A DNA stretch of 36,339 nt from Candidatus Limadaptatus stercoravium (GCA_018710835.1 DVJC01000006.1:1-36339); one strand, 5' to 3'; shown: positions 1 through 36,339, counted from the first letter of the stretch. Numbers and translations are program-made. Notes: generated from the letters alone by a model not told the origin.

Positions 1-43
1 GGCAGCCAAAAATAAGAATACGGCGGAAAACGGAAAGATTTGC

Positions 44-71
44 AAAAGCGGGGCTTTGTGCCCCGCTTTTT
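44..71. terminator. Bidirectional intrinsic terminator downstream of serA
   Basis: Inverted repeat aaaagcggggc (44-54) / gccccgctttt (60-70), 5-nt loop, A/T tracts on both sides. Confidence 0.8.
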
Positions 72-101
72 CAGTGTTTAACATTATGTTGCGTCATTAG
101 C

Positions 102-1199
102 TTATTTTATGACGCGGACTTTTATCACGCCATCTTTCGCTTCGAGTGCGGCGGCGTCGATGACGGAGTCGGTGTCGATGAGGGTATAGGTGTAGCCCTT
201 TGCCGTGGAGGACAGTCCGTCCGTACCGAGCGCTGTGCCTTCCTTGGAAAGCACGGCGATGCGGTGTTTTGTCTTGAGCTCCGCTTTGAGGCAGGGCAGG
301 TTGACGGAATTGACGATGTTGCCGTTCTCGATATAGTCCTTTAGTTCGTTCGCCGCCATGACCGCGCAGTTGTCCTCCGCTTCTTCCGTGGACGCGCCGA
401 GGTGGGGCACCGCTATGATGCCGTCGCAGGAGTTGATCTCCGCGGTGGGGAAGTCGCAGACGTACTTGTGCAGTTTGCCGCCGGCGAGCGCCGCCTTGAT
501 GTCGGACACCACGGCGAGTTCGCCGCGCGCGGCGTTGACCACCACCGCGCCGTCCGCCATTTTCGCTATCGCGGCGGAATTGATCATACCTTTGGTTTCC
601 TCGGTGGCGGGCATGTGCAGGGACACGAAGTTCGCGTCCTCATATGCTTCTTCGGCGGTGGGGCACACTTCGACGAAGGGGATCTCCGCTTTCGCCGCGT
701 CGGAGAGGTAGGGGTCGTAGCCCTTAACGGTCATGCCGAGCGCGTTCGCCGCGGCGGCGACCTTTCTGCCTATCGCGCCGAGCCCCAGCACCGCGAGCGT
801 CTTGCCCGCGATCTCGTGTCCGACGAACTGTTTCTTGCCCTTTTCCACCTGTTTCGCCACGTCGTCGCCGGTGAGAGAGGACGCCCACTTTATGCCTTCC
901 GCGAGGTTGCGCGCGGCGAGCATGAACTCGCATATCACCATTTCCTTGACCGCATTCGCGTTCGCGCCCGGCGTGTTGAAAACGACGACTCCGCGCTTTG
1001 CGTAATCGGCATGGGGGATATTGTTGACGCCCGCGCCGGCTCTTGCTACGGCAAGCACGGAGGAGGGCAGATCGTATTCCGCCATATTCGCGCTTCTGAC
1101 GAGTATGCCCGCGGGGGACGCGCTCTCGTCGACCAGGTCGTATCCGCTCAGGATCTTGTCTGCAAGAGGAGAGATGGCGTTGAGTTTCAGAATGTCCAT
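102..1199 (-). CDS. serA: D-3-phosphoglycerate dehydrogenase
   Basis: RAGAGVNNI, NTPGANANAV, Rossmann GLGAIG, NAARG, PHLGAST motifs; directly downstream of serC. Confidence 0.92.
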   Translation of the reverse strand: MDILKLNAISPLADKILSGYDLVDESASPAGILVRSANMAEYDLPSSVLAVARAGAGVNNIPHADYAKRGVVVFNTPGANANAVKEMVICEFMLAARNLAEGIKWASSLTGDDVAKQVEKGKKQFVGHEIAGKTLAVLGLGAIGRKVAAAANALGMTVKGYDPYLSDAAKAEIPFVEVCPTAEEAYEDANFVSLHMPATEETKGMINSAAIAKMADGAVVVNAARGELAVVSDIKAALAGGKLHKYVCDFPTAEINSCDGIIAVPHLGASTEEAEDNCAVMAANELKDYIENGNIVNSVNLPCLKAELKTKHRIAVLSKEGTALGTDGLSSTAKGYTYTLIDTDSVIDAAALEAKDGVIKVRVIK

Positions 1200-1206
1200 A
1201 ACGCCC

Positions 1207-2280
1207 TCACTTGTTTTCCGTTTCGAACTTCTTCATGAAGCCGATGAGCGCTTTCACGCCTTCGACGGGCATCGCGTTGTAGATGGACGCGCGCATGCCG
1301 CCGGCAAGACGGTGCCCCTTGAGGGACACGAGTCCCGCGCCTTCCGCTTCCTTGACGAACTTCGCGTCGAGCTCGGCGGAGGGGGTGACGAAGGGGACGT
1401 TCATGATCGACCTGTCTTCGGGATTGACCTTGTTGGCGTAGAAGGAGGAGTTGTCGATGAAGTCGTACAGCATCGCCGCCTTTTCGCGGTTGATCTTCTC
1501 CATGGCCGCCACGCCGCCCATCTTCTTGAGATAGCGCATGTTGAGCATCATGACGTAGATCGCCCAGCAGGGAGGGGTGTTGTAGAGGCTGTTGTTGGCC
1601 GCGTGCACGGAATATTTGAACATCGTGGGGCAGATCGCCATCTCGCCGCCGAGCATATCCTTGCGGACGATGACGAGAGTGACGCCCGCGGGGGCGAGGT
1701 TCTTCTGCGCACCGGCGTAGATGAGCGCGTACTTGTTCACGTCCGCGACTTCGCTCATGATGCAGGAGGACATATCGGACACGAGCGGCGCGCCGCAGTC
1801 GGGCACATAGTTCCACTTGGTGCCGAAGATGGTGTTGTTCTCGGTGATGTGGACGTAGTCGATGTCATCGCGGAAGTCCGCACGCGTGACTTTGGGTATG
1901 TAGGTGTAGCCCGCGTCTTCGGAGGACGCGACGAGGCGGATGTCGCCGTATTTCATCGCTTCCTTGTACGCCTTTTTGGAGAAGTTGCCCGTCACGACGT
2001 AATCCGCGCGTCCCTTCTTCAGCAGATTGAGAGGGACGGACTCGAACTGCGTCGACGCGCCGCCCTGGAGCAGCAGCACTTCGTATTCGTCGGAGATGTT
2101 CATCAGCTCGCGGACGAGGGCGATGCACTCGTTGTGTATGGGTTCGTACACCTTGCCGCGGTGGCTGAGCTCCATGACGCTCATTCCCGAACCTTCGTAA
2201 TCGGTGATCTGTCTGCCGGCCTCTTCGAGCACTTCCATGGGAAGCATGCTGGGACCTGCCGAAAAGTTGTAAACTCGCAT
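1207..2280 (-). CDS. serC: Phosphoserine aminotransferase
   Basis: YNFSAGPS, SVMELSHR, AGAQKN (PLP lysine), NTPP, GHR..GGMRASIYNA; RBS AGGAGG. Confidence 0.96.
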   Translation of the reverse strand: MRVYNFSAGPSMLPMEVLEEAGRQITDYEGSGMSVMELSHRGKVYEPIHNECIALVRELMNISDEYEVLLLQGGASTQFESVPLNLLKKGRADYVVTGNFSKKAYKEAMKYGDIRLVASSEDAGYTYIPKVTRADFRDDIDYVHITENNTIFGTKWNYVPDCGAPLVSDMSSCIMSEVADVNKYALIYAGAQKNLAPAGVTLVIVRKDMLGGEMAICPTMFKYSVHAANNSLYNTPPCWAIYVMMLNMRYLKKMGGVAAMEKINREKAAMLYDFIDNSSFYANKVNPEDRSIMNVPFVTPSAELDAKFVKEAEGAGLVSLKGHRLAGGMRASIYNAMPVEGVKALIGFMKKFETENK

Positions 2281-2318
2281 AGTGCCTCCTTAAACGGTCA
2301 AACCGGAAATACGCGAAT

Positions 2319-2348
2319 ATTATACAACATTCCGCGCCGCCGTGTAAA
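2319..2348 (-). promoter_or_regulatory. Sigma-A-like promoter of serC-serA
   Basis: Minus strand TTTACA-18 nt-TATAAT. Confidence 0.6.
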
Positions 2349-2404
2349 GAATTTAACCGTGTAAATCATTCCGTGACGGAATTTTCCGTTAGTGGTCCGT
2401 GCGC

Positions 2405-2433
2405 TTGCATAAAGCGTTTATATTTTGTATAAT
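2405..2433 (+). promoter_or_regulatory. Sigma-A-like promoter of the rnj-der operon
   Basis: TTGCAT-17 nt-TATAAT. Confidence 0.7.
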
Positions 2434-2499
2434 AAAACTTAATTTGAGAAAAAATCGGATAGGCGCGCGGCATGAGCCGGCGCGCATGACAGGAGAAAT

Positions 2500-4131
2500 A
2501 TGGCAAAATCTGTGAAAGTTGTTTTTCTGGGCGGCGTGGGAGAGATAGGTAAGAACATGACCGCCATCGAGTACGGCGACGACATCGTCATCGTGGATTG
2601 CGGCGTGGAGTTCCCGCAGGGCGACAGCCCCGGCATCGACGCGATCATCCCCGACATCACTTACATCCGCGACAACCGCAGGAAACTGCGCGGCATACTC
2701 CTCACCCACGGGCACGAGGATCACATCGGCGCGCTGCCTTACTATGCGGACGAGCTGGACGTGCCCATCTACGGCACCGCGCTCACGCTCGGACTGCTGG
2801 AGCGCAAGCTCTCCGAAAGGGGAGTGAAAGCGGATCTGTGCAAGGTGAAAGAGGGCGACACCGTGAAACTCGGCTGTTTCGAGGCGGAGTTCATCAAGGT
2901 CGCGCACTCCATGGCGGGCGCGTGCGCGCTGTCGCTGACCACTCCGATAGGCATAGTGTTCGTCACCGGCGATTTCAAGATCGACAACACGCCCATAGAC
3001 GGCAAAAAGACGGATCTCCAGCGCATTGCGGAGATAGGCGCGAAAGGAGTGCTGCTCATGCTGGGCGAGTCCACCAATGTGGAACGCAAAGGCTCCTCCA
3101 CCTCCGAAAAGATGGTGGGGCAGGGGCTTGAAAACATCTTCGTCGCCAACGCTGACAAGCGTATCGTCGTGGCGTGCTTCGCCTCCTCCAACTACAGGGT
3201 GCAGCAGATACTCTGGCTAGCGGAGAAATACGGCAGGAAAGTCGTGCTCGCAGGCAGAAGCATGAAGGGCATAGTCGAAGTCGCCTCCCGCGTCGGGGAA
3301 CTGCATGTGCCGAAGGGCATCATCGCGGACGGCGTGGGCAAACTTCCTCCCGAAAAACTCGTCGTCATCGCCACGGGTTCGCAGGGAGAGCCGACCAGCG
3401 CGCTCAACCGCATGAGCCGCGGCGATTTCAACAAAGTTTCGATAGGTCCCGACGACGTGGTCGTGCTGTCCTCGACGCCCATACCCGGCAACGAGAAGTC
3501 CGTCTACGACGTCATCAACAATCTGTTCCGCAAGGGCGCGAACGTCATATACGAGGCAATGAACGAGGTGCACGTCTCCGGACACGCGTACGAGGAGGAG
3601 CTGAAGATCATGCTCTCTCTCGTGCGTCCTAAATATTTCATGCCCGTGCACGGCGAATACCGCCACCAGTTCAAGCATGCGGAGATCGCAAAATCGCTCG
3701 GCATCAAGGAGAGCAACATCGTCATACCCAACATCGGCGAAGCGTACGGCGTCAACGCGCATTCGCTCAAACAGCATTCCAATGTGCCGGCGGGCAACGT
3801 GTACGTCGACGGCGTGGTGCTCGAGGACGGCTCTTCCGTGGTGTCCGACCGCAGGTCGCTTGCCGAATACGGCATGCTGCTCGTGCTCGCGTCAGTCAAC
3901 ACCGAGAAGGGCGTGATAGCCGGAGAGCCCGACGTCATCGCGAGAGGGTTCAACCTCACCGACGAGATAGAGCAGGAGATCGCCGGCACCGTCCGCGACA
4001 CCGTGAACGGCGCGGATTTCGACGAAAACGGGCTGGGCGAGCTTGCGCGCGCCGTCAAGAAAGCGGTGCGTAAACTGTTCTACCGCGACAGGCAGTTCCC
4101 CATCATAATCCCGATCATCGTAGAGGACTGA
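2500..4131 (+). CDS. rnj: Ribonuclease J
   Basis: LGGVGEIGKNM, THGHEDHIG, TGDFKID, TGSQGEP, HVSGHA, PVHGEYR beta-CASP motifs. Confidence 0.95.
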   Translation: MAKSVKVVFLGGVGEIGKNMTAIEYGDDIVIVDCGVEFPQGDSPGIDAIIPDITYIRDNRRKLRGILLTHGHEDHIGALPYYADELDVPIYGTALTLGLLERKLSERGVKADLCKVKEGDTVKLGCFEAEFIKVAHSMAGACALSLTTPIGIVFVTGDFKIDNTPIDGKKTDLQRIAEIGAKGVLLMLGESTNVERKGSSTSEKMVGQGLENIFVANADKRIVVACFASSNYRVQQILWLAEKYGRKVVLAGRSMKGIVEVASRVGELHVPKGIIADGVGKLPPEKLVVIATGSQGEPTSALNRMSRGDFNKVSIGPDDVVVLSSTPIPGNEKSVYDVINNLFRKGANVIYEAMNEVHVSGHAYEEELKIMLSLVRPKYFMPVHGEYRHQFKHAEIAKSLGIKESNIVIPNIGEAYGVNAHSLKQHSNVPAGNVYVDGVVLEDGSSVVSDRRSLAEYGMLLVLASVNTEKGVIAGEPDVIARGFNLTDEIEQEIAGTVRDTVNGADFDENGLGELARAVKKAVRKLFYRDRQFPIIIPIIVED

Positions 4132-4132
4132 C

Positions 4133-5230
4133 ATGCAGCGCAAACCCGTCGTACTCATTCTCACATCTTCCGACGAACGCGGCGGCGCGGCGGAAAATTA
4201 CGCCGCCGCCATAAGCGCGGACGGCAGGTTCAACACTGTGGTGCTCGGTGAGGACAAGTACGGCGCGAAGGACATCTTCGGAAAGCACAGCAAAGCGGCA
4301 TTCCGCGCGGACAAGCGCAGGCTGCTCATGAGCGGCGCGGCTTCCGCAGGCAGACTGCTGAGGGCGGGGACGTGCCGCGGCAGACTGCACGGCAGGAACA
4401 GGCGCGTCGCAAACGCAGTGAAACGCTATGCGCCGGAGTACGTCCTCACGGTCACGCCGTATGCGCAGGCGGCTTTTACGGAGGCGAAGCGCAGGGCGGG
4501 ATTCGACGTGCCGTCCGTGCATGCGGTCACGTCCTTCGTGCTTCCCGGCACGGACTATCCGGCGTATGCCGCGGACGTCTATCTTGTGGAGAACGCCGAC
4601 GTCAAGGAGGAGCTGGTGTCGAGGGGCATACCGTCCAGGCACGTTGCAGTCACGGGGCTTCCCTTCGACGCGCCGCGCGTCACCCCGGCGGAAACGGAGG
4701 ACGGCAAGCAGGAACTCGGACTTCCGCGCACGCCCACCGTGTTCGTCAATGCCGGCGGCAGGGACGCGGTGGAGATACTCGGATTGCTGGCGGATCAGGG
4801 CGACATCATCAACATCGCGTGCTATGCCGAGGACGTGAAGCTCCTTGCCGCGCTGCGCACCAGGGCGGACAGGGCGGAAACGCGCAGCAACGTCGTGCTG
4901 ATCACGCGCAAGGACATGTTCCGCGAATATCTGCTCATGAGCGACATCGTGATCACGCGGTTCGAGCCGTCCGTGGTCTACACCTGCTTCAAGGCGGGTA
5001 AACCCGTCGTCGCGTTCGGAAAGAACGCGGAGGAAGAAAAAAACGTCGCCTATCTTGCCGAAAGGAAGCTCGTCATGCCGGCGCGGTCGGACATCGACGT
5101 GGTTGCGCTGATATACAAATTCATGCAGACGGACACCGCTTCGGAGTACGTCGAAAACGGAGTGGAGAGGACGGAAATGTTCTCGCTCGAAAACACGGCG
5201 AATTATCTCGCCGCCTACTCGGAAAGGTGA
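4133..5230 (+). CDS. UgtP/MGDG-synthase-like GT-B fold protein with degenerate catalytic motifs
   Basis: Motif order resembles GT28 diacylglycerol glucosyltransferases (VTGLP, SDIVIT, GKPVV, EEEKNVAYL); coupled between rnj and DUF512. Confidence 0.6.
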   Translation: MQRKPVVLILTSSDERGGAAENYAAAISADGRFNTVVLGEDKYGAKDIFGKHSKAAFRADKRRLLMSGAASAGRLLRAGTCRGRLHGRNRRVANAVKRYAPEYVLTVTPYAQAAFTEAKRRAGFDVPSVHAVTSFVLPGTDYPAYAADVYLVENADVKEELVSRGIPSRHVAVTGLPFDAPRVTPAETEDGKQELGLPRTPTVFVNAGGRDAVEILGLLADQGDIINIACYAEDVKLLAALRTRADRAETRSNVVLITRKDMFREYLLMSDIVITRFEPSVVYTCFKAGKPVVAFGKNAEEEKNVAYLAERKLVMPARSDIDVVALIYKFMQTDTASEYVENGVERTEMFSLENTANYLAAYSER

Positions 5231-5231
5231 T

Positions 5232-6515
5232 ATGGCAATCGTAAGATCTCTCGGAAAAGCCGCGCGCCGCGCGGGAATGCGCGCCGGCGACGACCTCGTT
5301 TCCCTCGGCGGAATACCCGTCCGGGACATTTTGGACTGCCTGTATTTCGACGGGGAAGAGAAGTTCGACGCCGAAATCGTACGGGGCGGCAAACGCCGTG
5401 TGCTGCATGTGAGAAAGAGTGCCGACGAGCCGCTCGGCATCGAACTCGAAGAGGAAATGCGCCCCATGCGCTGCCGCAACAAATGCGTGTTCTGTTTCGT
5501 CGATCAGCTGCCGAAAGGAATGCGCGAAAGCCTCTACGTCAAGGACGACGACTACCGATACAGTTTCATCAGCGGAAGCTACGTCACTCTCACCAATCTT
5601 TCCGACGACGACATAGACAGGATAATACGCCTCGGACTCAGTCCGATATACATATCCGTGCACGCTTTCACCGACGAAGTGCGGAGGCGGCTGGTGACCA
5701 ATCCCGGCACCGACACTCTCATCGCTAGGATGCGGAAACTGGGCGCCGCAGGTATAAAGATGCACACGCAGCTCGTCATTGTCCCCGGACTCAACGACGG
5801 GGAGGAGCTGACGAAGAGCATACGCGGACTGCACGGCGTGGAGGGCGTGGCGACCGTCGCCGTAGTACCCGTGGGGCTGACCGGACACCGCGAAGGGCTT
5901 GCGCCCCTCCGTCCCGCGACGCGGGAAGAATCCGCCGCGACGGTGAAACAGGTGGAAGAGCTGAATGCGGAATTCGGCGGTTTCTGCTGGTGCTCGGACG
6001 AGTATTACGTCAAGGCGGGCATGCCGCCGCGCGAATACCCGTATTACGGCGATTTCGAGCAGATAGAGAACGGAGTCGGGCTTTTCGCGGAGTTTTACGA
6101 CAACGTGGACTACGAACTCTCCTCCCTTCCCGACATGCGGCTGAACAAGAAGATCGCCCTCATCACGGGGGTGGACTTCGCGCCGTACCTCAGGGAGAAG
6201 ATGAAAGAAGTTGACGCCAAAATCGGCATTTCAAGCACCGTTTTCGGCATAATAAACCGTTTCTTCGGAGAAACGATCACAGTCGCCGGGCTTGTGACGG
6301 CAGGAGATATAACAGCACAGGCGGACTGCTCGGGCATGGACGCCGCCGTCATTCCCGACAATATGCTGAAGGAGTTCGGCGACGTATTTTTGGACAACGT
6401 AACGACGGACGAGGTGTCGCGCGCTCTCGGCGTGCCGCTCATCGTCGTGTCGCACAACGGCTCGGATCTGGTGAGCCGCATCGCGGACCGTTTCCGCGGG
6501 GAGGAGAGAAGATGA
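5232..6515 (+). CDS. DUF512 family PDZ + radical-SAM Fe-S protein
   Basis: CRNKCVFC (CxxxCxxC), DQLPKGMRESLYVKDDDYR, VVPVGLT, QIENGVG; usual position upstream of der. Confidence 0.9.
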   Translation: MAIVRSLGKAARRAGMRAGDDLVSLGGIPVRDILDCLYFDGEEKFDAEIVRGGKRRVLHVRKSADEPLGIELEEEMRPMRCRNKCVFCFVDQLPKGMRESLYVKDDDYRYSFISGSYVTLTNLSDDDIDRIIRLGLSPIYISVHAFTDEVRRRLVTNPGTDTLIARMRKLGAAGIKMHTQLVIVPGLNDGEELTKSIRGLHGVEGVATVAVVPVGLTGHREGLAPLRPATREESAATVKQVEELNAEFGGFCWCSDEYYVKAGMPPREYPYYGDFEQIENGVGLFAEFYDNVDYELSSLPDMRLNKKIALITGVDFAPYLREKMKEVDAKIGISSTVFGIINRFFGETITVAGLVTAGDITAQADCSGMDAAVIPDNMLKEFGDVFLDNVTTDEVSRALGVPLIVVSHNGSDLVSRIADRFRGEERR

Positions 6516-7822
6516 AGCCTCTTATTGCCATAGTGGGACGCCCCAATGTGGGCAAATCCACGCTTTTCAACCGCATAGCCGGAGGGCAGATCGCCATCGT
6601 CGAGGATACCCCCGGCGTGACGCGTGACAGGATATACGCCGACTGCGAGTGGTGCGGCCGCGCTTTCACGCTCATTGACACCGGCGGACTCGAACTCAAG
6701 AGCGAGGACGAGATGTGGATGCACATCCGCGCGCAGGTGGAGATAGCCGTCGAAGCGTCCGACGCCATCATTTACGTCGTGGACGGCAAGACAGGGCTCA
6801 CGCTCGACGACGAGGCGATCGCGGCGTATCTGCGCAAGGCGAAAGTCCCGGTGATACTTGCCGTCAACAAGATAGACAACAACGAACTGCATGAAGCGTA
6901 CGGCTTCTATTCGCTCGGTTTCGGGGAGCCTTACGCCGTTTCCGCCGCGCAGGGGAAGGGCATCGGCGAGCTTCTCGACGCGGTGACGGACGCCGTCCCC
7001 GCCGTCGCGCCCGAAGAGGACGAGGACGTGATAAAGATCGCCATAGTCGGCAAGCCGAATGCGGGCAAGAGTTCCATCGTCAACAGGCTGCTCGGCTACG
7101 AGCGCGTGATAGTCAGCGACGTCGCCGGCACGACGCGCGACGCGATAGATACGCCCATCACCGTGGGAGGGGACAAATACGTCCTTATCGACACCGCCGG
7201 CATACGCAGAAAAAAGAGCGTCGGCGACGGATTGGAGCGTTACAGCGTTCTGCGCAGTCTGCTCGCGGTGCGCCGCGCGGACGTCGCGGTCATCGTGCTG
7301 GACTCTGCCGAGGGAGTGACGGAGCAGGACGTCAAGATCGCGGGTTATGTGGACGCGCAGGGCAAACCCTCCGTCGTGGTAATGAACAAGTGGGACCTTG
7401 TGGCAAAGGATACGCATACGATAGAGAAGTACGAGAAAAAGTTGCATGAAGACCTTAAATTCATGGACTACTTCAAGTCCGTGTATGTGTCGGCAATGAC
7501 GGGAAAACGCGCGGACGCGATACTTCCCGCGTGCAGAAAGGTGCTCGCCAACAGCCGCAGGAGGATCGCTACGGGACTTCTCAACGAAGTGCTTGCGGAC
7601 GCTACGCGCATCAGCGAGCCTCCCTCCAAACTCGGCAGACGGCTCAAACTGCTGTACATCACGGAGGCTTCCGTCGCGCCGCCCACTTTCGTGCTCAAGG
7701 TCAACGATCCCGACCTCATGCACTTCAGCTACAAGCGGTATCTCGAAAATGCGCTCCGCCGGAGCTTCGACTTCTCGGGCACGCCCATACGCCTGCTGGT
7801 GCGCGGAGGAAAAGAGGAATAA
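6512..7822 (+). CDS. der: Ribosome biogenesis GTPase Der (EngA)
   Basis: Two G domains (GRPNVGKS/DTGG/NKID and GKPNAGKS/DTAG/NKWD) and C-terminal F.GTPIRL. Confidence 0.97.
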   Translation: MKPLIAIVGRPNVGKSTLFNRIAGGQIAIVEDTPGVTRDRIYADCEWCGRAFTLIDTGGLELKSEDEMWMHIRAQVEIAVEASDAIIYVVDGKTGLTLDDEAIAAYLRKAKVPVILAVNKIDNNELHEAYGFYSLGFGEPYAVSAAQGKGIGELLDAVTDAVPAVAPEEDEDVIKIAIVGKPNAGKSSIVNRLLGYERVIVSDVAGTTRDAIDTPITVGGDKYVLIDTAGIRRKKSVGDGLERYSVLRSLLAVRRADVAVIVLDSAEGVTEQDVKIAGYVDAQGKPSVVVMNKWDLVAKDTHTIEKYEKKLHEDLKFMDYFKSVYVSAMTGKRADAILPACRKVLANSRRRIATGLLNEVLADATRISEPPSKLGRRLKLLYITEASVAPPTFVLKVNDPDLMHFSYKRYLENALRRSFDFSGTPIRLLVRGGKEE

Positions 7823-7828
7823 AGCCGC

Positions 7829-7857
7829 TTGCGCTTCGGCGCAATGTGTGGTAGGAT
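7829..7857 (+). promoter_or_regulatory. Candidate promoter of the aminotransferase gene
   Basis: TTGCGC-17 nt-TAGGAT with extended TG. Confidence 0.4.
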
Positions 7858-7916
7858 AATTGAAAACGTCCGCGGCAGGACCGCGGCGCGCCGTTCGGAT
7901 CGGCGCGAGGAGGATT

Positions 7917-9194
7917 ATGGATTATAAGTCTTTTTCCGCAAAGGAACTCGAAAATCTGCTCCGCGACGAGCAGAAACGCTTCAAGAAGCTCGTAAAAGAG
8001 GGCAGAAACGTGGATATGACGCGCGGCCGTCCCTCAAAGGAACAGCTTGAGATCGCAATGCCCATGCTGAAAGCCGCGGGCACTTACAACTATTCGGCAG
8101 AAACGTCCGACGCCCGCAATTACGGCGATCTCGGCGGTACGAAAGCGTGCAAGGCGCTCTTTGCCGAGCTTTTCGGTGTGAAACCGGAGGAAGTATTCGT
8201 CGGCGACGGCAGCAGCCTCGATCTCATGTACACGCTTGTGCATTTCGCAAAGCAGTTCGGCGTGCTCGGCGCCGCGCCCTGGAACAGCCTGAAAAAGGTC
8301 AAGTTCATCTGTCCTGCGCCCGGCTACGACCGCCACTTCTCCATCTGCCAGCAGTTCGGCATCGAGATGATCACCGTCCGCATGAAAGAGGACGGCCCCG
8401 ATATGGACGTCATCGAGTCCCTCGTCAGAGAGGACGATTCCATCAAGGGCATCTGGTGCGTGCCCAAGTATTCCAACCCCACGGGCATCACGTTCTCGGA
8501 CAGCGTGGTTGAAAGACTCGCCACCATGAAGACGGCGGCAAGCGACTTCCGCATCTTCTGGGACAACGCATACATGGTGCACAGCCTCTACGACGAGGAC
8601 GACAAACTGAAAAACATCTTTGACGTCGCGCGCAAGGCGGGCACGATGAACAGGATCTATTCCTTCGCGTCCACGTCCAAGATCACGTTTGCGGGCAGCG
8701 GCATTTCCGCTATTGCGGCGTCCGAGGAAAACATCAAGGATATCATGGGCAAGATGTTCTTCAAGTGCATCAACGCCAACAAAGTAAATCAGGTCATGCA
8801 CGTCAATTTCCTGAAAAACGCCGACGGCGTCAGGGAAGTGATGAAGAAGCATGCCGCGATGCTGCGTCCCAAATTCGAGCTGTTCGATAAGAAGTTTACG
8901 GAAGCGTTCGACGGCGACGAGTTCGTCAAGTGGTCCAAGCCGCGCGGAGGTTACTTTATTTCCGTAGACGTCAAGTCCTGCGCGAAACGTATAGTCGAAC
9001 TCGCTGCGACCGCGGGCGTCAAATTCACCGCTGCAGGCGCAACCTTCCCCTACAAACTCGACGACATGGACAGCAACATCCGCGTTGCACCGTCAGTTCC
9101 TTCCCTCGAAGAGATGGAGTTCGCCATCGACGTCATGATCTCCGCCATACGCCAGGCGCGTATGGAGATCGTCCTTGCCAAAACCAAGTCCTGA
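7917..9194 (+). CDS. PLP-dependent class I/II aminotransferase (Rv3722c-like aspartate aminotransferase type)
   Basis: DMTRGRPS, PGYDRHF, VPKYSNPTG, WDNAY, STSKITFAG (PLP lysine), P.GGYF; start moved to ATG 7917 after RBS GAGGAGG. Confidence 0.85.
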   Translation: MDYKSFSAKELENLLRDEQKRFKKLVKEGRNVDMTRGRPSKEQLEIAMPMLKAAGTYNYSAETSDARNYGDLGGTKACKALFAELFGVKPEEVFVGDGSSLDLMYTLVHFAKQFGVLGAAPWNSLKKVKFICPAPGYDRHFSICQQFGIEMITVRMKEDGPDMDVIESLVREDDSIKGIWCVPKYSNPTGITFSDSVVERLATMKTAASDFRIFWDNAYMVHSLYDEDDKLKNIFDVARKAGTMNRIYSFASTSKITFAGSGISAIAASEENIKDIMGKMFFKCINANKVNQVMHVNFLKNADGVREVMKKHAAMLRPKFELFDKKFTEAFDGDEFVKWSKPRGGYFISVDVKSCAKRIVELAATAGVKFTAAGATFPYKLDDMDSNIRVAPSVPSLEEMEFAIDVMISAIRQARMEIVLAKTKS

Positions 9195-9443
9195 GCGGAC
9201 GGCTGACTGTGGTACCGAACGTTACATAAGTTATCGCAAAGTCCTGAGCGGACGGCTGACTGTGGTGCAGTGCATTACATAAGTTACCGCAAAGTCCTGT
9301 GCGTCCGGGTTCTGAGCGGACGGCTGACTACGGTACCGAACGTTAAATAAGTTATCGCAAAGTCCTGAGCGGACGGCTGACTGTGGCGCAGTGCATTGCA
9401 TAAGTTTCGGCAAAGTCCTGAGCGGGCGGCCGGCTATGCGGTA
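9188..9443. repeat. Tandem array of about 4.5 copies of a 53-bp unit (A-B-A-B pattern) with one 15-bp truncated copy
   Basis: Units start gtcctgagcggacgg-like at 9188, 9241, 9309, 9362, 9415; degenerate 15-bp copy at 9294-9308. Confidence 0.95.
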
Positions 9444-9481
9444 GAGAGTATAAAACGCACATTTAACAGCCGGCACACGCG

Positions 9482-9530
9482 TCGGACGGCCACCGACAAA
9501 GCAAAACCGCGGCATATGCCGCGGTTTTTT
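9482..9530. terminator. Palindromic bidirectional terminator, copy 1 of a dispersed 45-bp element
   Basis: Perfect 26-bp palindrome aaaaccgcggcatatgccgcggtttt (9503-9528) between convergent genes; 9482-9526 matches 29227-29271 at 44/45 nt. Confidence 0.85.
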
Positions 9531-9607
9531 GTGTAGTCGGTTATTGTTTTGCTGCTTTTAGCGCTGTATGCCGGAGCATACTTTCTTCTCTCCGCCGGAC
9601 GGCGAAG

Positions 9608-10561
9608 TCATGCCTCGGCGGGGAAGATGTCAGCGAAGGTGGTGTCCGCGGAGAGTATGGAATACTGCGCAGAGGTAGCTACATTACCTCTTATTCTTAT
9701 TCCGTCGGTGATGATCTCCGATAAGTCGAGAGTGATGAGTCCGGTGATTTCAAGTGTTTTGTTTTCAAAGAGCTTAAAGAGCTCCATCGGGAAGAATTCA
9801 ACGTTATAGGCGAGGAATTCCGCGTCTTCATAAGGCATGAACGCCGTGATGTCCTGCGAGGTGGTCATCGCGGCGAAGTTGCCGTCCGAAAAGGTCACGG
9901 AGCCGGTCACGTCGCCGAAGTCGATCCAGTCGTAGATCATGGGCATGATGTCGTAGCCCGCGTCATATGCGAGTATGGGAGCGACCTGCTGCAGTATCCA
10001 GTCCAGCGCGCTCTCGCCGGGGATGGTGTAATCTGACGCCGATCCGCCGATGAGTTCCGCGTCATAGAAGGTGTTCATGCCGAAGTCCAGCACGGGAATG
10101 GTGTCATGCAGGGACTGTTGCGTAAAAGTAACGTCTTCGGCAAGAGGATAGAGCCCGCCGAGAGCAACGGCATCCAACGTGAATACACCGTCCGCGCTTT
10201 TGTGTACGGAAAGATCGACGTCGAGTCCGTTTTCGAGCGCGCCGGCGAAAATTCCGCTTGCTATGGCGTCAAGCCCGTCCACCTTGACGGTGTAGTCCAT
10301 GCGGAACTCGTCACCCAGATACACACGTTTGCCCTCGAGGGTGATCTTTACGGGGACTGCTCCTTTACCGCTGCCGAGAGTGGCGTCGATGACGCCCGTA
10401 TCCGTGCTCATTTTGTATTCCGCGCCGTCCCATGCGGACTTCGCATTTGCATAGCTCGCGACGAAATCGTCTTTGTTGCACGCTGCGAGCGCAAGGGCGG
10501 AAACCAGAAGGCAGACGAGCAGTATAAGTGACACAATGATGGTTTTAGCAGTGCGTTTCAT
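9608..10561 (-). CDS. Acidic lipoprotein of unknown function
   Basis: Signal peptide with lipobox LAAC; RBS GGAGG; 14 bp downstream of the GH18 gene. Confidence 0.8.
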   Translation of the reverse strand: MKRTAKTIIVSLILLVCLLVSALALAACNKDDFVASYANAKSAWDGAEYKMSTDTGVIDATLGSGKGAVPVKITLEGKRVYLGDEFRMDYTVKVDGLDAIASGIFAGALENGLDVDLSVHKSADGVFTLDAVALGGLYPLAEDVTFTQQSLHDTIPVLDFGMNTFYDAELIGGSASDYTIPGESALDWILQQVAPILAYDAGYDIMPMIYDWIDFGDVTGSVTFSDGNFAAMTTSQDITAFMPYEDAEFLAYNVEFFPMELFKLFENKTLEITGLITLDLSEIITDGIRIRGNVATSAQYSILSADTTFADIFPAEA

Positions 10562-10575
10562 GTTCGAAAACCTCC

Positions 10576-12270
10576 TTATTCGCCGTAACCGACGATGCGT
10601 TCGGCCGCAGTGTCTCTAATGACGCGGAGCAGATTGAGATAGTTGTCGTCGTAATCCTTCGCTTCCCAGTCGCAGTCTGTGTCTTCGCGCCAAAGCATCA
10701 TGCCGGCAAAGCCCTGTTCGATGACGTAAGCAGTTTTGTCTGCGACCATTGCGCCGCCGTTGACCCAGACTTGTATAAATTGAATAGTGTAGGTGACGGA
10801 GCCGTCAAGGTTTGTGCCCGTGTAATACAGCCACTGCGAGTTGTCCCAGTAGGTATAGGGCTTTTTGTCATAGGTCGCCCATGCCTCTATGTCATATTCG
10901 TATTCGCTGCCGCTGTGCTCACCGTTCTCGCCGGGAATTTCCTTGTAGCCATAATTCGTCCACACGGTGTCCCAGCTGTTGGGCCTTCCGTAGACGGGGA
11001 GTCCGAGCACAAGTTGGGAAGGCTTGAAACCGATGTTGACGAAGTAACGCATGGAGGAGTATGCTCCGCTGCGGAATGAGGCGTGGTTGCCGTCCTTGAT
11101 GTCGAAGCGGTCGTACGCCATCATCTGCACGAAATCCACCGCGTCGATCTGTTCCTGCGTGAGGCGCACGTTGTCTGCAGAGAGAGCCAGGGAAATGTAC
11201 TTGTCCTCGCCGGAGGAGTCGATTGCCTCGCTGACGCGGGTGATGAGGTCGCCGTAATGTTTCCATTCGGTCACGCCGTTCGGGTACTCCCAGTCGAAGT
11301 CGATGCCGTCAACGCGGTCGTCGTCGGCAATAAGGGAAGTAATGTTTTCCATCAGCGTATCCATGTTGCCGGGAAGTCCGTGTGCGGACAGGTCGGACGG
11401 GAAGAGATCCATGCATATGTTCACGTTGCGGTCGCCCACGATGGACACGATCCTGTCGAGCAGCTGATTGTAGAAAGTCGGGTCTGACGTGCGGTTCTCG
11501 GGGGCGAAACCGTTCTCGGACGCGTAGACAAGCGAGCCGTCCTCTTCCCAGAAAACAAAGGATATGAGGATCATGTCCGTGATCACGCCGCGGTCGAGTT
11601 CCTCCGCCAGTGCTGCCGCTTCTTCGTCCGTCATATTGTAAAAGTCATCCACTCTGTAATAGTTGAATACACGGAAATCGTTCTCGTATTCTTTGGGGGC
11701 GATGTTGTATATTTCGACCTCCGCGATCGATATATCTTTCCCTTCATCGCAGCGTTCGAAATAAATGCGGAAAGTGGTCACTTCCACCGCGTCGAAAGTG
11801 CAGTAGCGGTAACGCTCGATCCTGTCCTGCTGACGATAGAAGAAATTCTCGAAATAGCCGTAGCCGTCTGTCGGATATTCCCCGTTCTCGTCGGGGGTGA
11901 CGAAGCTGAAACCGGAGATGTAGTTGCCGTTTTCGCGCAGGACTACGGTGTTGATCTCCGTAGGCGAGGGAAGTGTGATCTCGATATACTGTCCGGTGGT
12001 GCTTTCCGCCGTCCATGCCGTCGAGGTGTCGCCGTCCGCGACGTTCCCCGCGCTGTCCGCCGCGCTCGATGCCGTGATCTGCTGCGCGCTTGCCGCGAGG
12101 TTTTCGGCGGCGGTGGTGTCGAGATCGTCGGTGAACACGTTCCCGAAATCCTCGACGCCCATCGAGCCGACTGACGGAGGATCGTTGTTGCAGGCGGCGA
12201 AGAGAACGCCGCATACGACCGTAAGCACGAGCGCCGCGGCGATGATGACGGTAAATCTTCCTTTCTTCAT
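10576..12270 (-). CDS. Lipoprotein: discoidin/CBM32-like domain + GH18 glycoside hydrolase
   Basis: Lipobox FAAC; ADGDTSTAW...EVEIY discoidin-like pattern; intact DGIDFDWEYP (DxxDxDxE), MMAYD, LVLGLPVYGR, GMMLW; start moved to ATG 12270 after GGAG. Confidence 0.88.
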   Translation of the reverse strand: MKKGRFTVIIAAALVLTVVCGVLFAACNNDPPSVGSMGVEDFGNVFTDDLDTTAAENLAASAQQITASSAADSAGNVADGDTSTAWTAESTTGQYIEITLPSPTEINTVVLRENGNYISGFSFVTPDENGEYPTDGYGYFENFFYRQQDRIERYRYCTFDAVEVTTFRIYFERCDEGKDISIAEVEIYNIAPKEYENDFRVFNYYRVDDFYNMTDEEAAALAEELDRGVITDMILISFVFWEEDGSLVYASENGFAPENRTSDPTFYNQLLDRIVSIVGDRNVNICMDLFPSDLSAHGLPGNMDTLMENITSLIADDDRVDGIDFDWEYPNGVTEWKHYGDLITRVSEAIDSSGEDKYISLALSADNVRLTQEQIDAVDFVQMMAYDRFDIKDGNHASFRSGAYSSMRYFVNIGFKPSQLVLGLPVYGRPNSWDTVWTNYGYKEIPGENGEHSGSEYEYDIEAWATYDKKPYTYWDNSQWLYYTGTNLDGSVTYTIQFIQVWVNGGAMVADKTAYVIEQGFAGMMLWREDTDCDWEAKDYDDNYLNLLRVIRDTAAERIVGYGE

Positions 12271-12292
12271 AAAAAACTCCCTTAACGATTTG

Positions 12293-12344
12293 CCGTATAT
12301 ATACGGATTGCTAATATAATAACACGTCGTAAGACAAAACTCAA
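12293..12344 (-). promoter_or_regulatory. Promoter and palindromic operator candidate for the GH18 operon
   Basis: TTGAGT-17 nt-TATTAT (12344-12316) and perfect 14-bp palindrome ccgtatatatacgg (12293-12306) just downstream. Confidence 0.5.
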
Positions 12345-12437
12345 CGGCGATCCGCACATTGGACCCGCGTTAATGAGTGCAGGTACGGACCGCCGTCTGA
12401 TGCTGTGCGCCGCGAAGGCGGCGCGTATGTAAGTTCG

Positions 12438-12578
12438 TCAGGCCTGAGCTTCCGCGCCGTAGACTGCCGCTACGCTTTCGAAGGTCGCGTCGTCGTTGCA
12501 GGCAAACAGCATCGGAGTGAATGCAAGCATGGCGACAACAACCACCGAAAACAATGCGATTGTTTTCTTTTTGCTCAT
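12438..12578 (-). CDS. 46-aa micro-lipoprotein, absent from the ORF track: MSKKKTIALFSVVVVAMLAFTPMLFACNDDATFESVAAVYGAEAQA
   Basis: Translated by hand; RBS AGGGGG 5 nt upstream; basic N-region, hydrophobic core, lipobox-like LFA-C27; own promoter and flanking hairpins. Confidence 0.72.
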   Translation of the reverse strand: MSKKKTIALFSVVVVAMLAFTPMLFACNDDATFESVAAVYGAEAQA

Positions 12579-12609
12579 AATTACCCCCTGTCAGGAATTG
12601 AAAGTCGAA

Positions 12610-12658
12610 AGGGATCAAGGCCCCTCTGCAGCGCCTTGATCCCTGCGATAGTATAGCA
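12610..12658 (-). promoter_or_regulatory. Extended -10 promoter and 5' stem-loop for the micro-lipoprotein
   Basis: TGcTATACT (12658-12650); perfect 12-bp stem 12610-12621/12633-12644 beginning at the predicted +1. Confidence 0.55.
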
Positions 12659-12734
12659 TTGACCATTTGTCAGTCAGCAGCGTCTGCGCGCGGAAAAAAT
12701 TTTTAATGTCGGGGCGTGCGGCGGCATTTTGTGC

Positions 12735-12762
12735 TTGCGGACGAACCGAAAGGCTGTATAAT
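12735..12762 (+). promoter_or_regulatory. Candidate promoter of the amidohydrolase operon
   Basis: TTGCGG-16 nt-TATAAT. Confidence 0.45.
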
Positions 12763-12852
12763 TATTGTATAGGCGTGCGCAAGGGCGCAGTTGCGCGGGC
12801 GCGCGATAAGACGTGTGTGAAAGGCGGGATCCGGCTTTCCGAGGAGTGCGGC

Positions 12853-14166
12853 ATGAAGAAAAACGGAAAAATCGTGTTTGTCGGCTGCGATATCGTGGAC
12901 GTGACCGCGGACTGCGCGGTGGTGAAGGGCAGGGATATTTTTACCGAAAACGGACTTATTGTAAAGATCGCTCCGACAGGCGGCGACACATCGGGCTATG
13001 CGGTGTACGACGCTGTCGGATTGTACGCCATGCCGGGGTTGGTAAATGCGCATGCGCATCTTTTCGGCACCGGCGCGCCGAGCAAGATCCTTTCCGGCGG
13101 CGGAGCGCAGAAACTCGTGCTGAAGCTCGTGCGAAGCGCCTTCGGTCCGGCTGTGCTGAAAAAGCTCGTCGCTTCGGCGTGCGCTCAGGAGCTCAATTCC
13201 GGCGTGACGACGCTTCGCGGACTGGGGGACTTCAGATTCTCCGACCTTGCGGTGCGCGACGCGATAAAGAAGGGCAAAGGAAAGGCGGCGGGACTCAATC
13301 TGCTGGTTTCCGGCCCAGCGCTGACGGCGCCCGGCGGACACGGCGACGGCACTTTCGCGGTGACGGCATCCACTCCCGCGGAGTTTGCCGCGCTTGCGGA
13401 GCAGAACGTCAGAAACGGAGTGGATCTCGTGAAGATCTGCATCACGGGCGGCGTTACCGACGCGAAGAAGAAGGGCGAGCCCGGCGAAGTCAAGATGACG
13501 GAAGAGCAGGTGAAAGCCGTATGCGACAGAGCGCACGCGCTGGGCAAAAAGGTCGCTGCGCACGTGCAGAGTCCGAGAGGTGTGGAGATCGCCGCAAAAT
13601 GCGGAGTGGACACCATAGAACACGGCGCGCACATGAGCGATGAGGCGGCCGCGGCGCTGAAGGCGCGCGGCGGCGCGGTCGTTGCGACTTATACGCCTGC
13701 ATATCCCTATTTCAAACTTCCTCCCGAAATGACCAAGCTCGACGAGGTCAGGGTGTTCAATTCCGGCATAGTGCTGGATGGCATGACGCAGAGCGTGAAG
13801 GACGCGTACGCGCACGGCATAACAGTGGCGATGGGTACCGACGCGTCGTGTCCGTTCTCGACGCAGACCGGCATGTGGCGCGAGGTGATATATTTTGCAA
13901 AACTCGGCGGATTCGGAACGAAAGCCGCGCTGTATGCGGCTACTATGGGCGGAGCGGCGGCGGTCGGACAGGCGGACAAAACAGGTTCGCTCGAAGTCGG
14001 AAAACGCGCGGACATACTGCTGCTTTCCGACGATCCCGTCAGCAACCCCGAAACGTTGCGCACCCCCGTCGCCGTGGCGGCCGGCGGCAGGCTCATCGCA
14101 CGCCCCAAGCCGAAACGCAACAAGAAGATAGAAGCCGTGCTCGACGGACTCATGAAGGAGCTTTGA
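12853..14166 (+). CDS. Metal-dependent amidohydrolase (prolidase/Xaa-Pro dipeptidase-like subgroup)
   Basis: MPGLVNAHAH, GGHGD, VKICITGG, AAHV, IEHG, MGTDA, G.LEVGKRADI; start moved to ATG 12853 after GAGGAG. Confidence 0.88.
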   Translation: MKKNGKIVFVGCDIVDVTADCAVVKGRDIFTENGLIVKIAPTGGDTSGYAVYDAVGLYAMPGLVNAHAHLFGTGAPSKILSGGGAQKLVLKLVRSAFGPAVLKKLVASACAQELNSGVTTLRGLGDFRFSDLAVRDAIKKGKGKAAGLNLLVSGPALTAPGGHGDGTFAVTASTPAEFAALAEQNVRNGVDLVKICITGGVTDAKKKGEPGEVKMTEEQVKAVCDRAHALGKKVAAHVQSPRGVEIAAKCGVDTIEHGAHMSDEAAAALKARGGAVVATYTPAYPYFKLPPEMTKLDEVRVFNSGIVLDGMTQSVKDAYAHGITVAMGTDASCPFSTQTGMWREVIYFAKLGGFGTKAALYAATMGGAAAVGQADKTGSLEVGKRADILLLSDDPVSNPETLRTPVAVAAGGRLIARPKPKRNKKIEAVLDGLMKEL

Positions 14167-14167
14167 T

Positions 14168-15136
14168 ATGGAAAAGTACGCACTCGATTACAGCGAAAAC
14201 ATCGAAGTGAACGGCGATATGCAGAACATCCGCGTACGCGCCGCGGAAAAAGGGCTGCCCGTAGTGCTCTTTCTGCACGGTGGTCCGGGAGTGTGCGACC
14301 GCCATCAGATCATGAGGAACCATTCCGCCCTTGCGGAGAAATACACCCTCGTGTGCTGGGATCAGCGCGGTTCGGGCAAGAGTTACACCCCCGCGATCCG
14401 CACGCAGAAACTTTCCGTTGCGACATTCGTCGACGACGTCGAGTTCATGCTCGAATATCTCACGGGCAAGTTCGGGGTGAGGAAAGTCGCCGTCGTCGGG
14501 CACAGCTGGGGGTCCATCATCGGCACCCTCGCGGTATCCCGCCGCCCCGATCTGGTGTCGGTGTACATAGGAGAGGGACAGTTCGTGGACGGCGACAGCA
14601 ACGAAGCGGAATCCTACCGCTTCTGCCTGGAAGAGGCTGAAAAGAGAGGGGACAAAAAGGCTTTGAAAGCCCTGACGGGCAACGCGCCCGTCGACGGCGT
14701 GTACGCTTCGCACAAAGCGATGATGACGCAGCGCGACTGCCTGTCACGCTACGGCGGAGCGATATACCGCGGTGACGACGGACTGGTCAAAGGGCTGCTG
14801 ATGCCGCTTCTGAAAAGTCCGGAATACACTCTCGGCGACATAGCGAAATACGCGCGCGGAGCGCTGTACCTCACCGACGTGATATGGAGCGACGTGGTAG
14901 GACAGAGGCTCGGCAAGATCACGCGGCTGGACGTGCCCGTGGCTATCACGCAGGGCAGACACGACTTCAACACGCCGTCCGCGCTTGCGAAGAAGTGGTT
15001 CGACGCGCTGGAAGCTCCGTACAAGAAGTGGATATGGTTCGAGGATTCCGCGCATTCTCCCGATCAGGAAGAGCCGGACAAATGGCGCGCCGCGCTGGAC
15101 GAGATCCTCTCCGAAACAGCGTCCGTAGAGAAATGA
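14168..15136 (+). CDS. Alpha/beta hydrolase, prolyl aminopeptidase (S33)-like
   Basis: FLHGGPG, WDQRGSGKS, GHSWG nucleophile elbow, QGRHD, SAHSP. Confidence 0.88.
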   Translation: MEKYALDYSENIEVNGDMQNIRVRAAEKGLPVVLFLHGGPGVCDRHQIMRNHSALAEKYTLVCWDQRGSGKSYTPAIRTQKLSVATFVDDVEFMLEYLTGKFGVRKVAVVGHSWGSIIGTLAVSRRPDLVSVYIGEGQFVDGDSNEAESYRFCLEEAEKRGDKKALKALTGNAPVDGVYASHKAMMTQRDCLSRYGGAIYRGDDGLVKGLLMPLLKSPEYTLGDIAKYARGALYLTDVIWSDVVGQRLGKITRLDVPVAITQGRHDFNTPSALAKKWFDALEAPYKKWIWFEDSAHSPDQEEPDKWRAALDEILSETASVEK

Positions 15137-15165
15137 CAGAAGGAGCAAAAACGCGCTATGGCAGC

Positions 15166-15200
15166 AAAAACCCGCCTTTAACGGCGGGTTTCGCTTTTTT
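15166..15200. terminator. Bidirectional intrinsic terminator
   Basis: aaacccgcc (15168-15176) / ggcgggttt (15183-15191) between convergent genes, with A/T tracts. Confidence 0.75.
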
Positions 15201-15266
15201 ATCCGCTTGTTCTGACATTTTGCGCCGCGGCGCGCGGTTGAGCCGATTGGGCGCGGCGCGCGGCGT

Positions 15267-16253
15267 TCAGCTTGTAAAAATGTTGTGTACGAAGTCGTTG
15301 AGCGCGGGACGCCATACGGACGGGGAGTGTCCTATAACAGCGAATTTGACCTGGTAGACGTGTTCCACCCCTATGGCGTTGAGTTTCTCGTGGATGTTCG
15401 CGCTCACTCCCGCCAGGGTGTCGAACATGCTCACGGTTATCTGAACGTAACGGAATCCGTCCGAGCCTTCGTCGAGGGCGAAGTCGGGCACATAGTCGGA
15501 CGAGGAAACGACGTCCTCGCCGAAGGACGCGGAGGAGAAGGCTCCCACCCAGCCGAATATATCCTGATAGGCGAACGCGGTCAGCAGCGCTTCGCGTCCG
15601 CCCATCGAGAATCCGGCGATAGCCGTATTGTCCTTGCCCGTAAGCACGGAGTAGTGCCCGTTGACGTACGGCATAAGGCATTCGACGATATCACGTCCCG
15701 TGAGGTCGTAAGTGGCGGCGAGTTCCGGCGGTGCGGAGGGCGGGATCATCGTCCACTCCGGCTCGGTCTCCGTGGCGTTGACAAGACTGTTCACGCACAC
15801 GACGACCATCTCCGGCACGCCGTCGAATATGTGCGCGTTCTGCACCGTGTACTGCGCGCCCATGGGTATGCCCGACACACCTTCCGTCCACGCGTCCTCG
15901 TCGCACTGAAGTCCGTGGAGCAGATAGAGCACGGGGTAGCTTTTCGATTCGTCATAATCCGGAGGAAGTATTACGTTCGCATGCTTGTACGCGCCCGCGA
16001 CGGTAGAGTAATACTCTATCTTGACGATCTCGTCGCCTTCGGTGTAGTCGTACCCTTCGACGGGCTCGTAAAACAAATAACCTTCGGGTTTTTCGGGATA
16101 GTCCGGGACTTCGGGCTCTTCGGGCAGGGAAGGCTCGTCCTCTCCGCCGGGAGAAGAGCCGTCGTCGGAGGCGCCGGAATTGTCGCATGCGGCAAATGCG
16201 CACACGGAAAGCGCTAAAATCAAAATCAAGAAAAACGCAAGCAGTTTTTTCAT
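15267..16253 (-). CDS. Lipoprotein esterase (CE1/feruloyl-esterase-like alpha/beta hydrolase)
   Basis: Lipobox FAAC, Pro/Glu-rich linker, LPPDYD..KSYPVLYLLHG, AIAGFSMGG, GHS; start moved to ATG 16253 after GAGGTG. Confidence 0.85.
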   Translation of the reverse strand: MKKLLAFFLILILALSVCAFAACDNSGASDDGSSPGGEDEPSLPEEPEVPDYPEKPEGYLFYEPVEGYDYTEGDEIVKIEYYSTVAGAYKHANVILPPDYDESKSYPVLYLLHGLQCDEDAWTEGVSGIPMGAQYTVQNAHIFDGVPEMVVVCVNSLVNATETEPEWTMIPPSAPPELAATYDLTGRDIVECLMPYVNGHYSVLTGKDNTAIAGFSMGGREALLTAFAYQDIFGWVGAFSSASFGEDVVSSSDYVPDFALDEGSDGFRYVQITVSMFDTLAGVSANIHEKLNAIGVEHVYQVKFAVIGHSPSVWRPALNDFVHNIFTS

Positions 16254-16287
16254 ATTCCACCTCGTTTTCCCCATATATGCCTCTTAT

Positions 16288-16316
16288 ATGATACGACGTG
16301 CCGCGCGAAAAATCAA
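16288..16316 (-). promoter_or_regulatory. Candidate promoter of the esterase gene
   Basis: TTGATT-17 nt-TATCAT. Confidence 0.5.
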
Positions 16317-16440
16317 TATCAATGTGTTCAGTTCTTGCCGCGTCTGCCTTTCGCGCCGTCCCTCAGTGCGTGCGCATAGCCGAGAAGCTGCCTGCGTCCA
16401 GCCGGATCGAGCTGTTCGTAGATCTCCTGTATCTCGCTTT

Positions 16441-16677
16441 TCAGTAATCCGTCCTGCCGACCAGATAGTCTATGTCGACGTTGAAATAGTCCGCAAGCAG
16501 CCACAGGCTGCGTATGCTCGGTTCCTTTTTGCCCAGCAGCCATGCGGAGATGGTGTTCTGACTTATCCCGGCGCGCGCGGCGAGCTGGACCTGGTTGAGA
16601 GAGTTCTCCCTCATCAGCTCCTTGATCCTTGCGGCGACCTGGATTTGTACGTTTCCGTGAAGTTCGCGGTATGCCAT
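16441..16677 (-). CDS. XRE-family HTH regulator (78 aa), possibly frameshifted with a C-terminal part continuing to 16328
   Basis: RIKELM..NQVQLAARAGISQNTISAWLLGKKEPS..LADYFNVDIDYLVGR HTH_3 pattern. Confidence 0.88.
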   Translation of the reverse strand: MAYRELHGNVQIQVAARIKELMRENSLNQVQLAARAGISQNTISAWLLGKKEPSIRSLWLLADYFNVDIDYLVGRTDY

Positions 16678-16683
16678 GCGTAA

Positions 16684-16752
16684 ATTATAGCACCTTGGGA
16701 GTACCCGCGCAAGAACCTTTTTATTGCGAATGCGGTAAATATGTGTTAACAT
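16684..16752. promoter_or_regulatory. Back-to-back divergent sigma-A promoters
   Basis: Minus: TTGCGC(16712-16707)-17-TATAAT(16689-16684) with TG extension. Plus: TTGCGA(16724-16729)-17-TAACAT(16747-16752) with TG extension. Confidence 0.65.
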
Positions 16753-16770
16753 TACGGCAGGAGGAGCGAT

Positions 16771-17421
16771 ATGGCAAACGTTACGGCAGTTCCGGCGATC
16801 CGCACCGCAGTTGCGAAATGCGGCAACGTGCGGAGAAAAAACAGAGTATTCGCCGCAGTTATGAGCATTGCCGCGGCTATGATCGTCGCCGCTTTCGCCG
16901 CTTTCATCGCGCTCATGTGCGTGCGCGGCGAAGGAAGCGCGGAGATAGAATTCTTTTGGAATTTCATTCCTTTTGCATGTTTTGCGGCGGCGGCGTTCGT
17001 CATGCCGTTCGCTATGGCGAAGAAAAACTTTTACAGGCAGCTTTGCGCCGTTGCGGACAGGATAGAGAGCGCGGACAGCACCGTGATAGCCTCTCTTGCC
17101 GTCGATTTGTCCCCCGCGGCGGAGGACGCCGCAAGGATAACCGTCGGAGCGATCATCGCGGGCGGCGCGCTGCCTGACTACGAGATAGTCGCGGATAAAG
17201 TGGTGGCAAAAAAGTCCCTGGCTCTTTCCGATAAAAAAGCGGAGGAAATGTACGGAGAGTTCGTCGCGCGCGCAAATTCCGTCGCGGCGGTGTCCGTTGC
17301 CGTGCGGGCGGAGGAAAAAGTCCCGACGCATTGTCCGTCCTGTGGCGCACCCGTCGTGCGCGACGGGGCGAAATTCTGCGAATCGTGCGGAGTGCGGCTC
17401 CGCGGCGGCGGCGCGGAGTGA
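16771..17421 (+). CDS. Two-TM membrane protein with C-terminal zinc ribbon
   Basis: RBS AGGAGG; two hydrophobic segments; CPSCG...AKFCESCG at the C-terminus. Confidence 0.8.
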   Translation: MANVTAVPAIRTAVAKCGNVRRKNRVFAAVMSIAAAMIVAAFAAFIALMCVRGEGSAEIEFFWNFIPFACFAAAAFVMPFAMAKKNFYRQLCAVADRIESADSTVIASLAVDLSPAAEDAARITVGAIIAGGALPDYEIVADKVVAKKSLALSDKKAEEMYGEFVARANSVAAVSVAVRAEEKVPTHCPSCGAPVVRDGAKFCESCGVRLRGGGAE

Positions 17422-17490
17422 GCCCTGAGCGCGCCGCACGCCCGCGAGCGCGCCGCGCGCAAAATCTTTTCAAAAAGGGCGGTCAACTTT

Positions 17491-17519
17491 TTGACATCGC
17501 TTTTCGGATAGTGTATTAT
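17491..17519 (+). promoter_or_regulatory. Sigma-A promoter of the pur operon
   Basis: TTGACA-17 nt-TATTAT. Confidence 0.8.
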
Positions 17520-17525
17520 TAGACC

Positions 17526-17639
17526 ATGCAAACTAAGTGCGGAACGGTTTTCGTATATGTACGCGGACTTTGCGCGCCGGCACGGGCGGCAGTCGTTCGC
17601 GGAGGAAAATTCGTACGCACATGCGAGAGTTGGTCATGA
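17526..17639 (+). CDS. Candidate leaderless 37-aa leader peptide MQTKCGTVFVYVRGLCAPARAAVVRGGKFVRTCESWS
   Basis: ATG lies 6 nt after the -10 box (predicted +1); stop lies 1 nt before the attenuator hairpin. Confidence 0.4.
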   Translation: MQTKCGTVFVYVRGLCAPARAAVVRGGKFVRTCESWS

Positions 17640-17640
17640 C

Positions 17641-17671
17641 GGCAGTTTTGCGCGAGCAAACTGCCTTTTTT
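17641..17671 (+). terminator. Attenuator-type intrinsic terminator in the pur leader
   Basis: ggcagttt(t)gc-GCGA-gcaaactgcc followed by T6, ending 17 nt upstream of the purE ATG. Confidence 0.8.
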
Positions 17672-17688
17672 CAAACATCGGAGGTACT

Positions 17689-18180
17689 ATGAAAAAAATT
17701 GCGGTCATCATGGGCAGCGACAGCGATCTGCCCGTAGTGCAGAAGGCAATAGACACCGTGAGATCTTTCGGCGTTGAGTGCGAAGCGCACGTTTATTCGG
17801 CGCACCGTACGCCCGCGGAAGCGAAAGCGTTTGCCGAAAACGCGGAGAAGAACGGATTCGGAGTAATTATAGCGGCGGCAGGGAAGGCGGCGCATCTTGC
17901 CGGCGCGCTTGCCGCTTCGACCACGCTTCCTGTCATCGGGATCCCTGTCAAGAGTTCCGCGTTGGACGGGCTTGACGCGCTGCTTTCCACCGTGCAGATG
18001 CCTCCCGGAATACCCGTCGCAACCGTCGGAATAGACGGCGCGCAGAACGCCGCGCTGCTTGCTCTCGAAATCCTTGCCGTGAGCGAACCCACGCTTGCGG
18101 AGAAACTCAGGGCAAAGCGCGAAGCGGACAGACTCGCCGTCCTCGAAAAGGACAGGAAACTGAACGAAGACGTCAGGTGA
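17689..18180 (+). CDS. purE: PurE (N5-CAIR mutase/AIR carboxylase)
   Basis: [39 protein letters not shown]; start ATG 17689 after GGAGG. Confidence 0.96.
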
Positions 18181-18183
18181 ATT

Positions 18184-19218
18184 ATGGAGAAATCTTTCAG
18201 CGAAAGCTATAAGCAGGCAGGAGTGGACATCACCGCCGGTTACAGGGCGGTGGAGTTGATGAAGAAACATATCGCCCGCACGGTCACCCCCGGTGCGGCG
18301 AGCGACATCGGCGGCTTCGGCGGACTGTTCGAGCTCGATCTTACGGGAATGACGCGCCCCGTGCTCGTCAGCGGAACGGACGGTGTGGGCACGAAGCTCA
18401 AATACGCTTTCATGCTCGACAAACACGATACCATAGGCATTGACTGCGTGGCGATGTGCGTGAACGACGTCGTATGCTGCGGCGCGAAACCCCTCTTTTT
18501 CCTGGACTATATCGCGTGCGGCAAAAACGTGCCCGAACGCATAGCGTCCATAGTGTCGGGCGTGGCGGAAGGCTGCGTGCAGGCGGGCGCGGCTCTCATC
18601 GGCGGCGAGACCGCGGAAATGCCGGGGTTTTATCCGGAGGACGAGTACGACCTCGCGGGTTTTGCTGTCGGTGCGGTGGACCGCGCAAAAGTGCTGGACA
18701 ACTCCAAGGTTAAGGAGGGGGACGCGGTCATCGCGCTGCCGTCGTCCGGCGTGCATTCCAACGGCTTCTCCCTCGTGCGCAAGATCTTTGCGGAGAAGGA
18801 TATTACATCACCGCGTGAAGAGTTCGGCGGAAGGAGCCTCGGAGAGGTGCTGCTCACTCCCACCAGGATATACGTAAAGCCCATGCTCGCGCTGTTTGAA
18901 AAGGTCACCGTCAAGGCGGTGTCGCACATCACCGGCGGCGGATTTTACGAGAACATACCGCGCAGTATTCCCAAGGGGCTCGGCGCGAAGATAGAAAAGA
19001 GCGCGCTGCGCGTGCTCCCGGTGTTCGACCTCATCGCAAAAGAGGGGAACGTCCCGGAAAGGGATATGTTCAACACCTTCAACATGGGCGTCGGCATGAG
19101 CGTCGTAGTCGCCGCGGAGGATGCGGACGAAGCGCTCGGCGTGCTGAAAGCCGCCGGGGAGGACGCCTACGTCATAGGGGAGATCGTGCGCTCCGACGAC
19201 GGAGTGGTCATCTGCTGA
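18184..19218 (+). CDS. purM: AIR synthetase
   Basis: [55 protein letters not shown]. Confidence 0.97.
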
Positions 19219-19219
19219 T

Positions 19220-19837
19220 ATGGACAAGATAGCGGTGGCTGTGCTGGTGTCGGGCGGCGGCACCAATCTTCAGGCGATACTCGACGCGGAAAGAAGAGGA
19301 GAACTTTCGCATGCGGAAGTGAAAGTCGTCGTTTCCAGCCGCGCGGACGCATACGCTCTCGAACGCGCAAGGGCGGCGGGAGTCGAGGCGGTGGCGGTGG
19401 AGCGCGGCAAGTGCGCTTCGCAGGAGGAGTTCGAGGACGGGATAGAGCGTGCGATAAAGAACGCCGGCGCGGAGATAATCGTGCTCGCCGGGTTCATGAG
19501 CATATTGTCGGAGAGGTTCACTTCCCGTTACCCGGAGAGGATAATCAACGTGCACCCGTCGCTGATACCTAAATTCTGCGGCAAGGGGTTTTACGGGCTG
19601 AAAGTGCACGAGGCGGTGCTCGCCGCCGGCGAAAAGACGACGGGCGCGACGGTGCATTACGTCAACGAGATCCCGGACGGCGGAGAGATCATTTTTCAGA
19701 AGGAAGTTGCGGTGAAGGAGGGCGATACGCCCGAAACGCTGCAGAAAAGAGTCATGCAGGAGGCGGAATGGCAGCTGCTGCCGCGCGCCGTCGAGCTTAC
19801 GGCGGAAAGGATCGCGGCGGAGCGCTCCGCGAAGTGA
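19220..19837 (+). CDS. purN: GAR transformylase
   Basis: VSGGGTNLQA, LAGFM, INVHPSL, GATVHYV. Confidence 0.96.
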   Translation: MDKIAVAVLVSGGGTNLQAILDAERRGELSHAEVKVVVSSRADAYALERARAAGVEAVAVERGKCASQEEFEDGIERAIKNAGAEIIVLAGFMSILSERFTSRYPERIINVHPSLIPKFCGKGFYGLKVHEAVLAAGEKTTGATVHYVNEIPDGGEIIFQKEVAVKEGDTPETLQKRVMQEAEWQLLPRAVELTAERIAAERSAK

Positions 19838-19847
19838 GGAGATACAA

Positions 19848-20567
19848 ATGAGCATTTACGACATCAAAGACCTGAACGCCGTACTCGGCGCGAATTCCTA
19901 TCCCGGCAGGGGTATTGTCATAGGCAAGACCGCGGACGGCAGGCATGCCGCTTTCGCGTACTTCATCATGGGCAGGAGCGAGAACAGCCGCAACCGCGTC
20001 TTTGTGGAAAAGGAGAACGAGCTTGTCATCTATCCTTTCGACGAGAGCAAGGTGGAAGATCCTTCCCTCATCATCTATTCGCCCGTCAAGCGCGTGTGGA
20101 ACAAGTGGATAGTCACCAACGGCGACCAGACCGACACCGTAGAGGCGGCGCTGCTTGCCGGCGACAGCTTCGAAAGCGCGCTGGAAAAGCGCGAGTTCGA
20201 GCCGGACGCGCCCAATTTCACACCGCGCATAAGCGGACTCATCGACCTTGAGGGCAGGTTCCGCTACAAGCTCTCCATCCTCAAGAGTGCGGACGAAAAG
20301 GGGAGCGCGTGCAACCGCTTCTCTTTCTCCTACGAGCCTGTAGACGGACTCGGACATTTTATCCATACATACGAGCACGACGGCAATCCCATTCCTACTT
20401 TCACGGGAGAGCCGGAGAGGGTGGCTGTGGGCTCCGACCTTGCGGCGTTCGCCGACGGTATATGGGACAGCCTGAACGCGGACAACAAGATCGCGCTTTA
20501 CGCAGGCTTTATCGACCTCAAGACTTACAGAGTGAAAACCGCGCTCTTCAACAAACACGTCAAATAA
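19848..20567 (+). CDS. purO: PurO-like stand-alone IMP cyclohydrolase
   Basis: YPGRGIV, YFIMGRS.NSRNR, VTNGDQTD, FEPDAPNFTPRISG, IHTY; located before a PurH lacking its IMPCH domain. Confidence 0.8.
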   Translation: MSIYDIKDLNAVLGANSYPGRGIVIGKTADGRHAAFAYFIMGRSENSRNRVFVEKENELVIYPFDESKVEDPSLIIYSPVKRVWNKWIVTNGDQTDTVEAALLAGDSFESALEKREFEPDAPNFTPRISGLIDLEGRFRYKLSILKSADEKGSACNRFSFSYEPVDGLGHFIHTYEHDGNPIPTFTGEPERVAVGSDLAAFADGIWDSLNADNKIALYAGFIDLKTYRVKTALFNKHVK

Positions 20568-20576
20568 GGAGAGGAT

Positions 20577-21758
20577 ATGAAAGAATTCGAGCTGAAATAC
20601 GGCTGCAACCCCAATCAGAAACCCGCGCGTATATATATGGAAAACGGCGGCGATCTGCCCGTGGAGATCCTGAACGGCAGACCGGGATACATCAATTTCC
20701 TCGACGCATTCAACAGCTGGCAGCTGGTCAAGGAACTTAAAGCGGCGACGGGGGAGTGCTGTGCGACTTCGTTCAAACACGTCAGCCCGACTTCGGCTGC
20801 GCTCGGAAGAGTGCTGGACGAGAGGCTTAAGAAGGCGTGCTTCGTCGACGACATCGAAGGTCTGGACGACAGTCCCGTAGCCTCAGCGTACGCAAGGGCG
20901 CGCGGCACGGACAGGATGTCGTCGTTCGGCGACTGGATCGCGCTCTCCGACGAGTGCGACGCGACGTGCGCGAAGATAGTCGCGCGCGAAGTGTCCGACG
21001 GCATTATCGCCCCCGCGTACACTCCCGAAGCGCTCGAAATACTGAAAAGCAAGCGCAAAGGCGCATACAACATCGTCAAGGTGGATCCGCTCTACACCCC
21101 CGCACCCGTGGAGCATAAGCAGGTGTTCGGAGTGACATTCGAGCAGGGCAGGAACGATTTCGAGATCAACCGCGCGCTGCTCGGCAACGTAGTGACAGAG
21201 AAGAAGATACCGCATTCTGCCGAAACGGACCTCATCGTCGCTCTCATCACCTTGAAATACACGCAGTCCAATTCGGTGGCGTTCGCCGCCGACGGACAGG
21301 CGATAGGCGTGGGCGCCGGACAGCAGTCAAGGATACACTGCACGCGCCTTGCCGGACAGAAAGCGGATCTGTGGCATCTCAGACAGCACGATAAAGTGCT
21401 CGGTCTGCAATTTGCGGAAGGAATAGGCAGACCGGAAAAGAACAATATCATAGACATCTACCTCTCCGACGAGTGCGGTGACGTCATAGGCGGGGACGTG
21501 TGGCGGAAGTATTTCGCGGTGCGCCCCGAGGAGTTCACACGAGAGGAGAAGAGGGCGTACCTCGACACCCTCACGGGAGTGTCCCTCGGCTCGGACGCGT
21601 TCTTCCCCTTCGACGACAATATCGTTCGCGCGCGCAAGAGCGGCGTGTCCTATGTCGCCGAGCCGGGCGGCTCGGTGCGCGACGACATCGTCATCGACAC
21701 GTGCAACAAACTCGGCATAGCGATGGCGTTCACGGGCATGAGATTGTTCCACCACTGA
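20577..21758 (+). CDS. purH: AICAR transformylase, monofunctional PurH C-terminal domain only
   Basis: Begins directly at LKYGCNPNQ; SFKH, SSFGD, KYTQSN, GAGQQSR, SDAFFPF, PGGSVRD, RLFHH. Confidence 0.92.
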   Translation: MKEFELKYGCNPNQKPARIYMENGGDLPVEILNGRPGYINFLDAFNSWQLVKELKAATGECCATSFKHVSPTSAALGRVLDERLKKACFVDDIEGLDDSPVASAYARARGTDRMSSFGDWIALSDECDATCAKIVAREVSDGIIAPAYTPEALEILKSKRKGAYNIVKVDPLYTPAPVEHKQVFGVTFEQGRNDFEINRALLGNVVTEKKIPHSAETDLIVALITLKYTQSNSVAFAADGQAIGVGAGQQSRIHCTRLAGQKADLWHLRQHDKVLGLQFAEGIGRPEKNNIIDIYLSDECGDVIGGDVWRKYFAVRPEEFTREEKRAYLDTLTGVSLGSDAFFPFDDNIVRARKSGVSYVAEPGGSVRDDIVIDTCNKLGIAMAFTGMRLFHH

Positions 21759-21767
21759 GAGGGTAAC

Positions 21768-23039
21768 ATGAAGATTCTGGTTGTAGGCTCCGGCGGCAGA
21801 GAGCATGCGGTAATCAAAGCACTGAAGAAGAATCCGGCGGCGGAAGTCATCTACGCGCTTCCCGGCAACGGCGGCATCGCCGCGGACGCGGTGTGTGTGC
21901 CCGTAGGTGCTAAGGACATCGCCGGCATAACTGCGTTCGCAAAGGAAAACGGCATAGATTACGCCGTCGTCGCCCCCGACGATCCGCTCGTACTTGGCGC
22001 GGTGGACGCGCTGGAAGAGGTCGGCGTGCCGTGCTTCGGTCCGCGTAAAAACGCGGCGATAATCGAAGGCAGCAAAGCGTTTGCCAAAGAGCTGATGAAA
22101 AAATACGGTATTCCCACCGCCCGTTACGAAACTTTCGACAGCGCGGAGAAGGCGGAGAGTTACATCGACTCGCTGCCGGAGGGGAACATCGTCGTCAAGG
22201 CGGACGGACTCGCGCTCGGCAAGGGCGTCATCATTGCCGAGAGCCGCGAAGAGGCAAAGACGGCGGTGCGCGAAATGATGCTGGACGGCAAGTTCGGCGC
22301 GAGCGGACGCCGCGTAGTCATAGAGGAGTTCCTCACAGGACCCGAAGTATCCGTGCTGTCGTTTACGGACGGAGAGAGTGTTGTGCCCATGATTTCAAGC
22401 ATGGATCACAAGCGCGCGCACGACGGCGACGAGGGGCTCAACACAGGCGGCATGGGAGTCGTCGCTCCCAATCCTTATTACACCCCCGACATCGCCGCGG
22501 AGTGCATGGAGAGGATATTCCTGCCCACCGTCCGCGCCATGAAAACGGAGGGGCGCACTTTCAGGGGCTGTCTTTATTTCGGGCTGATGCTCACGCCGGA
22601 CGGACCGAAGGTGATAGAGTACAACTGCCGTTTCGGCGATCCCGAAACACAGGCGGTGCTGCCGCTTCTCGAATCGGATCTGCTGGACATCATGCTCGCA
22701 TGCACGGAGGGCAGGCTCAGGGACGCGGACGTGCGTTTCTCCGACAAGTGCTCCTGCTGCGTGGTGAAAGCGTCGCGCGGCTATCCCGAAAAGTACGACA
22801 CGGGATACGAGATAACCGTTGACGGCAAGCCCGACGCGGAGATTTACATCGCCGGGGCGAAACTTGAGGACGGCAGACTCCTGACATCGGGCGGCAGAGT
22901 GCTCGGCGTGACCGCGGTGGCGGACACTCTCGCGGAGGCGGTGCAAAAGGCTTACCGCGAAGCTGCTAAGGCGCACTTCGGGAACGAGTTTTTCCGCCGC
23001 GACATAGGAGCGCGCGCACTTGCAGCAAACAAGCGGTAA
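21768..23039 (+). CDS. purD: GAR synthetase
   Basis: GSGGREHA, EGSKAFAK, KADGLALGKGV, DHKR, NTGGMG, EYNCRFGDPE. Confidence 0.97.
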   Translation: MKILVVGSGGREHAVIKALKKNPAAEVIYALPGNGGIAADAVCVPVGAKDIAGITAFAKENGIDYAVVAPDDPLVLGAVDALEEVGVPCFGPRKNAAIIEGSKAFAKELMKKYGIPTARYETFDSAEKAESYIDSLPEGNIVVKADGLALGKGVIIAESREEAKTAVREMMLDGKFGASGRRVVIEEFLTGPEVSVLSFTDGESVVPMISSMDHKRAHDGDEGLNTGGMGVVAPNPYYTPDIAAECMERIFLPTVRAMKTEGRTFRGCLYFGLMLTPDGPKVIEYNCRFGDPETQAVLPLLESDLLDIMLACTEGRLRDADVRFSDKCSCCVVKASRGYPEKYDTGYEITVDGKPDAEIYIAGAKLEDGRLLTSGGRVLGVTAVADTLAEAVQKAYREAAKAHFGNEFFRRDIGARALAANKR

Positions 23040-23096
23040 GATATACGAAACGATAGATAAAACGCGTTTACGCGCATTTGGCGCGGCGGAGGTAAT

Positions 23097-26000
23097 ATGG
23101 TAAACAGACTGTTTGTCGAAAAGAAGGAGAGTCTTGCCTCGGAGGCGCGCGCGCTGTTCGGCGAGGCTGTGAACATGCTCGGCGTGCGCGGACTTACGCG
23201 CGTCAGAGTGATCAACCGCTACGACGTGGAGGGCGCGGAAGGCGGGCTCATGGAGTATGCGGAGCGCAATATTTTCTCCGAGCCGCAGCTTGACGACGTG
23301 AGCGGCACGCTGGAGTGCGAAGGCGCCGCGGCGGTGTTCGGCGTGGAGCCGCTGCCCGGTCAGTTCGATCAGCGCGCGGACTCGGCGGCACAGTGCATAC
23401 AGCTCGTGTCGCAGGGCGAGAAGCCCGTCGTGCGCACGGCGAAGTTCTACGTGCTGTACGGCGACGTGAGCGCGGAAGACATCGCTAAGATAAAGAAATT
23501 CGTCATCAATCCCGTGGAATGCAGGGAGGCGGATTTCGCACTGCCGGACACTCTCCGCACGGAGTATCCCGAACCGCACGAAGTGGAGATCCTCACAGGG
23601 TTCATAAATATGGACGGGGAGGAACTCGCCGGATTCGTGAAGAAGTACGGGCTTGCCATGGACGCGGACGACGTGAAATTCTGCCGCGACTATTTCGCTT
23701 CCGAAAAGAGAGATCCGACGCTCACGGAAGTGCGCATGATAGACACTTACTGGTCGGATCACTGCCGCCACACGACATTCCTCACCACCATTGACAAAGC
23801 GGAGTTCGAGGACGCCGAGGTGCAGGCGGCATGGGAGGAATATCTCGCCGCGCGCAGGACGCTCGGACGAGAGCATAAGCCGGTCAACCTCATGGACATT
23901 GCGACGATCGCGGCGAAACTTCTGCGCAGACAGGGGAAACTTCCCGCGCTCGACGAGTCGGACGAGATCAACGCGTGCACGGTGAAGATAAAAGTGAACG
24001 TGGACGGGAAGGACGAGGACTGGCTCCTGCTGTTCAAGAACGAAACGCACAACCACCCCACGGAGATAGAGCCTTTCGGCGGCGCGGCTACCTGCATAGG
24101 CGGCGCGATACGCGATCCGCTCTCCGGCAGGGCGTACGTATATTCGGCCATGCGCGTGACGGGCGCGGGCGATCCTCTCACTCCCGTGGAGGACACTCTG
24201 CCAGGCAAACTGCCGCAGAAGAAGATCGTGACTACCGCGGCTGCGGGGTACAGCTCCTACGGCAACCAGATCGGGCTTGCCACCGGCATCGTGGACGAGA
24301 TCTACCACCCCGGTTACGTCGCCAAGCGTCTTGAGATAGGCGCGGTGACGGGCGCGGCTCCCGCGCGCAACGTGGTGCGCGAAGTGCCCGCTCCCGGCGA
24401 TGTGGTCATATTGCTGGGCGGCAGGACGGGGCGCGACGGCTGCGGCGGCGCGACGGGATCATCCAAAGCGCACAGCGCCGAGTCGCTTTCGACATGCGGT
24501 GCGGAAGTGCAGAAGGGCAACGCTCCCGAGGAGCGCAAGCTGCAGAGGCTGTTCCGCAATCCCGAGGCGTCGCTCCTCATCAAACGGTGCAACGATTTCG
24601 GCGCGGGCGGCGTGTCCGTGGCGATAGGCGAGCTGGCGGACGGGCTGTTCATCGACCTCAACGCCGTGCCCAAGAAGTACGAAGGACTTGACGGCACGGA
24701 GCTCGCCATCAGCGAATCGCAGGAGAGAATGGCGGTGGTGGTCGCGCCTGAGAATGCGGAGAAATTCCGTGCGCTCGCAAGCGCGGAGAGCCTCGAAGCG
24801 ACCGTCGTCGCAAAAGTGACCGAAGAGCCGCGGCTCAGGATGCGGTGGAACGGGAAGATCATCGTGGACATCTCGCGCGAATTCCTCAACTCCAACGGCG
24901 CGGAAAAGCACGCCGAGGCGCGGCAGAAGAAGGCGGGCAGTCTGAAAAAAGAGATCCCGACAAACTTCGCGGAGGGTATGAAGCAACTCGTCGGCGACCT
25001 CAACGTGTGCTCCAAGCGCGGACTGTCCGAACGCTTTGACAGCACCATAGGCGCAGGTACGGTGATGATGCCGTTCGGCGGCAGAAATCAGCTCACTCCC
25101 ATACAGTGCATGGTGAACAAGGTTTCGGTGGAAAAAGGCGAAACAGACACTTGTTCGCTCATGTCATGGGGTTTTAACCCCTATATCAGCGAAAAGAGTC
25201 CCTTCCACGGCGCGTATCTCGCGGTGGTAGAGAGCGTGGCGAAACTCGTGTGCGCCGGTGCTTCGACGGATGAAGTCTGGCTCACTTTCCAGGAATATTT
25301 CGAGAAGCCGATGGGTGTGCCGGAGCGCTGGGGCAAGCCGCTTGCGGCGCTGCTCGGCGCGTTCCGCGCGCAGCTTGATCTCGGCATGGGCGCGATAGGC
25401 GGCAAGGACAGCATGAGCGGCACATTCGAGCACATCGATGTGCCTCCCACGCTCGTGTCCTTCGCGGTCACGACGGAGAGAGCGTCGGACGCGGTGTCGG
25501 CGGAGTTCAAGCGCGCCGGCAGCGAGGTCAGACTGCTTGAATGCGAATACGGCGCCGACGGGCTTCCCGTAGCGGCGAGTTTTCTCGCAAACGCGGCGAA
25601 AGTGCACGCGCTCATGCGCGAAGGCAAGGTCGTTTCGGCATATACGCCCGGCTTCGGCGGAGTGGCGGAGGCGGTGTTCAAGTGCGCGATAGGCAACGGG
25701 TTCGGATTCGCGTTTGCGGACGGCGTTACGCTCGACGACGTTTTCGGATATAAGTACGGCGCGTTCGTGCTCGAATGCGCGGACGGCGTCGACGTCGGGA
25801 GGAAACTCGGCACCGTAACCGCGGAGAGAGCGTTCGTGCTCGGCGGCTGTAAAGCGGGTGCGGAGGAGCTGCTTTCTCTCTACGAGAACAAGCTGGAAAG
25901 CGTGTATTCCTGCAACATCGCGCAATCCGGATACGCGCACAAAGCGACATACACCGCGGGCAAGGCGCAGAGGAGCGCGGAGAAGTTCGCCGCTCCCAGA

Positions 26001-26789
26001 ATGCTCATCCCTGTGTTCCCCGGTACGAACTGCGAATACGACACCGCAAAGGCGGCGCGCCGCGCGGGGATAGTGCCGGAGATCTTCGTCATCAACAATC
26101 TTACGCCTTCCGCCGTTGCGGAATCGGCGGAGAAATTCGCCGATCTCATACGCGGAGCGCAGATGATATTCATTCCCGGCGGCTTTTCGGGCGGCGACGA
26201 GCCGGACGGCAGCGGCAAGTTCATCACGTCTTTCTTCCGCGGAGCAAGAGTCGCGGACGCGGTGAGGGATCTGCTCAAACGCCGCGACGGACTCATGGCT
26301 GGCATATGCAACGGCTTCCAGGCGCTCATCAAGCTCGGTCTGGTCACGCACGGCGACATAGTGGACGCGGCGGCGGACTATCCCACGCTCACTTACAACA
26401 CCATCGCGCGGCACCAGTCCATGATCGTGCGCACGCGCGTGTGTTCAAATCTTTCTCCGTGGCTGTCCGGCATGACGCCGGGCGACATCGTGAACGTGCC
26501 CGTGTCCCACGGCGAGGGCAGGTTCATGGCGACTCCGGAGTGGCTGGACAAGCTTGAGAAGAACGGGCAGATCGCGACGCAGTACGTCGATCTTTCCGGC
26601 GAGCCGACATTCGACGTCGCCTTCAACCCCAACGGGAGCGATATGGCGATAGAGGGCATCACTTCGCCGGACGGCAGGGTGCTGGGCAAAATGGGACACA
26701 GCGAGCGCGTGGACGACGGACTTTACGTCAATGTGCCCGGCAACTACGACATCAGACTCTTCGAGTCGGCGGCGGCGTATTTCGCGTGA
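23097..26789 (+). CDS. purL: Large fused FGAM synthase (clostridial type)
   Basis: YWSDHCRH, KNETHNHP, DFGAGG, SESQERM, GGKDSMS, glutaminase GICNGFQ and MGHSER. Confidence 0.96.
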   Translation: MVNRLFVEKKESLASEARALFGEAVNMLGVRGLTRVRVINRYDVEGAEGGLMEYAERNIFSEPQLDDVSGTLECEGAAAVFGVEPLPGQFDQRADSAAQCIQLVSQGEKPVVRTAKFYVLYGDVSAEDIAKIKKFVINPVECREADFALPDTLRTEYPEPHEVEILTGFINMDGEELAGFVKKYGLAMDADDVKFCRDYFASEKRDPTLTEVRMIDTYWSDHCRHTTFLTTIDKAEFEDAEVQAAWEEYLAARRTLGREHKPVNLMDIATIAAKLLRRQGKLPALDESDEINACTVKIKVNVDGKDEDWLLLFKNETHNHPTEIEPFGGAATCIGGAIRDPLSGRAYVYSAMRVTGAGDPLTPVEDTLPGKLPQKKIVTTAAAGYSSYGNQIGLATGIVDEIYHPGYVAKRLEIGAVTGAAPARNVVREVPAPGDVVILLGGRTGRDGCGGATGSSKAHSAESLSTCGAEVQKGNAPEERKLQRLFRNPEASLLIKRCNDFGAGGVSVAIGELADGLFIDLNAVPKKYEGLDGTELAISESQERMAVVVAPENAEKFRALASAESLEATVVAKVTEEPRLRMRWNGKIIVDISREFLNSNGAEKHAEARQKKAGSLKKEIPTNFAEGMKQLVGDLNVCSKRGLSERFDSTIGAGTVMMPFGGRNQLTPIQCMVNKVSVEKGETDTCSLMSWGFNPYISEKSPFHGAYLAVVESVAKLVCAGASTDEVWLTFQEYFEKPMGVPERWGKPLAALLGAFRAQLDLGMGAIGGKDSMSGTFEHIDVPPTLVSFAVTTERASDAVSAEFKRAGSEVRLLECEYGADGLPVAASFLANAAKVHALMREGKVVSAYTPGFGGVAEAVFKCAIGNGFGFAFADGVTLDDVFGYKYGAFVLECADGVDVGRKLGTVTAERAFVLGGCKAGAEELLSLYENKLESVYSCNIAQSGYAHKATYTAGKAQRSAEKFAAPRMLIPVFPGTNCEYDTAKAARRAGIVPEIFVINNLTPSAVAESAEKFADLIRGAQMIFIPGGFSGGDEPDGSGKFITSFFRGARVADAVRDLLKRRDGLMAGICNGFQALIKLGLVTHGDIVDAAADYPTLTYNTIARHQSMIVRTRVCSNLSPWLSGMTPGDIVNVPVSHGEGRFMATPEWLDKLEKNGQIATQYVDLSGEPTFDVAFNPNGSDMAIEGITSPDGRVLGKMGHSERVDDGLYVNVPGNYDIRLFESAAAYFA

Positions 26790-26828
26790 GCCGCGCAACA
26801 GAAAGGATAAATTTACGGAGATAAAATT

Positions 26829-28337
26829 ATGGCAAAGTATTTCGAGGAACCGTCAAGAACATTCAGCGAATATCTTCTCATTCCCGGCTACACGGATGAG
26901 AACTGCATCCCCGCGAACGTGAGTCTGCGTACGCCGCTCGTCAAGCACGCGCGCGGCGAGGAGCCGGCGATCTCGCTCAACATCCCGCTCGTGTCCGCCA
27001 TAATGCAGTCGGTGAGCAACGACACTCTTGCCATCGCGCTTGCGCGCGAAGGCGGTATGTCTTTCATCTACGGCTCGCAGAGCGTGGAGGACGAGGCGGA
27101 AATGGTGCGCCGCGTCAAGAATTACAAAGCGGGGTTCGTGGTGTCGGACTCCAATCTCACTCCCGACAACACGCTCGCCGACGTGCTCGAACTAGTGCGC
27201 CGCAACGGGCACAACACCATCGCGGTCACGCACGACGGCAGCAGCTTCGGAAAGCTGCTCGGCATCGTCACCAGCCGCGATTACCGCGTCAGCCGCATGC
27301 CTCTCGAAACGCCGGTGAAAGACTTCATGACTCCGCTCGATAAGCTCGTCACCGCGCCCGCGTCCACGGGACTTGCGGAGGCGAACGACATCATATGGGA
27401 GCACAAGCTCAATTCCATCCCCATCGTGTCCGACGAAGGCAATCTGATGTATATGGTGTTCAGGAAGGATTACGCCCAGCACAAGGAGAATCCGCTCGAA
27501 TTGCTGGACTCCCACAAACGCTATATGGTAGGCGCCGGCATCAACACTCTCGATTACGAAAAGCGCGTTCCCGCGCTCATCGACGCCGGCGTGGACGTAC
27601 TGTGCATAGACTCTTCGGAGGGCTACACCGTATGGCAGAAGAGGACGCTGGAATTTATCCGCAAAAACTACGGCGACAGCGTGAAGGTCGGCGCGGGCAA
27701 TGTAGTCGACCGCGACGGGTTCCTCTTCCTCGCGGAGTGCGGAGCGGATTTCGTCAAAGTCGGCATAGGCGGCGGATCCATATGTATTACGCGTGAACAA
27801 AAGGGCATAGGCCGCGGACAGGCGAGCGCGCTCATCGAAGTCGCCGAGGCGAGGAACGAGTATTACGAAAAGACGGGCATATACATCCCCATATGCTCGG
27901 ACGGCGGCATAGTGCACGACTACCACATGACTCTCGCGCTCGCAATGGGAGCGGATTTCCTCATGCTCGGCAGATATTTCGCGCGTTTCGACGAGAGCCC
28001 GACGGCAAAGCTCAACATCAACGGCAACTACGTCAAGGAATACTGGGGCGAGGGCAGCAACCGTGCGCGCAACTGGCAGCGTTACGACCTCGGCGGCAAG
28101 TCCGGGCTATCCTTCGAGGAGGGCGTGGACAGTTACGTCCCCTACGCCGGCAGTCTTAAAGATAACGTGGAAAAGAGCCTTTACAAGGTGCGTTCCACAA
28201 TGTGCAACTGCGGCGCGGTCACTATCAAGCAGCTGCAGCAGACCGCCAAGATGACCGTCGTTTCCGCCACCAGCATCACTGAGGGCGGCGCGCACGACGT
28301 CATTCAGAAGAACACCGGCTATTCCGGCAACAGATAA
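26829..28337 (+). CDS. guaB: IMP dehydrogenase with CBS subdomain
   Basis: [27 protein letters not shown] (catalytic Cys), SDGG, EEGVDS. Confidence 0.95.
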
Positions 28338-28346
28338 GGAGAGAGT

Positions 28347-29201
28347 ATGCAGATAATAGACGGAAAACTCGTTGCAAAACTTACTCGTGAGAACATCGCG
28401 CGGCAGGTGCAGGCTCTGCCGCAGGACAAACTCGGAAAGATAGGGCTTGCGGTCATACTCGTGGGCGACGATCCGGCGAGCAAGGTGTATGTGCGCAACA
28501 AGATCAACGGCTGCGCCGAAGTGGGTATCGCGTCCACCCTCGAAGCAATGTCCGCGGATTCGACCTTCGAGGAAGTGGCGGCGAAGATAGAGCAGTTCAA
28601 CGCCGACCCGGAGATCAGCGGCATACTCCTGCAGCTTCCCGTGCCGAAGCACCTCGACGAGGCGGCGCTCCTGCACCTCATCGATCCGTCAAAGGACGTG
28701 GACGGCTGCCATTACGTCCAGAAAGGCAAGCTGTGGACGGGCGAGCCGGAGCTTATCCCCTGCACGCCTTACGGTGTGATGAAACTGCTCGACCACTATT
28801 CCATTCCCCTCGAGGGGAAGAACGCCGTGGTGGTGGGACGCTCGAATCTTGTCGGCAAACCGCTTGCGCAGCTGCTGCTCGACCGCAATGCGACCGTCAC
28901 CGTCTGCCACAGCCGCACGAGGGACCTCGGCAGTATAACCTCGCGCGCGGACATCGTGTGCGTGGCGATAGGGAAGGCGAAGTTCCTCAAAGCCGATATG
29001 GTGAAAGAGGGAGCGGTGGTCATTGACGTCGGCATGGACCGCGACGAAAACGGCAAACTCTGCGGCGATGTGGACTTCGCCGAAGTCGCCCCCAAGTGCT
29101 CTTACATCACCCCCGTCCCCGGCGGAGTCGGACCGATGACAGTCACCATGCTCCTGCAAAACACAGTCACGGCATACAAACTCTCCCGCGGCATCGAGTA
29201 A
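28347..29201 (+). CDS. folD: Methylene-THF dehydrogenase/cyclohydrolase
   Basis: IIDGK, YVRNK, KDVDG, PCTP, GRSNLVGKP, ITPVPGGVGPMT. Confidence 0.97.
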   Translation: MQIIDGKLVAKLTRENIARQVQALPQDKLGKIGLAVILVGDDPASKVYVRNKINGCAEVGIASTLEAMSADSTFEEVAAKIEQFNADPEISGILLQLPVPKHLDEAALLHLIDPSKDVDGCHYVQKGKLWTGEPELIPCTPYGVMKLLDHYSIPLEGKNAVVVGRSNLVGKPLAQLLLDRNATVTVCHSRTRDLGSITSRADIVCVAIGKAKFLKADMVKEGAVVIDVGMDRDENGKLCGDVDFAEVAPKCSYITPVPGGVGPMTVTMLLQNTVTAYKLSRGIE

Positions 29202-29226
29202 AAACCCCACCACACAGAAACGGCAT

Positions 29227-29280
29227 TCGGACGGTCACCGACAAAGCAAAACCGCGGCATATGCCGCGGTTGTTTTATTT
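29227..29280. terminator. Palindromic bidirectional terminator, copy 2 of the dispersed 45-bp element
   Basis: 22-bp palindrome aaccgcggcatatgccgcggtt (29250-29271); 44/45 identical to 9482-9526. Confidence 0.85.
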
Positions 29281-29336
29281 ATCGAATAGCGGTTAGGTCG
29301 TGTCGGAGCAGGCGGTTTTTGCGGAATGCCAGGCGG

Positions 29337-30293
29337 TCAGTAGCCTTTTCGGCAGTCAACGATGTTGTCGGGGAGAGCTCCGTTGAGGTATCGCAAGACG
29401 TTGTTCAGCGTATCTTCTACATATCTTGCGTGTCCGTCGGCTACCTGCATTGCTTTGTGGGATGAGAGCAGAACGTTGTCAAGCGTCTGGAACGGGACGT
29501 CAAACGGAAGAAGAAGTTCGTCCGCAGATGCCGGCTTTTCGCGCCATGTATCTATGGCGGCTCCTCCCATGCCGCCGTTGGCGAGGGCTTCGAAGAGAGC
29601 CGCTTCGTCTATGCAGTTGCTGCGTCCCACATTGACGATGTATTTACCTTTGAGCAGTCCGAAAAGTTCTTTGCCGAACAAGTTGTCGGTGGACGGAGTT
29701 TTGGGCAGAGAAACGAAGAGTATGTCGCTTGCTTCACATAATTCACGCAAGGAATTCACAAGCAGGATGTCGTCGGGATATTCCTTTCCGCGATCCGTCG
29801 TATAGCATTTGATCCCGTTTGCGGCAAGCAGAGAATAGATTTCTCTGCCTATATGTCCGAACCCTGCCAGTCCTGCTTTCATCGAAAACAGGCTGCGCCA
29901 GTAAGGATTGTCCGTTGCCCAGTTGCCGAGGCGCATCTTACGGTCGAATTCCGCCGTTCGGCTGACAAGAGTGACCGCCAGGCTGAAAGCGTACTGAGCT
30001 ATACTGCGTGAATTGACATGTGAATTCGCAAGAATTATGCCGCGCTTTGCAAATTCCCGTACGGGAAAATCGTCCACACCGGTTTTGTAGGCAAACACCG
30101 CCTTGAGGTCATCGGCGTCTTTGAGTTTATCTGCCGACATTTTTTTCCCGATGAATATATCAGTGTCGCGGAGAGAGTAGCCGTCAAGTCCGACGACCGC
30201 CACTTCGGCAAAGCCGGAGAGCGCGGCGGCCATTTTTGCGAAAGACTCATCCATTGACGATATGCTCAGACAAATACGGTATTTTTTTGTCAC
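29337..30293 (-). CDS. D-isomer-specific 2-hydroxyacid dehydrogenase
   Basis: TGVD, GFGHIG, SLPKT, VNVGR, AAIDTW, LLSSH; GTG start overlaps the upstream stop (GTGA). Confidence 0.88.
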   Translation of the reverse strand: MTKKYRICLSISSMDESFAKMAAALSGFAEVAVVGLDGYSLRDTDIFIGKKMSADKLKDADDLKAVFAYKTGVDDFPVREFAKRGIILANSHVNSRSIAQYAFSLAVTLVSRTAEFDRKMRLGNWATDNPYWRSLFSMKAGLAGFGHIGREIYSLLAANGIKCYTTDRGKEYPDDILLVNSLRELCEASDILFVSLPKTPSTDNLFGKELFGLLKGKYIVNVGRSNCIDEAALFEALANGGMGGAAIDTWREKPASADELLLPFDVPFQTLDNVLLSSHKAMQVADGHARYVEDTLNNVLRYLNGALPDNIVDCRKGY

Positions 30294-31249
30294 TGAATGT
30301 CCTCCGTCTTGTTCATAAAACTTATTATATCATTTTCGCTCGCTTTAAGCACATCGCCTTTCACCTGATGTTTCAACGCAAATGCCGCCGCGGCGAAACG
30401 CAGGATGTCGATATCGTTCATTCCGCACAGCAGCGCATGCAGGAACGCCCCGTTGAATGCGTCGCCTCCGCCGATTTTTTCCGTTACCGGGAAAGAGAAA
30501 ACGGGCAGTTCGCTGCGCCTTTCGCCGCGATGCAGCATGGCTATTCCGACTGAGTGTAAATACGGTGAGACGACATTTCTGTCGCGCAGCACAAGGTATT
30601 TGCACGGATAGTCATCCAATGCGTTTTCTTCACCGGTTTGCAAGAACGCATCCAGATCCCGGCTGCTTGCGAGCAAAATATCCGCAATTTCGGCAGCGCG
30701 GCGGAGATGAGCGCGCGCGTTGTCTGCAGTCCACAATGCAGGACGGTAGTTGAAATCGAACGAAACCGTGATGTTTCTCTTTTTTGCTTCGTGCATAAGT
30801 CTGAACGCAAGATCGCGCGAAGAGGGAGAGAGAGCGAGAGATATTCCGCTGATATGGAAAAGGACGGCGTCGTCGAAGACTTTTTCGAAATCGAACGAGT
30901 CCTCCGTAAGAAGCGTGAATTGCGAGTGGCGGCGCGCATAGACCACGTTTGCGCCGCGGCTTGCGGAGCCTGATTCGGAAAAATACATTCCGATGGTGTC
31001 GCCGCCGGTCAGCACTCCCGATACGTCTATACCGAGTCCGGTCAGATGATCGAGTGCGGCTTCTCCCAAAGGTCCTTCGGGCAGAGCGGAGAGGAAAGAA
31101 GTCCTGTGCCCCAATGCCGAAAGGCATGCGAGCACGTTTGATTCCGTGCCGCCGTAGCACGCGTTGAATGAGCGGCTGTCCCGTATCGTGCCGTCAGCCG
31201 CGGAAAGCCGCAGGAGCAATTCGCCGTAAGCAACGATTTTGCCGTTCAT
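30290..31249 (-). CDS. PfkB-family sugar(-acid) kinase, KdgK-like
   Basis: GELLLRLS, GGTESNV, HISGI, SFDFNYRPALW, IGGGDAF; ATGA overlap with the upstream gene. Confidence 0.88.
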   Translation of the reverse strand: MNGKIVAYGELLLRLSAADGTIRDSRSFNACYGGTESNVLACLSALGHRTSFLSALPEGPLGEAALDHLTGLGIDVSGVLTGGDTIGMYFSESGSASRGANVVYARRHSQFTLLTEDSFDFEKVFDDAVLFHISGISLALSPSSRDLAFRLMHEAKKRNITVSFDFNYRPALWTADNARAHLRRAAEIADILLASSRDLDAFLQTGEENALDDYPCKYLVLRDRNVVSPYLHSVGIAMLHRGERRSELPVFSFPVTEKIGGGDAFNGAFLHALLCGMNDIDILRFAAAAFALKHQVKGDVLKASENDIISFMNKTEDIQ

Positions 31250-32787
31250 ACAGTAGCCTCCGTCGCTTCGGACATTTTGAGTTCCTTTTCAATCCGTTCA
31301 CTGCACAGGTCGGCATAATAAAGGCATGCCAGCAGAGCTTCGCCGCATTCTTTTTCGAAAGGCATACCCAACGCGCGCCTCACTCTGTATGCCGTGCCGT
31401 CGAAGTGCTGTCTCAGGCGCGTTACGCGGGGAGCGAACCTGCGTCGTACATAAATGATCCTGCGCGGATCGAGTTTCAGTTCGTATCCGAAGTTTATAGC
31501 GATATCGTCCAGTGGCACGAGATAAAGATCGCTGTCAAGTTTTGCGCCAAAGATCGCAGGCAAGTCGTCCTTTTCGGCTTTCTTTGCCGCGTCAGCCGCT
31601 TTTTCCTGCAGTTTGTCTTTAAGTTCCGCGGCGGTCATGTCGGCGATCACATAGAAATACATGTTCGGCTTGCCGCCCTCTATAAGGTCGCGCGCGAGTC
31701 CCAAAAAATTGTTCTCTACGGAAAAAGGCTTCAGGCAGCTTGCTTCGATGCCGTAGTTTTTGGAGAGCGTATCCAGTATGATTTCCTGCAGTGCGGCGGC
31801 GGTCCCGCTTGCTCCGGGAGTTTTGCATGAAGAAAAAGCCTTTTCTTTGAGAGCGAGCGATATCGGCTGCGCAAATTTATCCTTCCACGTGGTTTTTCTT
31901 TTGCCGCGCTTTTCTATTAGTACATATCCGTCCGTTGTGAATACCAGTCCGTTTATACCCAGTTGGTTGCCGAGTCTGGATTCCGGCAGAGGAGAGACTT
32001 TGTCTTTGAATTCGTAAATGTCGCGTATTGTGATGTTGCCGTCGAGTTTGTAATCCATACAGCGGTTGGTGACCAGCATATAAAAGTATTGCGACCGCTG
32101 CGTTTTGAGCGTAAGACTTTTTCCGTCGGATTCGACGTCCTGCAGTCTGACAGTGACGGTATTGCGTATGGATGAACCGCCGTGAGCTTTGAGAAGCTCC
32201 GTTGCATGTTCGCGGATGAAGGAGGGGAGTTCGGACATTTCTTTCGAATCGGCAAAGACCATACTTGTGTCGCCGTTTACGTTTGCATACACATTCAGCC
32301 CGGAGAGAAAGAGTCTGCCGTCCATGTATTCGTTGATGTCATTTTCGCGCCGCGCATATTCTTCCGAGTAAGTGTCGGCGACCATATTCCGGGGCCTCTT
32401 GCGATCATGAGGCACTCGTTTCAGCTGCATGAATATGCCGTCGGGCGAAAACACGTTGCCGTTTGTTTCCTTGGTCGGATCCGGAACGGTATGCTTATAA
32501 TATTTTGATATTATTTTATGATGGTCGTCTTCCAGTTTCAGCGACTCTTCCATCGTGTGCTTTATTTTCAATGCGATTTTTGCCACAATGAGGGAGAAAG
32601 CCGCGGCAAGGAAGATCGACAGCATATCTGTCCCGGTAATAAACTCCAGGATTTTGTTTTTGGCGTTTTCTCCGGAAGCGAACGCGCCGCCTAGTGCAAG
32701 CACCGCAAGAGCGAAAAGTATGAGTGCGATCAGCTGCACCCAAAAGTTTTTGAAGATTTTTTCGCAGATCTTAAAGAACTTTTTCAT
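31246..32787 (-). CDS. Two-TM protein with NUDT22-like Nudix-fold domain and degenerate Nudix box
   Basis: Two N-terminal hydrophobic helices; VRL..LTL..SQYF..LVTN, LGINGLVFTTDGYVLIEKR, FLGLARDLIEGGKP.MYF segments; ATG 32787 preferred over GTG 32796 by RBS spacing. Confidence 0.6.
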   Translation of the reverse strand: MKKFFKICEKIFKNFWVQLIALILFALAVLALGGAFASGENAKNKILEFITGTDMLSIFLAAAFSLIVAKIALKIKHTMEESLKLEDDHHKIISKYYKHTVPDPTKETNGNVFSPDGIFMQLKRVPHDRKRPRNMVADTYSEEYARRENDINEYMDGRLFLSGLNVYANVNGDTSMVFADSKEMSELPSFIREHATELLKAHGGSSIRNTVTVRLQDVESDGKSLTLKTQRSQYFYMLVTNRCMDYKLDGNITIRDIYEFKDKVSPLPESRLGNQLGINGLVFTTDGYVLIEKRGKRKTTWKDKFAQPISLALKEKAFSSCKTPGASGTAAALQEIILDTLSKNYGIEASCLKPFSVENNFLGLARDLIEGGKPNMYFYVIADMTAAELKDKLQEKAADAAKKAEKDDLPAIFGAKLDSDLYLVPLDDIAINFGYELKLDPRRIIYVRRRFAPRVTRLRQHFDGTAYRVRRALGMPFEKECGEALLACLYYADLCSERIEKELKMSEATEATV

Positions 32788-32818
32788 TTTCCCCACCTGT
32801 AGAAGATATTACTCAAAT

Positions 32819-32848
32819 AATATATCACAAAATATCGCATGCGGTCAA
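32819..32848 (-). promoter_or_regulatory. Candidate promoter of the three-gene operon
   Basis: TTGACC-18 nt-TATATT with TG extension. Confidence 0.5.
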
Positions 32849-32902
32849 CAGCGGCGGACTTCGGCGGCTATGCGCGGCGGATCCGCTTCGGATGGCGGAT
32901 TG

Positions 32903-32931
32903 TCATATTCGGCGGAAGGGGGGCATATGTT
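32903..32931 (+). promoter_or_regulatory. Sigma-E (mother-cell) promoter of spoIVA
   Basis: TCATATT-14 nt-CATATGTT fits the sigma-E consensus; spoIVA is a known sigma-E regulon gene. Confidence 0.75.
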
Positions 32932-32956
32932 TCAGTAAACCGAAACGGAGGAGTTT

Positions 32957-34435
32957 ATGGACAAATTCGACCTTTATCGAGACATTGCCACACGCACGGG
33001 AGGGGACGTTTACGTCGGCGTCGTCGGACCGGTCAGGACGGGCAAATCCACCATCATCAAGCAGTTTATGGAGAAGCTGGTGGTCGGCGGCATCGAAAAC
33101 AAAGACGTGCGCGCACGCGCCGTCGACGAGATACCGCAGTCCGCCGACGGAAAAACCATCATGACGACTCAGCCCAAGTTCGTGCCGGCGGATGCGGTGA
33201 GGGTGGTTTTTCAGGACAATCTTGCCGTCAACATGAGGCTCATCGACTGCGTGGGCTACATGGTGAGCGGAGCTCTCGGCGGCGAGGAGGACGGCAGAGA
33301 ACGCATGGTGCGCACTCCGTGGTCCGACGAAGAGATGCCCTTTTCCGAGGCGGCGGCGCTCGGCACGGACAAAGTCATCCGTGAGCACAGCACGGTTGCG
33401 CTCGCCGTCACCACGGACGGCTCGTTCACGGACATCCCGCGCGAGGCGTACGAACCTGCCGAGGAGCGCGTCATCGAGGAACTGAAGCGTACAGGGAAGC
33501 CTTTTGCCATAGTGCTCAACACCGCGGATCCGGCGTCCGAGCAGGCGTACGCGCTTAAATGCGCGTTGGAAGAAAAGTACGGCGTGTCCGTATCTCTCGT
33601 CAATGCGCTGAACATGAGCGAGAGCGACATATCCGGTATAATGGAAAACATATTGCTCGAATTCGGGGTGAGGCTCATCGACTTCGATCTGCCCCGCTGG
33701 GTGCAGGCGCTTGCTCCCGATGACGACGTGGTGAAGGAGATCGTGTCCGCCGTGCGCGAGATGGGCGAGAATGTGTCGAAGATGAAAGATTACACCCTGG
33801 TGGACGAGTATTTCGCGGACAAGGAGTTCTGGAAAACGCCGGACAAGGTGGAGCTTGACGCCGGCAAGGGCAGGGTGTATGTCGCCGTTGCGCCGAAGGA
33901 CGACGTGTTCTTCAAAGTGGCGAGCCGCGAATGCGGTCTGGAACTTGCTGACGACTTCGCCTTGCTTTCCCACCTCAAACAGCTCGCCCGTGCGCGCCGA
34001 AGGACGGAAAAGCTCATCGACGCGATCGACCAGGTGGAAGCCACGGGCTACGGCATCGTGCTCCCCACCATGGAGGAGATGGTGCTCGAAGAGCCGGAGA
34101 TCATACGTCAGGGACAGCAGTACGGCGTGAAACTCAAAGCGAGCGCGCCTTCGCTGCACATCATGAAAGTGGATGTGGAAACGGAAGTGCGTCCCATCGT
34201 GGGCAGCGAGCAGCAGAGCTCCGAACTCGTGGACGCGATGCTGGGCGATTTCGAGAACGACAAGCAGGCTATATGGGACACCAACATCTTCGGGCGCTCG
34301 CTCTCATCGCTGGTCGCGGACGGCATCAACAACAAGCTGATGAGCGTGCCCGTCGACGCGGAGCAAAAGCTGCGCAAGACTCTCGGCCGCATCGTCAACG
34401 AGGGCAAGGGCGGAGTGATCTGCATACTTCTGTGA
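32957..34435 (+). CDS. spoIVA: Stage IV sporulation protein A
   Basis: DIATRTGGDVYVGVVGPVRTGKST, DCVGY, TTDGS, TGYGIV, IWDTNIFG, C-terminal GGVICILL. Confidence 0.97.
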   Translation: MDKFDLYRDIATRTGGDVYVGVVGPVRTGKSTIIKQFMEKLVVGGIENKDVRARAVDEIPQSADGKTIMTTQPKFVPADAVRVVFQDNLAVNMRLIDCVGYMVSGALGGEEDGRERMVRTPWSDEEMPFSEAAALGTDKVIREHSTVALAVTTDGSFTDIPREAYEPAEERVIEELKRTGKPFAIVLNTADPASEQAYALKCALEEKYGVSVSLVNALNMSESDISGIMENILLEFGVRLIDFDLPRWVQALAPDDDVVKEIVSAVREMGENVSKMKDYTLVDEYFADKEFWKTPDKVELDAGKGRVYVAVAPKDDVFFKVASRECGLELADDFALLSHLKQLARARRRTEKLIDAIDQVEATGYGIVLPTMEEMVLEEPEIIRQGQQYGVKLKASAPSLHIMKVDVETEVRPIVGSEQQSSELVDAMLGDFENDKQAIWDTNIFGRSLSSLVADGINNKLMSVPVDAEQKLRKTLGRIVNEGKGGVICILL

Positions 34436-34528
34436 GCGGTCTGCCGCAATAAGCATAAATCACATAAAAAAGAGTTTATATCACCAAAACGTGATGTAAA
34501 CGCAGCGTTGCGAAAAATCAAAGAAGCC

Positions 34529-34568
34529 GAAAATAAAAGAGAGGCGGAGAGCACAGGCTCTCCGTCTC
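34529..34568 (-). terminator. Intrinsic terminator for the ACT-UPF0210 operon
   Basis: Stem 34541-34552/34557-34568 with 4-nt loop, followed on the minus strand by tcttttattttc. Confidence 0.7.
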
Positions 34569-34670
34569 CCGCCGTTTGCGCAATTTCCGTCTGTCGGCTT
34601 CCGTACTCCGACGGCGCCTGCCGCGTTTAGGCGGCGGAATTTCCGACGGAGAGAGAAAGCGTGTTCGGGA

Positions 34671-36020
34671 TCAGTTCTTGAAGCTGTGTATGGGGGCGGG
34701 GATCCTGCCGCCGCGCGCTATGAACGCGTCCGCGTTTTCCTTGCCCACGGGCATGATGGGAGCGCGTCCGAGCAGACCGCCGAACTCCACTTCGCCTTCC
34801 TCTTTGCCCGCGACGGGGATGACGCGCACCGCCGTGGTCTTGTTGTTGATGACGCCGATCGCCGCTTCGTCCGCTATGATGGCGGACACCGTCGCCGCGC
34901 TCGTGCTGCCGGGGATGGCGATCATGTCCAGACCCACGCTGCACACCGAGGTCATTGCCTCCAGTTTGTCCAGTGAGAGCGCGCCGCTTCTCACCGCTTC
35001 GATCATGCCTATGTCCTCGCTGACGGGGATGAATGCGCCGGAAAGTCCGCCGACGTGCGAGCTTGCCATTGTGCCGCCCTTTTTCACGGCGTCGTTGAGC
35101 ATGGCAAGGCATGCGGTAGTGCCGTGCGCGCCGACGGAGGAGAGCCCCATCTCTTCGAGCACCTCTCCCACGCTGTCGTTGCGTATAGGGGTGGGGGCGA
35201 GGGAGAGATCGACTATGCCGAACTCCGCGCCGAGCGCTTTTGCCGCTTCACGGCCTATCAGTTCGCCCATTCTGGTGATCTTGAAAGAGGTGTTCTTTAT
35301 GGTTTCGGACAGCACGTCGCAGCTCTCTCCGCGAATGTTTTCCAACGCCGCTTTCACCACACCGGGACCGGACACTCCCACGTTCACCACGCAGTCGCCC
35401 TCGCTCACGCCGTTGAACGAGCCCGCCATGAAGGGGTTGTCCTCCACCGCGTTTGCGAACACTACCAGCTTGGCGCATCCTATACCGTCGCGGTCGGCGG
35501 TGAGCTCCGCCGTACGTTTCACCACCTCGCCCATGAGCTTCACCGCGTCCATGTTGATGCCCGCGCGGGTGGAGCCGACGTTCACGCTCGCGCACACGCG
35601 GTCGGTGGCGGCGAGCACTTCGGGGATGGTGAGGATGAACTCTCTTTCCTCTTTGGTCATGGACTTTTGCACCAGGGCGGTGTAGCCCCCGATGAAGTCC
35701 ACGTCCACCGTCTTTGCCGCTTCGTCCATGGCGAGCGCGATCTTGCGGTATCCGCCGCTCGCCGCGCCGATAAGGCTTACCGGACTCACCGACAGACGTT
35801 TGTTGACGATGGGGATGCCGTATTTGGACTGTATCTCTTCCACCACCTCTTTCAGTCTGCCGGCACGGGAGAGCAGTTTGCGCTTCACGTTTTCGGCGGT
35901 CCTGTCCGCGTCGTCGGAGATGCAGTCGAAAAGACTCAGGTGCAGCGTGACGGTGCGGATGTCGAGGTGCTGATCCTTGATCATGGATATTGTTTGTATG
36001 ATTTCCTGTTGGTTGAGCAT
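34671..36020 (-). CDS. UPF0210/DUF711 (PFL-like fold) protein
   Basis: [69 protein letters not shown]. Confidence 0.92.
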
Positions 36021-36032
36021 AGTCCTCTCCGG

Positions 36033-36302
36033 TCAGATCCTGTGCATGGAGTTGAAGATGTCCTCGTGCTGTACGCGTATCTCGACGCCGAGCTCCGCGC
36101 CCACGGCGGCGAGAGCTTCGTTCACTGCGCCGACCGCCAGCCCCTCTTTCAGGGTGATGAGCATGATCATGGTGAAATAAGACCCCTGCATTACGGTCTG
36201 GGAGATGTCCTCGACGTTGCAGCCGAGCTCGTAAAGTCTTGTGGTGACTTTGGCAATTATACCTGTGCGGTCCTTGCCGATGACAGAAACTATGGCTTTC
36301 AT
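36033..36302 (-). CDS. UPF0237 ACT-domain protein
   Basis: MKAIVSVIGKDRTGII, DISQT, FTMIM, HEDIFNSMHRI; usual partner of UPF0210. Confidence 0.92.
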   Translation of the reverse strand: MKAIVSVIGKDRTGIIAKVTTRLYELGCNVEDISQTVMQGSYFTMIMLITLKEGLAVGAVNEALAAVGAELGVEIRVQHEDIFNSMHRI

Positions 36303-36339
36303 AAGCCCTCCGCTTTGGATTTTTCGATTGATTATATCA

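Follow-up and report, generated by a model that had tools for sequence, protein, structure and literature searches.

A conserved bacterial operon joining a membrane-anchored pseudo-Nudix protein, a KdgK-like PfkB kinase and an atypical D-2-hydroxyacid dehydrogenase

In the KguK/KguD route, a PfkB kinase and a D-2-hydroxyacid reductase act on 2-ketogluconate, and in the kgu operon the two are accompanied by a 2-ketogluconate transporter and an epimerase. Catalysis by D-isomer 2-hydroxyacid dehydrogenases relies on an Arg-Glu-His residue set. Enzyme folds are also used for purposes other than catalysis: CBASS, Pycsar and type II Thoeris have two-TM effectors, where a transmembrane hairpin is followed by a domain that descends from an enzyme fold and binds small molecules, and Kongming uses an inactive pyrophosphatase fold as its sensor. 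Nudix enzymes carry the consensus box GX5EX7REUXEEXGU. Human NUDT22 is described as being without a conventional Nudix box (PMC5688067) and as a UDP-glucose/galactose hydrolase (PMC12847042, citing Carter 2018). The locus considered here associates a PfkB kinase and a D-isomer 2-hydroxyacid dehydrogenase (DH) with the membrane protein encoded by a third gene, X. It lies in a window (the whole stretch of DNA that was analysed) of 36,339 nucleotides from Candidatus Limadaptatus stercoravium.

The operon and its conservation

Three open reading frames follow one another on the minus strand of the window. Gene X (31246-32787) encodes a membrane-anchored, NUDT22-like pseudo-Nudix protein of 513 residues, followed by the KdgK-like PfkB kinase (30290-31249, 319 residues) and by an atypical DH (29337-30293, 318 residues, with a GTG start). 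The stop codon of X and the start codon of the kinase gene share ATGA at 31249-31246 (sequence GTATGAAC), the stop of the kinase gene and the start of DH share GTGA at 30293-30290 (sequence CAGTGACA), and GGAGG is found 7-8 nt 5' of both overlapping starts. X, PfkB and DH form a single operon. The trio is antisense between folD (PF02882/PF00763) and spoIVA (PF09547), both on the opposite strand, in wider surroundings that comprise pur genes and guaB besides these two, and no transporter, aldolase or regulator figures among the ORFs of the operon or their Pfam matches. The original prediction had described, from the sequence, three frames of 516 (31246-32796), 319 and 318 residues, their two four-nucleotide overlaps, the antisense placement and the lack of usual partners, and each of these points was borne out. 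As for the start of X, its frame is open from a GTG at 32796, but initiation is likely at the ATG at 32787, since that GTG falls within a GGTGGGG ribosome-binding site, homologues begin with MKK and a database protein 99% identical to X has 513 residues.

A single promoter had also been proposed. A promoter-like site (32819-32848, minus strand, TTGACC-18 nt-TG-TATATT), with 10/12 hexamer matches and an extended -10 TG, does exist upstream of X, in a 160-bp divergent spacer common to spoIVA. However, the whole scan yielded four sites for 3.7 expected by shuffling, and because this is not above chance the promoter is plausible, not shown. At the other end, an intrinsic-terminator-like, bidirectional hairpin (29250-29271; 9-bp stem with seven G-C pairs, T-runs on each strand) separates DH from the convergent folD.

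Scanning 185,579 species genomes recovered at least 65 X loci, a lower bound because just two peptide patterns were used. The distribution of the trio among these genomes is patchy, its linkage extends across several bacterial orders, and many gut bacteria carry it. Of the 58 loci having at least 2100 bp after X, 54 have their genes in the order X, PfkB, DH, which is the same across genomes of 24-63% G+C; in five of the seven shorter loci the kinase gene begins right after X. The exceptions are two Lachnospiraceae loci where DH follows X without a kinase, one locus with X alone and one with a truncated X. X and PfkB form a single ORF in L033 (identical to P0122), L040, L058 and P0135, four distinct proteins, while PfkB and DH are joined in L044, L047, L048, L049 and L062. 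Since proteins encoded as fusions tend to work jointly, both types suggest the same for the members of the trio. Co-conservation, the first check to which the original prediction could be put, is thus established: the trio is a real co-conserved unit, and an undescribed one.

The kinase and the dehydrogenase

The kinase displays a PF00294 domain (4.4e-28) with its di-Gly and GxGD catalytic motifs, and matches PDB entries 4gm6 (3.4e-50) and 2afb, a KDG kinase (5.8e-48). None of the residues G33 G34, Y89, Y104, R106, D165, N167, R169 and G260 G262 D263 varies among 27 sequences, and the Y..Y.R and DxNxR motifs are common to solved KDG kinases. The best NCBIfam models are of the KDG/KDGal-kinase types, all under their curated equivalog cut-offs (NF041332, 186.3 bits for a cut-off of 440; NF040938, 115.8 for 400; NF052444, 41.9 for 400). 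Judged by its sequence, the enzyme is of the KdgK (2-keto-3-deoxygluconate kinase) type, and it would most likely phosphorylate a 2-keto-3-deoxy-aldonate-like sugar acid.

DH matches PF02826 (1.4e-34) and also PF00389, and has an NAD-binding domain with a GxGxxG motif (G144 G146 G149), invariant as are Arg224 and His279. Every NCBIfam match is far under its cut-off (103 for 404), and homologues in public records are named just 'hypothetical protein'. Arg and His of the catalytic set are kept and Glu is replaced by Lys: in alignment with E. coli PGDH (...TEP) and 2d0i (...KEP), K253 takes the place of the Glu that precedes Pro, and Lys253 stands at the canonical catalytic Glu position in 27/27 sequences. 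This change could have altered or abolished dehydrogenase chemistry, and the Arg-His-Lys site may provide room for extra negative charge, such as that of a phosphate. With this site, DH would interconvert a 2-keto and a D-2-hydroxy acid using NAD(H).

A mundane explanation would be that the operon codes for ordinary cytosolic KDG-type catabolism, X being an unrelated membrane protein that merely sits on the same transcript. The kinase is indeed KdgK-like, and the association of a kinase with a 2-ketoacid reductase is known from KguK/KguD. That analogy was part of the original prediction, and the pairing stands, albeit loosely, because the kinase resembles KdgK and DH has exchanged its Glu for Lys. 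Yet X is fused to PfkB in four distinct proteins, gene order is held in 54/58 loci, and no aldolase, isomerase or dehydratase recurs beside the trio (65 loci, neighbours within 3 kb, with 112 of the 219 neighbour representatives scanned against Pfam). Residence in ordinary sugar-catabolic loci had been set beforehand as refuting the original prediction; the trio does not reside there, no catabolic partners recurring next to it. The fusions bring ordinary catabolism with an unrelated X close to refutation, and we consider it very improbable.

A Nudix fold that lost its acidic box

Against Pfam, X gives no match up to E<=10 (the NUDIX model PF00293 included), and it has none among NCBIfam models or PADLOC families either. 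Its hydropathy profile (Kyte-Doolittle, 19-residue means) has two peaks, up to 2.72 and 2.31, resolved in 17/19 homologues, and its 14 N-terminal residues comprise five K/R for one D/E, which agrees with its earlier description as a two-TM protein. The two segments (32563-32742, minus strand; approximately residues 16-37 and 54-75 in 513-aa numbering) are helical in the AF2 model. The N-terminus would be cytoplasmic, as would the two-domain body with its C-terminal extension (31249-32460, minus strand).

This model (mean pLDDT 81.4, pTM 0.80) displays the alpha/beta/alpha Nudix fold in a NUDT22-like two-domain architecture, an N-terminal domain followed by the Nudix domain. In a Foldseek search of the PDB, human NUDT22 occupies the first six ranks (E 5.7e-13 to 1.9e-11), with 253-294 aligned columns for chains of 282-301 residues and a TM-score on target of 0.58-0.62. 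Dozens of Nudix proteins come next (E 1e-3 to 1e-2), and the matches in BFVD are almost all Nudix proteins. The box helix (residues 329-348 in the model; 31750-31812, minus strand, ...DTLSKNYGI) is degenerate: in a register set by the helix end and by alignment with a sister family, the box positions read T343, K346, N347 and G349 (516 numbering), with T343 and N347 each present in 13/13 members of the trio clade. T, K and N thus stand where metal-binding glutamates are expected, and the term pseudo-Nudix, already used in the original prediction, is apt, the fold being present in the model and the box glutamates gone.

It is because of this loss of metal-binding acidic residues that X is read as binding rather than cleaving its ligand. 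The explanation towards which we lean, with a confidence somewhat short of even, is that the trio makes a membrane-tethered, self-contained sugar-acid module. X, anchored by its N-terminal two-helix hairpin with the large NUDT22-fold domain facing the cytoplasm, would act not as a pyrophosphatase but as the subunit that binds the ligand, without hydrolysing it, and provides the anchor. The three proteins would be physically coupled, acting on one metabolite at the cytoplasmic face of the membrane, and their role would be physiological rather than anti-phage. To be sure, a catabolic route would normally be expected to come with a transporter, an aldolase or a regulator, and none accompanies these genes in the neighbourhoods surveyed.

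X has gained invariant His, Cys, Asp and Glu residues, with which a new catalytic activity would also be compatible. X might then be a neo-functionalised enzyme, its Nudix fold re-tooled as in isopentenyl-diphosphate isomerase (IDI) with new His/Cys/Glu/Asp residues, a view close to the nucleotide-sugar salvage pathway that was the second proposal of the original prediction. It would begin or end the processing of a membrane-proximal, nucleotide- or lipid-linked sugar acid, the kinase and DH taking the adjoining steps. The X family has about 70 invariant residues, mostly polar or basic (19 sequences, 38-61% identity), and H92 H93, C246, E295, Q310, C484 and E486, absent from the sister family, are newly invariant in the trio clade. 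The HH motif immediately follows TM2, at the surface of the membrane. The weaker fold matches include IDI chains (E ~3e-3 to 1e-2), fusions to enzymes of consecutive steps are typical of pathways, and some sister proteins carry a fused Gfo/Idh/MocA oxidoreductase domain (2e-18) or, as a weak match, a HAD-like one (0.0022, below cut-off). NUDT22 itself is described as a hydrolase despite having no conventional box (PMC5688067, PMC12847042). However, 83% of sister sequences have Ala where X has Cys246, X has no sequence-level link to any enzyme family, and a membrane hairpin answers no obvious need in an enzyme of soluble metabolites. All in all, this re-tooling appears doubtful.

Sister family, genomic context and known systems

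The sister family consists of uncharacterised two-TM Nudix-like proteins of ~400-450 aa, homologous to X over profile positions ~170-420 (E ~1e-52 to 1e-41). It has the same membrane hairpin and shares the motifs AH..S...N..RL, TNR..DY, N.LG.NG, KR and RD..EGGKP; it is devoid of the C-terminal extension that X displays from about residue 416. It keeps an acidic box, E-I-x-D-E-L (E in 63/82, D in 59/82 and E in 66/82), and is partnered, adjacently or by fusion, with a 265-aa domain. Its surroundings are defence-like in 3/3 independent annotated contexts, drawn from four records: one gene on a 13.5-kb Arthrobacter plasmid, where its neighbour is a type IIG restriction-methylase, another 3 kb from AbiD on an E. 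eligens megaplasmid, and a third near Schlafen-AlbA_2 and CapH/CapP-like genes in Acetoanaerobium.

This family lends some colour to another explanation, that of a ligand-gated membrane effector. X would oligomerise or open in the membrane on binding of a small molecule by its pseudo-Nudix domain. This ligand, perhaps a phosphorylated sugar acid, would be made or removed by the kinase and DH, and infection or metabolic collapse would trip the effector. The trio clade would have branched, as a regulated form, from Abi-like membrane Nudix hydrolases. Consistent with this are the two-TM hairpin preceding a cytoplasmic ligand-binding fold deprived of catalytic acids, the same architecture with E/D/E in the defence-like contexts of the sister family, the patchy distribution (at least 65 loci in 185,579 species genomes) and the absence of catabolic partner genes. 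Furthermore, the window copy looks foreign, possibly acquired horizontally: its GC3 is 0.58-0.61 vs 0.78-0.80 in the flanks, and it has 51-69% amino acid identity with the syntenic L059 copy, for 85-96% in flanking genes.

The general context of the trio points the other way. Across 46 loci its G+C matches that of the flanks (median difference +0.001; 23 lower, 23 higher), and the tree of X is made of large clades that largely follow taxonomy, which suggests a resident operon more than a shuffled defence island. Flanking genes are mostly housekeeping (PNPase, TyrRS, RecA, GlnA, Lon, ClpP, arginine-pathway enzymes), and there is no further conserved neighbour, the next commonest cluster, an ABC ATPase, being found in 8/65 loci. 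No PADLOC family matched X, PfkB or DH at E<=0.1 in v2.0 of the set, which is dated 2023 and does not cover later systems such as Kongming. Among 219 neighbour representatives within 3 kb of the trio, 20 gave a PADLOC match of some kind (E<=1e-8), and by our own reading three are specific to defence: a GmrSD-like protein, a type II methylase and a CARF-PDDEXK protein. Clear defence genes within 3 kb accompany at most 6/65 loci, a raw count without a matched random-gene control. Enrichment near defence genes, the second check proposed, was therefore not observed, and of the defence or signalling role first proposed, what stands is the defence adjacency of the sister family, a sample of three contexts only. 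In addition, 50,697 phage records yielded no homologue, neither enzyme has a recognisable infection-sensing component, and there is no obvious design logic in a toxic effector that is joined to a constitutive kinase. Hence a ligand-gated effector seems unlikely. We give as little credence to its broader form, a metabolite-gated module whose pseudo-Nudix sensor-effector, descended from an active membrane Nudix family living among defence genes, would read a phosphorylated sugar acid, with a dedicated KdgK-type kinase and a Lys-variant DH setting its level, and would turn lost metabolic homeostasis, as in phage infection for example, into a membrane event; if true, such a membrane module would be of a new kind.

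Returning to the sugar-acid module that we favour, its components can be set against the systems they most resemble. CBASS, Pycsar and type II Thoeris effectors share with X an N-terminal TM hairpin that precedes a cytoplasmic enzyme-fold domain, whereas the trio has no PADLOC match, no cyclase or TIR partner and no defence-island context. NUDT22 (PDB 5lou, 5lor, 5lf9, 5r50) is the sole strong structural neighbour of X, covering both domains and similarly without a conventional Nudix box (PMC5688067). The two proteins differ in that identity is 14-16%, with no sequence-level match, and X adds a two-TM anchor and a C-terminal extension. The kinase matches KdgK (PDB 2afb, 1v19) and the PfkB protein 4gm6 at E 3.4e-50 to 2.4e-27 and has the same GG, GxGD, Y..Y.R and DxNYRxxLW motifs; by contrast, it scores under every curated cut-off, is never beside an aldolase in these loci and in some of them forms a fusion with X or DH. 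DH shares PF02826/PF00389, GxGxxG, Arg and His with PGDH, glyoxylate/hydroxypyruvate reductases and 2-ketogluconate reductase, but where PGDH-type enzymes have the Glu of the His-Glu pair it has Lys (27/27), and it reaches no equivalog cut-off. Finally, the trio shares with KguK/KguD the logic by which one keto sugar acid is handled by both a PfkB kinase and a D-2-hydroxyacid reductase, and differs from it in having no transporter or epimerase partners, a KdgK-like kinase and, as an obligatory partner, a membrane pseudo-Nudix protein.

Layout and conservation of the trio

Three open reading frames lie on the minus strand of the window exactly where the original prediction had placed them: X, the membrane pseudo-Nudix gene (31246-32796, 516 aa), a PfkB kinase gene of the KdgK type (30290-31249, 319 aa) and DH, coding for a D-2-hydroxyacid dehydrogenase (29337-30293, 318 aa). 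The four-nucleotide overlaps proposed to join them are seen on reading the junctions. The X/kinase junction is GTATGAAC, with ATGA at 31249-31246 common to the stop of X and the start of the kinase, and the kinase/DH junction is CAGTGACA, with GTGA at 30293-30290 common to the kinase stop and the DH start; GGAGG stands 5' of both. For X, ATG 32787 is a better placed start than GTG 32796, since this GTG falls within the ribosome-binding site GGTGGGG, homologues begin with MKK and a 99%-identical protein of 513 aa exists (residue numbers below are those of the 516-aa form). A single promoter had also been proposed. The promoter-like TTGACC-18-TG-TATATT is indeed present at 32848-32819 (minus strand), but its role is plausible only, as the scan as a whole gave four sites against 3.7 expected, which is the chance level. 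At the other end, a strong bidirectional hairpin (29250-29271) separates DH from the convergent folD. The antisense placement between folD and spoIVA is borne out: the neighbours beyond DH (purine operon, guaB, folD) and spoIVA, beyond X, are all plus-strand genes. Rfam has no match at E≤0.1 over 28800-33400, hence no riboswitch, and the repeats flanking the trio are just short pairs at chance level, hence no att-like sites. Elsewhere on the minus strand, a second D-2-hydroxyacid dehydrogenase (365 aa) adjoins a class V aminotransferase at 102-2280, a pair that looks like serA/serC and without relation to the trio. Downstream of spoIVA and on the opposite strand, 34671-36302 (minus) codes for a DUF711 protein (5.8e-181) and a small ACT-domain protein.

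A single scan across 185,579 species genomes yielded 65 loci. The order X, PfkB, DH is found in 54 of the 58 that extend at least 2100 bp after X, so that the trio is co-conserved; the exceptions are two Lachnospiraceae loci with X and DH only, one X alone and one truncated X. Among the seven shorter loci, PfkB directly follows X in five; of the other two, one stops at X and the other retains decayed fragments. The genes are furthermore found as single reading frames, X-PfkB in loci L033 (identical to protein P0122), L040 and L058 and in protein P0135, and PfkB-DH in L044, L047, L048, L049 and L062. Some of these fusions could conceivably be errors of MAG assembly, although they vary in length and lineage. 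When the 1675 ORFs of the loci are clustered and the trio is set aside together with its antisense shadows, the commonest cluster is an ABC ATPase, present in eight loci only. The trio certainly forms one functional unit, and coincidental co-transcription of X, PfkB and DH, to which we grant a very slight probability, is nearly excluded.

Two side observations belong here. In the Lachnospiraceae loci L057 and L064, DH comes directly after X (5839-7221 and 7001-8383, respectively), with no kinase, and the same strand carries upstream a small canonical NUDIX gene, an ABC-2 transporter pair, a 4-alpha-glucanotransferase and a MiaB-like radical SAM gene. L049, from a record titled Alistipes onderdonkii, groups tightly in the X tree with the Firmicute-type bins L044, L047 and L048 and has neighbours in common with them, so that its contig is probably mis-binned.

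A membrane-anchored Nudix fold and two probable sugar-acid enzymes

X has no match among Pfam, NCBIfam and PADLOC models, and Pfam at E≤10 offers nothing credible for X, for the related sister proteins or for the sister partner described below. Its sequence has no link to solved structures in the PDB, the best match (0.0064, 72 residues of an intron endonuclease) being taken as chance. In structure, an AF2 model built on 19 homologues (mean pLDDT 81.4, pTM 0.80) has strong neighbours in human NUDT22 alone, of which six chains match (E 5.7e-13 to 1.9e-11, 253-294 aligned columns), followed by generic Nudix proteins at about 1e-3, and a viral structure library returns weak Nudix matches only. 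In the Atlas, X meets unnamed clusters only; the nearest named cluster, with NUDIX on 15% of its members (score 0.88-0.89), is a lead only. The X family proves to be a branch of the Nudix fold anchored in the membrane, with human NUDT22 as its nearest solved relative. In 17 of 19 homologues, a pair of hydrophobic segments is resolved; these agree with the two transmembrane segments predicted earlier and, together with a basic N-terminus, suggest an N-in hairpin that would leave the large domain in the cytoplasm. The natural X-PfkB fusion P0122, modelled by AF2 from a mixed alignment of 50 rows, reaches a mean pLDDT of 85.2 and a pTM of 0.60, lower than the pTM of X alone.

The family is large and unnamed. 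At thresholds of E≤1e-3, ≤1e-10 and ≤1e-30, a profile search over 1.84 billion representatives clustered at 50% identity recovers 924, 627 and 373 relatives respectively, publicly named 'hypothetical protein' only, or 'sugar kinase' for a fusion, and Pfam matches none of the members scanned. Among these relatives is a sister family, about 400-450 aa long, with hairpin and core motifs as in X, and the whole splits cleanly into a clade with and a clade without the acidic box. In an alignment of 13 trio-clade and 82 sister sequences, the latter end the Nudix helix with E (63/82)-I-x-D (59/82)-E (66/82)-L, in which the REUXEE core is recognisable, whereas T and N, each 13/13, stand there in the trio clade, which has thus lost the metal-binding acids. 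It has gained invariant H92 H93, C246, E295, C484 and E486, and a C-terminal extension. A likeness of TNRCMDY to the IDI-like 'TNxxC' was rejected: spacing and domain differ, and most sister sequences have Ala in place of the Cys. The pseudo-Nudix label therefore holds for the fold and the missing acids. It does not extend to inactivity, which box loss alone does not prove, because NUDT22, reported in PMC5688067 to have no conventional Nudix box, acts on UDP-glucose and UDP-galactose according to PMC12847042 (citing Carter 2018). X might likewise be a re-tooled enzyme, with the acids lost and other residues gained; we hold this unlikely.

The two partners are better charted. The kinase (PF00294, 4.4e-28) is nearest to KDG and KDG/KDGal kinase models, below every curated NCBIfam cut-off, and aligns with the solved KdgK-type structures 4gm6 (3.4e-50), 2afb (5.8e-48) and 1v19 (2.4e-27). 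Invariant in 27 trio kinases are the di-Gly, Y89, Y104-x-R106, D165-x-N-x-R169 and G-G-G-D263, positions which, from the KdgK literature, we take to serve KDG binding and transfer catalysis. DH (PF02826, 1.4e-34) keeps GxGxxG, R224 and H279, while alignment to E. coli PGDH and 2d0i places K253 at the canonical catalytic Glu, a Lys invariant in 27/27; its homologues carry the name 'hypothetical protein' only.

Genomic surroundings and descent

Enrichment near defence genes, which the original prediction proposed to test, was not found for the trio. Within 3 kb, 271 ORFs of at least 140 aa form 219 clusters, 20 of which have PADLOC matches at E≤1e-8. Reading these leaves three specific ones, in L011 (GmrSD-like protein), L038 (type II methylase) and L029 (CARF-PDDEXK protein), hence at most 6/65 loci when cluster members are included; the others match only in part, through ABC, AAA, HTH, methylase or helicase domains. 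The Csx1-like CARF-PDDEXK gene lies directly beside the trio in the related L029, L032 and L039 (Faecousia/Oscillospiraceae), and the L029 representative (PADLOC 2.7e-26) has a TraG/VirD4-type coupling protein two genes further. Nor does the trio sit in ordinary sugar-catabolic loci: Pfam, covering 112 of the 219 neighbour clusters, reveals varied housekeeping genes and no recurring catabolic partner. A phage collection has no match for X or the sister protein P0168.

Sister genes live in other company, documented by four annotated records that make three independent contexts. On a 13.5-kb Arthrobacter plasmid the gene has as neighbours an integrase and a type IIG restriction-methylase (PADLOC 1.2e-204), on an E. 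eligens megaplasmid a truncated copy is 3 kb from AbiD (5.3e-37), and in Acetoanaerobium the surroundings of the gene include a Schlafen-AlbA_2 protein as well as a CapH/CapP-like pair. This sample of three is the main support for X as a ligand-gated effector, an improbable reading in our view, as the trio itself has no such context. At L066 6554-8633, a 265-aa ORF that belongs to no known family comes directly after the Acetoanaerobium gene and overlaps it by 11 nt. Being homologous to the C-terminal domain fused in sister proteins P0247 (E 4e-37) and P0258, this ORF is the sister family's own Rosetta-stone partner. In sister protein P0177 (710 aa) the hairpin is preceded by an NAD-binding oxidoreductase domain of the Gfo/Idh/MocA kind (2e-18) at the N-terminus, a second case in which the Nudix-like membrane core is combined with a dehydrogenase of sugar type. 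With such partners, adjacent or fused, the superfamily looks modular, a two-TM Nudix-like core joined to variable enzymes.

The trio behaves as a resident. Its G+C equals that of its flanks in 46 loci (median difference +0.001), and large clades of the X tree track taxonomy, with some mixing. The window's copy departs from this pattern, with a GC3 of 0.58-0.61 against 0.78-0.80 in every flanking gene. Locus L059 has the trio at the same place beside folD (7004-10628 there, 29337-32796 in the window), at the G+C of its own flanks. DNA identity between the two is 83.5% in the flanks and 65-68% in the trio; protein identity is 85-96% for purL, guaB and folD and 51-69% for the trio. Low GC3 and low identity suggest either xenologous replacement, with a foreign allele taking over the site, or an unusually rapid divergence. 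Both X copies, however, belong to one four-member clade (100/100 support), so that rapid divergence in place may equally account for the difference.

Possible roles and their significance

We favour, tentatively, a membrane-tethered sugar-acid module in which X would bind or anchor rather than hydrolyse, because of the fusions, the resident behaviour and the absence of defence context. A link to sporulation was rejected, as the window and L022 are the only places where spoIVA is close to the trio, and the trio is also present in records titled Anaeroplasmataceae and Erysipelotrichaceae. Its presence in Anaeroplasmataceae, if wall-less as is assumed, also weakens a role in cell-wall polymers. 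Among the matches listed in the Nudix and defence literature outside subscription journals, no paper evidently deals with the module, and nothing found there combines Nudix, PfkB, anti-phage and transmembrane.

Operon order and gene fusions tie the box-less clade to two sugar-acid enzymes, and the split family is a ready case in which to study the passage from a hydrolase fold to a putative binding or scaffolding subunit. The carriers are common, mostly uncultured gut Clostridia and Bacilli, so that a new sugar-acid route or membrane switch would be of general interest. Were the defence reading true, it would add sugar-acid phosphate signalling, a chemistry that, to our knowledge, has not been seen in known defence systems.
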